In this document: positions 1-64,000 of the stretch, piece by piece | Layout of the letters: every line of letters begins with the position of its first letter | How positions within the stretch are numbered: position 1 is the stretch's first letter | Assembly: GCA_016293845.1 (NCBI GenBank) | Contig: JAEDDH010000010.1 | Coordinates: 4,104-68,103, forward strand | Origin: Bacteroidales bacterium | GTDB taxonomy: Bacteria; Bacteroidota; Bacteroidia; Bacteroidales; UBA3824 | Direction of reading: 5' to 3' | Length of the DNA: 64,000 bases | Made by a program: the position numbers and the translations under genes | Notes under the pieces: model-generated | Told to the model about the DNA's origin: nothing | The model's input: only the letters and a program-made list of their open reading frames with translations | Databases searched by the model: none

Positions 1-1235
1 TCTGACTTTGTGATAATATCAGCCTTGATGTAAGGTTCTTCGATATGGCTGATGGCTTTTTGTTCGGGCAATCCTGCGGGGTTGTGCACCTCTATCATTT
101 CGCCTTTGGTGGTAAACACCTTATATGAAACGTTTGGCACAGTGGTGATAACGTCCATGTTAAATTCGCGCGAAAGACGCTCTTGCACAATGTCCATGTG
201 CAACATTCCCAAGAATCCGCAGCGGAAACCAAATCCGAGGGCTATCGACGATTCGGGTGTAAAGGTGAGCGATGCGTCGTTGAGTTGCAGTTTTTCGAGC
301 GATGTGCGTAGCTCTTCGTATTCGTCGGTTTCTATTGGGTAAACGCCCGCATACACCATAGGCTTTACTTCGGCAAAACCTTCTATTGCTTTGGTGCATG
401 GGTTTTCTACGTGGGTAATGGTGTCGCCCACTTTTACTTCGGTGGCTTGCTTTATGCCTGAAATTATGTATCCTACGTTTCCGGCAGAGATTTCGGCGCG
501 AGGACGGAGGTTCATTTCGAGTATGCCCACTTCGTCGGCGTTGTACTCTTTTTTGGTGTTTACAAATTTTACGCGATCGTTGGTTTTGAGCGTTCCGTTG
601 TAGATGCGGAAATATGCTATAATGCCGCGGAATGGATTGAACACCGAGTCGAATATCAGCGCTTGCAATGGAGCTTCGGGGTCGCCTTCGGGAGCGGGCA
701 CTTTTTCTATTATAGTGTCTAAGATACGTTCTACGCCTAACCCTGTTTTGCCCGAAGCTTCGATAATTTCTTCGCGTTTGCCGCCGATGAGTTCTATAAT
801 CTGGTCTTTTACCTCTTCGGGTTTTGCGGCGGGCATATCCATCTTGTTGAGCACGGGGATAATTTCGAGGTTGTTTTCGATAGCCATGTACACGTTTGAG
901 ATGGTTTGCGCCTGAATACCCTGTGTGGCGTCAATTACGAGCAGAGCGCCCTCGCAAGCGGCAATGCTCCGGCTCACCTCGTACGAAAAATCCACGTGTC
1001 CGGGAGTGTCGATGAGGTTTAGCACATAGTTTTCGCCATTGTAGCGGTGCTGCATCTGTATAGCGTGACTTTTGATAGTGATGCCGCGTTCGCGTTCCAA
1101 GTCCATATCGTCGAGCACTTGATTGGTGAGGTCTTTTTCGTTGATGGTTTTGGTGTATTGCAGCAGACGGTCGGCGAGAGTGCTCTTGCCGTGGTCGATA
1201 TGCGCTATTATGCAGAAGTTACGAATGTTTTTCAT
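1..1235 (-). CDS. lepA: Elongation factor 4 (LepA), N-terminal part; the 3' end lies beyond the window start
   Basis: Reverse-strand translation from the ATG at 1235-1233 reads [28 protein letters not shown]...[38 protein letters not shown]. These are the G1/G3 translational GTPase motifs in typical LepA order. The ORF is open to position 1, so it is absent from the ORF track. Confidence 0.95.
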
Positions 1236-1277
1236 CGCAGGGTAAGTTTATTATTTCAGCCGCAAATATAAAAACTT

Positions 1278-3146
1278 TTACAAATTAATGCAAATTCCAC
1301 CCATAAAGGTTGCTTTGGGCATAGCGAATCCTGCGTAGGTTTGATACTCTTTGTTGAGGAGGTTTCCGCCCTTAACAAATAATTTGAGCCAAGGTAGAAG
1401 TTTGTAAGATACGTTGGCGTTGATAAGGTTGTAATCTTCTGTTTCGGCATTGTTTCCTGTGCTGATATACAATCCATAAATGCTCTGTTCGCTAATCTTT
1501 GCGGAGAATTTGCCATTAGTGTATTGCACAGCAAAATAGATTTTGTTTTCGGGTGCACCAGTAACGGGAGTGTCCATATCGAGCAACGAATAGTTTAAAT
1601 TAAATCTCCATGCGCCGTAAGTGTATGCTGCCGAAAGTTCACAACCTTTGTTTTCAAATTCGCCTGTGTTCATATTTATCTTGCCAGCTCCGTTGGTGCG
1701 GGGAACGGTGGTGATGAGGTTGTCACCTTTTATATAATAGATGTTGGCGCCAAAGTTGAATTTTCGGATTTTTTTGGTGTAAGATAGTTCGTAGTTGATC
1801 ATACGCTCAGGTTCGAGGTTTTCGTTTTGAGGCGGAAACATATACATCTCGCGGATAATTGGGTTGCGGAATCCTTTGGACACCAACAGTTTGATATTGT
1901 CGTCGGATGGAGTGTAAAACGATACTCCCGCCTGAGGAATAATTTCGGTGCCGGCTTGCGAATGGTGGTCGATTCTTACGCCCAAATCGGCAGAAAACCA
2001 CGATGTAATTTGTTGGTTGTAATCAATATAGCCTGCAATGTCGGTTTGGTTGTGGTCTTCTACAAGGTATTTTTTGTCGCCAGAGAAAAAGTTGTTCCAA
2101 GCCTCGCCGCCAAATGTCTGAAAATCTGCGCCCACAGTAAAGCGCGAACCGCTAAATGGCGAAAAGTTTTGATATGCAGTTGCTCCGGTAATAAAGTCGT
2201 CGTGCATATAAAGGTTGTCTTTTTCGGGCTGACCCCAAAGGTGTCCGTCGTTGATTTCGTGGTGTCCCCAATCGTAGAATAGGCGGATACATCCCGAAGT
2301 GTTTTTGTAATTGTTTGTTGCAGAAATGCTTGCAAGTCCGCGAATAATGTCGGCTTTGGTGTCGAAGAGCGGTGCGTCTTCGGGTCCGGGGTTGTTAAAT
2401 TCAAAGTAAGTAAGGTTGACATCGCCGTTGAGAGTCCAATTTTTGTTAATGTCGTAACCCACTTTGATAAAGTCTGAAATCTGCTCAAATGCAGAATTAA
2501 ATCGGTGCCCGTCGGTGCGTTGATAACTTGCACCAAACACAGCCGAAAATTTGCCTTTGCGTACGCGAGCCATTCCATTGCCTTCAAATGTGCCGTAACT
2601 TCCGCCCGAAAGCATAAAGTTGGTGTGCACTCCGTCGGTTTTGTCGGCGTTGCGGGTAACGATGTTGATAACGCCTGCCATAGCGTTTGAGCCATAAAGC
2701 AGCGACGACGGGCCGCGCAAAATCTCTACCTTGTCTGCCATAAAAGATTGGTATGCGTCGGGAACCGGGTGACCCATCAAACCGGCAAACTGTGGCTGAC
2801 CGTCGATAAGCACAAGCATTTGAGCACCATCGCCCACGCCGCGCACCTTGATTCCTCCGGCAGAGTTGGTAGAAACTCCATAACCTATCATGCCTCGCGA
2901 TGTGGCAAAAAGTCCGGGAGTCTCTTCTACGATAGATGGAAGCATAGAAATATTGTATCCCTCAGCAAGTTTTTCGTTGCTAATTTGAGTAATAGTGAGT
3001 GGCAGATAGCGCACGTCGGTGGCAGTGCGAGTGCCTGTTATCACCACCTCGGGATGGTAAACCATTCTTTCGATAATAGTGTCGCCCTGTGCAAAAGCAC
3101 CTTGTACGGCGCACATAGCGGCAATTGCTAAAAGTGATTTTTTCAT
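1278..3146 (-). CDS. TonB-dependent outer membrane receptor (plug + beta-barrel)
   Basis: ORF 1278..3182. I prefer the start at MKKSLLAIAAMCAVQGAFAQ (signal peptide, ATG at 3146). It has a plug-like N-terminus (VVITGTRT..., ILRGPSSLLYGSNAMAGVINIVT) and a C-terminal aromatic barrel end (...FMGGICINL). Confidence 0.85.
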   Translation of the reverse strand: MKKSLLAIAAMCAVQGAFAQGDTIIERMVYHPEVVITGTRTATDVRYLPLTITQISNEKLAEGYNISMLPSIVEETPGLFATSRGMIGYGVSTNSAGGIKVRGVGDGAQMLVLIDGQPQFAGLMGHPVPDAYQSFMADKVEILRGPSSLLYGSNAMAGVINIVTRNADKTDGVHTNFMLSGGSYGTFEGNGMARVRKGKFSAVFGASYQRTDGHRFNSAFEQISDFIKVGYDINKNWTLNGDVNLTYFEFNNPGPEDAPLFDTKADIIRGLASISATNNYKNTSGCIRLFYDWGHHEINDGHLWGQPEKDNLYMHDDFITGATAYQNFSPFSGSRFTVGADFQTFGGEAWNNFFSGDKKYLVEDHNQTDIAGYIDYNQQITSWFSADLGVRIDHHSQAGTEIIPQAGVSFYTPSDDNIKLLVSKGFRNPIIREMYMFPPQNENLEPERMINYELSYTKKIRKFNFGANIYYIKGDNLITTVPRTNGAGKINMNTGEFENKGCELSAAYTYGAWRFNLNYSLLDMDTPVTGAPENKIYFAVQYTNGKFSAKISEQSIYGLYISTGNNAETEDYNLINANVSYKLLPWLKLFVKGGNLLNKEYQTYAGFAMPKATFMGGICINL

Positions 3147-3317
3147 ATAAATGTGAATATTAGAATATCTAAAATATCGCAAATGTATCGATAAAATGAG
3201 AAAATCAAAAATGTAATAATGCAGTGCGAGAGTAGTTATATTTTATCACAAATTTTTTTTTCATTCATTTTGTTCATTTTTTTTGGTTAATTAACAGAGA
3301 TATTCTACTTTTGGCTC

Positions 3318-5777
3318 GTGGACAATTTAGACGACATAAACCTCTTAAAAGAGGCGGTAGAACAAAAATTCGGTGCTAAGATTCTTTACGCTAAGGATTG
3401 TGCCGTCCTCTCTGATAGTGTGTTCGAGGCCACGGGCAACAAGATTAGCGAAACTACTATCAAGCGACTGTGGAACCTCGTGGCAAGTGTATTTAACCCA
3501 TCTAAATACACTCTCAACTCGTTTAGCAAGTATATAGGCTACGAAGATTGGGACGATTTTGTAACCAACCGCCACAGCGTTACCAAAAACGCCGAAAACA
3601 TCGAAAAGTGGGAGCAGATTCGCCAAAAGGCACGCGCCATCAGTTACAACAGTTTCCTCTCGGTAAAAAACCGTATGAGTGTGGAGCTGCGCAATACTGT
3701 GCATCGTAAGTTTGCCGACAAGATGTTCGACGGTTTTCTTTCTTCCGACAAAACAGCCACTGCTTTTATTGCTCCGGGCGGATATGGCAAATCTACCATA
3801 GTGTCGGGGTTGGTCAACGACTTTTTCCTTGCCGAAAATGCTAAATATCCCGACGATATTGTTTGGTTTATGGATTGTGGGATTTTTGATAGCGTCACCA
3901 CCGAAGATTTTGACGTAGAGCGTTTTATACTCCGTCTTTTGGGATACGACAGCATCAAGAGTTTTAAAGAATACTTTGATGAGTTTCCGGCTGCTGTGCG
4001 TGGTCGCATAGTGCTCGTATTTGACGGACTTACGGAGTTTTCGGGTAATGAAGGCAGCACCAAACGCCTTATTAATTATATACTTTCGCTAATTGCTTCA
4101 AACAAAGAGGTTAGATGGTTTAAAGTGGCTATGACCCTCCGTCCCGACCTTTGGAACTATATCTGCCGCACTCTCAGCGATAGTGGGGACATCAAAGATA
4201 CGTGGTATGGTGTTGAGTTTTCAACATCGGCGTCGGTTGCCATTAATGTTCCGCTGCTTAAAATGGGCGAGGTGGAGCAGATTATCCGCAACAGCGGCGT
4301 TTACGATGATTCTTCGGTGATAAACGTGATGCAAGAGGGTATATTAAATATTACACGTATCCCATATTTCTTGCACCTTTATATATCGTTGGCACAGGTA
4401 AACAAGAGTATTGTGTCGGATACCGACCTTTTGCGCGAATTTGTTAGCCGCAAAATTATTGGCACCGAAAACGGAAGTCGCAAACTTAAACTTATTGATT
4501 TCCTTTTGTTTAGTACCAATTACGGTTTAGATAATGATATTGTGGTGAAAGCAGGTTTGCAAAATTTGCTCAGCGATTATAAAACCGAGTTTGACCAACT
4601 TGTGTCGCTTGGTGTGCTCTACGAATATACGGTAGAGGATAAATTCCTGTCCACAGCCACCTACGTTAAGTTTAATCATCAGATACTTTTTGAGTTTCTT
4701 CTGGCTAACTATTGGCTTAGGGAAAGTACATTTGATCGCGAGCTTTTTGCCGAGGTGTCAGAGTTTTACAGCGGTAATCCATCGTTGAAGTTTCAAATTG
4801 TATCGTGGCTAATTAAATACGCATTCAAAGACCGCCGTACGGATATTATTTCGGGTATTTTTGATATTTTGGAAAAGAATTTTGCCAATCTCGAAGATCA
4901 AACCTACATTATGAAACTTGTTAGTACTGTGGGTTTTGAGCTTCGCAAATATCCTGATATCCGCGCCGAAGTGCTGCCTGTGTATGCCTCTACGCCTTCG
5001 GGAAGGTTTTACTATTTTATGCATTTTTGCGATATCGATTCGCTCAACGCGTTTTATGGTGATGCTCTAAAATTATATGTAAAAAATTCTGTTTCGGTGG
5101 GCGACAAACTTTTTGCCTACACCATCAAATTGCAACAGGGATTCTTTAACCGCGATCAAAAAATGCTTTCGGAGTATTTCTCGATGGTAGAATCTCTTGA
5201 TATTCCGCACGACGACAATGTTTGCTATATTGAGTTTATGTCGGTGCAAGTGTTATATTATTCTATGAACGAAGGTCGTATACCCGCCTCCTTGTTAGAT
5301 TACATTTCTAATTTTGCGCAAGAGTATTACAGACACACCGAAAATCTTACACAGTCGTTTACTTATGGTGATATTATACTTGCCGATTCGCTGTCTCTTG
5401 CCGAGCAATGGAATTTGGTAAAGGATATTAGCGAGTTGATTTTCAGTAATAAACATTTTAGTCAACGCAAACTAATAAGCGAATATTTCCAACAATTGCA
5501 AGTGCTTTATGCATATTCGCTGCTCAAAACGGGTCACACCAAAAAGGCGACTGAGTATTTTGAAAGCATAGTAGAAAAACGCGAAGCATTTCCTGTTTCT
5601 GCCACCAACTATTGGAACATGCGTTTTTGCGAAATTGCCGCAGCCTTTTATTCAGCCGACAGCGACATTCATTCCGACTATATTAAAAAAGGTCTTGCGA
5701 TATCTAAATGCTTTAAATTCACTTACTTTGAAAAGAAATTCCAACAAATGCTCCGCCGTATGAAAACAAGGTGGTAG
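3318..5777 (+). CDS. STAND NTPase with a NACHT-like P-loop domain, an unassigned ~130-aa N-terminal domain and a helical-repeat C-terminus
   Basis: 819-aa ORF with a GTG start. Walker A is APGGYGKST (nt 3777-3797). Walker B is IVLVFDGLTEF, matching the NACHT hhhhDGLDE signature. The long alpha-helical C-terminal half has TPR-like composition. Confidence 0.6.
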   Translation: MDNLDDINLLKEAVEQKFGAKILYAKDCAVLSDSVFEATGNKISETTIKRLWNLVASVFNPSKYTLNSFSKYIGYEDWDDFVTNRHSVTKNAENIEKWEQIRQKARAISYNSFLSVKNRMSVELRNTVHRKFADKMFDGFLSSDKTATAFIAPGGYGKSTIVSGLVNDFFLAENAKYPDDIVWFMDCGIFDSVTTEDFDVERFILRLLGYDSIKSFKEYFDEFPAAVRGRIVLVFDGLTEFSGNEGSTKRLINYILSLIASNKEVRWFKVAMTLRPDLWNYICRTLSDSGDIKDTWYGVEFSTSASVAINVPLLKMGEVEQIIRNSGVYDDSSVINVMQEGILNITRIPYFLHLYISLAQVNKSIVSDTDLLREFVSRKIIGTENGSRKLKLIDFLLFSTNYGLDNDIVVKAGLQNLLSDYKTEFDQLVSLGVLYEYTVEDKFLSTATYVKFNHQILFEFLLANYWLRESTFDRELFAEVSEFYSGNPSLKFQIVSWLIKYAFKDRRTDIISGIFDILEKNFANLEDQTYIMKLVSTVGFELRKYPDIRAEVLPVYASTPSGRFYYFMHFCDIDSLNAFYGDALKLYVKNSVSVGDKLFAYTIKLQQGFFNRDQKMLSEYFSMVESLDIPHDDNVCYIEFMSVQVLYYSMNEGRIPASLLDYISNFAQEYYRHTENLTQSFTYGDIILADSLSLAEQWNLVKDISELIFSNKHFSQRKLISEYFQQLQVLYAYSLLKTGHTKKATEYFESIVEKREAFPVSATNYWNMRFCEIAAAFYSADSDIHSDYIKKGLAISKCFKFTYFEKKFQQMLRRMKTRW

Positions 5778-5796
5778 ATATTTAAACTAATTATAC

Positions 5797-5841
5797 AAAA
5801 ACCTCCGCTGGAATGTCTTTTAACATTTTGGCGGAGGTTTT
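5797..5841. terminator. Bidirectional intrinsic terminator between convergent genes
   Basis: AAAACCTCCGC (5797-5808) pairs with GCGGAGGTTTT (5831-5841). The stem is flanked by an A-run and a T-run and sits between the 3' ends of 3318..5777 (+) and 5873..7309 (-). Confidence 0.6.
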
Positions 5842-5872
5842 ATTTGCATGTGTATTATACTAACTTCAAAAA

Positions 5873-7309
5873 TTATTCAAATAATGCTTTTTCGTAGTAT
5901 TTTTTACGTCCAATAATAATCGACATTCCGGTTTGGAAGTTTACCATGTTGGTTTTTCTGATCCATTTGTCTGCCATATTGCTGCCGTTCATACTCCAAA
6001 ACAGGGGTGAAAATTGGTCGAATATAAAATATAATTGTATCGGTCCCAATTGTTGCGATAATCCTAAGCCCCATACGTTTGCACGGCGGTTGATAAACGA
6101 TTGCGAAACGCTAATCTGCGTGCCTCTGCCAAATCGGAAATTAACCGAAGAGGTAAGCGACGGATGTAGGTGCTTATTGTAAAACATTGCGCGAAACATC
6201 ATGCCAAGGTCGATACATTTGTTGAGATGATATTTGCCCGAAAGGTAGATTTTTGTGTTGAGCCAATCGGTATATCCTTTGCTGTTGTCGCTTGGGGTGG
6301 CAAATGCTGCGATAGAGTCTTCCATTACCTGGCCGAGCGAATCTAAGTTGTTGAAATATTTGGCAAGGTCCACACCAGTAAAGTCAAATGTGCCTTTTTG
6401 CTCTAATGTTACGCCATATTTTTTCCATTTGATTGCGCCAAGGTCGATAACCGAACCAGCAAACGACCATTTGTCGTCTAATTCGTATGTCATGCCGAGG
6501 TCAACTGCCCATCCGCCGTTTTTGGTAAAAAACATTTTTTTCTTTTCGCTTGTGGTCATGTTTTCGAGGTCGTTGATATTGGCAGCGTATACACTGTCGA
6601 TTCTACCTTTTTCGTCGTAGACAAATTTTAAATCTGCGCCAGAACCAATTTGAAACTTAACATCAGTTTTTAAACTCATATCGTACATGTCGTCGTCGGT
6701 GGTAAGCACCATATCGCATTTTCGGGTGCGCAAATTGCCAATACCTTTTAAGCGTTTGATAGCTGCGCCAAAGTTGATCTTGTCGGAAAACTCGCGCGAA
6801 TAACCAAACGAATATTGTATAAATGCATTAGCTTTGACATCCATTCCGCTAAGGTCGGTGGTGCTTTCTTTGTCGAAATATGTACCATCTTTAAGTTTTA
6901 AAAGATCTTTGGGATAGGCAAAGTTTTCGTAACCTCTAATGGATACACCTGCATGAGCATAACCTTCGCCAATGCGGAAACCGAAGTTGAATAATTGTAC
7001 ATTGGCTTCGGCAAATTGATAGTTGTTTTTGTGTAATTTGCCGTAAATTTTGTCGAGATCGATGATATACTTGTCGCCATTTGCTATGTGTTTAAACATA
7101 TCGTTGACGGCAAAACCCGAGTTGCCAAACCCACCGTAAACATCGTATATTGACACATACACTTTGCAATGAGGGTTAACAACGGGATTGTATATGTTGA
7201 TGTTTGGAATATTATCCATAAAGTAGCCTGTAAGGGATTGTGCTCCGGCTGTTGCGCTTGTGAGAGCCAATGCGGCTGTTAGCGCAATATTTTTAATAGT
7301 GTTTTTCAT
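5873..7309 (-). CDS. Outer-membrane beta-barrel protein of unknown function (FadL/TraF/PorV-like size)
   Basis: 478 aa. Signal peptide MKNTIKNIALTAALALTSATAGAQS, alternating amphipathic beta-strand composition and an aromatic-rich C-terminus. It is the last gene of a three-gene minus-strand operon. Confidence 0.6.
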   Translation of the reverse strand: MKNTIKNIALTAALALTSATAGAQSLTGYFMDNIPNINIYNPVVNPHCKVYVSIYDVYGGFGNSGFAVNDMFKHIANGDKYIIDLDKIYGKLHKNNYQFAEANVQLFNFGFRIGEGYAHAGVSIRGYENFAYPKDLLKLKDGTYFDKESTTDLSGMDVKANAFIQYSFGYSREFSDKINFGAAIKRLKGIGNLRTRKCDMVLTTDDDMYDMSLKTDVKFQIGSGADLKFVYDEKGRIDSVYAANINDLENMTTSEKKKMFFTKNGGWAVDLGMTYELDDKWSFAGSVIDLGAIKWKKYGVTLEQKGTFDFTGVDLAKYFNNLDSLGQVMEDSIAAFATPSDNSKGYTDWLNTKIYLSGKYHLNKCIDLGMMFRAMFYNKHLHPSLTSSVNFRFGRGTQISVSQSFINRRANVWGLGLSQQLGPIQLYFIFDQFSPLFWSMNGSNMADKWIRKTNMVNFQTGMSIIIGRKKYYEKALFE

Positions 7310-7327
7310 TTTGAGTGATTTATTAAG

Positions 7328-8449
7328 TTAGTCTTTGGTTGTAAATCCGGCTTCTGCGCACATCGACATTCTAAGGTCGAGCGATTGGCTTTCGGTTATG
7401 TTAACATATTTGGTTTGGTCTGTAGTTATCACAATGTCGTAAATAATTCTGTCACATTTGGCGTTAGACAATTTTTCGAGACGTTTTTTATCGATTGTGC
7501 TAATTTGATCGGCAGCAGTGGTTTGTGTAATGTTGCCTTGTGCGTCGGTTTTGGCGGCTTCAATATTCCAAGGACCTTGAGTAAATATTGAGTCAACGAT
7601 TACAGAACCTTTTCCCAAGAAATATGCTTTGATTTTAAAATCGATAGGCATGCTGTTTTGGGCTTTGCTTTTGATAATTAGTTGGTCGGCATTTTCGATA
7701 ATATCATCAAGGTCGGCTTCGATAGTGTCGCATACCGAAAAACCACTTGCTTTAATCTCTAACGGAAGGTCTATTACCACATTCACTTTCATTTTGTCGT
7801 CATCATCCAAAGCATCCGCTTGGACTGTGTATGTTAGGATGTAATATTCGGGCATTTGTTTAAGTATTTCTGATAATTCGCCGTTGGTGTTTTCGTTGTT
7901 GACTTTTATCTCTTCGGCAAATTCAGGGTTTTGTGGAACGATAGTGCCCATCAGAGAGCCGTTACCTTTGAAAAATTCAATTTTATTAATCTGGAGGTTA
8001 ATTTTGCTGTTTTTCATCACCTTCTTTTTGAGGGTGAACGATGGGTTTTTAATTAAGATATAACCATTGTCGCGATCGCGATAAATGTCTTGTTTGTCGG
8101 TTACGTATGTTTTTTGCCAAGTTTGAGGAGGTAATCCGAGAGAAGCCAATTCTTCGGGACTAAGCATTGTTGGCAATTTAATCACTTTGTCGTCTTGGTC
8201 TACAATCATGTGAATTAATCCTTTATTGTCGGTAGTAAAGTGGAGTCGCTTGTTGATACTTTCCGCTTTAAAGTCAGAGAATTTCATTTTGGTGTTGATC
8301 AAAGGTGCAGCCGCTTTTCCGTTTATGGCTATCGAGTCGTCGTAATTATCAAACTCTTCAAAGTCGAAATCATCGCGGCACGAATTTAATGCTACTGTTA
8401 ATATCAGCAGTGCACCCGTGATGATTTTTACTAAATAATTTTTTATCAT
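7328..8449 (-). CDS. Lipoprotein, unknown function
   Basis: 373 aa. Signal plus lipobox (LTVALNSC), followed by an acidic D/E-rich linker. It lies 10 nt downstream of the 918-aa gene and 18 nt upstream of the barrel gene. Confidence 0.6.
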   Translation of the reverse strand: MIKNYLVKIITGALLILTVALNSCRDDFDFEEFDNYDDSIAINGKAAAPLINTKMKFSDFKAESINKRLHFTTDNKGLIHMIVDQDDKVIKLPTMLSPEELASLGLPPQTWQKTYVTDKQDIYRDRDNGYILIKNPSFTLKKKVMKNSKINLQINKIEFFKGNGSLMGTIVPQNPEFAEEIKVNNENTNGELSEILKQMPEYYILTYTVQADALDDDDKMKVNVVIDLPLEIKASGFSVCDTIEADLDDIIENADQLIIKSKAQNSMPIDFKIKAYFLGKGSVIVDSIFTQGPWNIEAAKTDAQGNITQTTAADQISTIDKKRLEKLSNAKCDRIIYDIVITTDQTKYVNITESQSLDLRMSMCAEAGFTTKD

Positions 8450-8459
8450 AGTTTTATAG

Positions 8460-11216
8460 TTATTTTATTATGTAATTGTATAAATATTTGTCTTTGCTGC
8501 CTATTAAGAGGCTGTAATCTGCCGAATTGTTGAATTTAGTGATGCTAAACTCAGTAATTCCATTTATTGGGAAACCATCTTGAAGTTTGCACCTATTGTC
8601 GAGCAGATATGCTTTGTCGGTATTTTCACATATAATACCTATTTTAATATTTTTAGCTCCAAATTTGAATATTATAGGTTTTCCTGATATATCGCCATCG
8701 GTGAAATAGTCGCCAATTTTTTGATATCTGCTGTCAAAAATTTCGATAGCATTTCCTTCGGTGAATATAAATTCGTTTTGCCCATCGCCGTTGATATCGT
8801 CCATTATGAAATTGTGTTTTCTGCTGTAGCTTTTGATATTTTTAGTGTCAGACGATCCATCGCCATTGATATATTCGATTCCGCCAGCAGCATTGGTAGT
8901 TACAAATCTCATATTAAAATCGTCAATTGACTCGATGTAATACTTTGAGTTTGGTGCCTTGGGGAAGTATTTGGTGGGCACAATTTTGGGTTCGCCTCTA
9001 CGATTGAGAATGTAGGTTTTGAGGTTGTCGGCAAACACAAGATACTCGTTGTCTTTGAATTTGAGGTATTGCACAGGCGTAATAATTTGATCTTTGGTTT
9101 CTACTGGATTCCACGAATCTAATGGTGTTCCGTTTTTTGTGTAAAGGTACAATTTTTTGTTGTTGCATGGTACAAAAATACGATAATTCCCATCGTTTTC
9201 GTAATCAAAAACCGAAATTTCGCTCGAAATACCTCCTTGAATCTCTATTGGATAGTTATCTAAATAATTTCCGTTTTTGTCGAGGCAGTGTATAAAATTG
9301 TCGGTGGCAAAGAGGTATTGAATTTTGCCATTGCGGTAAACGTCTACTTGATATACCTGACCTTGTATTGATTCTGGCAGTTGTTTTTGCCACAATCTCT
9401 TGCCGTCTCTGTCTATCAGGTATATTTTTTTAGACTCATCTTGAATTATAATGTTGTTGTCTTTTGTTTCAAAATTTTTTACAATTTGAGGTTTGATTAT
9501 GGCTGTTGAATCAAGAGGTGCTTTCCATTTTATCAAACGCTCTTTTTCGATCATATCGCTGTAATTCAATACTATATTGGTGTAGTATTTGTCGTCGATT
9601 TTGCTTACTTGCAGTGCTGATGAACGGAAATTTCTCAGTTTGCCATAGTTTTTGAGATATTCGTTTCTGTTGCTGTTGTTGAGAAGTTCGGATATAGCAT
9701 TTTTGTTGTATGCTAAGTCGGTATAATAAAATATATTGCTTTTGCCGTTGATGAGGTTTTTAAACTCCTTGTAGTATGAATTGTTGGCAAGTGTTTTGTC
9801 GCTTTCTATCGAATTGATATATTCTTTTATGGCATTTACGTTTTGAGCAAACACAATTTTCGAGTTGTAAAATGCCATATAGCTATAATCCATAGTGCCG
9901 AATATTTCGCCAAAATATGTCGAGAAAATATTTTTTATCGGGAAAAAATAAACCACATATCTCTTGTTATTCTGAGTAGTGATGTTTGCCATTAATTCTG
10001 ATTCAGGAGTATTGTTTTTTTTCTGATACTCTCTCACTATTTTTAGGAGAGTCTTTTTAGCGAGGTCTTCATCATCAGTTTCGGCAATAATGTAGTTGTC
10101 GTTGGCACGTGTGGCTATGCTGTAGTCGGTTGTAAATTCGGTTATTCTGTTGCCGATTATTTGATATAATTCTTGCTCAAGATTAATTCTATATTTTTTG
10201 CAGTTGAGATTATCGTGTTGATCGTATTCTCTTTTGCGGTCGCTTAGATCGAGATATTTTTTGTAGCTTGTTTTAAAAGCTTCCATTTCCGAAATTCCTA
10301 TCGAAGCAAATTGGATAGTTTTGCTGGGCAGATACTCTTCAAAATCGTTTGAAACGGGTTCTTGATTTTTAAATATATTGATATACGCTCCCGATTTTTC
10401 GTTAGCGCTGCTAAATCCTGTAATAGTTACGCTTTGGTTGTGTGCCGAAACATCCAATACCGACCATTCGGCAAATTTTCCGATTCGCTTGGTAACCGAT
10501 TTTTTTGAGCTGTTGAGTTGCTGACCCACAATTTCGTAAAATTTGGGATAATTGATTATAACATTAGCTTCGGCATCGTTGCCTTTGTAAGTTATTATTT
10601 TGCACAAGGGTTTGTCGAAGGCAATATTGTCGCCTGTTTTTAATTGGCGGATAGCATTGTGAATGAAAATATCGTTGTAACTCAAAAGAATAAATTCTTT
10701 GTAATATGCAAAGTAGATGTTTCGCTTATTATTTGAAGGCTTGATATTGATTATAGTAACATTTTCGTATTTAGTGGAAGTTACTTGTATTTTTTGTTCT
10801 TTGGTTTTGCGTTGAATTAGGTCGATTGCCACTTGAGCCACTTGTTTCCCTGTTAGTATTACAGCTAATCCATTAATTTTGTGACCATTGTTGTAAAACG
10901 ACAGAGCAAAATGTTTTTTTCTTACGCCCGCTCTAAGTTTGTCTTCTTCTGATAAAAGTTGATAAATATCTGAAATGAACGCCTCAGCGGTTTGAAATTG
11001 ATTTACTGCTTTTAAGTCGGTCCAAGCAGCACCGCCTTCTTGAATTTTTTGGGTGAGCGAAACAATATCGTTTGTGGTGATAATTATGCCCGGATTTGAA
11101 GGAATAGCGTGTAATACAGGGTCGGCTGCGGAGGCTACATCATCGTTGCAACTAACGCAAAGAGTGTATAGTATCGCTGTTAATATGGCTGCTATATATG
11201 CCGTTGTTCTTCTCAT
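8460..11216 (-). CDS. Large lipoprotein with a C-terminal beta-propeller / FG-GAP-like repeat region
   Basis: 918 aa. Lipobox LCVSC. C-terminal repeats contain DINGDGQNEF and YENDGNYRIF, which are FG-GAP/Ca-binding-like. It is the first gene of the operon, downstream of a 400-bp AT-rich intergenic region. Confidence 0.6.
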   Translation of the reverse strand: MRRTTAYIAAILTAILYTLCVSCNDDVASAADPVLHAIPSNPGIIITTNDIVSLTQKIQEGGAAWTDLKAVNQFQTAEAFISDIYQLLSEEDKLRAGVRKKHFALSFYNNGHKINGLAVILTGKQVAQVAIDLIQRKTKEQKIQVTSTKYENVTIINIKPSNNKRNIYFAYYKEFILLSYNDIFIHNAIRQLKTGDNIAFDKPLCKIITYKGNDAEANVIINYPKFYEIVGQQLNSSKKSVTKRIGKFAEWSVLDVSAHNQSVTITGFSSANEKSGAYINIFKNQEPVSNDFEEYLPSKTIQFASIGISEMEAFKTSYKKYLDLSDRKREYDQHDNLNCKKYRINLEQELYQIIGNRITEFTTDYSIATRANDNYIIAETDDEDLAKKTLLKIVREYQKKNNTPESELMANITTQNNKRYVVYFFPIKNIFSTYFGEIFGTMDYSYMAFYNSKIVFAQNVNAIKEYINSIESDKTLANNSYYKEFKNLINGKSNIFYYTDLAYNKNAISELLNNSNRNEYLKNYGKLRNFRSSALQVSKIDDKYYTNIVLNYSDMIEKERLIKWKAPLDSTAIIKPQIVKNFETKDNNIIIQDESKKIYLIDRDGKRLWQKQLPESIQGQVYQVDVYRNGKIQYLFATDNFIHCLDKNGNYLDNYPIEIQGGISSEISVFDYENDGNYRIFVPCNNKKLYLYTKNGTPLDSWNPVETKDQIITPVQYLKFKDNEYLVFADNLKTYILNRRGEPKIVPTKYFPKAPNSKYYIESIDDFNMRFVTTNAAGGIEYINGDGSSDTKNIKSYSRKHNFIMDDINGDGQNEFIFTEGNAIEIFDSRYQKIGDYFTDGDISGKPIIFKFGAKNIKIGIICENTDKAYLLDNRCKLQDGFPINGITEFSITKFNNSADYSLLIGSKDKYLYNYIIK

Positions 11217-11624
11217 TTTTTCCGGTTGCGCATTTTAATTTAAAATACGAAGATAAATATTATATCTTAGTTTTTGCTTCTTTTTCTAAAATTTACGATT
11301 ATGTTTTTGTTTTTCTAATATTTTGTTAAGATAAACGTTTTTTGTCGGTATATATTTATTTTACATTTCTATTTTTTATTTTGTTGTGTAATGCGTTGTA
11401 ATTTAATATGTTGTACATTTGTTGTTACATTTGTAATTGCGGCGCTGTTAACATTTGGAAACGCTTAATTTAATTTCTTTTATGTTCGCTTATACTTCAT
11501 AAGTATATATCAATCATATTTTCAAGTTTTCTTTTAATTTTTAATATCTCAATTTACTTTTGATATTTTTAGTTGACTTAATTTATTACCTTGAATAACG
11601 CGTTTAAACAACGTTATTGCCTCG

Positions 11625-12386
11625 CTATCTGAATTTTGCAAAAAACTCGGTTATTATGCCTTTGATATCGTTGTCGAGATATTTTAGAGCTTGTTCTTTT
11701 ATCTCTTTGGGTATTGGATAATATGCTTCGGCTATAGATCCAGCAATGGCAGCAGTGGTGTCGGTGTCGCCACCCAATTCTACAGCATTGCGAATGGTGG
11801 ATTCAAAATTGTGTGCTTCTAAAAAACACTCTATTGCATCAGGAACTGCTTCCATACAGCTGCCGTGCATTCCTTTTACTTCGCTTAGTATGGGCATGTT
11901 GTATTCAAAATGCTCTTTTACATAATCGGCTACGTCTTCTTTTAGCAACATTTTGTTGCGAAGTACATATATCAAATTTGCAACGCAAATTGCACCTTTG
12001 ATGCCTTCGGGGTGACTGTGTGTGGGTTTCGCCGATTTTATTGCCTCTTTAACTGTTTTGGCTTCGGAGTCGAATGCCCAACCAATTGCACTTACACGCA
12101 TTGCCGACCCGTTGCCCCAACTATCGTATGGCTTTTGATGTTCGCTCTTGAGCCATTGTGTAAACTTGCTGCCATATCCTCCAAGCGGAAACGGATATTT
12201 GGTACACCATTTTACAAGATTGTCGCTGTATCCGGCTCCGTTGATTATAGCATCTGCTATGGCAACGGTGCAAATAGTGTCGTCGGTAAAGGCACATTCG
12301 GGCGTAAAAAGTTTAAAATTGCTAACGTTTCTTCCGCCGTATTCAAACCGCGAACCTACTATATCTCCTATAATTGCTCCTAACAT
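11625..12386 (-). CDS. ADP-ribosylglycohydrolase family protein
   Basis: 253 aa. The N-terminus MLGAIIGDIVGSRFE and the C-terminal GGDTDTTAAIAGSIAEAYY match the two metal-binding motifs of the ARH/DraG family. Confidence 0.85.
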   Translation of the reverse strand: MLGAIIGDIVGSRFEYGGRNVSNFKLFTPECAFTDDTICTVAIADAIINGAGYSDNLVKWCTKYPFPLGGYGSKFTQWLKSEHQKPYDSWGNGSAMRVSAIGWAFDSEAKTVKEAIKSAKPTHSHPEGIKGAICVANLIYVLRNKMLLKEDVADYVKEHFEYNMPILSEVKGMHGSCMEAVPDAIECFLEAHNFESTIRNAVELGGDTDTTAAIAGSIAEAYYPIPKEIKEQALKYLDNDIKGIITEFFAKFR

Positions 12387-12407
12387 TGTTGTATAGTTTA
12401 ATGGTTG

Positions 12408-13988
12408 CTAATAATGTAATGCTGCTGCACGATAATCTTCGGGCGACAGTTGAAATATTTTTAAGTCAAAATCCTTTGCTACTATAAATAGATGCTCAAA
12501 AAACGCAGACTGAATTTTTTCGAATGCCCCCCATTCAGTAATTTTTGTAAAAGCGTATATTTCAATGGGAATACCTGTGGCAGTGGGCTGCATTTGACGA
12601 ACCACGAGATGTCCGTTTTCTACAAATATTCCCTCTTTTTCTAATATGCGGTTGAAAACGCTGTGTGGCATCAGTTCGTTGTTGACAAAATCATAGTCGA
12701 GACCGTAAGTTACAGGATAATAAATCTTTGGATCTTTGCGGTCGATTTCAACTTTATGTCCTCTGCTCTTGATAAACTTGGCGAAATCCTTGATGTACAG
12801 ATCGCCATTTTCGTTGGTGTCGAGATACATTTCAGACTGAGGTCCGTTGATTTTTAAAAACTCCTCTTTGTTGTTGACAAGATATTCCTCTCTTGTTCCT
12901 TTTTTGGTTTTTACCAAAGTGGGTTTATATTTTTTGAACACTTGGCAATTGGCGCGGATATATAGTTCAACGTATTGTCTAAAAAGTTCGATATTCGACA
13001 TCTCCATTTTGTCAAATTCTATTGACGGGGCGCCGCTACCGATTTTTTCCTGACGTTCTTTGATATAGTCGTTGAGGATTGTGTATTTTGAAATCTTTTG
13101 GAGAAACTCCTCGTCAACCGCCTTAATACTCTCGGCGTTGAACAAAAGTGTCCGTTTGATGCGGCGAGCTTTGGTTTCTTGCATGTTGCTCCAATTTATA
13201 AACGATTCGCTCATCAGCGATGCTGTGGGAACGGTAACAATGCTGTTGTCGAAGTTTCGCACTTTTACTGTGGTGAGGTTGATGTCTACCACGTGACCCT
13301 CAATATTGCGGCTCGACATTGTAATCCAATCATCTTTTTTTATCATATTCATGGTAGACAGTTGAATAGATGCCACAAATCCCAAAATAGAATCCTTGAA
13401 TACAAGCATCAGCACTGCCGACATTCCAGCAAGACCAGCGAGCAATGCGTCGGGACTTTTGTCGAGTATTATCGATATGGTTAAAATAAGGCAGATAAGT
13501 ATGGTGATTATTTTTGCCACTTGAGCGTAACCCTTGAAACTCATTTTGCGGCGTTTTTGGCGCATAATAGAATCAAGAATGTCGTTGGCGGCGTCAAGTG
13601 CTCTGAGCACAGTCATCATTACAGAGAAAATATTGTATACATAACAAGCTGTGCGAATGTGCTTTACCCAATCTTCATCGGTGATTGCAAACTGTATTAG
13701 GTAATAAATAATGGCGGCGGGAACCATGTGCGACAGCGGAATAAGCACTTTGTGTTTTACAAGTTCGTCGTCGTACTTGTTTTCGTTTTTGGTAACGATG
13801 GTGTGAACCACGCGGTTGATTATCAACTTGGTGATGAAGTAACTGATAAAGCAGATAATGGCAATTATCAACATATTGATAATGCCTTTAAATATAATAG
13901 CCCAATCTTCTGATATGTGCCAGTCCATAAATGTGGCTATCAGATAGTCGGAAAAATCCTTAAACAAGTCGAATAATATTTTGCTCAT
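12408..13988 (-). CDS. Mechanosensitive ion channel (MscS family)
   Basis: 526 aa. N-terminal TM helices, then the MscS core FKDSILGFVASIQLSTMNMIKKDDWITM...GHVVDINLTTVKVRNFDNSIVTVPTASLMSESFINWSNM. Confidence 0.85.
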   Translation of the reverse strand: MSKILFDLFKDFSDYLIATFMDWHISEDWAIIFKGIINMLIIAIICFISYFITKLIINRVVHTIVTKNENKYDDELVKHKVLIPLSHMVPAAIIYYLIQFAITDEDWVKHIRTACYVYNIFSVMMTVLRALDAANDILDSIMRQKRRKMSFKGYAQVAKIITILICLILTISIILDKSPDALLAGLAGMSAVLMLVFKDSILGFVASIQLSTMNMIKKDDWITMSSRNIEGHVVDINLTTVKVRNFDNSIVTVPTASLMSESFINWSNMQETKARRIKRTLLFNAESIKAVDEEFLQKISKYTILNDYIKERQEKIGSGAPSIEFDKMEMSNIELFRQYVELYIRANCQVFKKYKPTLVKTKKGTREEYLVNNKEEFLKINGPQSEMYLDTNENGDLYIKDFAKFIKSRGHKVEIDRKDPKIYYPVTYGLDYDFVNNELMPHSVFNRILEKEGIFVENGHLVVRQMQPTATGIPIEIYAFTKITEWGAFEKIQSAFFEHLFIVAKDFDLKIFQLSPEDYRAAALHY

Positions 13989-14084
13989 AGTAGTGATGTT
14001 TTGGTGTTATTTACAAATGTCAAAAATAGTGGTTTTGGCGTTTTTTTCAAAAAAAGTTTGTTTCTTTGTGAAAAATTTTTTCAA

Positions 14085-15089
14085 ATGTTTACAATCGGAG
14101 ATATAAAATTCAACCGTTATCCCCTGTTTCTTGCGCCTATGGAAGACGTTACAGATGTGTCGTTTCGCCATATTTGCAAAATGTACGGGGCTGATATGCT
14201 TTACACAGAATTTATTGCAAGCGAGGCACTTGTGCGCAATATCGACAAAACTGTAAAAAAAATGCACCTCGAAGATTCGGAGCGTCCCGCAGGTATACAA
14301 ATCTATGGACACGACCCTGTGCACATGGCAGAAGCTGCTCAAATGGCGGCAGAACTCAAACCCGATTTGATTGACATCAACTGTGGATGTCCTGTGAAAA
14401 AAATTGCCACCCGAGGCGATGGCGCAGGACTACTTCAAAATCCCGACCTAATGATCGAGATAGTAAAAGCTGTGGTTGTCGCCGTACCCAATATACCCGT
14501 AACAGTGAAAACCCGTCTTGGATGGGACGAAAACTCAAAAATCATTGTCCCTCTTGCCGAACGTCTTCAAGATGCAGGTATTAAAGCACTTGCCATTCAC
14601 GGTCGCACACGTATGCAATTATATAAAGGTGAAGCCGATTGGACTCTCATTGGCGAAGTAAAGAATAATCCGCGGATGCACATACCCATTATTGGCAACG
14701 GTGATGTGGATTCTCCTCAAAAAGCAGCCGAAATGCGCAAGCGCTATGGAGTAGATGCTATAATGATAGGCCGCGCCGCTGTGGGATGTCCATGGATATT
14801 TAAAACAGTTCATGAATATTTGGAAACTGGTGTTCTTCCTCCCGAACCTACAGTTGCCGAGCGAGTAAAACTTGCCAAGTATCAGTTAGAAACATCGATG
14901 CAATGGAAAGGCGATACTCGTGGAATGTTAGAGATGCGTCGTCATTATTCGCAATATTTTAAAGGTGTGCCAGATTTTAAACCATTCCGTATGCGCCTTG
15001 TTACCGAACCCGACCCTGCTGTAATATCTCAAATATTAGATGAAGTGGGCGAACGGTACAAAGATTTTAGTTTTGAACAAGTTGGCTAA
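14085..15089 (+). CDS. dusB: tRNA-dihydrouridine synthase (DusB-like)
   Basis: I prefer the start at MFTIGDIKFNRYPLFLAPMEDVTD (ATG 14085). It carries the Dus motifs LAPMEDVTD, DINCGCP and IHGRTR. Confidence 0.9.
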   Translation: MFTIGDIKFNRYPLFLAPMEDVTDVSFRHICKMYGADMLYTEFIASEALVRNIDKTVKKMHLEDSERPAGIQIYGHDPVHMAEAAQMAAELKPDLIDINCGCPVKKIATRGDGAGLLQNPDLMIEIVKAVVVAVPNIPVTVKTRLGWDENSKIIVPLAERLQDAGIKALAIHGRTRMQLYKGEADWTLIGEVKNNPRMHIPIIGNGDVDSPQKAAEMRKRYGVDAIMIGRAAVGCPWIFKTVHEYLETGVLPPEPTVAERVKLAKYQLETSMQWKGDTRGMLEMRRHYSQYFKGVPDFKPFRMRLVTEPDPAVISQILDEVGERYKDFSFEQVG

Positions 15090-15100
15090 TAATCGACATA

Positions 15101-15131
15101 AAAAAAGCGGAATTTTTAAGTTCCGCTTTTT
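15101..15131. terminator. Bidirectional intrinsic terminator
   Basis: The hairpin AAAAAGCGGAA-TTTTTAAG-TTCCGCTTTTT lies between convergent dusB (+) and the lysozyme gene (-). Confidence 0.6.
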
Positions 15132-15137
15132 GGTTTA

Positions 15138-15776
15138 TTACTCAGAGTTAAACATTGCAATCTCCCATTTTCGGATATTCAAACTGTACTGACTTGTAAC
15201 AAGTGTACCGTCGGGCTTGTGGTATTTACACCATTTTCTAAACTCCTCGTCAGGACTTTCGCCGTTGTCGATTTTCACCTTCAACTGACTTTTTAAGTAA
15301 CGGCCGATACCCTTAGCAAAAATAAAGTGGGCAACAGCCATTAGCTGATTTTCGGTAAGACCCGAAGAGTGTTTTCGTGCAAGAACAAGACACTTAGAAA
15401 AGTCGCTTCGCAAAAGTCGGTCAGCTTCCTGACGTGTAATGCGGTCGTCTTTAAAATGCTCGTTGTCTTTCACCACGTGTCCATATCCGATGGTTTTATA
15501 ACCGGCGGCGCAGTAATAAGCCTTACCACCGGCAAAACCCTCGTGCTTTTTGATAAACGCGATGGTTTGTTCAAAAACGTCGGAATAACCTGTAGTAGGC
15601 ACACAAGGAATAATAGTGTACTTTTCTACCGTTTCCACGACGTGCTTTTCCTCAAATTGTTCGCCCCTGATATCAAAATAACTTTTGTCAGGGTCGGGGG
15701 CTGTGGTGCTACTTGTAAGCATTACACAACCGATACTCATAAAGAGTCTTAAAATTAAAGTTTTCATAACGCTCAA
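15138..15776 (-). CDS. Phage-type (GH24-like) lysozyme with signal/lipoprotein leader
   Basis: 212 aa. IKKHEGFAGGKAYYCAAGYKTIGYGHV matches the catalytic Glu region of T4/lambda-type lysozymes. The N-terminal hydrophobic leader ends in SIGC. Confidence 0.7.
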   Translation of the reverse strand: MSVMKTLILRLFMSIGCVMLTSSTTAPDPDKSYFDIRGEQFEEKHVVETVEKYTIIPCVPTTGYSDVFEQTIAFIKKHEGFAGGKAYYCAAGYKTIGYGHVVKDNEHFKDDRITRQEADRLLRSDFSKCLVLARKHSSGLTENQLMAVAHFIFAKGIGRYLKSQLKVKIDNGESPDEEFRKWCKYHKPDGTLVTSQYSLNIRKWEIAMFNSE

Positions 15777-16010
15777 ATTATTATGTAAATAATCGCTCAG
15801 GTATTATCCTTAGATATATGCCTGTGCGGCCACTTTCATCGGCTTATAGCCGTATTTGATATGTTATGATATAATTTAAAGTTATTTGTATTTGTTATTA
15901 TAATTTTATTTTTATAATCTCTTATACTTTATTCTTTAAATTATGTTGCAAATATATACACAAATTTTACTAAATGCAAATATATTTCTTCTCTTTCTGC
16001 ATTTTTTATA

Positions 16011-16054
16011 AAAAAAAATATGACACCCCTCTACAATAGTCTGTGGAGAGGGTG
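16011..16054 (-). terminator. Intrinsic terminator downstream of ubiX
   Basis: On the minus strand the hairpin CACCCTCTCCACA-GACTAT-TGTAGAGGGGTG is followed by TCATATTTTTTTTT. Confidence 0.55.
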
Positions 16055-16099
16055 AAGGTTAAAAAAATATTGTTAAAAATTGTTAATTTTTTTAAGATT

Positions 16100-16654
16100 T
16101 TACATTTCTCTCCACTTAAAACCATCGTTTTTGATGTTGAGAAGCGAAAGAATTCGATCAACAACGGTGTTGGTAAGCTGTTCGATGGTGGTGGGAGAGG
16201 AGTAAAACGAAGGCGAAGCAGGACAAATGATACCTCCGGCAAGTGTAATGCGCTCCATGTTTTGTATATGTATCAGACTAAGAGGAGTTTCGCGAACGGT
16301 GAGTATAAGTTTTCTTCGTTCTTTTAGCATTACATCTGCGGCACGAGTTATTAGCGAATCAGATATTCCGTTGGCAATTCTGCCCAAAGTGCCGCACGAA
16401 CAGGGGCATATTACCATTGCCGAATAGGTGCTCGAACCCGATGCAAATGGAGCGTCAAACTCTTTGTCGGGATATATTTTTATCTTATCGTGGTGGGGTA
16501 GGGGAGAGGTGTTCTCTGAGTTATAAATTTTTAACCCATTACTGCTAAATACAATGCCGATTTGCTCTACTTCGGACGATTTTTCTAATTTTTGGATAAG
16601 TTGTCGGGCGTAGATAGTTCCGCTTGCTCCGGTAATGGCTACTGCTATTTTCAT
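16100..16654 (-). CDS. ubiX: Flavin prenyltransferase UbiX
   Basis: I prefer the start at MKIAVAITGASGTIYA. The protein has the UbiX/Pad1 flavoprotein fold motifs and MVICPCSCGTLGRIANGISDSLITRAADV. Its ATG overlaps the upstream gene's stop as ATGA. Confidence 0.9.
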   Translation of the reverse strand: MKIAVAITGASGTIYARQLIQKLEKSSEVEQIGIVFSSNGLKIYNSENTSPLPHHDKIKIYPDKEFDAPFASGSSTYSAMVICPCSCGTLGRIANGISDSLITRAADVMLKERRKLILTVRETPLSLIHIQNMERITLAGGIICPASPSFYSSPTTIEQLTNTVVDRILSLLNIKNDGFKWREM

Positions 16655-17244
16655 TGTTGCGAGCGATGATTTGAGAGTCGTCGGTAGATGCTCAGATTTA
16701 TAAAATTGTTTCTCCAATATGGCATATCGGGGTCGTTGGTAATTTTGGTGATGCTATAACCAAAATTTGCCGTTAGTTCAAATTTGGGCGAAAGATAAAA
16801 CCGAAATCCTGCCAAGCCGTCTACATCGTATTTGTTTAAATAATCGGGATTTTTAATCTCAGCTCCTGTTTCGTCTATAATTTTTGATGATATTCTATGA
16901 TTGTAAGATATACCTAACTCTGCCCCGAATTTTTGCGAAAAACGGTATTTGATTAATATCGGAAGTTCGGCATAGTTGAGCTTGGTTTTAAATTCGGTGT
17001 AGCCTTGAGTGCGTTTGATAGCACCCTTAGAGGTGAAAAGCAAACCAGATTCTATGCTTATAGTTTTGTCGATGGGCGATGAAACGGTAAAACCTGCGCG
17101 GATTCCCGGTTTGTGATATCCGCCTTGAGTGTCGCCATCGATTTGACATCCGTTGATGCCCAAAACTGCAGCACCGATAATGGTTTGCGCTGTGGTAGAT
17201 GTGCTTATTGCAATTGCTGTTATTATATATATAAGTGTCTTCAT
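16651..17244 (-). CDS. Small outer-membrane beta-barrel protein (porin-family/OmpA-N-like)
   Basis: 197 aa. Signal peptide MKTLIYIITAIAISTSTTAQ and about eight amphipathic strands. It is translationally coupled to ubiX. Confidence 0.7.
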   Translation of the reverse strand: MKTLIYIITAIAISTSTTAQTIIGAAVLGINGCQIDGDTQGGYHKPGIRAGFTVSSPIDKTISIESGLLFTSKGAIKRTQGYTEFKTKLNYAELPILIKYRFSQKFGAELGISYNHRISSKIIDETGAEIKNPDYLNKYDVDGLAGFRFYLSPKFELTANFGYSITKITNDPDMPYWRNNFINLSIYRRLSNHRSQQ

Positions 17245-17323
17245 GTGTTAAAAAAATCCCGTTTCATCGTGAAAACGGGATTTTAGGTAAAAATATAAAT
17301 ATGAAAAAAACTATGAGATTGTC

Positions 17324-19408
17324 TTACTCTTCAATCTTGTTGCCCCTATTGTCGATAAAGAAATATGTTGTGTCGTTACCGATTTTGAGACAAACTAACG
17401 CTTTGCCGTTGCAGAATGTTTCGCCTGCGCCTTTCATCTTGAGATAGTTGAAGTCGAACATTGGCGGAATTACAATATTACCTGTGGTGTCAACGTATCC
17501 GAATTTACCTTTTGAAAGGTCGTTTTTGTCGTAGCGGTATTTAAAGAGCCACAATCCTTCGGTGGGACGGCGCATACTTAAGAAGTAAGTAGAGTCGCTG
17601 TTGATATTGTTTTGCACTTCGGTGATATAAGCATTTCTGCGGTTTTCGGCGTTGCGGTATTTGCGTTGAGCAACGGTGTCGGTGTTGTCGTATCGGATAG
17701 CGCGTTTGTAAGCTGTGATTGCGCTGTCGATATAGTGAGGATTGTCGTTAGAGAAATGCTCCATATAGTAGTCGCCAAGATTCATTTGCACATCGTGAGG
17801 TGTTTGAATAGCAGTGGTTTCTATTTCGGGTTGAACAGCTTTGTTGGCTAAGTATTTGCCAATAAAGAATATAGCTGCAACGCCGAGCAACAACAATAAT
17901 ACTGTGATTAAACCCCACCAAGCTTTGCGGCGGAGTTTTTTAGCGTGGGCGTTTTCTTTTATTGACGGATCTTTGCGTTGTGCGTTCCAATATGCAAACG
18001 GAGCTATAAAGATATTAAGCCAACGTAGCCATTTGTTTTTGAAAAAGTTAGTACTCTTGTCGAGCGACTTGGCAATTTCATAACGTTTTTTGAGGTTTTC
18101 GTCGGCAACATTGTAGTTGCGGGCCGTTTTGAAACATTCGGCGGCATTGGCAAAATCACCAACTTCTAACAGAGCCTCGCCTTGAGCCTCAAATTTCTTG
18201 GAGTTTGCCTCGGCATTTTCACCATCTTTGAGCTCGGCAGCATCTTCGTATTCTTCGTAAGCATTGATATAGTCGCGAGTTGCAAACAAGAGGTCTCCCT
18301 TGATCATTTTATACATAAAAGAGAGTGTGTTGCTATTTTCGCGAATACCGGCGTCAATTTCGCTTTTGCGATTGTCGGGAAGAATATTTTTGTATTTTAT
18401 ATACTCATAAATATAAAGTGCGCGCGAAGGTTGATATTTGGTAGCGTATGCATCGGCTTTGTAGATGAGGTCGCTTGCCGGAGTGTTTGAGAGGTCGCCA
18501 AATTCAAAGTCGTTGAGGTAGTTAGGCACTTTGCTAACTTCGCGGCGAAGGTCGAATATTTTGCGCTGTTTGTCGGTGAGGTTGGTTTTGTGGAGAAGTT
18601 CAAGTTCTTCAAACTGCTCTTTAAACTTAATGGTATTTTCAAGCTCACCGATTTTTGGCTCTTGACTGTTGGTGATGTTGGTAGCTGCAACAGGTTTGTG
18701 AGCGGCTGCAACGGGAGCGGCTTCTGCAATAATAGGCGAGGCTGCTGCGCTAATAGCTGCTGCCACCGCTTCGGCATTAGGAGCCGAAACTGTTTTGATG
18801 GTTTGCGTGGTAACTGTAGTGGTTGTGGTGGTAGTTGTTGTGTGTGTTTCGGGCTCTGCCTTTGGCTCTTCTACCACTGCAACGTCTGACGAAAAATCAA
18901 GAAGGTCGTCGCTGTTGCCGTCAACGTCAGATGTGTATTTGTGTTCTGATTCAAACCATTTGCCTGTGATTTTAAAATCAGCCAAAAGTCCAAAAATAGC
19001 TTTACTATCGATTAGCAAAAGTTCTAATCCGTTTTCTTTGGCAATACGCGAAGTCCAATTTTCCCACCAAGAGGTTTCTTCGGACGTTAGTTTAGTAGGT
19101 ACAATGAGCACCCATTTCTTTATGTCGTTGGTTTTCATAAAGGGGAGATTGTCGTTGAGCGACTTTCTGATTTGCCCTTTACGCGAGTTAGAAATACCGT
19201 CGGTAAAAAATTTGGGGAGGTAAATAATCGAGTTTTTACCTTGATTGTCGACTTTGGAGGTGTCGTTTTCTAAGATATCAGCCGATTTAATGATATTGTG
19301 GTCGGGATATTTTAGCCTCATAAGGTCTTCGCAGAGGTCGCAGAAAGTAAGTCGTGCCACCTGTTCGTTTTCGTATGCTTTTCTAAATTCGTCCCACGTA
19401 TGTTGCAT
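17324..19408 (-). CDS. Single-pass membrane protein: unassigned cytoplasmic N-domain, Thr/Ala-rich linker, TPR-like helices, TM helix and C-terminal WG-repeat domain
   Basis: 694 aa. Poly-Thr (TTTTTTTTVTT), TM helix WWGLITVLLLLLGVAAIFFIG, and a C-terminal KGKFGYVDTTGNIVIPPMFD motif typical of WG/KWG beta-repeats. Confidence 0.6.
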   Translation of the reverse strand: MQHTWDEFRKAYENEQVARLTFCDLCEDLMRLKYPDHNIIKSADILENDTSKVDNQGKNSIIYLPKFFTDGISNSRKGQIRKSLNDNLPFMKTNDIKKWVLIVPTKLTSEETSWWENWTSRIAKENGLELLLIDSKAIFGLLADFKITGKWFESEHKYTSDVDGNSDDLLDFSSDVAVVEEPKAEPETHTTTTTTTTTVTTQTIKTVSAPNAEAVAAAISAAASPIIAEAAPVAAAHKPVAATNITNSQEPKIGELENTIKFKEQFEELELLHKTNLTDKQRKIFDLRREVSKVPNYLNDFEFGDLSNTPASDLIYKADAYATKYQPSRALYIYEYIKYKNILPDNRKSEIDAGIRENSNTLSFMYKMIKGDLLFATRDYINAYEEYEDAAELKDGENAEANSKKFEAQGEALLEVGDFANAAECFKTARNYNVADENLKKRYEIAKSLDKSTNFFKNKWLRWLNIFIAPFAYWNAQRKDPSIKENAHAKKLRRKAWWGLITVLLLLLGVAAIFFIGKYLANKAVQPEIETTAIQTPHDVQMNLGDYYMEHFSNDNPHYIDSAITAYKRAIRYDNTDTVAQRKYRNAENRRNAYITEVQNNINSDSTYFLSMRRPTEGLWLFKYRYDKNDLSKGKFGYVDTTGNIVIPPMFDFNYLKMKGAGETFCNGKALVCLKIGNDTTYFFIDNRGNKIEE

Positions 19409-19574
19409 AATTATCTGTATATATGTAAGTTGGTTGATGTTGTGGTTTGCCTTTGCCTAAGCTGTTGTATGCTTACGGCGGTAAGGCAAATTTACAAATA
19501 TTTATGTATAAAACAAATATGAAGATTATTTTTTTTATTTTTTATCTTAATCGGCGTTGTTGCGAGCATTTTTA

Positions 19575-19657
19575 AAGAAAAAACTCCCCGAGTCCTCACG
19601 GATACGGGGAGAAACTTTAAAAATTATGGATTATGACAATATATACGCGATTGACGT
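19575..19657 (-). ncRNA. Candidate short transcript (sRNA or leader) defined by a -7 box and an intrinsic terminator
   Basis: A minus-strand TACCTTTG -7 box lies at 19671-19664. About 55 nt downstream is the hairpin CTCCCCG/CGGGGAG (19611-19584), followed on the minus strand by TTTTTTCTT. Confidence 0.3.
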
Positions 19658-19735
19658 ACGGGGCAAAGGTAAAAAATATTTTTTATCTAAGCACGTTGTT
19701 GGTGATATTTTTTTTATTTTTGTGATGTCAGAATT

Positions 19736-20209
19736 ATGAAGAATAAAATATACATATTAGCCATTGCACTTTTTATGGTGCTTGTAGCGGTGTCTGTGGT
19801 GGCAATTTTCAAGTTGAAAAGTGCCAACAACGGATCCGAAATACTATTAAAATTGGCACCCGTTGACCCGCGTTCGCTTATTCAGGGCGACTATATGGCG
19901 CTCGACTACGAACTTATGTGGGAAATCCGCTACAAGGGCGATTACAAATTTGTGGTGGTAACAGTAGACGACAACCGCGTGGCAACGTTCAACCGCCTAC
20001 AAAACGACAGCACCCAGAATGCCAACGAACTCCTACTCCGCTACAAACGCGACGGCAATAAAATTTCCTTGGGCGCCGAACACTTTTTCTTCAATGCCGA
20101 CTCCGTAGACAAATACCAACAAGCCGAATACGGATTAATCAAAGTAGATAATCAAGGCAGATGCAGCCTTGTTGGCGTGTGTGATAATGAAAAAAGGTTG
20201 ATTGAGTAG
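19736..20209 (+). CDS. GDYXXLXY domain-containing membrane-anchored protein
   Basis: 157 aa. N-terminal TM helix and the literal family motif in LIQGDYMALDYEL. Confidence 0.8.
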   Translation: MKNKIYILAIALFMVLVAVSVVAIFKLKSANNGSEILLKLAPVDPRSLIQGDYMALDYELMWEIRYKGDYKFVVVTVDDNRVATFNRLQNDSTQNANELLLRYKRDGNKISLGAEHFFFNADSVDKYQQAEYGLIKVDNQGRCSLVGVCDNEKRLIE

Positions 20210-20213
20210 CCCG

Positions 20214-20740
20214 CTAACACTCAATAACACAGCACCTACCCCATTGCCTCAACCGTTCGGCATTGACCTTTTCGCATTGTTTATCGGGGAAAATCCAGAG
20301 AACTTTGGGTTTGCGACCTGTTATTATAGGTTCGTCGGCGTAACCGTCGGTAAAGATTATTATGCCATCGTAATGAGTTTTGGATGTGCGGAAATAATCA
20401 AAAACTGGCTGAAAATCAGAACCTCCGCGACCAATTACTTTTATTTCGGTCTGCGCTTTTTTGAGTGGAAGAATTTCTCCTAACTCGGTATCAAACTGCA
20501 CTGTATCAATACTTTCGATGCCGTATTTAAAGAAACGATTTTAACACCGAATAAAACTTTTGCAACATTTTGCTCTCTACCGAGCCGCTCACATCTACCG
20601 CCACCAAATGGTTTGTGCGCATTTTGTACAGGCTGCCAAGGTTTTGAAAAATAGAAACCAATTGTCGTAAATATGCTTGCTAATACGGTTGTATGAGGTC
20701 ATTATGCCAACTATAATATACTTACCAACTGCATTTACTT
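20214..20740 (-). pseudogene. VWA-like (DUF2201-type) protein remnant, frameshifted and N-terminally truncated
   Basis: Minus-strand frames read HLVAVDVSGSVESKMLQKFYSVLKSFL*, then after a frame change KYGIESIDTVQFDTELGEILPLKK...RGGSDFQPVFDYF...IIIFTDGYADEP. This gives the MIDAS-like DxSGS motif and VWA C-terminus, but no intact N-terminal domain or start. Confidence 0.6.
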
Positions 20741-21497
20741 TTGATACACCTCCATTGCGTTAGCCACTATGAATGCCACAGCCGAGGGGTACATACCTTG
20801 CGAAAATACCGATGTAAAATGCGCCAAGGATTCTTTGTTGCTGCCTGATTCAAGGAGGGCACTGTATTTTTTGAGGTTGGCGGCGGCGGTGTTTTTCTCT
20901 TCGGTGGAGATATGTAGAATAATATCCGAAACTTTTTTCCAAGCCCTGTGGTCGGGAAATGTTTCTAACCCGCTGTCGATTTGCGGACGGTCTGCCACAT
21001 TGCCATCAAGCCAATCGGGATTGGAGGCAATAAAATCGGTTACGCGACTGTCAAGTTTCTGTTTTTCAGCCCACAAGAGCCATTTTTTGAGGTATAAAAT
21101 TATATTACTTTCTCTAACGATTATTTTTCTCGTTTATTACTTTTACACAGTAGCATAATTTTCAATCTTTTGATTCCAATTTTTTCCATTGCGTAGATTT
21201 TGGGGTTATTCTCAGTTGATTTCCGGCATTGGTAGCAATCCAAAAAAATGGATATTGTTTTATGTTGCTTATGGAAGGTACTTTATCCAAAACTTTTCAA
21301 GCCATTTGGCTTTATCGACAACCCATTTTTATCACTTTGTTTCAAGGCTTTATCTATATTCACACTACTGTTGACCTTCGACAAATCCCAAAAATCAAAT
21401 TTTGCTTTATTGTTTTTTTCTACCGCTTGAATACCTTTTGAAAATACCCAGGCAAATCAGTTTTAACTGCTTTTTCAAAAGTCATAACCATCTTATT
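20735..21497 (-). pseudogene. Decayed coding remnants in several frames; the 20735-21076 piece may be the tail of the ATPase partner of the VWA gene
   Basis: Short minus-strand ORF pieces (MVMTFEKAVKTDLPGYFQKVFKR*, ...AVEKNNKAKFDFWDLSKVNSS..., ...QYPFFWIATNAGNQLRITPK..., then KKWLLWAEKQKLDSRVTDFIASNPDWLDG...) are interrupted by stops and frame changes. Confidence 0.35.
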
Positions 21498-22610
21498 TTA
21501 AAACTTTGAAACAATACTACCGGCTCTGTCGGCAGAAAGCGACATTCCACTCCAAATAGAAACATCCTCGTCGTCGGAATATACATCAAGCGTCGAAATA
21601 TCTTTTGAATAAACCTTACGTGTTTTGTTATCGGGTGAAAAATAATAAACTTTTATAACTTTTTCGGCAAGACCATCAAAAACAGATTTGTCTTTTATCT
21701 TAAAGTCAAACATCTCGGCAATATTGTCTATTTTGGCATTACTCTCTTTCAGATGGTTAATAGCCCACACAAAATCCAACGGTGTTGACGAATGAGTTGA
21801 AATAATGACCTTTACTCCGTTTTTGATTAACTGTAAAACGGTGAACATAAATTCGACAATAGCGCGTGGGTGAAGGCCAAGTTCAGGTTCTTCGATGATG
21901 ATGTAATCAATAGTATTCTTTAACTTAAAAAAATCTAATGCCATTAAAAGGGGGGTAAACTCTCTCTGACCTGTACTCCACACCATATAAGGTATTGTTT
22001 GTTTTCAACTGTCATTTCTAATCGAGGACTACCCGCACTCCGGCGCATATTAATTTCGGATATTTTCAGAAAATCGTAATCTTGAATAACCCCCTTTAAT
22101 ATTTCAGTTGAATGCAATCTAACATATTGTTGTAAATAATTACAAAACTTGACCAAAACGTATGGGGTATTAATAAAGTCATCAGAAGTTTTTATTCTTC
22201 CTTCCGATAATGCCAAACTTCTTTGAGCAGGTATATATCTTATATCAGAAAGTGTGTGATTAGCAATAATCTTATAGTCGGAATGGTCTTTATTCAAAAC
22301 ATTTAAGGCATTATCAACTTTTGATAAAATATGTATATTACAATCATCTAATACTAAATGAGTATCATTTTTAATAATTGTATGCATATTATCACCATAG
22401 TAGTAATCTAAAAAAAACATTAGATTACCGCCTGCATTATGTGTGTAAAAGTCAGTCACAGCAACGTCATCCTTCACCAATTGAAACGTCTCCAAAAACA
22501 GCGTTTTACCGCTTGCTTGTGGACCAGTTAAGATGGTCAAGTCGCCAAAATCTACTTCGGCTTTGGCTATTGGTCCTAAATTCTCTACTACAAAGTTGTC
22601 TATACACCTT
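21498..22610 (-). pseudogene. AAA/ABC-type ATPase (AAA_15/AAA_21-like), frameshifted and lacking a canonical start
   Basis: The N-part reads IDNFVVENLGPIAKAEVDFGDLTILTGPQASGKT (Walker A). The C-part reads WSTGQREFTPLLMAL...IIIEEPELGLHP (ABC signature-like plus Walker B). The frames switch near 21990-22005. There is no ATG upstream of the Walker A segment before a TAA. Confidence 0.7.
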
Positions 22611-22617
22611 GATTATT

Positions 22618-22650
22618 AAAAAAACAGGGCTGAATCATATTTCTCAGCCC
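22618..22650 (-). terminator. Intrinsic terminator of the fumarate hydratase gene
   Basis: On the minus strand GGGCTGA-GAAATATGAT-TCAGCCC is followed by TGTTTTTTT. Confidence 0.65.
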
Positions 22651-22681
22651 CGTTTCCAATTATCAACATTCAATTTTCAAC

Positions 22682-24334
22682 TTACGCGATTATTGTGCAG
22701 CCAGAGCAGGGTTTCAACTGTTTGAAAAAGTCGTTGCCCTTGTCGTCTACGAGTATGAAGGCGGGGAAATCTTGTACTTTGATTTTCCAAATTGCCTCCA
22801 TTCCAAGTTCGGGATACTCTACGCACTCGATGCTCTTGATGTTGTTTTGAGCAAGGATAGCGGCAGGACCACCGATTGAGCCAAGGTAAAATCCGCCGTG
22901 CTTTTTGCAAGCGTCGGTAACGTCTTGTGTGCGGTTGCCTTTGGCAAGCATAATCATTGAGCCGCCGTGGTCTTGAAACTCGTCAACATACGGGTCCATA
23001 CGGTTGGCAGTGGTGGGACCCATTGATCCACAAGGCATTCCTGCGGGAGTTTTGGCAGGTCCGGCGTAATAAATCGGGTGGTCTTTCATATACTGCGGAA
23101 GGTCTTCGCCAGCGTCTAACCGTGCTTTGATTTTGGCGTGCGCAATGTCGCGACCTACTATGATAGTGCCGTTGAGCGAAAGACGTGTGGCAACGGGATA
23201 TTTGGTAAGTATCTTGCAAACCTCGCTCATAGGTTGGTCGAGGTCGATTTTTACAGCGTTGCCTTCGCCAGCGTTGCGGAGTTCTTCGGGAATGAGTTCG
23301 GTAGGATTGTCGTCCATTTTTTCAATCCAAATACCGTCTTTGTTGATTTTTGCCTTGATGTTGCGGTCGGCAGAGCAACTTACGCCCAGACCAATCGGGC
23401 AACTTGCACCGTGGCGCGGAAGACGTATCACACGCACGTCGTGAGCCATATATTTGCCGCTAAACTGTGCGCCGAGACCAATTTTGTAAGCCTCTTGAAG
23501 AAGTTCTTTTTCAAGTTCCACATCGCGGAATGCGCGTCCAGTTTCGTCGCCGGTGGTGGGCAATGAATCGTAGTAATGGGTAGATGCCAACTTAACGGTC
23601 AAGAGGTTCTTTTCAGCTGATGTTCCGCCAATTACAAATGCAATGTGGTAAGGAGGACAAGCCGCTGTGCCGAGGCTCTTCATTTTTTCTACCAAGAATG
23701 GAACCAATGTGTCAGGGTTTTGGATACGTGCTTTGGTTTCTTGATAAAGGTAAGTTTTGTTTGCCGAGCCGCCGCCTTTGGTTACCATAAGGAATTTGTA
23801 TTCCATACCTTCGGTGGCTTCGATGTCGATTTGCGCAGGAAGGTTGCAACGTGTGTTTTTCTCTTCGTACATACTCAATGGAGCGTTTTGCGAATAGCGC
23901 AGATTGTCCTGAGTATAAGTGTTGTAAACGCCTTTTGCAAGAAATTCTTCATCACAGAATCCTGTCCACACCTGCTGACCTTTTTCGCCGTGGATAATGG
24001 CTGTACCGGTGTCTTGGCAGAGGGGAAGTTGACCCTTTACCGAAACTTCGGCATTGCGCAAGAATGTGAGAGCCACATATTTGTCGTTTTCAGATGCCTC
24101 AGGGTCGCGGAGAATCTTGGCTACCTGTTCGTTGTGTTTGCGGCGGAGCATAAACGATACATCGTGAAATGCCTGTTGCGAAAGTTTTTCCAAAGCCTCG
24201 GGCGCAACCTTCAAGATCGGTTTGCCTTCAAATTCCGAAACCGAAACTCCTTCTTTTGTAAGGAGATAATATTCGGTATCGTCCTTGCCCAACTGAAACA
24301 TCGGGGCATATTTAAAATCGGGAATGTTTGCCAT
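22682..24334 (-). CDS. fumB: Class I (Fe-S) fumarate hydratase
   Basis: 550 aa. It is full-length collinear with the class I fumarase architecture (N-terminal alpha and C-terminal beta domains) and carries the Cys ligand region CQDTGTAI. Confidence 0.93.
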
Positions 24335-24474
24335 TTGTTTAAAATATTTGATATGTTTGTTTAGTGCAAAAGTAGGGATTATTTTTGGTATAATAACAAT
24401 ATTTCAATAGATATTTTTTAACAAAACACCATTAGCCACAACTAAATTGTTTTTGTTGTTAATAAAAAATCCAT

Positions 24475-24482
24475 TACTTTTG
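24475..24482 (+). promoter_or_regulatory. Bacteroides-type -7 promoter box (TAnnTTTG)
   Basis: TACTTTTG lies 27 nt upstream of the ATG at 24509. Confidence 0.45.
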
Positions 24483-24508
24483 CGGTGTTAGCAAAATAGA
24501 ATCGTACG

Positions 24509-24865
24509 ATGGATACTCTAAAAATAATTGCCATTATACTTGCCACGTGCCTTTTAAGTGCGTGTTGCACTCCTATTGCATCTATCACAAAGCACCCCGA
24601 CAACTACCGTGGCAAAACCGTAATTGTAAAAGGCAGAGTTATCAACACCCTCCGCCTCGAAGACCTTAGTTTCTTCACCATCAAAAACCATGGAAAAATC
24701 AACATCACTACCACAAGTTTCCTCCCTGTAAAAGACGACTATGTGCGCGTAAAAGGCATTGTAGACGACAAATTCTACTATCAGCGCGACACGATACTCA
24801 TTATACGCGAAATTGTGGAAATCGACGAAACCAAAAAACCTGACTTTAATCGAATGGTAAACTAA
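24509..24865 (+). CDS. Small lipoprotein, unknown function (OB-fold-like composition)
   Basis: 118 aa. Lipobox LLSAC. Its stop overlaps the next start as TAATG. Confidence 0.5.
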   Translation: MDTLKIIAIILATCLLSACCTPIASITKHPDNYRGKTVIVKGRVINTLRLEDLSFFTIKNHGKINITTTSFLPVKDDYVRVKGIVDDKFYYQRDTILIIREIVEIDETKKPDFNRMVN

Positions 24866-26337
24866 TGATGAATAAGTGGTTGATATTATTGTGGTTAATT
24901 ACGGCGGCGCAATTGGTAAACGCTCAAAATTTTAAAATCAGCCGTGTTGACGAAAGCAGGTTTCCCGAAATTTCGTTTCAACTTGAAATTTCAGGCGGAA
25001 GCGAAAAATCTATCGAAGATTTCTCGTTAGAAGAACTATCTAAAAGCATTGAATACACCTCCGAAGCCACCGATGCTGCAGGTGCGCAAATTTCAAGGAC
25101 TTATATTTATTTAGTAGAAAACTCATACTATTTCCATAAAAACCATATCCATCCTGAAATAATTTCGGCTTTAAAACAAATTACAGGCAGCATTGACGAA
25201 GACGACCGTATCAACATTCTGTTTTTTGGCGGGAAACTTCAACCCACGGTTAAATACGTGAGCATAGAACCAACCTCCGACACAAAACGGCTCGTCAGCA
25301 TGACAGATAGTTATTTTCGTTCAGAATCAGACAGCACATGTATCGACAATCCGCTATACCCAAGTATCGAAGAGGCAGCAGAATACGCTCTTTCGTTGAC
25401 GTCGCAAAACAGTGCAAAATTTCTCACCATCATAGCACGAGGTCTCAATTTGTGCAACACTCTCGCTTTTTCGCCAAACTTTGTGGAGCTGATGCACAAG
25501 AGCGACCTTTATATTAATATGGTGATGTTTAAAACTGAAACACCCAACGCCCGGCGCGACCTTGCCGACCTCTGCGAATCGTCTGGAGGGTCGTTTGTAA
25601 CGTTTGAAAAAGGTGAGTTGGAAAAGTCGCTTATGCAGCTTGCCGAAAAAAACAGCAAAACTCCGCCAAAAACCACAAGCCACTGCTATCAAATATCGTT
25701 TGAAACTCAGCAAAACGGCACCAGCAATTTTGTAAAGGCGAAATTCAACGGCGCAGAAACCGTAATTGAGTTTTCAAACCCCACAAAGACAGGCATTTTT
25801 GGACGGCATCCCTCCACAGCATTTGCAGGCATTATGTTCGCGGTTTTGGCAGCTGTGCTCATTATCTATGCCGTGGCTCGAAACAAGGTGATCAAAAAAA
25901 TCGACGACGCTACAAAACTCAAAATCCGCGAAATACAAATTCAAAACAAACGCCTAAAACGCGAAATCGAAAAATACCGCAAGCATCCTATCAGCGTTTC
26001 GCATTCGTTCGACGATTTCAACTCTGCCGAAAACCTTATGGCAGGCGGTCAGCAGACACCGAAACTAATCTGCGCCAACGACGGCGAAAACACTTCTTAC
26101 GACCTCAACAAATTGGTAATGTCGATTGGACGTGCCGACGACAACGATATTGTAATACCAAATCGTACAGTTTCTTCGCACCACGCAACGCTCAGTTTTG
26201 AAGGCGGAGTATTCTACATAAGCGACAACGACAGCACCAACGGCATTTTTGTTAACGATATAAAAATTACAAAAAGCAAAGTTCAAAACGACGACATTAT
26301 ACGCATCGGCTCGGTGTTCGCCAAATTAAAATACTAA
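24865..26337 (+). CDS. FHA domain-containing membrane protein
   Basis: 490 aa. Signal peptide, extracytoplasmic domain, TM helix (AFAGIMFAVLAAVLIIYAV) and a C-terminal FHA domain (MSIGRADDNDIVIPNRTVSSHHATLSFEGGVFYISDNDSTNGIFVN). Confidence 0.8.
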   Translation: MMNKWLILLWLITAAQLVNAQNFKISRVDESRFPEISFQLEISGGSEKSIEDFSLEELSKSIEYTSEATDAAGAQISRTYIYLVENSYYFHKNHIHPEIISALKQITGSIDEDDRINILFFGGKLQPTVKYVSIEPTSDTKRLVSMTDSYFRSESDSTCIDNPLYPSIEEAAEYALSLTSQNSAKFLTIIARGLNLCNTLAFSPNFVELMHKSDLYINMVMFKTETPNARRDLADLCESSGGSFVTFEKGELEKSLMQLAEKNSKTPPKTTSHCYQISFETQQNGTSNFVKAKFNGAETVIEFSNPTKTGIFGRHPSTAFAGIMFAVLAAVLIIYAVARNKVIKKIDDATKLKIREIQIQNKRLKREIEKYRKHPISVSHSFDDFNSAENLMAGGQQTPKLICANDGENTSYDLNKLVMSIGRADDNDIVIPNRTVSSHHATLSFEGGVFYISDNDSTNGIFVNDIKITKSKVQNDDIIRIGSVFAKLKY

Positions 26338-26343
26338 AATAAT

Positions 26344-27489
26344 ATGGCAGAGACAAAAGAATTAACCAATTTTCACTACATCAGCCTTACCGATAAAGGT
26401 TGTGTCCGCACCAACAATGAGGACTATCTCGGCTATTTCGACACGCTCAACGGTCATGTGTTTGTGGTGTGCGATGGCGTTGGCGGGCTTCCTTGTGGCG
26501 AAAGAGCTTCGCAAACTGTGGTAAATTCGGTTAAGTTCTTTTTTTCAAATTTTTATTACAAAGACCCATACCAAGCACTCTCGGATGCGTTAGATTATGC
26601 ACAAGACCGCATTGCCGACGAGGTGCGCAACGACCGCTCTTGTCAAGGAATGGCCACCACTGTGGTGCTTGCTCTTGTGCGGTACAATACCGTTTATTAT
26701 GCCCACATGGGAGATTCGCGACTTTATTTTCTTCACCACAAAGAACTTATACGCCTTACCAAAGACGACAGCGTGGTGAAAAACGAACTCACCAAGGCTA
26801 TGGGACTTACGCCACCTTGTCGTCCAAATATTTGCACCAAGCCAGTTAATCCCGACGAAAAAGACCTCATAATGCTCTGTACCGACGGACTTTACAATAT
26901 GATTTCGGAAAAAGAGATTCAATCTGTTCTCTGTCGCCGCGGACATATCGAAGACAAGGGTATGGATATGCTCAAAACCGCAATCAAACGAGGTGCACCC
27001 GATAATATTTCGCTACAAATTATAAAATTTTACAACATTGAGTCCAAATACACAGCCACAGCGAATACTCCAAGCGAAGATTCAAAACCAAAAATCAAAA
27101 AAGCTGTTTTGATACTCGAAATTCTTCTTGCTGTGCTGCTTGTGGTGGGTATTGCGGTAATGCGTTTTGGAAGCAAACCTCAAAACACAACCGAAAAAAC
27201 AACCCCGCCAGCCCAATCGTACAGCATCAATATCAAAACCGATGAATCGTGCAATATCGACTCTATATCAAAACTTTACGGCGTAAAAATTGAGTATATA
27301 GCGTTATATAGCAAAGGTGGATACTTTATAATGAATATCCCCGTAAAAAAAATTCTCAAAACACGCTATTACGACAATCTTGCCACATTAGAAAAACATT
27401 TTGGTGTAAGTCGTCGTAGGTTAATGATTATCAATAATATTCAAACCCCGCACATTACTCCGGGCACCAACATTACAATTCCCTTTTAA
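26344..27489 (+). CDS. PP2C-family Ser/Thr phosphatase with TM helix and C-terminal LysM-like repeats
   Basis: PP2C motifs TDKGCVRTNNEDY, VCDGVGG, HMGDSR and CTDGL. TM helix ILEILLAVLLVVGIAVM. The C-terminus DNLATLEKHFGVSRRRLMIINNIQTPHITPGTNITIP fits the LysM pattern. Confidence 0.85.
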   Translation: MAETKELTNFHYISLTDKGCVRTNNEDYLGYFDTLNGHVFVVCDGVGGLPCGERASQTVVNSVKFFFSNFYYKDPYQALSDALDYAQDRIADEVRNDRSCQGMATTVVLALVRYNTVYYAHMGDSRLYFLHHKELIRLTKDDSVVKNELTKAMGLTPPCRPNICTKPVNPDEKDLIMLCTDGLYNMISEKEIQSVLCRRGHIEDKGMDMLKTAIKRGAPDNISLQIIKFYNIESKYTATANTPSEDSKPKIKKAVLILEILLAVLLVVGIAVMRFGSKPQNTTEKTTPPAQSYSINIKTDESCNIDSISKLYGVKIEYIALYSKGGYFIMNIPVKKILKTRYYDNLATLEKHFGVSRRRLMIINNIQTPHITPGTNITIPF

Positions 27490-27501
27490 AACCGAAAAAT
27501 T

Positions 27502-29241
27502 ATGCAGACAAACTCGCTAATAGGACGCCGGCTCGGCAACTACAAAATAGACAGCCTTATTGATCAAGGTGGCATGGGAAGCGTATACGAAGGTGTTCAC
27601 ATGCTCCTCGGTCGAAGGGCTGCCATCAAGCAGCTCAACCCTATTCTCGAACAAAAAGAGGGCGTTAAAGAACGTTTTAAAAACGAGGCAATGATTCTAT
27701 CCAAACTCAAGCACCCTCATATAGTTAGCATCTACGACTATATCGAATGCGACGAGGGTACTTTTATTGTGATGGAACTTATCAAAGGCACTGCTCTTGA
27801 CGTTTACCTCAAAAACGAATCGGGACCTATTCCCGAGCCTCGTGCCGTCCGCTATATTTCGCAAATGCTCGACGCTATTGGATATATGCATTCAAAAAAC
27901 ATTATCCACCGCGACATTAAGCCCGGAAACTTTATCATCACTGCCGACGACGAAATCAAGATTCTCGATTTTGGCATTGCTCAGCTTATTGGCGAAACTC
28001 CTAAACACCTCACACAACCCGGCACTAAGGTTGGTACGGCTCTTTATATGAGTCCTCAGCAGGTTAAGGGACAGCCATTAGACCGCCGTACCGACATATA
28101 TTCGCTTGGCATTACGTTTTTTCAAATGCTAACGGGGCAACATCCTTACAACGTAAAACTCTCAGAATACGATATTTACAATAAAATTATCAACGAACCG
28201 CTGCCCCCGCCATCTTCGATTTATGCTGGAGTGTCGCCGCAGATGGAAGACATTATATATAAGGCAACTGCCAAAAAACCGTTAGACCGCTATCAAAACT
28301 GCGCCGCTTTTCTGCACGATGTAAAAGCCGCTGCCAAGCAAACTTCGGGCGAAGATAAGTATCTCAATACGCAGATTTTTGACTTTTCGCCTGTTGATAC
28401 CGAACGCAAACCGTCGGCATGGCGCAATATTGCCATCTTGCTTATGATTTCGATATTTTTGCTCGCTGTGGCTGTGTCGGTATTCACCTTTGGACGTCAC
28501 GACCAAATGCACGTTATCGGCGACAATGCACATCTCTATAAATCAGATAGTCTCAACGACGAACGCACCGACCGTCTCAACTATGGCGAAACTGTGCGCA
28601 TTGTGCCCGACCGTCCCGAAATAATCAACAACGGCACCGCTTGGGTAGAGGCCACTTCGCTGCGCGGCACCAAGGGTTATATTCCTAAAAAACAATTGGT
28701 TTCGGCAAAAATTTATCAGCAAATCAACTCAATGTTCCTTACCAAAGAGGCTATCGACCTTACTCCGTGCGAATACAAACTTCTGCTGTGGAAATATTTT
28801 GTAGAAAACAAGTATTTCCGCAACTCGTCTACCTCGTGGAAAATTACGTCAGATACCAAAAACGAGCTTGACTTTTCGGGCATTGCCTCTGGCCGGTTTA
28901 ACTCAAACTCCACACCCGATTATGCTTGCATTCTCCATAGCCTTAGCGACCGTCGCTGTCGTATACTTATTTTCCTCGACCAATCGTCCGAAAACATTGC
29001 GATAGATTATCCGGGTGAAATCCGAATCAAAACTATTCCCGCAGGCGAACAAGGCGGAGGATGGTTTCTCGGCAACACTTACAAACGCACAGCTGCCAAT
29101 GGTTCGCAATATGAGGTAGATAAATATGAGTTTCTCGCCACTGATGGAATAATGATTTATGACATCGAAAACGAAACCAATTCGGTGTGTGTGTTCAATT
29201 CTGCCGAAAACAAGATACACATTTACCAACAGCCTAAATAA
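27502..29241 (+). CDS. Hanks-type Ser/Thr protein kinase with TM helix and extracytoplasmic SH3b-like domain
   Basis: GGMGSVYEG (G-loop), AIKQL (VAIK Lys), HRDIKPGNF (catalytic loop), DFGIA and SPQQ (APE-like). TM helix IAILLMISIFLLAVAVSVF. GETVRIVPD...GTAWVEATSLRGTKGYIPKKQL is SH3_3-like. Confidence 0.9.
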   Translation: MQTNSLIGRRLGNYKIDSLIDQGGMGSVYEGVHMLLGRRAAIKQLNPILEQKEGVKERFKNEAMILSKLKHPHIVSIYDYIECDEGTFIVMELIKGTALDVYLKNESGPIPEPRAVRYISQMLDAIGYMHSKNIIHRDIKPGNFIITADDEIKILDFGIAQLIGETPKHLTQPGTKVGTALYMSPQQVKGQPLDRRTDIYSLGITFFQMLTGQHPYNVKLSEYDIYNKIINEPLPPPSSIYAGVSPQMEDIIYKATAKKPLDRYQNCAAFLHDVKAAAKQTSGEDKYLNTQIFDFSPVDTERKPSAWRNIAILLMISIFLLAVAVSVFTFGRHDQMHVIGDNAHLYKSDSLNDERTDRLNYGETVRIVPDRPEIINNGTAWVEATSLRGTKGYIPKKQLVSAKIYQQINSMFLTKEAIDLTPCEYKLLLWKYFVENKYFRNSSTSWKITSDTKNELDFSGIASGRFNSNSTPDYACILHSLSDRRCRILIFLDQSSENIAIDYPGEIRIKTIPAGEQGGGWFLGNTYKRTAANGSQYEVDKYEFLATDGIMIYDIENETNSVCVFNSAENKIHIYQQPK

Positions 29242-29245
29242 TTTT

Positions 29246-29253
29246 TACCTTTG
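29246..29253 (+). promoter_or_regulatory. Bacteroides-type -7 promoter box
   Basis: TACCTTTG lies 17 nt upstream of the ATG at 29270. Confidence 0.45.
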
Positions 29254-29269
29254 CAAAAAAACTAATAAC

Positions 29270-31543
29270 ATGAAATTTACAGCGAACGAAATAGCCGACA
29301 TACTCAACGCCGACTCTATAACAGGCAATAAATCATTAGAAGCCAACCAATTAATTCTTCGTGCAGCCACTGCCGCCACCCTACCCGATAGTGTTTATTT
29401 TGATCTCCGAAAATTCAAAGACCCGCCAAACGCTATTGAACGTATGCACAATCTCGGTGTAAGAATTTTTGTTTACGCCGAACCTTTAACTGCCGAACCG
29501 TTTAGCGACTCTGTATATATAAAGGTGCGCAACATCAACACCGCCATCAACCAATACATCACCGAAATTATCCGCCGCTACGAAGGCACAGTTATAGCCG
29601 TGCCTCAACGCAACAATCGTTGCTGCATAAAAGATTGGATGGCTCTATTGCTCAAAAACTCTGCAAATGTTTTTACCACAGCCCATTACACATCCGAATT
29701 AGATTTTCTCGAAAACGTCAGCCTATTAAACAACAGCTATGATATTGCAGTTTGTCAAATTCCCGACAACTACGAATACACCTCTATAGCTGCTATCGAA
29801 CAAGCCGACACTGTAAGTTTTAACGAAGAAGAATTTTCTATTTCGTTTAAAAAAGAAGAGGCATCTACCACAATCAATATCACCAAAAGTCAATCAGAAT
29901 TTCCGGCAACAATCAAAATACCATTTTGCGACACAGAGCACGCTCAAGATGCCGCCCAATGCCTTTGCTACCTGCTCAAGCAAAACCTTTACATTCCATC
30001 GGTTCACAACTCGGTGTTCAAATCGCTCGATATTCCCGACCCGCTTATCAAAATGCGTCAGGGCGATTTTAACATAGGTGTAGTGTCGTGTTTTTCGTCA
30101 AAAAACAACATCTACGCCATCTGCAAGTGTTTCGACTTTATGGCTCGTCAGCATCAGTTTAATTCGCTCACTGCCGTAATTGCAAAACCCGATTTTGAAA
30201 CCCTCACCAAAGATGAATTTTTTGCGCAGTTGTTTTTTGCTGCACGAGGTTGCGGAATTTCGCGCATTGTGTTTATAGGATATTTTGAACAGATACCTCA
30301 CAATGAATTTATACGCATTACCAAATACGATACTATTCAAGACTTTATCGATAATTTTGCCGAACAAACCTACACAGAAGGCGGCATTTTGCTCAAAGGC
30401 GAATGTTACGACGATTTTGCCGACGCTTTCGACTTTTTTCACACAGGTAACCACGATACTGTTTTAGAAGTTAGTCTCAATGCGCTCAAGCACAACCTCA
30501 ACTACTATCGCGCACTGCTCCGTCCGCAAACAAAAATGATTGCAATGGTAAAGGCCAATTGCTACGGCAGCGGAAGTTTTCAAATCGCCAACATGTTGCA
30601 AAACAATGGTGTAGACTATCTTTGTGTAGCTTTTGCTGAAGAAGGTATAGCCCTTCGTCGTGCCAATATCAAGATGCCCGTTATGGTAATGAACTACGAC
30701 GGACGCAACTACAAGCAATTAATCAACTACCGTCTCGAACCCGTATTGTTCTCGTCTGAGCGCACACTCCGCCTTATCGAAATTCTTAAAGAACGCGGCA
30801 TTAAAAACTATCCCGTTCATGTAAAACTCGATACTGGTATGCACCGTTCGGGCTTTATGACGCACGAATTAGAAGAGTTTTGCAACATTGTTAAGAGCAA
30901 TGCCGACACTATTAATATAGTTTCGATGTTTACCCACTTTGTGGCAGCCGACGACAACCAAGAAGATAAGTTCTCGTTAACGCAAGTTCAGCGTTTTACA
31001 CAAATGGCATATACCATTTGCCGTCTTACAGGGCTCAATCCTATGCGCCATATCTGCAATTCGGTTGGTATTGAGCGCTTTACAGATTATCAGTTTAATA
31101 TGGTTCGCCTCGGAATCGGTCTTTACGGCGTGGCATACGAAGCCACCGAGCAACTTATGGGCATTTCTAAATGGAAAACCAACATAGTGCAAATCAAAAA
31201 TATAGATAAAACCGAAACCGTGGGATACAACCGCCGTGGCAAAATCAGCCGCGATTCGCGCATTGCCCTCATTCCTGTAGGATATGCCGACGGACTCAAC
31301 CGCAAATTTGGCAACGGCAACCTCCAAGTAGAAATCAACGGACACCGCGCACCCATCATCGGCAATATCTGTATGGATATGTGCATGGTAGACATCACCG
31401 ACATTGAGTGCAAAGCTGGCGACGAAGTTGTTATTTTTGATACTAACACTAAACTTATCGAAATGGCAAACGCTATAGGCACAATTCCATACGAAATACT
31501 CACCGGTATATCTCCGCGGGTAGCAAGAGTTTATGTAGAATAA
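29270..31543 (+). CDS. alr: Fusion protein: degenerate MurF-like N-terminal domain + alanine racemase
   Basis: I prefer the start at MKFTANEIADIL (ATG 29270). The C-terminal half has the alanine racemase motifs MVKANCYGSG (PLP Lys) and GYADG. The N-terminal ~430 aa has the Bacteroidetes MurF/Alr fusion layout but no GxxGKT/S P-loop. Confidence 0.85.
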   Translation: MKFTANEIADILNADSITGNKSLEANQLILRAATAATLPDSVYFDLRKFKDPPNAIERMHNLGVRIFVYAEPLTAEPFSDSVYIKVRNINTAINQYITEIIRRYEGTVIAVPQRNNRCCIKDWMALLLKNSANVFTTAHYTSELDFLENVSLLNNSYDIAVCQIPDNYEYTSIAAIEQADTVSFNEEEFSISFKKEEASTTINITKSQSEFPATIKIPFCDTEHAQDAAQCLCYLLKQNLYIPSVHNSVFKSLDIPDPLIKMRQGDFNIGVVSCFSSKNNIYAICKCFDFMARQHQFNSLTAVIAKPDFETLTKDEFFAQLFFAARGCGISRIVFIGYFEQIPHNEFIRITKYDTIQDFIDNFAEQTYTEGGILLKGECYDDFADAFDFFHTGNHDTVLEVSLNALKHNLNYYRALLRPQTKMIAMVKANCYGSGSFQIANMLQNNGVDYLCVAFAEEGIALRRANIKMPVMVMNYDGRNYKQLINYRLEPVLFSSERTLRLIEILKERGIKNYPVHVKLDTGMHRSGFMTHELEEFCNIVKSNADTINIVSMFTHFVAADDNQEDKFSLTQVQRFTQMAYTICRLTGLNPMRHICNSVGIERFTDYQFNMVRLGIGLYGVAYEATEQLMGISKWKTNIVQIKNIDKTETVGYNRRGKISRDSRIALIPVGYADGLNRKFGNGNLQVEINGHRAPIIGNICMDMCMVDITDIECKAGDEVVIFDTNTKLIEMANAIGTIPYEILTGISPRVARVYVE

Positions 31544-31605
31544 AAAAATATTTTTTTTCACTCCCGATTTTTGCATTCAACTATTCTAATACAAAAATTT
31601 CTGTT

Positions 31606-31613
31606 TATCTTTG
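31606..31613 (+). promoter_or_regulatory. Bacteroides-type -7 promoter box
   Basis: TATCTTTG lies 38 nt upstream of the ATG at 31651. Confidence 0.4.
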
Positions 31614-31650
31614 TATCGTTATTACAACCTTTATACAAACAGGAAAACAG

Positions 31651-32385
31651 ATGAAAATTTTTGGAAAGAAAGACGAAGGCATCTTCACTACACGTATGTT
31701 GACTACGATAACAGACATTATCGTAAAAAAATACATTAAAGCAGGCTACATTGCGCCCGAAAACTACGAAGATACCCGACAGACGATAATTGAAAAATAT
31801 ATTGCTAAACGCGAGCATATCGAAAGTTTGTACGACAAGCGGGCAAAACCTGAAACCTATCTTTCTGCCGTGCTCTACAAAATGATGCTCGAAATTATGA
31901 GGACAACTTCTTCAAAACAGAAGCATTTTGGCGAATACGAAGCAACCGTGCTAAAAAACGGCGAGGGACATCAAATCACCCCCGAAGAAAAACTGATTAT
32001 CGAGAACGAAAAAAAATATCTCGAAAAAGTGCTTGCTTCATTCGGTCACGAAACCTCCAAAGTTACTCTATTCTGCAAAATGTTTTTCAGAATAAGGCCT
32101 TCAAAACAAGAATTGGAGGCGTATCTAAAACACGAGGCAGACAACGATATATTAAAATTAACGTTCATTGAAGGCAACGAACTCGACAAAGACATTTTTG
32201 ACAGGCTATGCACAATTTGCAACACCGCCGAAAACAAAAACAACAAACCCGATGCTGTGCGTATGTTTGTAGGTAAAACCAACGGCAAAATTATCAACCG
32301 TCTCAACCTCAACCGACAAACAAATTACAACGAAGAATCGCTTGCACTGCTATTTGATATGGTATATACTGACAAAGACACATAA
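31651..32385 (+). CDS. Hypothetical protein with weak sigma-70 region 2 / region 4-like pattern
   Basis: 244 aa. IVKKYIKAGYIAPENYEDTRQTIIEKYIA...PETYLSAVLYKMMLEIMR resembles sigma-70 region 2 spacing (acidic-D/Q...W/YL...R). A helix-rich second half follows. Assigned by eye only. Confidence 0.35.
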   Translation: MKIFGKKDEGIFTTRMLTTITDIIVKKYIKAGYIAPENYEDTRQTIIEKYIAKREHIESLYDKRAKPETYLSAVLYKMMLEIMRTTSSKQKHFGEYEATVLKNGEGHQITPEEKLIIENEKKYLEKVLASFGHETSKVTLFCKMFFRIRPSKQELEAYLKHEADNDILKLTFIEGNELDKDIFDRLCTICNTAENKNNKPDAVRMFVGKTNGKIINRLNLNRQTNYNEESLALLFDMVYTDKDT

Positions 32386-32429
32386 CTTTTGAATAAATAA
32401 ATAACCAACTCTAACACATTATATATTGT

Positions 32430-32969
32430 ATGCAAACCACCGACTATAACCAACTTGCTCGATGCGCTGATTACCACAACAGCAAGGGTACATCCCTCTC
32501 ATCCGACGATAACGCTCGAATGTCAGAAGATGACGATTTTGCAATGTCTGCTGTTGACATCGCCGAAATATCGTCTTTGGCACAAAATAAACTTTCCAAA
32601 AATAATACCGTAAAACTGATTCCTTTGCTCGCCATTGTGGCTGCAGCCATAGCTGCGTTTGTATTTATTCCTAAAACAGCCATAGAAGACGCTGCACCTG
32701 CCCTCAAAACCTCTGTTTCGTCTGTTGCCAAAACAACAGCCGACAACATCACCGCCGAAAACGGAATTGCAACAATTTCGTGGCAGTTTGAAGCCACATC
32801 TGCCGATACTCTTGTGATTTACGATGTAAACGGCAAGTCTCTTGTAAAAAAACCTATCTCAGGAAACGCCGCAACAATTGCACTTCCACAATCTGCCCAA
32901 AAATACATCTACAAAATTGAGCGATATTCTACCGACATCCTCAAAAAAGGAACTATTTTGATAAAATAG
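32430..32969 (+). CDS. Single-pass membrane protein with anti-sigma-like architecture
   Basis: 179 aa. Acidic cytoplasmic N-terminus, TM helix LIPLLAIVAAAIAAFVFI and a beta-rich exported C-domain. It lies 45 nt downstream of the sigma-like gene. Confidence 0.4.
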   Translation: MQTTDYNQLARCADYHNSKGTSLSSDDNARMSEDDDFAMSAVDIAEISSLAQNKLSKNNTVKLIPLLAIVAAAIAAFVFIPKTAIEDAAPALKTSVSSVAKTTADNITAENGIATISWQFEATSADTLVIYDVNGKSLVKKPISGNAATIALPQSAQKYIYKIERYSTDILKKGTILIK

Positions 32970-33139
32970 CTCTTATAATCGTATCCGTTTTTGCAAGAGC
33001 AAGAATCATTTGACAATGCTCTTGCTTAAATCTCCACGTCCTGCTATCGCCTTCGGCAACCTCTGAATCTAAACGAATATTGTAAGCAATGAAAAAATGG
33101 GATGATATAGATGAGAAAAAGTAAAATGCACATCATGCT

Positions 33140-33412
33140 ATGCTTTTTGCTTCTTTTGGCTTGTTTTGGTGTATAATAGTGATTATTGGATGGTCTCCTG
33201 ATTATCATTTAGATGAGGAAAAGGCAATTATTATGCTTGTGCATAATTGGTGGGGTGCGTATGGCTTGTTGGCTTTATTGATTGTTTTAATGATGATTGC
33301 CCTTTTTTGGATATGGCTATCTATTTCGGACTTAAAGGATTATAAAGCAGCCACTCAAATACGTGAGAAGATGGACATTAATAATAATTTAGAAATAATC
33401 AAATCAAAATAG
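33140..33412 (+). CDS. Small two-TM membrane protein (hypothetical)
   Basis: 90 aa with two hydrophobic helices. I recognise no family, so the coding status is uncertain. Confidence 0.3.
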   Translation: MLFASFGLFWCIIVIIGWSPDYHLDEEKAIIMLVHNWWGAYGLLALLIVLMMIALFWIWLSISDLKDYKAATQIREKMDINNNLEIIKSK

Positions 33413-33704
33413 TACTACATATATAAAATAAAAGACGTTTATATTATTTCTTTTTCTGTAAAAACCAAAGATTACCATCAATACATAATTGAGGGAATGG
33501 GTTTTGAAAATGATAAATTGTGAGATGATTTATGGCGTGACGTTAAGCATCATCCCGAAAACTATCAAGAATGGGATGTAGACAAATATTATTTTTTTGG
33601 CAATTTAGAACAAAACAATAACAACCCCTCAAACAAATAACGCACAAACCTACCGCAATATAAAAAAAAAGTTTTCAACCCTTTCATCGTAACGAAAAAA
33701 AGCT

Positions 33705-33712
33705 TATCTTTG
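33705..33712 (+). promoter_or_regulatory. Bacteroides-type -7 promoter box
   Basis: TATCTTTG lies 32 nt upstream of the ATG at 33744. Confidence 0.45.
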
Positions 33713-33743
33713 GGAAGAAATCAAACTTTTAAAACACCGCATT

Positions 33744-34878
33744 ATGGACAATCTTATAATTCCTGTAGAGGGACTTGCTGGAAAATTTGAGCAGCAGTTT
33801 ACCGAACTCAAAAACGAAATTATCAACCCTAACATCCTGATTCTCGGACAGACGGGCGTGGGCAAAAGTTCGCTCATCAATACCATCTTTGACAAAAATA
33901 TCGCTGCCGTTAGCAACACAAAGGCGCAGACTCGCGGCTTTCACGTTTATGCCGACAAGAATGTGCCCGTAAACATCATCGACAGTGAGGGTTACGAACT
34001 CGAAAAATCTGCCGACTTTAAAAAGATGATTGAGGAGTATCTCAACCTGCATTTCGACGAACTAAACAAGCAGATTCACCTTGCGTGGTATTGCATCAGT
34101 ATTTCGTCGGCAAGGGTACTGCCATACGATATAGATATTCTTAAATTTCTGTTAGAGAAGAATATACCTACATGCGTGGTGCTTACTCAATGCGACAACG
34201 ACACTCCCGAAGGCACTACCGCTGCACAACTCAAAAAGGTTATCGACGATAATTTTGACGGAAAAATAGATTGTTTTCAAGTGTCGAACGATGAGGAGAT
34301 TAACAAGCAGTTGAATATCGACGAATTGATATATTGGTCGCGCAACAATTTGAGCGAGGAGAACCTCCGTCTCGGATTTGCTGTGGCTCAGAAAAAGAAC
34401 CTCGAACTGAAGAAAGAGGACGCCGAAAAACGCATAAAATATTACGCCGCCTCTGCCGCCGCCGTGGGGGCAACGCCTATACCCGTGAGCGATGCGGTGT
34501 TGCTTACAGCATTGCAGGTGAAGATGTGCGCCGATATTTTTGGCATTTACGGATTAGACAACAACATTAGCAGCACCATCAAAAACGTTATCAGCGGACA
34601 GGTGGTGTCGCTACTTGGCAAAACTCTTGCCGGCAACCTTATTAAACTGATACCCGGCGCAGGCAACGGCTGTGGGCGCGGTGATAAATGCAACCGTGGC
34701 AACATCAATAACTGTGTCGATGGGCTACGCAATTTCGCGTTTAACCAAAAAATGTATCGAGAGTCGTCTTACAGGCAAGTTTATGGAGGGATTGCCCGTG
34801 ATTTTCAATCAAGAAAACCTCAACAAACTTATCGACGAGTTTAACGCCAAAAACAAGGAATGCAAAGAGAACAGTTAA
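33744..34878 (+). CDS. GTPase (MMR_HSR1-like G domain) fused to a DUF697/YcjF-like membrane-associated domain; interrupted by a +1 frameshift near 34655-34672
   Basis: G1 GQTGVGKSS, G3 DSEG, G4 TQCD. The C-terminal AAVGATPIPVSDAVLLTALQVKMCADIFGIYG...KLIPGAG continues sensibly only in the next frame (AVGAVINATVATSITVSMGYAISRL..., ORF 34672..34878). Confidence 0.7.
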
Positions 34879-36251
34879 ACATAATTATAGCAGGCAAATC
34901 GGGTGTTGGTAAAAGTTCGTTTCTCAATTATCTTTCGGGAAAGGACTTTTTCAAAACCGGCATTGGTACGCCCGTTACGCAAGAATATTTTGAATGTGTT
35001 GAGTATCAATCAGAAAACGGTATAACCTACCATCTTTTTGATACCAAAGGCATTGAACCCGACACGGCATCCGAATGTCGCGCCGAAATAATTAAGCGTA
35101 TAAATGATTGCGACCGCAAGACCAATATTTTTGATTGGATACACACTGTGTATTACTGTTTTGCGGCGTCGGGCAAGAGGATAGAGAGTTTTGAGGTGGA
35201 TTTTATTAAGCAATTGATGGAAAAAGCCTCGGTGATAATTCTTCTTACCAAAAAAGACCTTGTTGATGATGTTGTTATCAATCAGATTAAGAGTCAGATA
35301 CGCAAAGAAATTGGCGACACGGTTCAGGTAATATCAGTTTGCAGCGTAACGGTTAAAACCCGCAAAGGAGAATCGTCGCCGTCGGGCAGAGAAACCGTAT
35401 TGCGTGCGGGATTTCTCGGACTCTGGAACAAAATTGCCAAAACACGTTGCCACAAAATTGCCTCTATGATAGATTCGCTCATTGATTGGGATATGGTGCA
35501 ACGACATTTACCCGACGATGAGGTGATGCGTAGTATGTTTCCTGAAATTCGCCGCAAGCACGAGAGGTTGAGCCTGTTGCAGTTTTTGCAGCACGTGAAT
35601 ATCGACAACCTTTGGGATCCGTTTATGTTTTCGCTTTTGCTCGACCAGTGCCGCAAGAATATCTTGGCTTTTGATGCTGAGCACGTGTGCGCCACCAATC
35701 AGAATATCTACAACAGCGTTTTTGCTTTTTATCAAAAACTTAACGGCTTTTTCCCCAACATTATCTATTCGCACAATTCAAAGGAGGAACTTATTAAAGT
35801 AAAACATTACGACATAGACGCTAAGATAAACGGTATCAAGTCGTTGCACGAAGAACTAAAATCTGCCGAAAAAGAGGTTGACGATACATTTCTATTCGAC
35901 GGTAAGGAAAAAGTAGTACTCGAACATCGCCGTGGACAGTACCGTCATCGTATAAAGGACACCGCAAAGGAGATTTCGCGCTTGTTGGAAAATTTTATAA
36001 AGGTTTATCAAACAGAACTTTATCAATACGGGCAAGACTGTCTGCGCGACGACCAACTCAACACTCACGCTGGTCCGATTACTTCGCCTGCCGACCTAAC
36101 TCGCAACGAAACAATATTTTACCGTATTTGTCACGCCTTGTTTAAGGCTCACCGCACCGACCCCGAAACGCTTGCCATTATTGCTGAAACGCTTGGAATT
36201 AGCGACACTGTTTCGCAAAATATTATTAATTTTGCCGCCAAAGAAATTTAA
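34860..36251 (+). CDS. GTPase (MMR_HSR1-like G domain) with a long helical C-terminal domain
   Basis: 463 aa. G1 AGKSGVGKSS, G3 DTKG, G4 TKKD. Its start overlaps the upstream GTPase gene by 19 nt. Confidence 0.75.
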   Translation: MQREQLNIIIAGKSGVGKSSFLNYLSGKDFFKTGIGTPVTQEYFECVEYQSENGITYHLFDTKGIEPDTASECRAEIIKRINDCDRKTNIFDWIHTVYYCFAASGKRIESFEVDFIKQLMEKASVIILLTKKDLVDDVVINQIKSQIRKEIGDTVQVISVCSVTVKTRKGESSPSGRETVLRAGFLGLWNKIAKTRCHKIASMIDSLIDWDMVQRHLPDDEVMRSMFPEIRRKHERLSLLQFLQHVNIDNLWDPFMFSLLLDQCRKNILAFDAEHVCATNQNIYNSVFAFYQKLNGFFPNIIYSHNSKEELIKVKHYDIDAKINGIKSLHEELKSAEKEVDDTFLFDGKEKVVLEHRRGQYRHRIKDTAKEISRLLENFIKVYQTELYQYGQDCLRDDQLNTHAGPITSPADLTRNETIFYRICHALFKAHRTDPETLAIIAETLGISDTVSQNIINFAAKEI

Positions 36252-36262
36252 ATTTTCGTCTA

Positions 36263-37048
36263 ATGGAGACTATTGCTCTTGTTTCGTTTTTACCTGTTTT
36301 TTTGATTCTTTATTACATTTATAAAAAAGACCGCGACCCCGAACCAATTCAAACAGTGAGTCTTACGTTTGTATTTGGTGCGGTTTCGTGTATTCCTGCC
36401 ATTTTTCTTGAACTTGGAGCCGAGTATGCTCTTAACGCTTCGACGCTCGAAGTGGATACGCCTATTTACAATCGTGCGCGTATGTTTGCTGGCGTGGCGT
36501 TGATAGAGGAGGTTTGCAAATGGTGCGTGGTAATGCTCTTTATTTGGAAACACAAAGATTTCGACGATTCGTACGATGCCATTGTATATTGCGTAACGGC
36601 GTCGCTCGGTTTTGCGGCTTTGGAAAACTTGCTTTACGTGGCGCAAAAAGGTCTGGCTGTGGGAGTTATGCGTGCCGTTACCTCTGTTCCTGGACACGCT
36701 TGCTTCGGTGTTTTTATGGGATACTTTTTGGCAAAGGCAAAATACCATTCAAGCCACGGTGATACAAAAAAAACGATACTTTGGATGGCTCTTGCGCTTG
36801 CTGTGCCGGTGCTTGTTCACGGCGAATACGACTACCTGCTCACTGTGGATATGCTGTGGGTATTTTTGGGTTTGATTGTGGTTGTCGACATTGTGGCGTT
36901 TGTGCTTATTCACCAAAGTTTTCACGACGACCATCCGATTGTTGACCGTCCAACTCCCATTCCGCCGGAGTTTCCTACCACGCGGCCGGAGTTCCATAAC
37001 TCTGTTCCTCCCACTTTTAACCCCAACAATCAATGCGATACAAACTAA
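36263..37048 (+). CDS. prsW: PrsW-family intramembrane metalloprotease
   Basis: 261 aa with multiple TM helices. EE..K motif (ALIEEVCKW), FAALENLLY and HACFGVFMGY histidine motifs, and a proline-rich tail. Confidence 0.8.
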   Translation: METIALVSFLPVFLILYYIYKKDRDPEPIQTVSLTFVFGAVSCIPAIFLELGAEYALNASTLEVDTPIYNRARMFAGVALIEEVCKWCVVMLFIWKHKDFDDSYDAIVYCVTASLGFAALENLLYVAQKGLAVGVMRAVTSVPGHACFGVFMGYFLAKAKYHSSHGDTKKTILWMALALAVPVLVHGEYDYLLTVDMLWVFLGLIVVVDIVAFVLIHQSFHDDHPIVDRPTPIPPEFPTTRPEFHNSVPPTFNPNNQCDTN

Positions 37049-37761
37049 CTCTTGCCTACAACGGCGAAAATTACCACGGTTGGCAAACTCAGCCCAACGC
37101 CCCCACGGTTCAAGAAACATTGGAACGGGCTTTCTCTTTGATTCTCCGTCAAAACACCTCAATTACGGGCTGCGGACGTACCGACACGGGGGTTCACGCT
37201 GAATATTACGTGGCTCATTTCGACACCTACGATATCAATGCCAAAATAGGCGACTTGATTCACAAAATGAACTCTTTTCTCCCAAAGGATATTGCCATTT
37301 ACAGTATCGAACCTGTTGGCGATGATTTTAACGCGCGTTTTAGTGCCGTTAAACGTTCGTACCGCTACTGGATTCACACACGCAAAGACCCTTTTCTCGA
37401 CCGTAGTTCGTGGCTTGTGCCGTATCCAATTGATATTGAAAAAATGAACCAAGGATGCGAAATTTTGAAACGTTACACCGATTTTGCCTCGTTTTGCAAG
37501 GCCGGAAGCGATAATAAAACCACTATCTGTCATATTTCGTCGGCACAATGGACTCAAGATGCCCACCGCATAAAGTTTGAAATCACTGCCGACCGTTTTC
37601 TGCGCAATATGGTTCGTGCAATAGTGGGCACAATGGTAGACTTGGGTTTAGGTAAAACCTCACTGGCTGATTTTGAGGATATAATAAAAAGCCACAAACG
37701 CAGTTCCGCCGGACAATCTGTGCCAGCAAAAGGACTTGCGCTTGTGGATATAAGGTATTGA
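37033..37761 (+). CDS. truA: tRNA pseudouridine(38-40) synthase TruA
   Basis: MRYKLTLAYNGENYHGWQTQPN...GCGRTDTGVHA contains the catalytic Asp motif. The gene overlaps the prsW end by 16 nt. Confidence 0.95.
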   Translation: MRYKLTLAYNGENYHGWQTQPNAPTVQETLERAFSLILRQNTSITGCGRTDTGVHAEYYVAHFDTYDINAKIGDLIHKMNSFLPKDIAIYSIEPVGDDFNARFSAVKRSYRYWIHTRKDPFLDRSSWLVPYPIDIEKMNQGCEILKRYTDFASFCKAGSDNKTTICHISSAQWTQDAHRIKFEITADRFLRNMVRAIVGTMVDLGLGKTSLADFEDIIKSHKRSSAGQSVPAKGLALVDIRY

Positions 37762-37774
37762 AAAATCTATCTGA

Positions 37775-39352
37775 TTACGCTTCTGGCAGTTCGATATCCT
37801 CGTCGGCAAGGCGTTTGAGGATATTGTTGATGTCGCAGTTTTCAGAAACGATGTCGGCAACCTTGTCGATAGCCACACGCTCTTGTTTCATACTGTCGCG
37901 CCAACGGATAGTAACGGTGTTGTCTTTGAGAGTGTCGTAGTCAACAGTTACGCAGAAAGGAGTACCGATAGCATCTTGACGGCGGTAACGTTTGCCGATG
38001 GTGTCTTTCTCCTCGTAACGGCAGTCGAAACGGTACATAAGGTCTTTCATAAGTTTCTGTGCTATTTCTGGCAAGCCGTCTTTCTTAACGAGCGGGAACA
38101 CAGCCACTTTTACAGGAGCGAGAGCGGGAGGAATCTTCATTACCACGCGGCTGTCGGCTTTTCCGTCGGAGGTGAGGTCTTCTTCAGTGTACGATCCAGC
38201 AATGATGCTCAGGAACATACGGTCGAGACCTATTGAAGTCTCGATAACGTAAGGTGTGTAACTTTGGTTGAGTTCGGGGTCGAAGTACTGAATGTTTTTG
38301 CCCGAATATTTTTGGTGCTGACCAAGGTCGAAATTGGTACGCGAGTGGATGCCCTCCACCTCTTTGAATCCCATCGGGAAATTGTATTCGATGTCGGTGG
38401 CTGCGTTGGCATAGTGTGCGAGTTTCTCGTGGTCGTGGAAACGGTAGTTGTCGGTGCCGAAACCGAGAGCCTCGTGCCATTTGCGGCGCATTGTTTTCCA
38501 GTATTTAAACCAGCGGAGTTCGGTGCCGGGTTTGATAAAGTACTGCATCTCCATCTGCTCAAATTCGCGCATACGGAAAATGAACTGACGAGCCACAATC
38601 TCGTTGCGGAAAGCCTTGCCTATCTGTGCGATACCGAAAGGAATTTTCATACGGCCAGTCTTCTGCACGTTGAGGTAGTTTACAAAAATGCCCTGTGCGG
38701 TTTCGGGACGGAGATATATTGTTGACTGTTCGTCGGATACGCTACCCATCTTGGTAGAGAACATAAGGTTGAATTGACGAACTTCTGTCCAGTTTTTAGT
38801 GCCAGAAATGGGGCAGACGATGTCGCAGTCGAGAATAATCTGACGGAGTTCTTCAAGGTTGTTTTCGTTGAGTGCCTTGTCGTAACGTGCTGTAAGTTCG
38901 TTGATTTGCTGTTGAACTTTTTGAACGTTTTCGCTTGTGGCAAGGTATTTTTCCTTGTCGAATTTGTCGCCGAAACGTTTAGCGGCTTTTTCCACGTCTT
39001 TTTCTATTTTAGCGTAGAGTTTGTCGCGGTATTCTTCGATAAGGTTGTCGGCGCGGTAACGTTTTTTAGAGTCGCGGTTGTCGATAAGGGGGTCGTTGAA
39101 AGCGGCTACGTGTCCCGAAGCCTCCCAAGTTTTGGGGTGCATAAAGATAGCGGCGTCGATACCCACGATATTTTCGTGGAGGCGTGTCATAAACTTCCAC
39201 CAGTACTCTTTGATGTTGTTTTTAAGTTCCACGCCGTTTTGACCGTAGTCGTACACAGCGGCGAGACCGTCGTATATGTCGCTCGACGGGAATATAAAAC
39301 CGTATTCTTTGCAGTGCGATATAAGTTTCTTTAATTGGTCGTCTTGTGCCAT
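37775..39352 (-). CDS. glyQS: Glycine--tRNA ligase (class II, homodimeric GlyQS type)
   Basis: 525 aa. N-terminal FIFPSSDIYGG-like motif (GFIFPSSDIYDGLAAVYDYG), class II motifs and a C-terminal anticodon-binding domain. Confidence 0.95.
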   Translation of the reverse strand: MAQDDQLKKLISHCKEYGFIFPSSDIYDGLAAVYDYGQNGVELKNNIKEYWWKFMTRLHENIVGIDAAIFMHPKTWEASGHVAAFNDPLIDNRDSKKRYRADNLIEEYRDKLYAKIEKDVEKAAKRFGDKFDKEKYLATSENVQKVQQQINELTARYDKALNENNLEELRQIILDCDIVCPISGTKNWTEVRQFNLMFSTKMGSVSDEQSTIYLRPETAQGIFVNYLNVQKTGRMKIPFGIAQIGKAFRNEIVARQFIFRMREFEQMEMQYFIKPGTELRWFKYWKTMRRKWHEALGFGTDNYRFHDHEKLAHYANAATDIEYNFPMGFKEVEGIHSRTNFDLGQHQKYSGKNIQYFDPELNQSYTPYVIETSIGLDRMFLSIIAGSYTEEDLTSDGKADSRVVMKIPPALAPVKVAVFPLVKKDGLPEIAQKLMKDLMYRFDCRYEEKDTIGKRYRRQDAIGTPFCVTVDYDTLKDNTVTIRWRDSMKQERVAIDKVADIVSENCDINNILKRLADEDIELPEA

Positions 39353-39429
39353 TGTTTTGTATGTTAAATAATTTCAGGTTGCAAAATTAGATATAAATTT
39401 TGAGATTATATCATTTTTTTGCAAATTAT

Positions 39430-40578
39430 CTACTTCTCCGCCTCCAACAGCCTCTCTACGCCTCTTTTTATTGTATCATCTTCCCTTGCAAAACACACTC
39501 TTATGATGTTGCTCTTGTTTTTGTCGTGGTAGTACATCGACATTGGGAAAACTGCTACGCCGTGGTTGTTGACAAGTTTGAGGGCAAACTCTGTGTCGGG
39601 GTCGGGGGTAACGTCAGAGCAGTCTATCGCCTGAAACCACGAGCCTTCGGTGGGTGTGAATTTGTATTTCGAGCCTTTTAGCAGGCTGCACAAGAGGTCG
39701 CGCTTATGGTGGTAGAGTTCGCGTATTTGGTCTGACACTTCGGAATGTGCCTCGTTGAGAAAATCGGCAAAGGTGTATTGCACAGCGGTGTTTGAGCCGT
39801 TGCAGATATAGTTGTGCATCTTGCGTATTTCGGCAGTGTAGTCGGCAGGAGCACAGCAAGTGCCGGTTTTCCAGCCTGTTGCGTTAAACGATTTGCCGAG
39901 CGAACTTATTACAATGCTCTGTTTTGCCAACATCGGATAGTGCGATACGCTTGTAAGCGGACCATCATACACAAAACTGCCGTAAGTTTCGTCGCTGAGT
40001 ATTACAATCTTGCTTCTGGCAATGGTTTTTTGCAGCATTTTCATATCTTCGTCAGACATAACTTTGCCGGTGGGTATATGAGGATTGCTGATGATTATCA
40101 TTTTGGTGCGTTGATTAACCGAACGCATTACCTCGTTCCAATCAATCTTGTAGTCGGGATATTTGAGAGCGATAAACACGGGCGTGCCTCCGTTTAGGCG
40201 GATTGCAGGTACATAGTTTTCGTAAACGGGCTCAAATACAATAACTTCGTCGTCTTCGTGAACAACGGCTGAGATTGCAGTCCACACGGCTTCGGTAGAT
40301 CCGGCGGTGATAGTAACCTCGGTTTCGGGGTTGTACTGGGCGCCAAACTCCTTGTTGTAGATGCCTGCCATAGCCGTGCGCAAGGACAGTATGCCTTCGA
40401 TGGGGCTGTACTGATTGTGTCCGTTGCTTATATGCTTGGCAATAGATTTTACAAGGCACTGCGGCATATTAAAATCGGGCACCGAGCAAGCTATGTCTAC
40501 CGCATTGTTTTTGGCAGCGACGTCTAAAATCTCGAATGCCGGTTTTAACGTATTTTCAGGTAGTTTTGATCTCAGCAT
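39430..40578 (-). CDS. Class I/II PLP-dependent aminotransferase (YbdL/methionine aminotransferase-like)
   Basis: 382 aa. The PLP-Lys motif SLGKSFNATGWKTG and the NPHIPTG motif are present. Confidence 0.85.
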   Translation of the reverse strand: MLRSKLPENTLKPAFEILDVAAKNNAVDIACSVPDFNMPQCLVKSIAKHISNGHNQYSPIEGILSLRTAMAGIYNKEFGAQYNPETEVTITAGSTEAVWTAISAVVHEDDEVIVFEPVYENYVPAIRLNGGTPVFIALKYPDYKIDWNEVMRSVNQRTKMIIISNPHIPTGKVMSDEDMKMLQKTIARSKIVILSDETYGSFVYDGPLTSVSHYPMLAKQSIVISSLGKSFNATGWKTGTCCAPADYTAEIRKMHNYICNGSNTAVQYTFADFLNEAHSEVSDQIRELYHHKRDLLCSLLKGSKYKFTPTEGSWFQAIDCSDVTPDPDTEFALKLVNNHGVAVFPMSMYYHDKNKSNIIRVCFAREDDTIKRGVERLLEAEK

Positions 40579-40694
40579 ACTTTCTGTTATTTATTTTTCA
40601 AAATTACAAAAGATTTTAATATGGCAAGTTTAGTTTTACTTTTTTTGCAAAATAAATTTTAAAATTGGTTTAAATAGTGATAATTAATGTATTA

Positions 40695-40734
40695 AAAATA
40701 AAATACTCCGGCATTGCTGTCGGAGTATTTTTTG
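40695..40734 (-). terminator. Intrinsic (bidirectional) terminator
   Basis: AAATACTCCG (40701-40710) pairs with CGGAGTATTT (40721-40730). A/T runs flank both sides, just downstream of the stop of 40755..41177 (-). Confidence 0.55.
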
Positions 40735-40754
40735 ATGTGTGGAAAAATGTGGTA

Positions 40755-41177
40755 TTAGTATGCTATGGAATTATATATCTGCTGTTTAAGGTAATCGATA
40801 CCGCTTCCGAGCACTATTCCGGCGTTGTCGGCGGCTGCGATATAGTCGGCAGCGTTGTCGATGGTGGCATGAGCGTAAAAATATAGTCCTGTGTCTTCTT
40901 TTACCACGTCGCTGTCTACCGATTCTATTACGGCGTTGCTTTCGTGACCGTCTACAATCAGTTTGATGTTGGTGCTTTCGGAGAGTGAGTTTATATATTT
41001 ATAAGGTATCTCAATTTTGCAGAGACATTTTGAATCAGAGTTTTTTTCAACGGAAAAACCGCTTGTGATAATGTTTTCGGGCATATTGTTTATTACACCG
41101 AAAACCAACATTGCTGTTAACATTGCCAAAGCAATCGCTATGCCTGCGTGCTTGATCATTTTGTTTGTTGTTTTCAT
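40755..41177 (-). CDS. Membrane-anchored hypothetical protein
   Basis: 140 aa. N-terminal TM/signal anchor AGIAIALAMLTAMLVFGV. I recognise no family. Confidence 0.4.
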   Translation of the reverse strand: MKTTNKMIKHAGIAIALAMLTAMLVFGVINNMPENIITSGFSVEKNSDSKCLCKIEIPYKYINSLSESTNIKLIVDGHESNAVIESVDSDVVKEDTGLYFYAHATIDNAADYIAAADNAGIVLGSGIDYLKQQIYNSIAY

Positions 41178-41321
41178 AGTTCTGATGTTTATTATGTTGT
41201 CAACCTATTAGTGGTGATTTTTAGACGATGCAAAATTAGCCCTGCTTTTTAAAGTGTGCAATGCGTAAAATGCGTATATGGCTGAAAATAAGGTAGGGGT
41301 TTTACGTATTTTTGGGGAGAA

Positions 41322-42314
41322 TTACAATGCCAAATACACGTGAAGCGCTATCGACGATAGCAAAAATGCTGCAAACAGGAGTTCGCTCCAAAAGCCTTGT
41401 TTTATGTTGTAAAATACTGTAACAGTCATAAACGCAGCGGGACAGAGCGCAATTCTAAGTGTTTCGATACTAAGAAAAGGTGATAATGCTGCTCCTACGG
41501 TTATTACAAAAACCATAAAAAGAAACCTATATACCCTTCCTTCAAATACATTGAATCGTGTATACAATCCTGCCATCATTAGTCCCGTTACCACAAGCCA
41601 TGCCGTTCCTGCTATCAGAAACACAAGGTTGTTGCCCACTGGTGTGAAAATGTGACGGATACTAAATTCTTCGGCGATGTTTTCCCACACAGGCATAATT
41701 TCACTGTTGCTAAGGTAATAACCCGCAAAATAGAATAGCACGGGGGTGATAATTCCGAGCACCAACATCATTATTTCGTTGAAACGGTAGGGGCGGAACA
41801 CCGTAATGGCTGCTATACCAAAAAAGAGTGTTATTACAGCGTTGAAACAAAACAGTGTGGCAACGCCAAAAAATAATCCTGCATCAAAAAGATTGTACAC
41901 TGCCACATCTTTGCCGTTGCTATTGAGTATCGGAAACATACCCAGCATAATAAACACAGCGGCAAACTGTTCGGGAAGTAGCACATTGTAAGGTATATAG
42001 CACATTCCCACTGCTGCCGTTACCACAAAAAACAACGATCCTTTGGCTCGCGTGAGTTCAAAACGGTTGTTGAGGCTTGTCATCACAAGCACTTCCATAA
42101 TATTTAGCAGCACAAAGCATATACCGAGCAGCAACGGTGTTCCAAACGAACCGAGAAAGTTTCTTATATCGCCAAAAATCAACGAACCCGACTGCGGCAC
42201 TATCCACATCCAACCACCGTAAGGCATCACCGCCGAACACGCAAATCCGGCAAACACCAAGACGGCGATTGCAATTCCGAGGGGGCTGTTGTCTTTTAGC
42301 GATTTTAGTATCAC
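41322..42314 (-). CDS. Polytopic integral membrane protein, unknown function
   Basis: 330 aa with about 8-9 hydrophobic helices throughout. Confidence 0.55.
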   Translation of the reverse strand: MILKSLKDNSPLGIAIAVLVFAGFACSAVMPYGGWMWIVPQSGSLIFGDIRNFLGSFGTPLLLGICFVLLNIMEVLVMTSLNNRFELTRAKGSLFFVVTAAVGMCYIPYNVLLPEQFAAVFIMLGMFPILNSNGKDVAVYNLFDAGLFFGVATLFCFNAVITLFFGIAAITVFRPYRFNEIMMLVLGIITPVLFYFAGYYLSNSEIMPVWENIAEEFSIRHIFTPVGNNLVFLIAGTAWLVVTGLMMAGLYTRFNVFEGRVYRFLFMVFVITVGAALSPFLSIETLRIALCPAAFMTVTVFYNIKQGFWSELLFAAFLLSSIALHVYLAL

Positions 42315-42397
42315 AGCATACGGTTTTTATGGTTGACAAAATTACAAAATTTTTTTACATTGAATGAAAACACTCTATTTTTTTAGCCCTTATTAAA

Positions 42398-42427
42398 CAA
42401 AAAAAGGGACACGACTAATCGTGTCCC
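42398..42427 (-). terminator. Intrinsic terminator downstream of the OM receptor gene
   Basis: On the minus strand GGGACACG-ATTAGT-CGTGTCCC is followed by TTTTTTTG. Confidence 0.65.
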
Positions 42428-42455
42428 AAACAACAATTATATTAATAGTGTACTT

Positions 42456-45420
42456 TTATGGTCTTCCGCCAAATCCGCCGCCGGGTCTACCTCCGGGACC
42501 AAATCCATCACCGGGATAGCCACCGCCAGGTCTGCCACCAGGACCAAATCCTCCAGGGCCGCCTTGATTGCGTGCGTCTTTGCCGCCAAAGAGGTTGAGA
42601 CGGTAGATTAAGTGCAACATAACGTACGAGTTGATGGTGTTGTACTGAGTGTCGCTACGCTGCATTGCTGTAATGCTGCGGCTGTAGGTGCTAAGCTGCT
42701 GCAAAATATCGTAGAATTGTACCGAAACTGTAAGAGCTTTGCCTTTGAGAAAACTTTGCGAAACTTGTGCGTTCCATACAAGTTCGTCGGTATTCATAGA
42801 GTTGTCGTTGTATCCCCGACGGCTTTGGTTGTGAAGGTCGGAGGTAACGCTCATACCAAATGGGAAATAAACGTTAAACGATCCACCATACGAAAACATT
42901 TTGGTGTCGAGGTTGCTCTGTTGTTGAAGTTCGTTGCGCGAATGTGTGTAGTTGATACTTCCGTCGAGTGCTATCTCAAACCAACCTTTGCGCCAGCTAC
43001 CTTGCAAACGTTCCATTATGGTGTTAGACTGTGTGGTAGATTTTTTAGTATCATTGTTTACAAGTACATAGCCTACATTATTGTTAAAGTTGTACATTGT
43101 AAAGGTGTTGATATTCCAAATACCTGCCGAATCAAGGGCTGTGTTAAACATAAAGCCAGAGTTGATATCCCAGTTGCCGTTGATGTTTTCGGGGCGCGAA
43201 ATCTGTTTACCTGTTCTTTCGTCGTATGTTACCATATTAGAAATAGAGTTCTTGGTGGTGTTCATATTAACGAAAGTCATAATAGTGCGCATGTGCTCGC
43301 GGATGTAAGTGTTGTAATTGAGTCGGAGGTTGTTAGAAAACGAGGGTTTCAAACCGGGGTTACCTTTGGTAATGCGCATCGGGTTGCTGTCGTCGGTGAT
43401 GTCGAGAAGGTCGCTCATCGAGGGCTGCGAAGTGTTGCCTCGGTAGGTGATTTCTAAGCGGGTAAGGTCGTTGGGGTTGTAACGGTATTCAAATGTAGGA
43501 GTTACATTAAATACTGTACGTGTGGTGTCAACTTTTACGCCTTGAAAATTTTGCACAAAATTGGTTTTTTGTGGTTGCAACATTCCGCCAACGTTCAACT
43601 GATATTTGTCGCGAATCATACGGAAACCGAGGTTGATGTCGTGAATATAGTTTTTATATTCAGAATAGCGGCTCTGCGATTGATTGAAATAAGCATCGCT
43701 GAGAGGGTTGTTGATACGCGAAAGATAATTGTTCCATTCGCGATATTCGTTTCTTACGCCAAGAAATGGGTTGGTATCAAATAGGTTTTTGCTATAATCG
43801 TATGTAGAACGGTCGCTCTCGCTGTATTGATAGCGGTATTGATAGCTAAACTGCAAATATGTGCGTTTGGCAATAGGCTCGCTATACGATAATTGTACCG
43901 ATGCGTTCCAGTTGTTGCTTGGTGTAAGATTGTATTTGTTGGTAAAGTATGTAGAATCTTCGCCCGAAGCAAGTTTTATTTGATAATAAATAATGTCGCT
44001 TGTGGTGATGGTTTTGTTTTCGGTGTCGGTGTATCCGCCGCTACCGCTGAGGGTGATGTTGCGGCCTTCGTTGTTGAGTTTGCGGTTAAACTGCAATGTG
44101 CCGTTGTATCTTGTATTGCTGCTGTAATTGAGGTTGCCATCGGTTTGATAGTTAACCACCAAAGTGTCGGAAACCAATTTAGAAATATCTGCACCGGCCA
44201 ATGGGTCGAATACATATAGATAAGGGTCTTCGTCAAACATAGCCGAAAGGCCTCTTGAGCTACCGTCGTTGGTAGAAACCGAAGCTGTAGGACGGAACAT
44301 AATGTTGGTCATTTCGTCGGGTTGCCATTCTAAGCGCCCTTGAAAATTCCAACTATCGCTACGAGAATATTGCTGTGTGTTGGAGTTAGAAAATGCGCCT
44401 TTTTTTACAACGAATCTTTCTACCGATTGTTGACTAAGGATATCGCCGTCGCTGTGGTTCCAACGTATGCTACCGTCTATGCTGAGTTTGTTTTTCTCTT
44501 CAAAGTTGTAGTTGATACCTGCCATTTTTGTGGCGTTCAAACCATTGTTGCCCATACGGAAACGTCCGCCGCCACCGCCAAATCCACGGTCGCTAACGTT
44601 GTTGGCGTTGGTCATTACCATAATGCGGCTACGGTTGGCAAAATATGCGCCCATACCGCGCCACGAATAGCGGTTTTCGGTGCCTAAGCCAAGGTCGAGG
44701 TTGGTAAACATACCTTTGTTCATTCCCGGTTTGATACCAAAGTCGAGCACGGTTTCTTCGTTGCCGTCTTCAATGCCGGTGATACGTGCCATATCGCTCT
44801 GTTGGTCGTATGCCTTAACGCGGCTTACGATAGATGTTGGGAGGTTTTTCATTGCTGTTTTGGTGTCGCCGGTCATAAATTCCTTGCCGTCAACAAGAAT
44901 CTTGGTAACCTCTTTGCCGTTGATGGTGATTTTGCCATCTTCATCAACTTCGGCTCCGGGGAGTTTTTTTTACAAGTTCTTCAATTACCGAACCTTCGGT
45001 AGTACGGTATGCGTCAACGTTATAAATAAAAGTGTCTTTTTTTACCGAAACCTTTGAACCGTAAGCCTTTACCGTAGCTTGTTCTAACATTACGGAACTT
45101 GGGTTCATTTTAATTTTTCCAAGGTTGACGTTTTGGCCTTGATAAACCGACACTGCCTTAACGATAGGGTCGAAACCTACGCTCGAAATTTTGATAACAA
45201 AATCGCCATCGTTTGGGGCTTTAATAGAGAATGTGCCGTTTTCATTGGTGATAGTACCTGTAATAAACGTGCTGTCTGATTTTAGTAATCGGGCGGTGGC
45301 ATTGACCGCCGGCTCTTTGGTGTCGCCGTCGATGATTGTGGCGGTGATTTCGCGATTCTGCGCCATCGAAAATGTTGCAGAGGCAGTCACTGCCCACATT
45401 AGCAATAATATTTTTTTCAT
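42456..45420 (-). pseudogene. TonB-dependent-like OM beta-barrel protein (carboxypeptidase-regulatory-like N-domain + plug + barrel, Gly-rich tail), split by a 1-nt frameshift in an A8 tract
   Basis: The N-part (44944..45420) has a signal peptide and the TATIIDGDTKEPAVNATARL... CarbopepD_reg-like fold. It ends ...VIEELVKKTPRSRS*. The next frame reads LPGAEVDEDGKITINGKEVTKILVDGKEFMTGD..., continuing into ORF 42456..44876. Removing one A from the run at 44964-44971 restores ...ELVKKLPGAEVDEDGK.... Confidence 0.8.
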
Positions 45421-45609
45421 CTTCGTAAAATTTTTTTTTGATAAAATACGGTGTTTTGACGAAGTTTTGATAAAATAGTTTAAAGCATTTATAAAAAAAA
45501 CATCTGCTTATTCCATAGTCAACCATTGATTGCACCAACTTTCCACTGACCTTTTGCCCGCATACTTCGCGGAGTATAAAACCAGATTTGAGTTTTATTT
45601 ATATTATCC

Positions 45610-46668
45610 TTATAGTTTTTCTATCTCTTGTGGTGATAATCCTGTGTAATTTGATATTTTGTCAACAGGCTGATTGTCGGTTTTCATTAAACGTGCCATA
45701 GCTATAGCTTTTTGTTTTTCGCCTTCTGCAATACCCTCAGCTCTGCCTTCTGCAATGCCCTCAGCTCTGCCTTCTGCTATGCCTTGAGCTCTACCCTCAG
45801 CTCTACCCTCAGCTCTGCCTTCTGCTATGCCTTGAGCTCTACCCTCAGCTCTGCCTTGTGCAATACCTTCAGCTCTGCCTTGTGCAATACCTTGTGCAAT
45901 ACCTTGTGCAATACCTTGTTCGTGGCCTTTGCTATAGCCAAGCTGAATACTTGTTTCAAAAACACTCTTGTTGAATCCGAGAGTTTCTACATAACGGTAA
46001 TATGCCTTGCGATCTTCATCGCTTAACGAATCTACGCGGAGTATTTCGCGAGCTTCGGGAAGTCCTTGTGCTGTAAATGTGTCGGGAATTTCGCCAGTTT
46101 TGAGAAACGAAATCCACTGTTTAAGGTCTTCGTCGGGTTCATCGTCAAACTTGTTGACTCTTAGGATATAGTATTCTGGGAAAATGCCCGACACTTCGTC
46201 TTTGCCAAACTTAGATTTCTGAACTTTTGAAAGTTTAAGTTCGTCTTTATCGTCGAGCATATTCCAAAAGCGGGTGGTGCCGTGGTAGGCGTAACCGTTG
46301 CCCTGTCCGAGGCTGAAATATACTACATTTATCGAAAATACCTTGGGTATAGTGCCGTAAGTGGCACCAAGTTTCATATAGTCGGATATGATTTTCGATG
46401 TGCCGTATGCCATACGGTGAAAATAGTCTAACTCGTGGTCGTTTTGCACTTCGATGAGGAATTTCTCTTTTTTATCATCTTCAACGAGGAGGTCGACGCG
46501 GTTGAATTTCTGTTCGGCAGATTCTTGATTGCTTTCGCTTTCGAGAATCTGAGTTATTTTGATTTGGCGTTCGAGAAGCACGCTCAAAAAGCCCTCCAAT
46601 ATCACATGGCTTGCTTTGTTGCGCAATAAACGCTTCATCATCCAATCGAATCTAATATACTTTAACAT
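45610..46668 (-). CDS. Rpn-family recombination-promoting nuclease / PD-(D/E)XK putative transposase (PDDEXK_2-like)
   Basis: 352 aa. The N-terminus MLKYIRFDWMMKRLLRNKASHVILEGFLSVLL and the core RVDLLVEDDKKEKFLIEVQ (D...ExQ nuclease motif) are typical. The C-terminus has A-[EQ]-G-[IR] repeats. Confidence 0.8.
   Translation of the reverse strand: MLKYIRFDWMMKRLLRNKASHVILEGFLSVLLERQIKITQILESESNQESAEQKFNRVDLLVEDDKKEKFLIEVQNDHELDYFHRMAYGTSKIISDYMKLGATYGTIPKVFSINVVYFSLGQGNGYAYHGTTRFWNMLDDKDELKLSKVQKSKFGKDEVSGIFPEYYILRVNKFDDEPDEDLKQWISFLKTGEIPDTFTAQGLPEAREILRVDSLSDEDRKAYYRYVETLGFNKSVFETSIQLGYSKGHEQGIAQGIAQGIAQGRAEGIAQGRAEGRAQGIAEGRAEGRAEGRAQGIAEGRAEGIAEGRAEGIAEGEKQKAIAMARLMKTDNQPVDKISNYTGLSPQEIEKL
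45721..45924 (-). repeat. In-frame 12-bp tandem repeat (about 17 units) encoding (A-E/Q-G-I/R)n inside the Rpn-like gene
   Basis: Successive 12-mers are gccttctgcaat, accctcagctct, gccttctgcaat, gccctcagctct, gccttctgctat, gccttgagctct, and so on. They translate on the minus strand to GIAQGIAQGIAQGRAEGIAQGRAEGRAQGIAEGRAEGRAEG.... Confidence 0.9.
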
Positions 46669-46876
46669 AGCTCATAATTTTTTCGCAAATATACAATAAA
46701 GAAATGAGGAATGCAAATAAAAAAAACAGGCGGGATCTGCAAAACAATTTACATAATTCTTCGATATATTGCCAAAAGATACCTTATTATGGGGCGCAAT
46801 TATCTTAGATGTTCAAAAAAAATGTTCCATATTTATAATTTGTGGCAGAGGTGAAAATAAAAATTGAAATATTTGT

Positions 46877-46884
46877 TATCTTTG
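46877..46884 (+). promoter_or_regulatory. Bacteroides-type -7 promoter box
   Basis: TATCTTTG lies 28 nt upstream of the purD ATG at 46912. Confidence 0.45.
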
Positions 46885-46911
46885 CCCCAAAAACATCAAA
46901 ACACATCCAAC

Positions 46912-48189
46912 ATGAACATATTGCTTATCGGCTCGGGCGGAAGGGAGAGCGCCCTCGCTTGGAAAATCGCTCAATCCTCTGCCAATCTTTTTGTAGCACC
47001 CGGCAACCCCGGCACTGCCAATATCGCTAAAAACGTTAATATAAAGGTGTCGGATTCTGACGCTATCGAAAAATTTGTGATCGGCAACAACATCAACCTT
47101 GTGGTGGTGGGTCCCGAAATTCCGCTTATCGATGGTCTTGCCGATCGTCTTCTTGCAATTCCCGGCGGCAAAGCGCCTTTGGTGGTAGGTCCCAAGAAAG
47201 ATGGAGCGCAACTCGAAGGCAGCAAGGATTTTGCTAAGCAGTTTATGATTCGACACAACATACCCACAGCCAAATACAAGACCTTCAACGGCGATACTTA
47301 CAACCAAGCCGTTGATTATCTTAAAACATTGCAGCCGCCTTACGTGCTCAAAGCCGACGGTCCTGCTGCTGGCAAGGGCGTTATTATAGAAGAAAATTTC
47401 GACATCGCCTGCAACGAACTCAAAGAGATGTTTTCTGGTAAGTTTGGCAAATCGTCTGCCGAGGTGGTTATAGAAGAATTCCTTTCGGGAATAGAACTTT
47501 CGGTATTTGTGCTGACAGACGGCAGCGGCGGATACACCATATTGCCCGAAGCCAAAGACTACAAGCGCATTGGCGAAGGCGACAAGGGGCTCAACACCGG
47601 CGGTATGGGCAGCATTTCGCCCGTTCCATTTGCCGACAAGGTGTTTATGGACAAGATAGAATCACGCATAATTAAGCCCACCATCGACGGCCTTATCAAA
47701 GACGGTATCGACTACCGTGGATTTATCTTCTTTGGACTTATCAATGTAAAAGGCGACCCCTACGTAATTGAGTACAACGTGCGAATGGGCGACCCCGAAA
47801 CCGAATCGGTAATGCTTCGCGTAAAAGGTGGTTTTGTAGACCTTCTTGTGGCTGCCGCCCAGGGCAATCTCAATGGCAAAAAGTGCGAAATCGACTCACA
47901 AACCGCCGCCACCGTGGTGCTTGCTTCGGGAGGATACCCCGAGGATTACAAAAAAGGTTTAGTTATCAATGGCTTAGACACAGTAAAAGATTCTATCGTA
48001 TTTCACGCCGGCACCAAAGAAAAAGACGGCGCGATAGTTACCGAAGGCGGACGTGTGCTCACTGTTTCGTCGCTTGGCGACGACATTCCCTCAGCCCTTC
48101 AAAAATCATTAGACGGCATTGCCAAAATATCTTTTGAAGGCGCATACCATAGAAGAGACATCGGCAAGGATCTTTTGAAATATGTGTAA
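46912..48189 (+). CDS. purD: Phosphoribosylamine--glycine ligase
   Basis: I prefer the start at MNILLIGSGGRESALAWKI. The ATP-grasp core is present (VLKADGPAAGKGV, EYNVRMGDPE). Confidence 0.95.
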   Translation: MNILLIGSGGRESALAWKIAQSSANLFVAPGNPGTANIAKNVNIKVSDSDAIEKFVIGNNINLVVVGPEIPLIDGLADRLLAIPGGKAPLVVGPKKDGAQLEGSKDFAKQFMIRHNIPTAKYKTFNGDTYNQAVDYLKTLQPPYVLKADGPAAGKGVIIEENFDIACNELKEMFSGKFGKSSAEVVIEEFLSGIELSVFVLTDGSGGYTILPEAKDYKRIGEGDKGLNTGGMGSISPVPFADKVFMDKIESRIIKPTIDGLIKDGIDYRGFIFFGLINVKGDPYVIEYNVRMGDPETESVMLRVKGGFVDLLVAAAQGNLNGKKCEIDSQTAATVVLASGGYPEDYKKGLVINGLDTVKDSIVFHAGTKEKDGAIVTEGGRVLTVSSLGDDIPSALQKSLDGIAKISFEGAYHRRDIGKDLLKYV

Positions 48190-48264
48190 GCAAAAAAATT
48201 GCATATTACCGCGCCTTTAAGTATATTTGCAAAAGATACTAAACAAATCAAAATAGATCTGGTT

Positions 48265-48668
48265 ATGGCTGTCACAATCGACCTATCGCGCAGATTACCT
48301 ATCGGTTTTCAAAGTTTTGCCGGCCTGCGGCAAAGAGGCTATCTTTATGCGGATAAAACCGACTATGTATATTTGCTTACACATTCAAGCAAGTCTTATT
48401 TTCTTGCGCGTCCCCGTCGGTTTGGTAAAAGTCTTTTTGCTAATACTTTAAAGGCGTATTTTGAGGGCAGGAAAGAACTGTTGAGGGTTTGAAAATCACT
48501 GATTACGAAAAAGAGCGGCTACATTATCCCATAGCGTATTTTGATATCAAAATAGACAGCCACATATTAGACAACTTGCAATACGACGACGACGAGAACC
48601 CTGAGGCTCGGCGGCTTGCGATACTAAATAATTTATTTTTTGGTGATGCAAAGCTGTCTGCTGCTTAG
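48265..48668 (+). pseudogene. Remnant of an AAA-ATPase_like (PF09820-type) / PDDEXK_9 family gene: N-terminal ~130 codons only, frameshifted
   Basis: LPIGFQSFAGLRQRGYLYADKTDYVYLLTHSSKSYFLARPRRFGKSLFANTLKAYFEGRKEL is the family's characteristic N-terminus. The reading continues in another frame (GLKITDYEKERLHYPIAYFDIK...) and then stops at 48666-48668. Full-length members are about 500 aa. Confidence 0.6.
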
Positions 48669-49237
48669 TAACTTTGTGCTAAACAGTAGTTTGCGTTAAA
48701 AATTTGTTTTTACAATGTTTCTTGCTTAAATTTTGTGGCAACAACTGCTGATAAACATCTTCCTTGGCTATAATTTTTATTTTTTATGGCTTAGGATAAT
48801 GTTTATTGATAGTTTTTGTTATAATTATATGCAAATAATATAATTACTAACCACTTGAAAATTATTTTTATATCTTTATACATATATCCCTATACATTAA
48901 AATTTATAAAAACTATTAATATTATTGTTAATCAGCATTAGAATATATTTTCTCTGACTGTTTAATTTTATTATTTTATATGGAATATAAAGAAATATAA
49001 TAATAACAACGATAAAATATAAATAAATCTAATAATTTTTGCAAATAACAAAGATAAAAATGTAATTATCTAACAATCTGCTGATGAAAACAAATATGGG
49101 AGGCGGAAAAAAATAAAAAAATTTTACAAAATAATTGAAAAAATGTCTTAAAATGTTTTGGAGTTTACATAATAAATACTTTACTTTGTATTTGTAAAAT
49201 TAAAATTATACTTTATATTATAAAACTAAACTCACTT
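48669..49237. other. About 570-bp extremely AT-rich non-coding tract
   Basis: There is no ORF of 60 codons or more in any frame. The composition is visibly more than 80 percent A+T, far richer than the flanking DNA. Confidence 0.8.
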
Positions 49238-49948
49238 ATGGCAAGAACTTCAATTATCGCCTACAACCTGCGTACGCTGAGCCGTACCAATCTATTAGGT
49301 TTTTTTAAAGAGTTTGTAAAACTCGAATCGTTTATCAATGCCGACTGCACCGAAATCAAAGAGTGGTTTGAGGATATTCCCTCGCACTTAGAGGATTATT
49401 CAAAGGCTATGGCTGTATGCGTAGAAAAACAAGAAAAGGCTATCCTTATCAACCTCAACGAGATAGTGGCAATATACCGCAGTCTTAATTTTACACTCAA
49501 AGGCGCGGTTGGCTCTACCGACGCCACAGTGTCGAAGGCGGCTAACACTATTCTCAATCTTTTAGACAAATACGGTACGCTGGCATCGCAGACTTCGCAG
49601 CAGAAAAAAATCGGTTTTTTTGAGTATTTCAAAACTGCGGTAGACAAGCAGTCGAAGGCTGTGCAGAAGGCCATCTTCGGCGACGACCGCTATGCTAAGT
49701 TTTGCCAAAACCTCGCCGACATCACCGAACAGCGTAAGGCCAACAACGAAAACATTGCTAAAATTGAGCGCGGCACAGTGGAGCGCATTTCCGAAAAACT
49801 CATCACCGCGTATGTAGACCTCAAGACTATCACCGACAAGATTATCCTCAAAAAAGGAGAAGCCTACGTGGGTGTCGATTTTGTTAAAAACTGGAACCAA
49901 GTGATAGCCAAGAGCAAGGTCAAAACCGCCAAAAAGACGGATATTTAA
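49238..49948 (+). CDS. Hypothetical helical protein (Bacteroidetes-restricted DUF-like)
   Basis: 236 aa, all-alpha composition, with a clean terminator downstream. I cannot name the family with confidence. Confidence 0.55.
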   Translation: MARTSIIAYNLRTLSRTNLLGFFKEFVKLESFINADCTEIKEWFEDIPSHLEDYSKAMAVCVEKQEKAILINLNEIVAIYRSLNFTLKGAVGSTDATVSKAANTILNLLDKYGTLASQTSQQKKIGFFEYFKTAVDKQSKAVQKAIFGDDRYAKFCQNLADITEQRKANNENIAKIERGTVERISEKLITAYVDLKTITDKIILKKGEAYVGVDFVKNWNQVIAKSKVKTAKKTDI

Positions 49949-49988
49949 TTTTTTTATACATTCAGAGTTAATTATAACTATGTTTATT

Positions 49989-50024
49989 GATGCCGACGCC
50001 GTGATGGCTGTCGGCATTTTTTTT
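49989..50024 (+). terminator. Intrinsic terminator
   Basis: GATGCCGAC-GCCGTGATGGCT-GTCGGCAT is followed by TTTTTTT. Confidence 0.7.
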
Positions 50025-50089
50025 GAAGTAATTCCGTGTTCCTCTGCGCCCCTCCGCGCCCTCTGTGCCCTCCGTGGTTAAAAAAAAAA

Positions 50090-50121
50090 TTTGCAAGTTT
50101 CCACGCCAATATTTACCTTTG
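50090..50121 (+). promoter_or_regulatory. Bacteroides-type promoter (-33 TTTG / -7 TACCTTTG) for valS
   Basis: TTTG at 50090-50093 and TACCTTTG at 50114-50121 are 20 nt apart. The valS ATG lies 24 nt downstream. Confidence 0.55.
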
Positions 50122-50144
50122 CGCAGTTTTTAAATAGTGAAACA

Positions 50145-52844
50145 ATGGATATTCCTGCTAAATACGACGCTTCGGCGTCAGAATCTAAATGGTACAAGTA
50201 CTGGACCGACAATAATTTTTTCGGCTCTAAGCCCGACGGCCGCAAGCCTTACACAATAGTTATCCCCCCGCCAAACGTTACCGGCGTGCTGCACATGGGG
50301 CACATGCTCAACAATACTATTCAAGATATCCTCACCCGTCGCGCAAGGATGAAGGGTTTCAATGCTCTTTGGGTGCCCGGTACCGACCACGCTTCTATTG
50401 CAACAGAGGCCAAGGTGGTGCAGAAACTTGCCAAACAAGGCATCAAAAAACGCGACCTTACCCGCGAACAGTTTCTCAAATACGCTTGGGAGTGGAAAGA
50501 GGAGCACGGCGGCGTAATTCTCGAACAGTTGAAAAAACTCGGCGCATCGTGCGATTGGAGCCGTACCGCTTTCACTATGGACGAACTCCGCAGCGAATCG
50601 GTTATGAAAGTGTTTGTAGACCTTTATAATAAGGGACTTATCTACCGCGGTCTCCGTATGGTAAACTGGGATCCCAAGGCGCAGACAGTGCTCAGCACCG
50701 AGGAGGTTATCTACCGCGAAGAAAAAAGCCATCTCTATCACCTTAAATATTATATTGCTGAGGGCGAAACCGTTAACCCCACAGGCACAGAGGGCGAGGT
50801 AATTCACAAAGACGGCAAAGGGTATTACGCCGTAGTGGCTACCACACGTCCCGAAACCATTATGGGCGATACCGCAATGTGTATCAACCCCAAAGACCCC
50901 AAAAACCAATGGCTCAGAGGCCGCAAGGTGGTAGTGCCTTTGGTAAACCGCGTAATTCCAGTAATTGAAGACCGTTACGTAGATATTGAGTTTGGTACAG
51001 GCTGTTTGAAAGTTACCCCTGCTCACGATGCCAACGACTATGCTCTTGGACAAACTCACAACCTCGAAGTTATCGACATTTTTAATCCCGACGGCACAAT
51101 TGCTCCCGCAGGTAAACTCTATGTGGGAATAGACCGTATGGAGGTGCGCAGACAGATTGCCATCGACCTCAAAAACGCCGGTCTGCTTGAAAAAATCGAA
51201 GATTACGACAACAAGGTAGGATATTCGGAGCGCAACGCCGACACAGCCGTTGAGCCGCGTCTTTGCAAACAGTGGTTCTTGAATATGAAGCACTTCGCCG
51301 ACATTGCCCTGCCGCCCGTACTCGAAGGTAAGATTAAATTCTATCCTAATAAATACGTTAACACATACCGCAACTGGCTCGAAAACATTCAAGATTGGTG
51401 TATCAGCCGTCAGTTGTGGTGGGGACACCGTATTCCTGCATATTTCTTGCCCACAGCCGAGGGCGAGGACGAAAAATATGTGGTTGCCCTCACTCCCGAA
51501 GAGGCTCTCAATCTTGCCCGCAAGCTAAAAGGATATGAAAATATCACTATCGACCAACTTCAACGCGATGAGGATGCACTTGATACATGGTTCTCGTCGT
51601 GGCTGTGGCCTGTTTCGCTGTTCGACGGTATTAATCAACCCGGCAACGAAGAGATAAAATATTATTATCCCACCACCGACCTTGTAACGGGTCCCGATAT
51701 TATATTCTTCTGGGTTGCCCGAATGATTATGGCAGGCGAGGAGTATATGAAAGACGTTCCATTCCGCAATGTATACTTTACAGGTATTGTTCGCGACAAA
51801 CTCGGCCGCAAGATGTCCAAGAGTTTGGGCAACAGTCCCGACCCGATAGAACTTATGGAAAAATACTCTACCGACGGCGTTCGTATGGGTATGCTCTTGT
51901 GTTCTCCCGCTGGTGGCGACTTATTGTACGACGATGAACTCTGCTTGCAAGGTCGCAACTTTACCAACAAGATTTGGAACGCATTCCGCCTTGTAAAAGG
52001 TTGGAGCGTAGACGATAACATTCCTCAGCCCGAGGCATCCAAAAAGGCAGTCGAATGGTTTGACAACAAATTAAACAAAACCTTGGCAGAATTAGACAAG
52101 ATGTTTGTTGATTTCCGCCTTTCGGAATCGTTGATGTCGGTTTACAAACTTTTCTGGGATGAGTTCTCGTCGTGGTATTTAGAGAGCGTTAAACCCGCAT
52201 ATCAACAGCCCATCGACGGCGCAACATACAAAGCCACAATAGCCTTCTTCGACAAATTGCTCAAAGTGCTTCACCCTTACATACCTTTTATCACAGAGGA
52301 AGTATGGCAGTTGCTCGAAACCCGCAAACAGGGCGAAAGCATCATGGTGGCTCAGATGCCCGAAGCCGGTGCTTGCAACGAAAAACTTCTCGAACGCTTT
52401 GAAACCGTCAAAGATGTTATCGCTAAAATCCGTCAAATACGTCAAGACAACGGCATTGCCCAGAAAGAGCCTCGCGAGGCCTTTGTCAAACTTGTTGACG
52501 GTGAGTATGATGACTATTTCAATAGCGTAATCATAAAGCATAGCAATCTTTCTAAATTACAACTCACAAAAGAGGCCGTCGACGGTGCAAAAACTTTTGT
52601 TGCAAAAAATGTAGAATATTATATACCTTTGGGCGACAAAATCGACAAGGAAGAGGAGTTGAAAAAACTCAACGCCGAACTCGACTACACCCGCGGTTTC
52701 CTTGCCTCGGTAGAAAAGAAACTATCTAACGAACGTTTTGTTTCGGGCGCACCTGCCGCAGTGGTAGACCGTGAAAAACAGAAACTCGCCGATGCCAAGA
52801 TGAAAATCGAGGCTTTGGAAAAACAGATAGCCGGGTTGAAATAA
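50145..52844 (+). CDS. valS: Valine--tRNA ligase
   Basis: I prefer the start at [20 protein letters not shown]. The class I motifs [13 protein letters not shown] (HIGH) and KMSKSLGN (KMSKS) and a C-terminal coiled coil are present. Confidence 0.97.
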
Positions 52845-52882
52845 CGAAACACACTAAACTCACTTTTATATCATTTGTCCTT

Positions 52883-52914
52883 AATAGCCGGCGTAACTCA
52901 CCGGCTATTTTTTA
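52883..52914 (+). terminator. Intrinsic terminator of valS
   Basis: AATAGCCGG-CGTAACTCA-CCGGCTATT is followed by TTTTT. Confidence 0.7.
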
Positions 52915-52915
52915 T

Positions 52916-52923
52916 TATTTTTG
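52916..52923 (+). promoter_or_regulatory. Bacteroides-type -7 promoter box
   Basis: TATTTTTG lies 18 nt upstream of the ATG at 52941. Confidence 0.4.
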
Positions 52924-52940
52924 TAACCAAAAGAAATAAA

Positions 52941-53945
52941 ATGAAAAAGAATATTTTGATAATGCTCTCCGCCATAACACTTGCCTCGTGCGGAGGAAAC
53001 AGTTTTGATGTAGACGTTTCGGGCATTGATGCCGCAATAGACATTGAGCGTTTCGACCTTGATTTCGACACCATTGCGCCTCAAAACATTCAATATTCGC
53101 TCAATGCCCTTACTGAAAAATATGGCGACTTTGCCGAGTTTTACACCGACGGCATAATCGGCATTGGCACGGTAGAAACTCCCACGCTTGCAAATGCTTA
53201 CAGCGATTTTTCTAACTATTGCAAGAGCAACGGCATTTTCGACGACGTGCAAAAGCAGTTTCCCGACCTCAATAGTCTCAAATCTATTATGGCTCAGGGC
53301 GCAAAGCACTTTAAATATTATTTCCCCAACGATACCTTGCCCAAACTCTACACTGTGGTTTCAGGGTTTCAAGAATCGATGTTTCCCACCGAGGGCATTA
53401 TAGCGGTAAGTCTCGACAAATATCTCGGCAACACATACCCGCACTACCAAAGTCTCGGCATTGAGGTGTACAAACGCCGCAGAATGATACCAGAGATGAT
53501 TCCCGCCGACTATTTCCGCTGCATTGCAATGCTCAATTATCCCAAAGACGAAAACGCCGCCTTCAACATTCTCAACGAAATGATTTACGAAGGCCGTATA
53601 CAATACTTCCTCAACTGTATGCTTCCCGAAACGCCCGATTCCACCCGCTGGGGCTACACCGATTTTCAGTACCGCTGGGCAGAGTATTACGAAGAGGAAA
53701 TCTGGGACTATCTTGTAGACAAGAAAATGCTTTTCGACACCAATCCCATAGCGGTGCGCAACTTCACCGGCGAGGGTCCGTTTACCAACGCCTTTGGCAA
53801 CAACTCCGCCCCCGGCTGTGCCTCGTATTGCGGCTACCGAATAGTCTGCTCCTATATGCGCAACAATCCCGACGTTACGCTCAAAGACCTTATGGAGATA
53901 AAGGATATGAATCAGATATACAACAAGGCACGGTATAATCCGTAG
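52941..53945 (+). CDS. Lipoprotein, GldB-like / DUF2268-type putative Zn-dependent protease fold
   Basis: I prefer the start at MKKNILIMLSAITLASCGG (lipobox). Size and overall pattern resemble GldB-family lipoproteins. This is a recollection, not a verified match. Confidence 0.5.
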   Translation: MKKNILIMLSAITLASCGGNSFDVDVSGIDAAIDIERFDLDFDTIAPQNIQYSLNALTEKYGDFAEFYTDGIIGIGTVETPTLANAYSDFSNYCKSNGIFDDVQKQFPDLNSLKSIMAQGAKHFKYYFPNDTLPKLYTVVSGFQESMFPTEGIIAVSLDKYLGNTYPHYQSLGIEVYKRRRMIPEMIPADYFRCIAMLNYPKDENAAFNILNEMIYEGRIQYFLNCMLPETPDSTRWGYTDFQYRWAEYYEEEIWDYLVDKKMLFDTNPIAVRNFTGEGPFTNAFGNNSAPGCASYCGYRIVCSYMRNNPDVTLKDLMEIKDMNQIYNKARYNP

Positions 53946-54015
53946 TTATTGTTAGGAGAAATGAAAGAATAATGTATATTTGCAGTTGGATATTTCACCT
54001 TAATTATTAAAAGCT

Positions 54016-54249
54016 ATGAGTATAAAGGATTTTGTACCGGAATTTACCGACGATGAACTGAAAGCCACTGAAGAGACAGACGATTTGATATTCTTCTCAT
54101 ACATAAACGAATGGGACAAAGTGCCTCCGATAGTTAAAAAGCGCATTTGGACAAGACGGATGCTTGCTTGTAAAGAATCGCAAGGCACAATGACACTCGC
54201 TCCTGGATTCTCGTTTGATTCTGATTCTAAGATAAAGCTTTACAATTAG
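54016..54249 (+). CDS. Small acidic protein, putative antitoxin partner of the PIN protein
   Basis: 77 aa. It ends 3 nt before the PIN gene start. I see no recognisable antitoxin fold, so the assignment rests on position only. Confidence 0.35.
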   Translation: MSIKDFVPEFTDDELKATEETDDLIFFSYINEWDKVPPIVKKRIWTRRMLACKESQGTMTLAPGFSFDSDSKIKLYN

Positions 54250-54252
54250 TCT

Positions 54253-54675
54253 ATGGCGCGATATATGATTGACACCAACATCCTCTGTTTTATGATAGAG
54301 GAGGATGATAGGCTTTCAAAAGATGTTAAAGCCATAGTAACCGATTGTGAAAACACACTATTTGTTAGTGCCGAATCAGTTAAAGAACTTGTTGTTGCCC
54401 ATCGTAACAAAAATTTGTTAGCCAACCGATGGAAAACAGCCGATGAACTTGTGAACGCTATCAAGAAACAATATCGTTTTGTAATTCTTCCTGTTGATAT
54501 CAATACTATTCATAGTATGGCAAAACTCGAAATCAATGAGGCTGCCGACCATAAAGACCCGTCAGACCATCTTATTATTGCCCACGCTATAACTATGGGT
54601 ATGCCGTTGATTTCAAACGACAGAAAATTTCCTTTTTACAAAAGTCAGGGATTAGAACTTGTTACGAATTTTTAA
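54253..54675 (+). CDS. PIN-domain (VapC-like) toxin
   Basis: 140 aa. MIDTNIL (first acidic Asp), SAESVKEL (Glu), DPSDHLIIAHA (DP.DR.I.A) and ISNDRKF (last Asp). Confidence 0.8.
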   Translation: MARYMIDTNILCFMIEEDDRLSKDVKAIVTDCENTLFVSAESVKELVVAHRNKNLLANRWKTADELVNAIKKQYRFVILPVDINTIHSMAKLEINEAADHKDPSDHLIIAHAITMGMPLISNDRKFPFYKSQGLELVTNF

Positions 54676-54694
54676 AATAAACACCCCAATATTT

Positions 54695-56230
54695 ATGAAA
54701 CGCACTGTATTACTTACAGCGGCATTGGCTACCGCATTATGTGCCAACGCTCAAAAAACCGAAATCACCACCGAAGGAAAGTCGGCTCACGTGATTCCCG
54801 CCGAAATCTACGGTCAGTTTGCCGAACACCTCGGACGTTGTATCTACGACGGTATCTGGGTGGGCAAAAACAGCACCATTGCTAACCAAGACGGCTACCG
54901 CACCGACGTGTTCAACGCTCTTAAAGATTTGAAAATCCCTGTATTGCGCTGGCCGGGAGGATGTTTTGCCGAAACTTACCATTGGCGCGACGGCGTTGGT
55001 CCTCAAAAAGACCGTCCCACCCTCAAAAACGTCTTCTGGGGCAACACAATGGAAGACAACACGTTTGGCACTCACGAGTTTTTCACACTTTGCGAACGTC
55101 TTGGATGCAAATCGTATCTGTCGATCAACTTGGGAACCGGCTCTACACGTGATATGGCAGAGTGGCTCGACTATATCACCGGCACCGACGACACTCCCGA
55201 GGTAACGCTCCGCAAAAAGAACGGTCGCGAAAAACCTTTTAAACTCGACTATATAGGCATCGGCAACGAATCGTGGGGCTGCGGCGGCAATATGCGTGCC
55301 GAATACTATGCCGACGTGTTCCGTCAGTATTCTACCTACTCACATCTTTACTGCAACAATACCAAACCCGTGCGTGTGGCTTCGGGCTCAAACGATTTTG
55401 ACTATCATTGGACCGAGGTGCTGCTCAAAAACGCCGGAGAGCACATGGACCATATTTCGCTTCACTACTACGTGCTGCCTATCCGCGACTGGAACGGCTC
55501 TAAGGGTCCCGACCGTGGATTTGCCGAAGAACAGTATTTCACCGTTATCCGCGACGGCTACAAAATGGGCGAGATGGTTCCCAAGCACATCGAAATTATT
55601 CAAAAGTATCAGAAACACGTTAAACTCGACGTTGACGAATGGGGAATCTGGACAGATCCCGAGCCCGGCACAAATTCTGGACACCTCTATCAGCAGAACA
55701 CCCTCCGCGACGCTCTACTCGCAAGCACCACTCTCGATATTTTCCACAAATACGCTTACGGTATAGGAATGTGCAATATTGCGCAGATGATCAACGTGTT
55801 GCAGGCTATGATACTCACCAAGGGCGACAAGATGATTCTTACTCCCACTTACCACGTTTTCAAGATGTACAATGTGCATCAAAACGCCGAGTATATTCCG
55901 CTCAACTTCAAATCGCCCAAATACACATTCAACGGCGAGAGCATCGACGCCCTCAGCGCCACACTATCTAAAAAAGACGGAGTTTACCACTTGACAATCA
56001 CCAATGTAGACCCCAAAAACAAACAGACCATCTCGCTCAACGCCGCCAACATTGTGGCAAAAGGCATCACCAAAGCCGAGATTATCACCTCAGCCAAGTT
56101 CAACGATTTCAACACATTTGAAAAACCCGACTTGATCAAACCCGCAGCCTTCACCGGCGCATCAATGAAAAAAGGCGTTATAGAGGCAGTTTTGCCACCT
56201 ATGAGTATTGTTACAATTGAATTGAAATAA
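54695..56230 (+). CDS. abfA: Alpha-L-arabinofuranosidase, GH51
   Basis: I prefer the start at MKRTVLLTAALATALCANAQ (signal). LRWPGGCF, the IGIGNESWGCGG acid/base Glu region and DEWGIW nucleophile Glu region are present. Confidence 0.9.
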   Translation: MKRTVLLTAALATALCANAQKTEITTEGKSAHVIPAEIYGQFAEHLGRCIYDGIWVGKNSTIANQDGYRTDVFNALKDLKIPVLRWPGGCFAETYHWRDGVGPQKDRPTLKNVFWGNTMEDNTFGTHEFFTLCERLGCKSYLSINLGTGSTRDMAEWLDYITGTDDTPEVTLRKKNGREKPFKLDYIGIGNESWGCGGNMRAEYYADVFRQYSTYSHLYCNNTKPVRVASGSNDFDYHWTEVLLKNAGEHMDHISLHYYVLPIRDWNGSKGPDRGFAEEQYFTVIRDGYKMGEMVPKHIEIIQKYQKHVKLDVDEWGIWTDPEPGTNSGHLYQQNTLRDALLASTTLDIFHKYAYGIGMCNIAQMINVLQAMILTKGDKMILTPTYHVFKMYNVHQNAEYIPLNFKSPKYTFNGESIDALSATLSKKDGVYHLTITNVDPKNKQTISLNAANIVAKGITKAEIITSAKFNDFNTFEKPDLIKPAAFTGASMKKGVIEAVLPPMSIVTIELK

Positions 56231-56238
56231 ATATAAAA

Positions 56239-56541
56239 ATGGTAAAGCACATTATTCTCTGGCAGTTGAAAGACGAACTCACTGCCGAACAGAAAGCCGA
56301 AGCCAAGGCCGCTATCAAAAACGGTTTGGAAGGCTTGAAGGGCAAAGTTCCCGGATTAAAGGAAATCAAGGTAAACATCAATCCCTTAGCATCATCTAAT
56401 GCCGACGTTATGTTGGATTCGTTGATGGAAAGCGAGGAGGCATTGAAAGGTTACGCCGTTCACCCCGACCACGTGGCTGTGGCTACCGGCATTGTCCGTC
56501 CCAATGTAAAACTCCGCGTTTGTATGGATTACGAGGTGTAA
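56239..56541 (+). CDS. Dabb (stress-responsive alpha/beta barrel) family protein
   Basis: 100 aa. MVKHIILWQLKD...HPDHVAV is typical of Dabb domains. Confidence 0.8.
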   Translation: MVKHIILWQLKDELTAEQKAEAKAAIKNGLEGLKGKVPGLKEIKVNINPLASSNADVMLDSLMESEEALKGYAVHPDHVAVATGIVRPNVKLRVCMDYEV

Positions 56542-56550
56542 TTTTTTATG

Positions 56551-56587
56551 GGATATGGCAAAAAATGTATGCCATATCCTTTTTTTC
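56551..56587 (+). terminator. Intrinsic terminator
   Basis: GGATATGGCA-AAAAATGTA-TGCCATATCC is followed by TTTTTTTC. Confidence 0.7.
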
Positions 56588-56589
56588 TT

Positions 56590-56597
56590 TACTTTTG
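56590..56597 (+). promoter_or_regulatory. Bacteroides-type -7 box upstream of RNA element A
   Basis: TACTTTTG lies about 65 nt upstream of the first helix of element A. Confidence 0.4.
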
Positions 56598-56662
56598 CAA
56601 AAACATCAACGTATAATTTATGGCATAACAAAAAACATTAACATACGGCATTAACTATTATT

Positions 56663-56878
56663 CGCGTTCAAAACAAAAGCGTAGGAAACTGTTGATTTTG
56701 AAAATCGGATAACAGCGTTTGCGGAGTGTCATTGATACTCTTTCCACTAATCATTTGTTAATGCTCGCAACCATAACGGTGCGGGCTTACAAATTATCTA
56801 TGATTAGTGGACGGAGTTCATCCTACGCTCTCCGTGAACGCGAGTAGATGAAATAAGGCCTGCGCCTTTTTCTTTTTT
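56663..56878 (+). ncRNA. Structured RNA candidate A (unassigned family): nested helices + conserved apical hairpin + terminator
   Basis: P1 CGCGTTCA (56663-70) pairs with TGAACGCG (56835-42). P2 GCGTAGGA (56679-86) pairs with TCCTACGC (56821-28). P3 CCACTAATCAT (56744-54) pairs with ATGATTAGTGG (56800-10). The apical hairpin is GCTCGCA (56763-69) with TGCGGGC (56780-86). The terminator is AAGGC-CTGC-GCCTT plus a T-rich run (56855-56878). There is no ORF. Confidence 0.45.
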
Positions 56879-56918
56879 CTTTCGCGGTATTAGTTCTTGC
56901 TCTTTAATACAGCGAATT

Positions 56919-57146
56919 ATGCACATAGGGCATATCATAGAACAGGAGCTTCAAAAACGCGGCTGCACAAAAACGTGGCTCGCCAAGCAACTCTATTGTC
57001 ATCGTACAAATGTAGGAAACATTCTCAAACGTCAGAGCATCGACACCGAGCAACTATTGAAAATATCTGAGATTCTTGGCGTGGATTTTTTCGTGTATTA
57101 TGTAAATGAATATGAAGACCGTGAAAATAATTCTCGTTTGCGATAA
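56919..57146 (+). CDS. XRE-family helix-turn-helix protein
   Basis: 75 aa. KRGCTKTWLAKQLYCHRTNVGNILKRQSIDTEQLLKISEILGV has the HTH_3/HTH_26 pattern. Confidence 0.7.
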   Translation: MHIGHIIEQELQKRGCTKTWLAKQLYCHRTNVGNILKRQSIDTEQLLKISEILGVDFFVYYVNEYEDRENNSRLR

Positions 57147-57225
57147 TTATTTGCTACAAAATCCGTAGGATGGGTATTGAATAATGCTGTTATTTTGCGG
57201 TATAAAAAATTAAACTCCAACTAAT

Positions 57226-57854
57226 ATGAAAAAGAAAATAATTTTATTGGCAGCCGCTATTGCAGGATTGACGAGTATTGCATCGGCGCAAAAGACCACC
57301 ACTGTTCTTGAAGTAAACGTTACTGAGGCAAGAACTACCGATGCTGTAACAAGAGTTCACGCACGTCCCATAGTTTGTGACGTTAAAATGAAGACCTATC
57401 AACAAGGTGCCGATTGGTGCAGAGAAAGTGATTTTAATCTCATTGACAAATCAACCAACCGTTTTACAGATTTTTGGTTCTTGACAACAGAAGACCTCAA
57501 CGCCTTTATAAGCAACGATGGTAGAACCACAATGGACGAATTAACCGTTCAATTAAGAAGTTACGGAATGTTTCGTTCGCAGCAATACCACAAATGCGAT
57601 GTTGTGATTGCCCCGATTTTAACTGGCGTTCTGCATCGAATGATGAAAAGCAGAAGCGTGGTGCCCACTATGTGGTAACAATCAGCGGATACGCAGCTGA
57701 TTTTGTAAACTTCAAAAACGCATCCGACGAAGACCTCAACCTTATTATCAAAAACGACAACATAGGTAGCCGTGGATATGGTAGCAACGGTCTGATTCCT
57801 ATTATGTCTAATGCCAAGCCAACCGACTTTACCATTCACGGAACAACAGAATAA
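57226..57854 (+). CDS. Secreted/lipoprotein-like hypothetical protein, interrupted by a 1-nt frameshift within 57594-57678
   Basis: The signal peptide is MKKKIILLAAAIAGLTSIASAQ. ORF 57226..57678 ends in implausible sequence, while the overlapping frame (57594..57854) continues as FNWRSASNDEKQKRGAHYVVTISGYAADFVNFKN.... The likely slip is at the C4/T4 runs at 57611-57620. Confidence 0.55.
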
Positions 57855-57884
57855 ATTATATAACCCAATAACAATAGAAAAAAG

Positions 57885-58553
57885 ATGAAAAAGATATTTT
57901 TATTACTGACGGCACTTGTTTCGTTCGCCACAGTGTCAAATGCGCAGATTGTACGTTCAAAAAGCAGCAAAACCGTTACCACAACAGTTGAAAAAGAACC
58001 AACTGAAACTATAAAGTATATGAGGCTCGGACTTAACTTGATGAAAATCGGCGGCGATGGCGTTTCTGATGCGACAAAAAACTATATGAAATCAAACCTT
58101 GGTTACCAAATAATCTGGGGTTTTGAAAAACCTCTCGGTCCACTTTTCTGGGGAATGGAATATGGTCTCAGTTCGCGTGGCTACAAATTAGAATTTGGCA
58201 ATGAGGATGAAAAACTGTTTGTCCACAGTGGTATTTTTTCTCCTTTTAATCTTGGCTACAAATATGGAATAACCGACGAATTGGCAGTTGAAGGGCACGT
58301 AGGCGCATACATAAGCGGTGACTATTTTGGTAAATACAAAGAAACTGATGAAGATGGAGAATCCTATGAAGCATCAATTTATGACTTTGATGATTGGTAG
58401 TATCTTGATGCAGGTATGCAGTTCGGTTTTGGTTTGTGGTATAACCAAATTGGCATTGACTTTCTCATCCAAAAAGGATTTATAAATATGTTTGAAGATG
58501 TTAAATTTCACACCTCCAATTTTATGATTCGTTTTGGAGTTGCATTCTTCTTT
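57885..58553 (+). pseudogene. Small OM beta-barrel protein (OMP_b-brl-like) with an in-frame TAG at 58398-58400
   Basis: The signal peptide is MKKIFLLLTALVSFATVSNAQ. The reading ...SIYDFDDW*YLDAGMQFGFGLWYNQIGIDF...FMIRFGVAF continues in the same frame across the TAG and ends with a typical barrel terminus (RFGVAF). Confidence 0.6.
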
Positions 58554-58649
58554 TCTACTGCATTTCGTGTAGCCGACAAACACGTGTATGTAAACCAAAC
58601 AGATTTGAAAGCAATTCCGCAGATTTCCATTACTAAGAAAGAGATTGGA

Positions 58650-59003
58650 ATGGAAAAATATGCTGAATTAAAAAAAACTTCCGACAAGGCAATAGTTGAC
58701 GAGTTTAACGTTTTGAATAACGATTTGATGCAAGAAATATGCGACTTTATCGGTTCCAACACTCCTGAGTCAATGATAACAAATTGGGATAATATTGTAT
58801 CAAAACGTGTTACTGAGGGTATGACTATGACCGAGACCAAACTTGCTTTGGGACCTCCTCAATCTGAAGTGGAAGGTAACACAGAAACACAATGGATATA
58901 CGGTTTATCGCTGATTGTTTATTTTGATGACGGTAAAGATTATAATCAAGCAACCAAAACTTTTGTAAAGAGAGATAAAAAAGTTACAAGAATTTTGAGA
59001 TAG
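58650..59003 (+). CDS. Hypothetical protein with BamE/SmpA_OmlA-like C-terminal pattern
   Basis: An internal ATG at 58650 is preceded by the purine-rich AAGAAAGAG. VTEGMTMTETKLALGPPQSEVEGNTETQWIYG resembles the SmpA/OmlA motif. It lies in the same open frame as the upstream barrel, with no intervening stop. Confidence 0.35.
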   Translation: MEKYAELKKTSDKAIVDEFNVLNNDLMQEICDFIGSNTPESMITNWDNIVSKRVTEGMTMTETKLALGPPQSEVEGNTETQWIYGLSLIVYFDDGKDYNQATKTFVKRDKKVTRILR

Positions 59004-59089
59004 TTTTCAGCACAATATTAATGAGCACTTTTTTCACGTAATTTTGGGGACGGATTATTTATTAATTCGCTCGTTTTTTTATAATTCTG

Positions 59090-60244
59090 TTATTTTTTCA
59101 CAATCTCATACCTTTTGTGAAAATACATAAACAGCAAGCACCCCGTTATTTCAAAAGGAATACCCCACGCGGCAGAGACGTTTTCGGCGCAGCCTGCAAG
59201 TATAGGCAGTCCGCCCAAGAACGCTCCTGCCGCGTTTCCTACATTAAATGCCACCTGCACAAGCGCACCGCCGAGTTTTTCACCGCCCTTGCCGTGCTTG
59301 ATGATGAGAAATTGCTGCGGCGACGATAGCGCAAACAAACAGAATGTGCTCATAAACATCATCGCCACCATTATCCACGGATTGGCTCCAAATATCAGTA
59401 TCACAGTGAGAATCACAGCCGTAGAGCCTTGAATAATACCAGCCACAAGTCCCATAGGATAATGGTCGCAAATCTTGCCCGAAATCAAGTTGCCCGCCAC
59501 CATACCTGCACCTGCCGTTACCATAAGTATGGGCAAGGTGTTTTCTGAAAAACCTGCCACATTGGTGAGTATCGGGTTGATATACGAATACATACAGAAT
59601 ATTCCGCAATTGCCTGTAAACGTGGCGAATATCACAAGCCACGGCGCAAGGTGTTTTAAGAATTTAAAACGGTCGCGCACACGCTGTGTAATCTCGTTTT
59701 CTACATCGGGAACAAACATCTTGATGCCGATACCCGTTACGAGAGCCGCCGCAGCCACCAACATAAATATAGTGCGCCACGAAAAATTGTTGCTCAAAAA
59801 CGTTCCCACAGGCACTCCCAGCAGGTTTGCTACCGTCATACCCGACACCATAATGGCAATAGCGGTAGATTCTTTGCCCTTTCCTCCAAGTTTAGAGGCA
59901 ATGATGGTTCCTATTCCGAAATACGCCCCGTGAGGCAGTCCCGAAATAAAACGACAAGCCATAAGTGCGTAATAGTTAGGAGCAAACGCTGCCAAAATGT
60001 TTCCTGTAAGCATCAGAACCGCCAAAAAAATCAGCACGCTTTTTAGCCTGTATTTTTCTACCGACAACAGAATCACAGGAGCACCGAAACTTACGCCAAG
60101 GGCATACGCCGAAATAAGGTGTGCCGCCTCGGGAATAGAGATGTTCAAATCATTAGCCACAAACGACAATATTCCCGGCATCACAAACTCAGCCATTCCA
60201 AGAACAAACGTACCAAGGGATAAGGCAATAAGAGAGGTTTTCAT
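59090..60244 (-). CDS. MFS transporter (DHA1-like, 12 TM)
   Basis: 384 aa with twelve hydrophobic segments. An MFS loop 2-3-like motif lies near MACRFISGLPHGAYFG. Confidence 0.85.
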   Translation of the reverse strand: MKTSLIALSLGTFVLGMAEFVMPGILSFVANDLNISIPEAAHLISAYALGVSFGAPVILLSVEKYRLKSVLIFLAVLMLTGNILAAFAPNYYALMACRFISGLPHGAYFGIGTIIASKLGGKGKESTAIAIMVSGMTVANLLGVPVGTFLSNNFSWRTIFMLVAAAALVTGIGIKMFVPDVENEITQRVRDRFKFLKHLAPWLVIFATFTGNCGIFCMYSYINPILTNVAGFSENTLPILMVTAGAGMVAGNLISGKICDHYPMGLVAGIIQGSTAVILTVILIFGANPWIMVAMMFMSTFCLFALSSPQQFLIIKHGKGGEKLGGALVQVAFNVGNAAGAFLGGLPILAGCAENVSAAWGIPFEITGCLLFMYFHKRYEIVKK

Positions 60245-60475
60245 TGTTAAATCTACTAATTAAAAGCCTGATAGCATCTTTAATTTTGACGGCAAAAGTA
60301 GTTATTTTTTGCTTGATAACGAACGATTGCTAATTTATCTCTTTATTAAGATATATTATATTAAAAATCAATGCTATAATTAAATTTTGAAAAAAAATAT
60401 CAATAAAATAACAAAAAACTTGACTGTGAATCATTATTATCCGTATATTGCAACAATTCAGAAATTGAAATCGAA

Positions 60476-60648
60476 AGAGCGTTTGCTTGGGCTGACTTCC
60501 TGAAATACGACCAAAATTTATCAGTTTAATTGTCAGCACTTGCGAATGCTCGCATCCCTATAAAGGGTGTGGGCTTACTTTGTAGTAATTATTGGGCTTT
60601 GGTCGGCCTTTCAGGAAACTATAAAGATGCACGCATCCTTTCTTTTTT
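60476..60648 (+). ncRNA. Structured RNA candidate B, paralog of element A
   Basis: P1 TTCCTGAAA (60497-505) pairs with TTTCAGGAA (60609-17). P2 CGACCAAA (60508-15) pairs with TTTGGTCG (60598-605). The apical hairpin is GCTCGCA (60548-54), CCCT-ATAA-AGGG, TGTGGGC (60568-74). GATG-CACG-CATC plus a T-rich run lies at 60626-48. It shares AGCGTTTGC and AATGCTCGCA...TGYGGGCTTAC with element A. Confidence 0.45.
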
Positions 60649-60690
60649 AGTTTCTATTTAAAATTATTGTTTAACTAAAAAAGAGAAACT

Positions 60691-61110
60691 ATGGCAAACA
60701 ATGACGATTTTTCCAGTGATTTGTGGAACTTAACTGCCGCTGCTGCGACTCTTGTTCATCCTGTTGCAGGTGTGGCTGTGAAAGGAATCCAATTTATGTA
60801 TAAGCATTTTTCCAGTAGCGACTTTGATGGGAACATTCCAAAAGACCGTATCAGAAACTACCAAGAGCCTGTTCTATCGAAACGAAGACTCGCGGAGATA
60901 TCGAAAGCAAACAAAGTACCCTCTGCAACAGAAGTGTACGCTCGAAAAGAAATGTTACTAGACTCTTACAGCATTACACTCACCTATGGAATTAACGGAG
61001 AACCATTTCCGCCTATGCGGAATAATTTTGTTGTTATTATATCAAAAGAATTAAATAGCGACATTGACTCACTGTTTGGTAATGACGAACTGATAATCAT
61101 AAAAAAATAA
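60691..61110 (+). CDS. Hypothetical protein (no recognisable domain)
   Basis: 139 aa. It starts 43 nt after RNA element B, and the ACP-like gene follows 28 nt downstream. Confidence 0.5.
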   Translation: MANNDDFSSDLWNLTAAAATLVHPVAGVAVKGIQFMYKHFSSSDFDGNIPKDRIRNYQEPVLSKRRLAEISKANKVPSATEVYARKEMLLDSYSITLTYGINGEPFPPMRNNFVVIISKELNSDIDSLFGNDELIIIKK

Positions 61111-61138
61111 TAGTTAAATATACTAAAACGTAGAAATT

Positions 61139-61402
61139 ATGTCAGATATTAAGAACAAAGTAAAAGAGATTGTTGTCAATCAATTAGGAGTTGACGAGGC
61201 AGAAGTAACAGACGCAGCAAGTTTTACAAATGACTTGGGTGCTGACTGTTTAGATACTGTCGAGTTAGTGATGCAATTCGAAAAGGAGTTTAATATATAT
61301 GCTCCTGATACTGTATGGGAAAGACTCGCCACTGTCGGAGAAGTGGTGGATTATATCGAACGGCAACTGGCACCTGAGGTTAGAGATGAAGGATTTTTGT
61401 AG
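61139..61402 (+). CDS. Acyl carrier protein paralog with Cys in place of the phosphopantetheine-attachment Ser
   Basis: 87 aa. [44 protein letters not shown] aligns with the AcpP core, in which the motif is LGADSLDTVEL. The codon at 61247-61249 is TGT. Confidence 0.8.
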
Positions 61403-61424
61403 TCAACCTTAGTATCAATATCCA

Positions 61425-61639
61425 TTTTTATTGTCCATAAACAATAAAATTAAAAATTTTGCAGATTTGTTATCTATGGACAATAAAAATTGTTTACCAA
61501 ATCTGCAATAAAATCACCACATTTGGTAAACAATTTTTTGTAAAATATTTGTATTTTGTAGATATTCAGTGAGTTGTAGTGTATAAAAATTATTTACCAA
61601 ATCTGTAATAAAATTACCACATTTGGTAAACAATTTTTA
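61425..61639. repeat. Three AT-rich long hairpins; the last two are ~54-bp direct repeats 101 bp apart
   Basis: H1 is TTTTTATTGTCCATA (61425-39) with TATGGACAATAAAAA (61475-89). The R1 copy (61485-61539) is AAAAATTGTTTACCAAATCTGCAATAAAATCACCACATTTGGTAAACAATTTTTT. The R2 copy (61586-61639) is the same with 3 substitutions plus a variant last base. Each contains a 12-13 bp inverted repeat (TTTACCAAAT/ATTTGGTAAA core). Confidence 0.85.
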
Positions 61640-61649
61640 TGGCTCTATA

Positions 61650-63470
61650 TTACAACTCCCTTACAGCACCTTTATCTGCGCTGGAAGCGTGTGCGGCGTA
61701 GAATTGAAGGGCGCGGGATACTTTGCGGTTGCGCTTGGGACGGTAGCCGTTGGGGTCGGAATCCATTTTTTGACGGCGAGATTCTAACTCTTGGTCGGAG
61801 ATTTTGAGGTTGACACTGCGGTTGAGAATGTCAAACTCTATGATATCACCGTCTTCAATGAGTGCAAACTCACCGTGCGATGCCGCCTCGGGACTAACGT
61901 GTCCAACCGAAAGTCCTGATGTGCCGCCCGAGAAACGTCCGTCGGTTATCAAAGCACATTTATCGCCTAAGTGTTTAGATTTGAGGTACGAAGTGGGGTA
62001 GAGCATCTCCTGCATACCCGGTCCGCCTTTCGGACCTTCGTATTTGATTACCACCACGTCGCCAGCCTTCACTTTGCCGCCGAGAATTGCCTCAACAGCC
62101 TGTTCTTGTGAGTCGTAAACCTTGGCTGTGCCTGAAAATTTGAATATTTTTTCGCTAACGCCTGCGGTTTTTACCACGCATCCGTCTTTGGCAATATTGC
62201 CGAAAAGCACTGCAATGCCGCCGTCTTTGGTGTAGGCGTGGGCAATGTCGCGGATACAGCCGTTGGTGCGGTCGGTGTCGAGGGTTTCCCAACGGGCATC
62301 TTGCATACCCACTTTCAAAAGTCCTATTGCACCGCTTGCTGCCGAAGTGTATATATTTTTAACATCTTCGGGAGTGTTATTTGAGAGAATAGAATATTTT
62401 TTTACAGCATCACCGAGGGTGAGACCGTCAACACGTTTGCAATCAAGGTCAAGAAGATTACCCTTAGCAAGTTCGCCCATTATGCCGAGAATGCCTCCAG
62501 CGCGGTTTACCTCCTCTACGTGATAATCGTGAGTGTTGGGCGCAACCTTGCAGATACACGGCACACGGCGCGAAAGTTCGTCTATATCCTTCATCTTAAA
62601 GTCAACGCCAGCCTCGCGAGCCACAGCCAAAAGGTGCAGAACAGTATTTGTAGAGCCTCCCATAGCGATGTCCAAAGCCATTGCGTTGATAAATGCCGGT
62701 TTGGTGGCTATGCTGAGCGGAAGCATTGAGGTGTCGTTGTCGCGGTAATATTTGTAGGCGAGTTCCACAATGCGGCGTCCGCCTTGTTTGAATAGTTCTA
62801 CACGGTTTCGGTGAGTAGCCACGATAGTGCCGTTGCCGGGGAGCGAAAAGCCGAGAGCCTCGGTAAGGCAGTTCATAGAATTGGCTGTAAACATACCCGA
62901 GCAACATCCGCAAGTTGGGCAAGCAATCTTTTCTACCTTAGCGAGTTCCTCCTCCGAAACGGAATCATCACCGCCCATAATCATAGCGTCGATGAGGTCG
63001 ATTTTGCCATCCTTGTAACGTCCGGCTTCCATTGGTCCGCCCGAAACAAACACTGTGGGGATATTCAGGCGCATAGCCCCCATAAGCATACCGGGAGTAA
63101 TTTTGTCGCAGTTTGATATGCACACCAAAGCGTCGGCCTTGTGAGCCACGCACATATATTCCACGCTGTCGGCAATGATTTCGCGCGAAGGTAGCGAGTA
63201 GAGCATACCGTCGTGACCCATTGCTATGCCGTCGTCGATGGCTATGGTGTTAAACTCGGCGGCAAAACATCCGAGGTCTTCAACTGTTTGTTTCACTATT
63301 TTGGCGCACTCGTCGAGATGTACGTGACCGGGTACAAACTGTGTAAACGAGTTGGCTATTGCTATAATCGGTTTCCCGAAATGTTCTTTTCTCATACCGT
63401 TGGCACGCCACAATCCACGGGCGGCAGCCATCAAACGGCCGGTAGTGTTAACTTTGCTTTTTAAATCCAT
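61650..63470 (-). CDS. ilvD: Dihydroxy-acid dehydratase
   Basis: 606 aa. The IlvD/Edd motifs [18 protein letters not shown] and [14 protein letters not shown]-like ([24 protein letters not shown]) are present. Confidence 0.97.
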
Positions 63471-63565
63471 GACTGAATGTTTGTATTTTTTTGTAGGGCG
63501 AAGATAATATAATTTTTGCTTTTCTGCTCGCTTTTTTGTAATTTTGCCGTCAAAATTCAGAAAAT

Positions 63566-64000
63566 ATGGAACTTTATACCCGGATTATTAAGTTTCTAGC
63601 CTTTGCCTGTTGTGCAGCGTTTGTTTTTTTGATACCATTTGGGTGGCAGAGCGCAAATTATATTTTGGGTTCGTTTGCGCTGTTTGCGGTGATGAATCCC
63701 AAGTTGTATAGCAATTTTAAGAGCACAAGGCTATCATTTGCCGAAAAAGCGGTGCTTGCATTAACTGCGACATATATCATTTGGGAATTTGTTACAATGC
63801 TTTGGACATTTAATACAGGGCGAGGAATGAAAGTAATAACCCGTCATTTGCCGCTGTTTGCTATGCCGTGCCTAATGGTGGTTGCCAAGATAGGTAAAAT
63901 AATCAAACGCCCCGGTGTTATATTGCAGATATTCTGCCTTGGTGTGTTAGTGTCGATGGTGTTGTGCTTGATATTGTCGTATCGCGATAGTTTGTACGTG
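63566..64000 (+). CDS. Polytopic membrane protein, possibly O-antigen ligase family (5' part; runs off the window end)
   Basis: From the ATG at 63566 the frame is open to the window end: [42 protein letters not shown].... Several TM helices are present. The family call is tentative. Confidence 0.4.

Follow-up and report, generated by a model that had tools for sequence, protein, structure and literature searches.

The locus and the fold of element A

The window, i.e., the whole stretch of 64,000 nucleotides that was analyzed, contains a gap upstream of a small gene for an XRE-type HTH protein. The sequence in this gap is termed element A, and element B lies further downstream on the same strand. 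The features of the element A region are the following:

56590-56597, + strand: -7 promoter box TACTTTTG, an exact match to the Bacteroidetes-type TAnnTTTG (from the sequence)
56648-56655, + strand: 5' tail GCAUUAAC, without a partner in the nested fold
56655-56715, + strand: nascent 5' hairpin, CUAUUAUUCG (56655-64) with CGGAUAACAG (56706-15) (from the MFE)
56658-56670 with 56835-56847, + strand: helix P1, 5' strand UUAUUCGCGUUCA with UGAACGCGAGUAG (fold and alignment)
56678-56690 with about 56815-56829, + strand: helix P2, 5' strand AGCGUAGGAAACU (alignment)
56715-56724, + strand: internal strand GCGUUUGCGG, the alternative partner in a preliminary description of this DNA
56744-56754 with 56800-56810, + strand: helix P3, 5' strand CCACUAAUCAU with AUGAUUAGUGG (alignment)
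56760-56790, + strand: core hairpin AAU-GCUCGCA-(apical 3-bp helix and loop)-UGCGGGC-UUAC, invariant in A-types
56778-56788 with 56855-56866, + strand: predicted long-range terminator helix T', core 3' half GGUGCGGGCUU complementary to the pre-U-run sequence AAGGCCUGCGCC
56855-56880, + strand: intrinsic terminator region, local GC hairpin (AAGGC-CUGC-GCCUU) and U-run (sequence, alignment, energies)
56919-57146, + strand: XRE-type HTH gene, 75 aa (Pfam HTH_26/HTH_3), the constant partner of A-type elements

Everything that the preliminary description had placed in this region was found in the sequence. CGCGTTCA occupies 56663-70, CCGTGAACGC 56832-41, GCGTTTGCGG 56715-24 and the apical motif AATGCTCGCA...TGCGGGCTTAC 56760-90, and the GC hairpin covers 56855-68 with the T-run directly after it. 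It had also correctly given the element its own promoter box (TACTTTTG at 56590-97) and terminator (the GC hairpin with its T-run) upstream of the HTH gene. No conserved reading frame was found in the gap, in agreement with its being called ORF-free; the longest ATG-initiated reading frames in the homologs span 15-39 codons, and neither their frame nor the place of their stop is constant.

In the MFE fold of 56648-56880 on the + strand an apical hairpin is held by three long-range helices, each nested within the next, the same arrangement as had been described before. This fold has an energy of -87 kcal/mol compared to a mean of -58 kcal/mol for shuffled sequences (z = -6.5), and none of 200 shuffles was equal to it. 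The reverse strand was found to be nearly as stable (-85 kcal/mol, z = -5.6). The 5' tail GCAUUAAC is perfectly complementary to GUUAAUGC (56757-56764), which represents the 5' flank and the start of the core hairpin. The nascent 5' hairpin contains an inner helix, UUCAAAA:UUUUGAA, and competes for the 5' strand of P1.

Conservation and covariation of A-type elements

The HTH protein has 16 homologs with 71-89% identity. The A-type loci were located by their HTH orthologs, without use of the motif. Every locus retrieved had an A-type element upstream of the HTH gene, despite different upstream neighbours. This gave nine diverged A-type copies, each upstream of an orthologous HTH gene, and the structure was scored on an unfitted MAFFT alignment. 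The preliminary description had let its reading depend on conserved pairing in related genomes, which was borne out: 99% of the pair cells of the nested structure are kept, with double compensatory changes in 10 of 58 pairs. The observed covariation was reached in 0 of 500 shuffles, and slid controls were at most 50% paired.

Helices P1 (13 bp) and P2 (13 pairs) are paired in 100% of cells; P1 has one G-C to A-U double change (homolog L194) and P2 has G-C to A-U double changes in three sequences. P3 is also paired in 100% of cells and carries double compensatory changes in 8 of its 14 pairs. G-U pairs account for about 10% of the A-type pair cells when these are read on the + strand; on the - strand the same cells would be A-C. 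Both the A-type elements and the B-type elements (described below) show the compensatory changes between diverged homologs that are expected of a structured RNA. Element A is a real, conserved and highly structured RNA of the + strand. An exact TAnnTTTG, the -7 element of Bacteroidetes sigma-A promoters, is located 33-82 nt upstream of P1 in eight of the nine homologs.

The nascent 5' hairpin is the MFE structure of the first ~72 nt in 9/9 A-type homologs and shows one compensatory switch from A-U to G-C (ACUAUU/AAUCAG versus ACUGUU/AACCAG). The 5' tail is without change in 9/9 A-type sequences and forms 8/8 pairs with the core flank; since this pairing is invariant, covariation cannot test the helix, and we regard the tail as a candidate anti-antiterminator strand. 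AGCGUU of the internal strand can pair with AAUGCU in the 5' flank of the core, and this pairing is kept in 53 of 54 cells among the A-type homologs. Read by eye from the sequences, 56715-24 aligns with the B-type anti-antiterminator strand GAGCGUUYGY.

The preliminary description had proposed an either/or arrangement in which 56832-41 pairs with 56663-70 or with 56715-24. The attenuator-like logic of this proposal stood, the pairing itself did not. Across the nine homologs 56715-24 pairs with 56832-41 in 72% of cells without any double change, and the last 4 bp of this helix are broken in most of them. The conservation of both strands accounts for the first 6 bp, the only ones that persist, and the compensatory G-C to A-U change of P1 in L194 is not followed by the internal strand. 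The sequences support a different competition, in which the core 3' half can pair either within the hairpin or with the pre-U-run sequence; the core 5' flank is complementary to upstream segments, namely GCAUUAAC at 56648-55 and AGCGUU of the internal strand.

A core hairpin common to three architectures

The apical hairpin AAUGCUCGCA-loop-UGYGGGCU is common to three architectures, i.e., A, B (10 copies) and L110, in the form of a ~35-nt module, AAU-GCUCGCA-loop-UGYGGGC-UU. In the nine A-type copies, which were retrieved via the HTH protein, the core hairpin was found without change. The B-type copies were retrieved with the exact core pattern, and the invariance of the core among them is therefore circular. 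Loop and spacer lengths of the half-sites vary from 5 to 16 nt. All that the three architectures have in common is a 7-bp stem of simple form; its loop varies, and hardly any unpaired nucleotides are conserved.

The preliminary description was right that the apical motif recurs in element B: one further copy was found in the 64-kb window, at 60545-78, with a shuffle expectation of 0. The core covariance model found only two copies (A and B) in the window. The core model R2 gave no additional copies in the window or in the homologous loci, where each other locus has one copy. A third copy at 19561-70 (- strand) was rejected; it is merely a 12-nt match to the 5' half, and the 3' half is absent.

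The family is small, a point against the attenuator reading given below; its ~20 distinct sequences come without exception from related MAGs and metagenomes. In every locus a same-strand gene begins 40-85 nt past the U-run, and the orientation and spacing to the downstream gene are constant across all 20 family loci. The downstream genes encode ORFans, lipoproteins, an HTH protein and caspase/Sel1 proteins, mostly without a family and with no metabolic theme; those that follow the B-type copies code for ORFans unrelated to one another. No functional clue came from searching the downstream proteins against Pfam, NCBIfam and PDB.

Element B and the B-type RNAs

Element B and its surroundings have the following features:

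60457-60658, + strand: element B, a putative attenuator of the B-type
60477-86 with 60542-51, and 60490-96 with 60532-37: H1, the anti-antiterminator
60499-505 with 60609-15 (Pa), 60508-14 with 60599-605 (Pb), 60527-31 with 60587-91 (Pc), and 60545-78 (core): antiterminator hairpin
about 60562-86 with 60618-41, followed by the U-run 60643-48: terminator T
60691-61110, + strand: gene for a 139-aa ORFan immediately 3' of element B, with an ACP-like gene next

The 139-aa ORFan belongs to no Pfam or NCBIfam family, and only two homologs were found among 5.8 billion proteins. Promoter boxes with one mismatch are located about 28-31 nt upstream of GAAAGAGCG in the B-types.

Among the 10 copies, 95-96% of cells pair in the antiterminator hairpin, and double changes occur in 11 of 29 pairs on the unfitted alignment. 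Neither the covariation score nor the percentage paired was reached by any of 500 shuffles, and the count of double-change pairs on this alignment was matched by one of 500. The fold with H1 and the terminator is the RNAalifold consensus, with 97% of cells paired compared to at most 50% when slid, and has three double-change pairs. Its support is mainly conserved pairing with few compensatory changes, whereas the antiterminator shows extensive covariation. The energies of the two folds are close (-50 to -69 kcal/mol for state 1 and -38 to -61 kcal/mol for state 2), and the MFE of the nascent transcript (prefix) is the antiterminator in 7 of 10 sequences. In these predictions the B-type RNAs are bistable, with a long covarying antiterminator hairpin on the one hand and a 5' anti-antiterminator helix plus a long terminator on the other. 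The conservation beside the core in B is accounted for by this dual pairing.

Two other pairings in B were rejected. A long-range GAAAG/CUUUC closing helix was dropped for the terminator helix of RNAalifold, which uses the core 3' half, and pairing of the 5' tail GUUAAAGAC with the downstream TGTTnAAC motif was inconsistent across the copies.

Complementarity of the core hairpin and the terminator in A

The core 3' half was found to be the best partner of the pre-U-run sequence of A among 191 windows. T' has 10-11 of 11 pairs in all nine A-type homologs, with wobble-compatible one-sided changes; as most of T' is invariant, covariation gives no proof of it. In the A-types the T' duplex has an energy of -16 to -19 kcal/mol versus 0 to -11 kcal/mol for the local terminator hairpin, which is weak in general and absent in L181. 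Across the three architectures the pre-U-run 12-mer pairs best with the core 3' half in 17 of 19 elements; the two misses are U-run detection errors, and both were covered by a separate pairing check.

Since the core 3' half is complementary to the nucleotides preceding the U-run, the hairpin behaves as an antiterminator, and as in an attenuator it shares nucleotides with the hairpin directly before the U-run. We propose that the core hairpin is both the antiterminator and the recognition element. The nested fold of A is 18-27 kcal/mol more stable than its terminator fold. Unlike B, A therefore lacks thermodynamic bistability, and a switch in A would have to be kinetic or driven by a factor, which we count against the attenuator reading.

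Comparison with described RNAs

The earlier statement that the element fits no described RNA family agrees with our Rfam 15 scans, which were without a match on A or B. No match was found at the gathering threshold for the whole window, nothing overlapped A or B at E<=10 in 56000-61800, and nothing overlapped the elements at E<=5 in 10 homologous loci. BLASTN of A and B against plasmids and phages found nothing relevant, motif scans of viral contigs gave chance matches only, and a full-text search of the literature found no account of such an element. Element A belongs to a so far undescribed RNA family of uncultured ruminant-gut Bacteroidales.

The RAT hairpins bound by BglG/SacY/LicT-family proteins overlap a terminator and, when stabilised, prevent its formation (PMC5393181, PMC12591593). 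The core hairpin is similar in being a short imperfect 5'-leader hairpin whose 3' part overlaps an intrinsic terminator, and in recurring in several leaders of one genome. The RAT sequence (...UUGUUACUGC...GCAGGCAA...) loosely resembles UUGUUAAUGC...GCGGGCUUACAA of A, which we treat as a lead only, and the core sequence differs from it. In contrast to RAT, large covarying scaffolds (P1-P3 or Pa-Pc) surround the hairpin, there are anti-antiterminator strands, and the genes are ORFans or an HTH operon instead of sugar-utilisation genes, in the phylum Bacteroidota. No CAT domain was found in the 10 neighbouring window proteins scanned, and neither a CAT-PRD protein nor a PTS context was evident. 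No candidate effector was found, which we count against reading A as an attenuator.

In PyrR-type attenuators the 5' strand of the antiterminator is captured by a segment that lies upstream of it, so that the terminator can form (PMC4347634). The B-type RNAs have exactly these three layers of terminator, antiterminator and anti-antiterminator, but they lack the PyrR binding-loop sequence and pyrimidine genes, and their antiterminator is a multi-helix hairpin of ~110 nt. Riboswitch expression platforms also have mutually exclusive conserved folds that decide on a terminator, in a leader upstream of the regulated gene, and riboswitches likewise occur in several paralogous copies per genome; here a recognisable aptamer, an Rfam match and coherent gene functions are lacking, and only a small stem with a variable loop is found. 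The lambda nut boxB and HK022 put elements are small conserved hairpins of the nascent RNA at a variable distance upstream of terminators, and like them the core hairpin could recruit or modify the transcription machinery. Unlike boxB and put, which do not overlap a terminator, the core 3' half can pair directly with the terminator strand in each of the three architectures, and this argues for structural competition rather than processive antitermination.

Interpretation and alternatives

Based on these observations element A is, on balance, probably a cis-acting 5' leader and a transcription attenuator of a new ruminant-gut Bacteroidales family, and its most likely role is to turn the downstream genes on or off when a signal is received. 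Transcription would start just downstream of TACTTTTG, and the 5' hairpin would form first. When the core hairpin is closed, the strong terminator helix would be blocked and RNA polymerase would read into the downstream gene; when it is opened, its 3' half would complete the terminator. P1, P2 and P3, the covarying long-range helices, would hold the core hairpin of A shut, and the 5' tail GCAUUAAC and the internal AGCGUU would act as anti-antiterminators by pairing with the core 5' flank. Refolding into the nested P1-P3/core structure would give read-through into the HTH operon, and the alternative fold, in which 56778-88 pairs with 56855-66, would stop transcription at about 56875. The sequence of the hairpin is invariant on three scaffolds while its loop is variable, which suggests that a trans-acting factor reads the hairpin. 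This factor would most likely be an RNA-binding protein acting in the manner of a RAT-binding antiterminator or PyrR. The analysis shows the structure and its conservation, the existence of the family, the complementarity of the core 3' half to the terminator and the bistable B-type folds; that termination is what is regulated in A, which way the switch works and what kind of effector acts on it are inferences.

The main rival is that A is a stand-alone sRNA of about 220-280 nt, trans-acting or protein-sequestering, that is merely syntenic with a separately promoted HTH operon; the hairpin would then be a protein-binding or decoy site, and P1 would protect the paired ends. We consider this unlikely but still a serious contender. 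A does have an exact -7 box and a terminator of its own, its extremely stable nested fold pairs the 5' and 3' ends, and A could titrate the factor of the B-type leaders, which carry the same hairpin. In addition, every A-type has a near-consensus promoter-like sequence (TAGTTTTG or a similar motif, [TC][AG]GTT[TC]{1,2}TGC) that precedes the HTH start by 19-26 nt. A second exact TAnnTTTG between the terminator and the HTH start is, however, confined to the L181/L185/L187 clade. The constant orientation and spacing to the downstream gene in all 20 loci also argue against this explanation, and a weak or missing local terminator hairpin together with a conserved core-terminator helix is hard to reconcile with an sRNA that is constitutively terminated. 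A possible promoter of its own for the HTH gene would make A a separate sRNA gene and is counted against the attenuator reading.

It is considerably less probable that A and B are metabolite- or ion-sensing riboswitches, with the region of the core hairpin as aptamer and a ligand shifting the antiterminator/terminator balance. The bistable B-type folds, the very high sequence conservation around the core and the absence of an Rfam match would fit, but the three architectures share nothing beyond a 7-bp stem whose loop varies, and the conservation near the core in B is explained by dual pairing. Neither a conserved ligand pocket nor coherent regulated genes were found, and with unrelated ORFans downstream a classical metabolite riboswitch with a coherent regulon is unlikely. 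Ribosome-mediated attenuation is more improbable still. AUG-CUC-GCA is present at the base of the hairpin in all 20 elements, followed by 4-29 sense codons, and could start a short leader ORF. A ribosome initiating or stalling there would melt the hairpin and thereby make its 3' half available to the terminator. Yet no ORF length, frame or stop position is conserved, the AUG is partly paired in both folds, and the chance of an AUG in an invariant 10-mer is about 12%. Start sites in Bacteroidetes typically have an A-rich, unstructured context, and the upstream contexts UUGUUA and UGCGA are unlike these.

Least probable of all, in our judgement, is that the elements act as DNA, i.e., as a protein operator, a MITE-like mobile repeat or an integron attC-like site. 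The core is an imperfect DNA palindrome beside an HTH gene, the reverse strand of A folds almost equally well, and the B-type promoter-plus-leader module precedes unrelated genes, its conserved part ending close to GTTRAAC, a motif similar to the R' box of attC. Against this, the half-sites vary in loop and spacer length (5 to 16 nt), the variation keeps G-U wobbles on the + strand only, and the promoter box and U-run lie on one strand in a fixed orientation to the downstream genes. Only two copies occur in 64 kb and one in each other locus, plasmid, phage and viral contigs gave no matches, and no integrase or transposase was seen adjoining the elements. As to attC, the 5' end has no RYYYAAC partner, and there is just the GTTRAAC-like motif 3' of the B-types.

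Implications

More tentatively than for the attenuator reading of A itself, and at somewhat less than even confidence, we suggest that a portable antiterminator hairpin of ~35 nt, read by a factor, defines a regulon of ruminant-gut Bacteroidales. The factor could be a ligand, but a new RNA-binding antiterminator or repressor is the likelier candidate. At least three unrelated scaffolds (A, B and L110-type) would have evolved around the hairpin, and one signal would govern the XRE-HTH/envelope-protein operon together with many ORFan genes, which lie in variable or defence-island-like regions.

Little is known in Bacteroidota of how leader RNAs regulate the termination of transcription, and this is especially true of the uncultured lineages that dominate fibre digestion in the ruminant gut. 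The family described here offers very clean covariation support and a simple, testable mechanism, one hairpin versus a terminator, and the invariant hairpin could serve as bait to fish out the effector. The covariance models built here could enter RNA family databases and annotate Bacteroidales MAGs. The putative common regulon joins many unannotated ORFan genes to a conserved HTH/envelope-protein operon and would thereby give a handle on their function.

Element A, a Structured RNA Upstream of an HTH Gene

The preliminary description had proposed a structured RNA, element A (56648-56880, + strand), in which three nested long-range helices (P1, P2, and P3) enclose an apical hairpin, here termed the core. 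All features listed for it were found at the coordinates given; they appear below together with the flanking genes:

56239-56541, Dabb-domain gene with its own terminator, upstream flank of A
56590-97 (+), -7 box TACTTTTG
56663-70 and 56834-41 (+), strands of P1
56715-24 (+), internal strand GCGTTTGCGG
56744-54 and 56800-10 (+), P3, CCACTAATCAT pairing with ATGATTAGTGG
56760-90 (+), apical motif AATGCTCGCA...TGCGGGCTTAC
56855-68 (+), GC hairpin, followed by a T-run
56919-57146, 75-aa HTH_26/HTH_3 gene downstream of A, followed by genes for small envelope-type proteins

The nested helices were those of the minimum free energy fold of the + strand (-87 kcal/mol; shuffles averaged -58, z = -6.5), a stability that none of 200 shuffles equaled. 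The reverse strand folds nearly as well by itself. G-U pairs make up about one tenth of the A-type pair cells, where the opposite strand would have A-C; the assignment of A to the + strand rests on these wobbles taken jointly with the gene orientation, the U-run and the promoter box. The apical motif is, as claimed, shared with element B (60457-60658), which holds its only other copy in the window (60545-78).

The description had matched A to no known family. This held in the Rfam 15 cmscan search that it had proposed, which gave zero matches at gathering thresholds in the whole 64-kb window, left both A and B unmatched at E ≤ 10, and did not match the elements themselves in ten homologous loci. 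BLASTN against plasmids and phages gave no relevant match to A or B, motif scans of viral contigs gave chance matches only, and the family was undescribed in the full-text literature searched.

Conservation and Covariation of A-Type RNAs

A-type copies were gathered from the contigs of homologs of the HTH protein (16 homologs, 71-89% identity) without use of the RNA motif. An A-like element was located directly 5' of the HTH gene on every homolog contig fetched. Its upstream neighbor varied by locus (Dabb, AAA-ATPase/PDDEXK_9, seryl-tRNA synthetase, or Na/H antiporter), which indicates that the element travels with the HTH operon. AAUGCUCGCA and UGCGGGCU were invariant in all nine distinct copies, with loop and 3' flank variable, and an exact TAnnTTTG was found 33-82 nt upstream of P1 in eight of the nine. 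We found no ORF conserved within the element, in keeping with its description as an ORF-free gap.

RNAalifold, applied to a plain MAFFT alignment of the A-types (A5), gave P1 and P2 of 13 bp each, P3 of 14 bp, a core of 9 bp and the terminator hairpin. Standard pairs were present in 99% of 520 pair cells, and 10 pairs had changed on both sides (eight in P3 and a single one in each of P1 and P2); neither value was matched by any of 500 shuffles, and at most 50% of cells paired when the structure was slid by 1-3 columns. The paired segments of A are thus conserved with compensatory changes, as the preliminary description had required.

B-Type RNAs Adopt a Second Architecture

GTDB genomes and JGI metagenomes were scanned with the exact core pattern. 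Among the matches listed, true ones came from ruminant-gut Bacteroidales MAGs and metagenomes only. Loci L113, L165, and L180 were near-identical to A, and L114 and L140 to B; the scan also yielded at least nine more distinct copies of B-like type, as well as one partial element (L110) that differs from both and represents a third architecture. Invariance of the core among these copies is circular, since they were selected by it, and the independent evidence is everything outside the core. As recovered here, the family numbers about 20 distinct sequences, and the uncultured lineages that carry them are all related.

Alignments A2 and A4 and the covariance model R1 support two mutually exclusive folds for the B-type RNAs. 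In fold (i), the antiterminator, a long hairpin (helices Pa, Pb, and Pc) carries the core on top. Paired cells amounted to 95% in the unfitted and 96% in the fitted alignment, against at most 49% in slid controls, with double changes at 11 pairs. The covariation score and percentage paired were reached by none of 500 shuffles, and the double-change pair count of the unfitted alignment by one of 500. Fold (ii), the RNAalifold consensus, consists of a 5' helix, H1, and a terminator. H1 pairs GAGCGUUYGY..GGCUGAC with GUCAGC..RCGAAUGCUC and sequesters the core 5' half, and the 22-bp terminator has the core 3' half for its 5' strand and CCCUUUC-U6 at its end. Here 97% of cells pair (at most 50% when slid), with three double-change pairs. 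The two states were close in energy in constrained folding, and the antiterminator was preferred in 7 of 10 nascent transcripts extending up to the terminator 3' strand. The same terminator, antiterminator and anti-antiterminator layout is known from PyrR-type attenuators (PMC4347634).

B-type loci also have in common an A/T-rich motif, CAAAAAAGTTG...ATTTTT, some 70-90 nt before the RNA, and a conserved TGTT[T/A/G]AAC 20-45 nt after the U-run (60668-60675 in the window). The latter forms the 3' boundary of a conserved promoter-plus-leader module, beyond which neither sequences nor ORFs are related. Four copies repeat GGCUGAC directly after the terminator.

The Core 3' Half Is Complementary to the Terminator

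For 19 elements (A-type, B-type, and L110) the 12 nt directly before the U-run were compared for best pairing with every upstream 12-nt window. The core 3' half was the best of 84-199 windows in 17 elements; the other two reflected errors in detecting the U-run, and direct counting gave 10-11 of 11 pairs there. In the A-types the resulting long-range helix, T', pairs GGUGCGGGCUU with AAGGYCUGCRCC (56778-88 with 56855-66). It is held in all nine through one-sided, wobble-compatible changes, at -16 to -19 kcal/mol, compared with only 0 to -11 kcal/mol for the local GC hairpin of the preliminary description, which L181 lacks. Because of this complementarity the invariant hairpin is best read, from sequence, as an antiterminator whose opening would complete the terminator. 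RAT hairpins of BglG/LicT systems, which overlap terminators, offer a parallel (PMC5393181, PMC12591593).

Alternative Pairings in A

The either/or pairing proposed earlier, 56715-24 with 56832-41, did not hold up as drawn. Of its 10 bp, just the first six are retained, and the last four are broken in most homologs; 72% of cells paired, with zero double changes, and a compensatory P1 change in L194 was not tracked. There are three other competing pairings. The invariant 5' tail GCAUUAAC (56648-55) is a perfect complement of the core's 5' border, GUUAAUGC (56757-64). AGCGUU, a part of the internal strand that aligns with the B-type H1 strand, can pair with AAUGCU in the flank of the core (53 of 54 cells). 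Within the first ~72 nt, all nine A-types form a hairpin of CU[A/G]UUAUUCG with CGGAUAA[U/C]CAG, which shows one A-U to G-C covariation and takes up the P1 5' strand. Several of the key alternative pairings show no sequence variation and so yield no covariation signal. The nested fold is more stable by 18-27 kcal/mol than a fold enforcing the 5' tail helix and T'; any switch in A would therefore be kinetic or factor-driven, and A could represent a variant that is "on by default".

Genes Associated With the Elements

Every element is followed by a same-strand gene starting 40-85 nt past the U-run. A-types always lie 5' of the HTH gene; after it come small genes for lipoproteins or OMP barrels, to which some lineages add a DUF6175 gene. 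The operon in the window encodes HTH, 150 aa, 171 aa (OMP beta-barrel-like), and 195 aa. That of L185, L186, L187, L188, L189, and L190 is conserved as HTH, 163 aa, 191 aa, 151 aa, DUF6175 (~318 aa), and 309 aa, with DUF6175 the only downstream protein assigned to a Pfam or NCBIfam family.

Genes following B-types are mutually unrelated:

lipoproteins that lack a Pfam match
a Cys-rich DnaJ-finger protein
Sel1-repeat proteins, and a lipoprotein/caspase/Sel1 gene cluster
the 139-aa ORFan of the window, for which a set of 5.8 billion proteins yielded just two homologs

After the L110 element comes a gene for a giant protein (>1,290 aa). Abi_2, Schlafen-AlbA_2/Fic, ATPase_2/AAA_14, and BspA-LRR genes nearby suggest that the elements reside in variable genomic regions. 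One MAG (JAFPZK01) has one A (L181) and one B (L116), and another (JAGCDD01) two B copies (L123 and L125). An Acido-Lenti-1 RNA (RF01687) match in L152 (1763-1808, +; 42.7 bits, gathering score 37) lies ~210 nt upstream of a B-type element and adjoins a Schlafen-AlbA_2/Fic-like gene.

Other Features in the Window

An ACP-like gene (61139-61402, +; ACP by NCBIfam score) comes after element B and the 139-aa ORFan, as it also does in L114 and L140. The phosphopantetheine-attachment serine is missing (DLGADCLD in the window, DLGADGLD in two related contigs), which excludes a canonical holo-ACP as the product. Two 56-nt direct repeats (61483-61538 and 61583-61638; 95% identical), each able to form a hairpin whose 21-nt arms flank a 12-nt loop, separate this gene from ilvD, and an additional 25-nt inverted repeat is located at 61424-61490. 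Rfam gave only weak miRNA-model noise for 61424-61640.

The core 5' half AAUGCUCGCAAC has a 12-nt exact match at 19559-19570 (-), with the core 3' half absent beside it. The match directly follows a terminator-like hairpin, CUCCCCG...CGGGGAG, with a U-run, itself preceded by a promoter-like box TACCTTTG; this context (19590-19672, -) is a possible small RNA gene of ~85 nt. Just upstream of the arabinofuranosidase gene, a 77-aa and a 140-aa ORF (54016-54675, +), equivalent to a 77-aa gene and a PIN-domain gene in L180, likely encode a VapBC-type toxin-antitoxin pair.

Proposed Mechanism and Alternatives

The structure and family of the A- and B-type RNAs are solid; their regulatory output and effector we infer. 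A is probably, by a cautious estimate, a cis-acting leader of the HTH operon, in which the invariant hairpin would compete with the terminator and a trans-acting factor, most likely a protein, would tip the balance. It is doubtful that A is instead a stand-alone sRNA or decoy, with the HTH gene read from an independent promoter: a TAGTTTTG-like motif is present 19-26 nt before the HTH ATG, but it is exact in one clade only. A ligand riboswitch is improbable, since the downstream genes are too heterogeneous to favor a metabolite sensor. Ribosome-mediated attenuation starting at the invariant AUG-CUC-GCA is still harder to credit, and an element acting at the DNA level has the slightest chance of all.

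As terminator/antiterminator leader RNAs, the elements belong to a kind already known. New relative to Rfam and the literature searched are the family, the invariant hairpin on three different scaffolds, and the gene set, whose heterogeneity agrees with a regulon that one common factor would read.

Follow-up and report, generated by a model that had tools for sequence, protein, structure and literature searches.

Element B occupies positions 60456 to 60648 on the forward strand of the window (the entire 64,000-nt stretch of Bacteroidales DNA analyzed here). It is a real structured RNA of ~190 nt from a family absent from Rfam; the region is highly structured and folds more stably than its shuffled versions (z = -3.9). 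All features that the original prediction had described were found in the sequence where it had placed them, including the 9-bp helix Pa, the 8-bp helix Pb and the core hairpin H (Table 1). Two further features are conserved: a 20-bp 5' stem (Stem I) and, on the 3' side, a long hairpin that runs exactly up to the U-run. The T-run expected ahead of the first gene is also present, and ends at 60648, 42 nt rather than 43 nt 5' of the ATG at 60691.

The predicted promoter of element B (TTGACT-18-TATATT, score 10/12) includes a box of the TAnnTTTG type, the consensus of Bacteroides promoters. A TAnnTTTG-like box is found at an equal distance, ~22-31 nt 5' of GAAAG, in all relatives; two of them (L069 and L072) carry a perfect TAAATTTG, preceded by TTTG at 20 nt. 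Transcription would begin at approximately 60456, from what appears to be a Bacteroidetes-type promoter. Among strains, eight SNPs were counted in 60401-60459 and none in 60460-60700, a distribution that points to selection.

The first gene behind the element, previously labeled a DUF gene, encodes an orphan protein without a Pfam family. The second was correctly described as a Cys-ACP gene, encoding an ACP-like protein in which Cys replaces the Ser of phosphopantetheine attachment. The two proteins are fused as a single 236-aa protein in four relatives (L041, L069, L072 and L074). A co-oriented ORF begins 23-61 nt past the U-run in 12 of 12 loci, and most of these spacers contain A-rich tracts and motifs resembling TGTTNAAC. 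A gap of 23-61 nt cannot accommodate a further -33/-7 promoter and an untranslated region, which favors a cis arrangement. The leaders precede unrelated ORFs (secreted proteins, lipoproteins, an HTH regulator and the Ser-less ACP fusion), and the downstream proteins had no Pfam or PADLOC family in common, only scattered weak matches (DnaJ-type CxxCxGxG, Sel1, caspase-like), nor a common function that would indicate a ligand.

Table 1. Positions in the window of the features of element B, its flanking regions and element A.
Feature	Position	Strand	Sequence and remarks
Element A	56630-56880	+	Paralogous leader, second subtype; 5' AGCGTTTGC; H at 56763-56786
Predicted promoter of B	60420-60451	+	TTGACT (-33-like TTG); TATATTGC (-7-like, TAnnTTTG type)
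Stem I, 5' strand	60477-60496	+	S1a GAGCGTTTGC, S1b GGGCTGAC; includes AGCGTTTGC; putative attenuator region 1
Pa, 5' strand	60497-60505	+	TTCCTGAAA; directly 3' of Stem I strand
Pb, 5' strand	60508-60515	+	CGACCAAA; nearly invariant
Pc, 5' strand	60527-60531	+	TAATT; directly 5' of Stem I 3' strand
Stem I, 3' strand	60532-60551	+	GTCAGCAC..GCGAATGCTC; putative attenuator region 2; GCTC common with H
Core hairpin H	60548-60574	+	GCTCGCATCC / GGGTGTGGGC (GCTCGCA..TGTGGGC), loop CTATAAA; candidate antiterminator, regions 2:3
Terminator-type helix, 5' strand	60562-60585	+	AAAGGGTGTGGGC (H 3' strand, putative region 3) and CTTTGTAG (e)
Pc, 3' strand	60587-60591	+	AATTA
Pb, 3' strand	60598-60605	+	TTTGGTCG; conserved GGGC and GCC flanks
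Pa, 3' strand	60609-60617	+	TTTCAGGAA
Terminator-type helix, 3' strand, and U-run	60619-60648	+	CTATAAAG, ATGCACGCATCCTTT (putative region 4); U-run CTTTCTTTTTT
A-rich spacer to start codon	60649-60690	+	Semi-conserved TGTTTAAC at 60668-60675
Downstream genes of B	60691-61402	+	139-aa orphan protein (60691-61110); ACP-like protein (61139-61402)

Covariation of the helices among relatives

Fifteen distinct relatives were gathered, all from rumen or gut Bacteroidales MAGs or metagenomes and representing a narrow clade. Twelve were selected with a search pattern that fixed the core; the other three (L069, L072 and L074) were found through homologues of the downstream protein and not through the RNA pattern, and retain every helix with new sequences. 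Pairing was scored on MAFFT alignments that had not been fitted to any structure. Across the six helices, 95.9% of cells pair among 11 sequences and 91.9% among 15, compared to 37-43% for slid partners. Changes on both sides were found at 15-16 pairs (42-58 cells), and 0 of 500 shuffles reached any of the five observed measures. The six helices are therefore backed by covariation among the relatives.

This bears out the earlier proposal of a conserved RNA fold as opposed to a DNA repeat: relatives keep their helices through compensatory changes, G-U accounts for 77 of the 652 paired cells (which on the opposite strand are A-C), and the folding energy of the given strand is 15 kcal/mol more favorable than that of the reverse complement. 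A cis-regulatory leader or sRNA family, as had been suggested, is supported within this reading. The contrary case, a mobile repeat present in many copies without covariation, was not seen, and blastn searches against plasmids and phages gave no match. The element is present at least twice per genome, as A and B in the window and as L021 and L022 in one MAG.

Stem I pairs are 99-100% paired, with variation that preserves pairing at 12-77 (UG/CG/UA), 14-75 (CG/UA/UG) and 20-69 (GC in 11, AU in 4 sequences). In Pa, 7 of 9 pairs show compensatory double changes, and the mean duplex energy was -9.8 kcal/mol with its own partner compared to -2.6 kcal/mol with the partners of other sequences; the own partner was best in 9 of 10 sequences, and the helix is lost in L012. 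Pb undergoes an A-U to U-A exchange in L040 and L068 (GUCCAA/UUGGAC), while all five pairs of Pc show double changes, in at least seven sequence versions. Of the 23 pairs in the terminator-type helix (helix 6), 12 show one-sided variation only, with pairing kept (C/U opposite G, G/A opposite U). RNAalifold, unaided and on the MAFFT alignment, predicted both Stem I and this helix. In the L074 clade, U-A to C-G and A-U to U-A changes could be read directly in Pe, and Stem I and Pe are longer there, by as much as Pa and Pc are shorter. An alternative helix, Pd (GCGAA/UUUGU flanking H), was rejected in favor of Pe, as a G-to-A change in L012 and L019 breaks Pd and suits Pe. The conserved unpaired nucleotides are GGGC and GCC around Pb, UUAC and GUCAGCAC.

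All cells of H pair (100%). H has one covarying pair, 85-106 (GC in 6, GU in 5 and AU in 4 sequences), a result equaled by 44 of 500 shuffles; this weak covariation arises because the search pattern fixed the 5' strand of H in 12 of the 15 sequences. The one SNP inside the RNA, G60552A in L004, turns a G-U pair of H into A-U.

Overlapping pairings and a predicted terminator

The nested fold of Pa, Pb and H that had been proposed is real, yet it is half of the picture, being one of two overlapping pairing sets. GCUC is common to Stem I and H, and GGGUGYGGGC is common to H and the terminator-type helix. The latter (~20 bp) ends exactly at the U-run CUUUCUUUUUU in 15 of 15 sequences, so that a stable helix followed by a U-tract lies upstream of a co-oriented ORF, as in a leader with an intrinsic terminator. 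The candidate antiterminator H shares a strand with the terminator and Stem I shares a strand with H, as in an attenuator; Stem I and the terminator covary strongly, H weakly. The short hairpin that had been placed before the T-run (GATGCACGCATC) is present but weak (-2.1 kcal/mol) and not conserved: among relatives its energy ranges from 0 to -2.8 kcal/mol, and in one of them a single substitution abolishes it. The conserved partner of the GATGCACGCATC segment is instead the 3' strand of H, with which it forms the long-range terminator helix (duplexes of -23 to -31 kcal/mol).

These pairings can be assigned to the regions of a putative attenuator. Regions 1:2 would form Stem I (GAGCGUUUGC..GGGCUGAC with GUCAGCAC..GCGAAUGCUC), regions 2:3 hairpin H (GCUCGCAUCC with GGGUGUGGGC), and regions 3:4 the long helix (AAAGGGUGUGGGC..CUUUGUAG with CUAUAAAG..GCACGCAUCCUUU) that would serve as an intrinsic terminator. 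If Stem I holds GCUC, H would be incomplete and its 3' strand free for the terminator, and transcription would stop at approximately 60645-60648. If Stem I is open, H would sequester the 5' strand of the terminator and RNA polymerase would continue into the ORF at 60691. Stem I and the terminator hairpin each have a loop of ~35 nt, and these loops are mutually complementary over Pa, Pb and Pc, which could be used in two arrangements: together with H, these helices would build an extended rod (the readthrough fold), or they would lock both hairpins around a formally perfect four-way junction (the terminating fold). The linkers of this junction are a constant 0/1/1/0 nt.

Folding of 14 sequences gave Stem I plus the terminator as the minimum-energy structure in 13. 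By nearest-neighbor energies, which cannot score a pseudoknot, the terminator fold lies 9-21 kcal/mol below the readthrough fold in 12 of 13 sequences and ~3 kcal/mol below it in L040. As the terminator fold is the more stable, the RNA might always terminate. Growing transcripts were modeled by an equilibrium prefix-folding calculation of minimum-energy folds, in which Stem I appeared, then the rod and H once the 3' strand of Pa had been made, and finally Stem I and the terminator once region 4 had been made; the rod stage was seen in 8 of 10 sequences and H in 9 of 10. In the L074 clade the readthrough fold was never the minimum-energy fold of the growing transcript while Pa, Pb and Pc are still kept, a pattern that a single pseudoknotted fold fits better than a two-state switch.

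Element A as a second subtype

Element A precedes an HTH gene (56919-57146) and is enclosed in a long rod, with a folding stability against shuffles (z = -7.4) better than that of B. As had been noted, AGCGTTTGC, AATGCTCGCA and TGYGGGCTTAC are shared by A (at 56714, 56760 and 56780) and B (at 60478, 60545 and 60568), and a G-C pair in the hairpin of A is indeed G-U in B. Each shared string by itself is no rarer than chance in the window; it is their collinear co-occurrence that matters. The two elements have the central switch region alone in common and differ in outer architecture, and the strings best conserved between the divergent A and B types are exactly the strands of the predicted 1:2 / 2:3 / 3:4 attenuator. 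A terminator-type pairing (GGTGCGGGCTT / AAGGCCTGCGCC) followed by a U-run is present in A as well, where GGUGCGGGCUU pairs with AAGGCCUGCGCC just 5' of the U-run (duplex of -27 kcal/mol). Among A-type relatives obtained through HTH homologues (5 sequences), 8 pairs show double changes.

A covariance-model search for additional copies had been suggested. This search, carried out together with nhmmer, yielded none in the window (where nhmmer recovered A and B only) or in 0.5 Mb of fetched loci. Minus-strand self-matches merely reflect the palindromic Stem I, and a third occurrence of AATGCTCGCA at 19561 (-) is unrelated sequence.

Comparison with annotated RNA classes

The whole window gave no match to Rfam 15 at the gathering threshold. 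In E-value mode (B, A and the loci of six relatives), only sub-threshold chance matches overlapped the element (e.g. preQ1-II, 26 bits compared to a gathering score of 47). An Acido-Lenti-1 match in L050 was above its gathering score but lies ~230 nt upstream of the leader. A tRNA/tmRNA scan found none, and a literature search for a described RNA motif of rumen Bacteroidales returned nothing relevant. All five matches in a scan of viral contigs were chance matches in coding DNA; pattern matches to Acidobacteria, Undibacterium and archaea in a genome scan, and ~25 soil-metagenome contigs with the 31-nt pattern, were unrelated.

Several known classes were considered and rejected. For a T-box, RF00230 gave no match at E <= 10, none of the downstream genes has a link to amino-acid metabolism, and the presence of ACCA/UGGU in Pb is no more than a resemblance. 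For a leader-peptide attenuator, the AUG in AAUGCUCGCA opens a frame of 5 codons in B and ~25-29 codons in L012, L015 and A; these frames and their stops shift with loop indels and are not conserved. For 6S RNA, there was no RF00013 match, and the element is multi-copy and ORF-coupled. No cognate genes for omega RNA (TnpB/IscB), IS110 bridge RNA or retron ncRNA were found in the window and more than 20 loci, and the variable segments are complementary to each other, unlike free guides.

Discussion

The overlapping terminator and antiterminator pairings imply that element B most likely controls transcription into the gene behind it. Its best reading is a new cis-acting, transcription-attenuating leader of riboswitch-like design. 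We consider it probable that element B forms the 5' leader of an mRNA that carries the downstream genes, and that it belongs to an undescribed family in rumen and gut Bacteroidales that regulates by transcription attenuation. Under this reading the element would be transcribed, the 3:4 helix would terminate and readthrough would be conditional, and candidate signals include a small ligand, a protein, an RNA or polymerase speed. A more specific proposal is that these RNAs form a new riboswitch-like class, found only in uncultured rumen and gut Bacteroidales, that senses a ligand or factor and places a regulon of unrelated accessory-island genes under one signal. Its sensing topology would be unusual, with two long hairpins whose 35-nt loops pair via three helices and are closed into a ring by a perfect four-way junction. 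We offer this proposal tentatively and find it somewhat doubtful.

A stand-alone sRNA, trans-acting or protein-binding, would account for several of the same observations. All helices would then belong to one pseudoknotted fold with the 3:4 helix as its own terminator, and the downstream genes would be reached by leaky readthrough or be unrelated neighbors. The element comes with a promoter of its own and a strong helix of the terminator type, it is multi-copy, Stem I and the terminator dominate the minimum-energy folds, and the constant junction linkers and compensating helix lengths of the L074 clade are what one four-way junction would be expected to show. Against this, the copies are invariably co-oriented with a nearby ORF, with no room for a promoter between, and a natural deletion (L071) has lost H, the terminator and the U-run while keeping promoter, Stem I and gene. 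The linker GCAUYCC stays complementary to GGG through a G-C/G-U/A-U series, which would be needless for a mere linker, and no target or seed region was identified. We therefore judge an sRNA unlikely. A constitutive 5'-UTR module acting in stability, insulation or translation enhancement, with a strong promoter and no decision step, appears very unlikely. U- and A-rich tracts could load ribosomes in the Shine-Dalgarno-poor Bacteroidetes, unrelated genes are preceded by the same conserved cassette of promoter, leader and A-rich spacer, and in L074 the promoter and spacer of B are joined to a divergent RNA body. However, the helix ending exactly at the U-run in every sequence has the anatomy of an intrinsic terminator, and a simple stabilizer needs neither ~60 conserved bp nor strands common to competing helices.

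Copies of the element sit in variable accessory regions near toxin-antitoxin, Abi, AAA-ATPase and transposase-fragment genes. Gene content in the interval from A to B varies among strains, and the entire A module is missing in L014. Together with the report that rAID-1 clusters contain repetitive intergenic sequences reminiscent of integrons (bioRxiv 10.1101/471110), this could point to a DNA-level element whose complementarity reflects inverted repeats, i.e. a cassette recombination site (attC- or rAID-1-like), an invertible segment or the end of a mobile element. Such an origin is extremely improbable, given that pairing is strand-specific by both G-U content and folding energy, and an integron attC or rAID site was rejected on these grounds and for lack of a recombinase. 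The arms vary between copies around a conserved interior, the reverse of what a recombinase site would show; neither A nor B has a recombinase gene beside it, nor do the fetched flanks contain one; the unit includes a promoter and terminator; and plasmids, phages and viral contigs gave no true matches.

Uncultured rumen Bacteroidales dominate fiber degradation. To our knowledge, Bacteroidota have few described cis-regulatory RNAs, and these uncultured members almost none. With ~60 conserved bp, clear compensatory evolution and no Rfam counterpart, the family is comparable in quality to orphan riboswitch candidates in the literature. Its occurrence before unrelated accessory or secreted genes in variable islands points to a protein factor or to a signal that is global or resembles a second messenger, and not to a metabolic end product. 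The interlocked-loop fold is of structural interest in itself, and the promoter-leader-spacer cassette may be a portable expression module, through which a regulon hidden until now could be recognized in metagenomes.

The proposed attenuating leader most resembles trp-type 1:2 / 2:3 / 3:4 attenuators and OFF riboswitches (purine, SAM-I, TPP), which likewise have four collinear overlapping segments, a U-run after 3:4, a 5' helix that determines whether the antiterminator strand is free and an ORF just downstream. It differs from them in having no conserved leader peptide and no Rfam aptamer match, and in that its putatively regulated genes are unrelated accessory genes, not those of one pathway. 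Pairing of hairpin loops coupled to an expression platform is shared with cobalamin L5-L13, lysine L2-L3 and ColE1 RNA I/RNA II. Unlike these kissing RNAs, the predicted loop contact of B comprises three helices (~20-25 bp) joined to both stems by 0-1-nt linkers, which makes it a formally closed four-way junction, and we know of no described natural RNA with this closed four-way loop-loop arrangement. Several copies before diverse, often secreted or uncharacterized proteins are also typical of c-di-GMP-I (GEMM) and other second-messenger riboswitches; B has no Rfam sequence or structure match to GEMM, so this resemblance is one of gene context only. Bacteroides sRNA families and 6S-like rods are similar to B and A in having their own promoter and terminator, ~190-nt length, paralogues and, for A, a rod, and differ from B in its lack of an Rfam match (the comparison covering those Bacteroides sRNA families that are in Rfam) and its strict coupling to an ORF. 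Finally, attC sites and rAID-1 intergenic repeats are also structured repeats between variable small genes in Bacteroidales accessory islands, from which B is set apart by the absence of a recombinase, its strand specificity at the RNA level, its predicted promoter and terminator, and its much larger size and greater conservation.

Structure and covariation of element B

Element B, a candidate structured leader RNA in window 60440-60690, contained most of what the original prediction had described from the sequence: the 9-bp and 8-bp nested helices are present as Pa and Pb, the core hairpin as H, and a T-run lies ahead of an ATG. The strings said to be common to B and its paralogue, element A (AGCGTTTGC, AATGCTCGCA and TGYGGGCTTAC), occur in identical order in both. 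The short hairpin placed before the T-run did not hold up, being weak and not conserved. Both elements folded better than shuffles (z = -3.9 for B, -7.4 for A), and nhmmer found no third copy within the window.

Coordinates of features in the window and in compared loci (L-numbers denote loci of strains, genomes and metagenome contigs)
Feature	Location	Positions	Strand	Detail
PIN toxin and small upstream ORF	window	54253-54675	+	
Element A, second subtype	window	~56630-56880	+	
Genes between A and B	window	56919-60244		
Candidate promoter of B	window	60420-60451		TTGACT + TATATTGC
Element B	window	60456-60648	+	T-run ends at 60648
Pa	window	60497-60505 x 60609-60617		TTCCTGAAA x TTTCAGGAA
Pb	window	60508-60515 x 60598-60605		CGACCAAA x TTTGGTCG
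H	window	60548-60574		GCTCGCATCC..GGGTGTGGGC
preQ1-II match, judged chance	window	60609-60693	+	
139-aa orphan gene	window	60691-61110		ATG at 60691
ACP-like gene	window	61139-61402	+	
Leader with natural deletion	L071	911-1060		
Mosaic leader	L074	445-745		
Leader lacking Pa complementarity	L012	1504-1672	-	
Acido-Lenti-1 match	L050	1763-1808	+	RF01687

The B-type segments run 5' to 3' as a (GAGCGUUYG..GGCUGAC), b (Pa 5'), c (CGACCAA), d (Pc 5'), a' (GUCAGCAC..GCGAAUGCUC), H, e (CUUYRUAG), d' (Pc 3'), c' (UUGGUCG), b' (Pa 3'), e' (YUAURRAG) and a pre-U segment (RGCACGCAYCC), followed by UUUCUUUUUU. From an ordinary MAFFT alignment, RNAalifold returned a-a' as Stem I (~20 bp) and a long helix, the terminator helix, which pairs the 3' strand of H plus e with e' plus the pre-U segment and ends at the U-run. 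Pa, Pb and Pc were added as pseudoknots, and pairs were counted on the same MAFFT alignments, unfitted to the structure. In the sets of 11 and 15 sequences, respectively, 95.9% and 91.9% of cells were paired, compared with 38-43% and 37-43% in a slid-partner control; 15 and 16 pairs (42 and 58 cells) had changed on both sides, and 0/500 shuffles equalled the observed values in either set.

Most double changes sit in Pa and Pc, where 6-7 of 9 and 5 of 5 pairs covary. Duplexes of the Pa strand averaged -9.8 kcal/mol when formed with its own partner and -2.6 when the partner came from another member; in 9 of 10 sequences the own partner was best. Stem I varied at three pairs (UG/CG/UA; CG/UA/UG; GC/AU (two independent clades)), 12 pairs of the terminator helix varied by transitions with pairing kept, and an A-U pair in Pb became U-A in two B-type relatives (L040, L068). 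These covarying helices, together with 77 G-U cells and folding 15 kcal/mol better on the given strand than on the reverse complement, bear out the proposal of an RNA fold rather than a DNA repeat. H paired in 100% of cells, with a single covarying pair (GC 6, GU 5, AU 4) and a G-U to A-U change through a within-species SNP (G60552A, in L004); the sequences lend weak support to H as a pairing. In one B-type copy, L012 (= L032, L066), Pa complementarity was lost (own duplex -0.3 kcal/mol) with the other helices intact; Pa is kept in its close relative L019. The L012 copy may be locked or decaying.

Stem I and H both use GCUC, pairing it with GAGC and GGGC respectively, and GGGUGYGGGC is likewise a strand of H as well as of the terminator helix. 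This strand sharing is a 1:2 / 2:3 / 3:4 attenuator layout, in which Stem I is 1:2, H, the candidate antiterminator, 2:3 and the terminator helix 3:4. The three strings common to A and B are these attenuator strands, the remainder having diverged. The 3:4 pairing is found in A too (GGUGCGGGCUU x AAGGCCUGCGCC, then a U-run; duplex -27 kcal/mol), and the outer part of A is a different, long, covarying rod.

Relatives and their distribution

The proposed search for further relatives yielded both B-type and A-type copies. The genome and metagenome collections were each scanned once for the exact core pattern AATGCTCGCA-N-TGYGGGCTTAC, and all true relatives recovered in this way were from Bacteroidales MAGs and metagenomes of the rumen or gut (goat, yak, red deer). 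B-type relatives were L012, L015, L019, L021, L022, L039, L040, L050 and L068; near-identical orthologues were L014 and L041 for B, and L013 and L060 for A. Since the search pattern fixes the core, relatives were sought through proteins too. Homologues of a 236-aa protein led, independently of the RNA pattern, to L069, L072 and L074, whose leaders scored 113-119 bits with the model without a pattern match (GCTCACA, GGGCTAC); the HTH gene behind A gave, through its homologues, three more A-type variants (L078/L082, L084, L086). All sequences in the sample, ~15 distinct ones of the B type and 5 of the A type, belong to a narrow clade, and the core pattern had selected 12 of the 15 B-type members.

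Pattern matches in other phyla, soil and viral contigs were attributed to chance, lying in unrelated, mostly coding DNA. About 25 soil-metagenome contigs (L028-L031, L033, L035-L037, L042-L049, L052-L054, L057, L061, L065, L067) have in common a well-conserved ~250-nt stretch around CAATGCTCGCAGCTCTTCCTGATTCTGMTGTGGGCTTAC, which is unrelated to the Bacteroidales RNA and matched the search pattern by chance. Plasmids and phages gave no matches, and no Rfam family was matched by B, A or their relatives. A weak preQ1-II riboswitch match over the U-run and spacer (26.2 bits, gathering score 47, E = 0.02) depends on U/A-rich stretches and broken pairs and was judged chance. Separately, an Acido-Lenti-1 RNA match (42.7 bits, gathering score 37) precedes the leader by ~230 nt in L050, a rumen contig of Bacteroidales, which lie outside the phyla for which this RNA was named.

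Genomic setting

A TAnnTTTG-like box lies 22-31 nt ahead of GAAAG in all members, with the canonical TTTG-N20-TAAATTTG in L069 and L072. A co-oriented ORF starts 23-61 nt past the U-run in 12 of 12 loci. The downstream products are unrelated to one another: signal-peptide proteins and lipoproteins (204-729 aa), cytoplasmic proteins (176-191 aa), an Xre-type HTH behind A and, behind B, a 139-aa orphan with only two homologous clusters. Strains of the window's species carried 8 SNPs in 60401-60459 and 0 in 60460-60700. In L071 a natural deletion of ~145 nt, from GCTCACA to the spacer end, has removed H, the terminator helix and the U-run; promoter, Stem I and gene are retained, the ORF standing directly behind Stem I. 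The L074 leader is a mosaic, its promoter region and spacer near-identical to element B and its RNA body of the divergent L069/L072 lineage, suggesting that leader copies have recombined.

The leaders lie in accessory regions, among toxin-antitoxin genes, Abi, AAA-ATPases and transposase fragments. Toxin-antitoxin genes recur beside them, in the window as a PIN toxin preceded by a small ORF and in relatives (L011, L069, L071, L074) as HigB/HTH and RelE pairs, consistent with an accessory-island setting. Between A and B lie an HTH gene and then 2-4 genes for small signal-peptide or outer-membrane beta-barrel-like proteins, which vary among strains of one species (compared with L001-L009, L014, L087). 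The entire A, HTH and lipoprotein module is absent from L014, in which Dabb and the MFS gene are adjacent; the same A-leader, HTH, 163/191/151-aa and DUF6175 module follows serS in L082, and a related module follows a Na+/H+ antiporter in L086. These strain differences and changed positions point to a mobile or island-like A module.

The 236-aa protein is a fusion of the 139-aa and ACP-like products; the fusion is visible in L041, and full-length homologues occur in L069, L072 and L074. Acyl carrier proteins attach phosphopantetheine at a Ser, where the ACP-like protein of the window has Cys (GADCLDT) and its orthologues (among L014, L041, L069, L072 and L074) have Gly (GADGLDT). This substitution, combined with the fusion, indicates that it is probably a partner domain of the orphan and not a carrier protein.

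One fold or two states

Under a constraint that kept the 5' strand of Stem I unpaired, RNAfold returned the originally predicted fold, a rod of Pa, Pb and Pc around H. The energies compared were those of rod plus H (-36 to -51 kcal/mol) and of Stem I plus terminator (-53 to -64 kcal/mol; constrained folds, first 11 sequences), a pseudoknotted fold being beyond scoring by the folding programmes. Minimum-energy folds of growing transcripts began with Stem I, passed to rod plus H once the 3' strand of Pa was made (rod in 8 and H in 9 of 10 sequences), and returned to Stem I plus terminator once region 4 was made. Such a succession of predicted folds is what a kinetically decided switch would show.

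Alternatively, the loop-loop helices may tie the two hairpins together in a single pseudoknotted fold. The linkers where Stem I, Pa, Pe and Pc meet are 0, 1, 1 and 0 nt (sole exception 2 nt, in L039), and the meeting point is formally a perfect four-way junction with the Pa and Pc arms joined via Pb. The L074 clade has a Stem I and a Pe longer by 2-3 bp, with Pa and Pc shorter to match; the rod never ranks as its most stable fold, and its unconstrained minimum-energy folds are Stem I plus terminator (-55 to -58 kcal/mol). The constant linkers, matched length shifts and never-favoured rod point to a single fold. Under one fold or two, competition of H with Stem I plus terminator would likely be the decision point.

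The best-supported reading, held with moderate confidence, is that B would act in cis as a leader of riboswitch-like design, governing readthrough at a predicted intrinsic terminator. That B is a stand-alone sRNA with a single pseudoknotted fold, the architecture to which the linkers and length shifts point, seems unlikely beside it, and a UTR module with constitutive action is more doubtful still. A recombination or mobile element at the DNA level is barely credible given pairing specific to one strand, no recombinase gene beside A or B or in the flanks retrieved, and arms that vary around a conserved interior. Leader-peptide, T-box, 6S and guide-RNA readings each lacked a defining feature. 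The family, its taxonomic niche, gene association and interlocked-loop architecture are undescribed in Rfam 15 or the literature searched; the mechanism class of the proposed B leader is already known.
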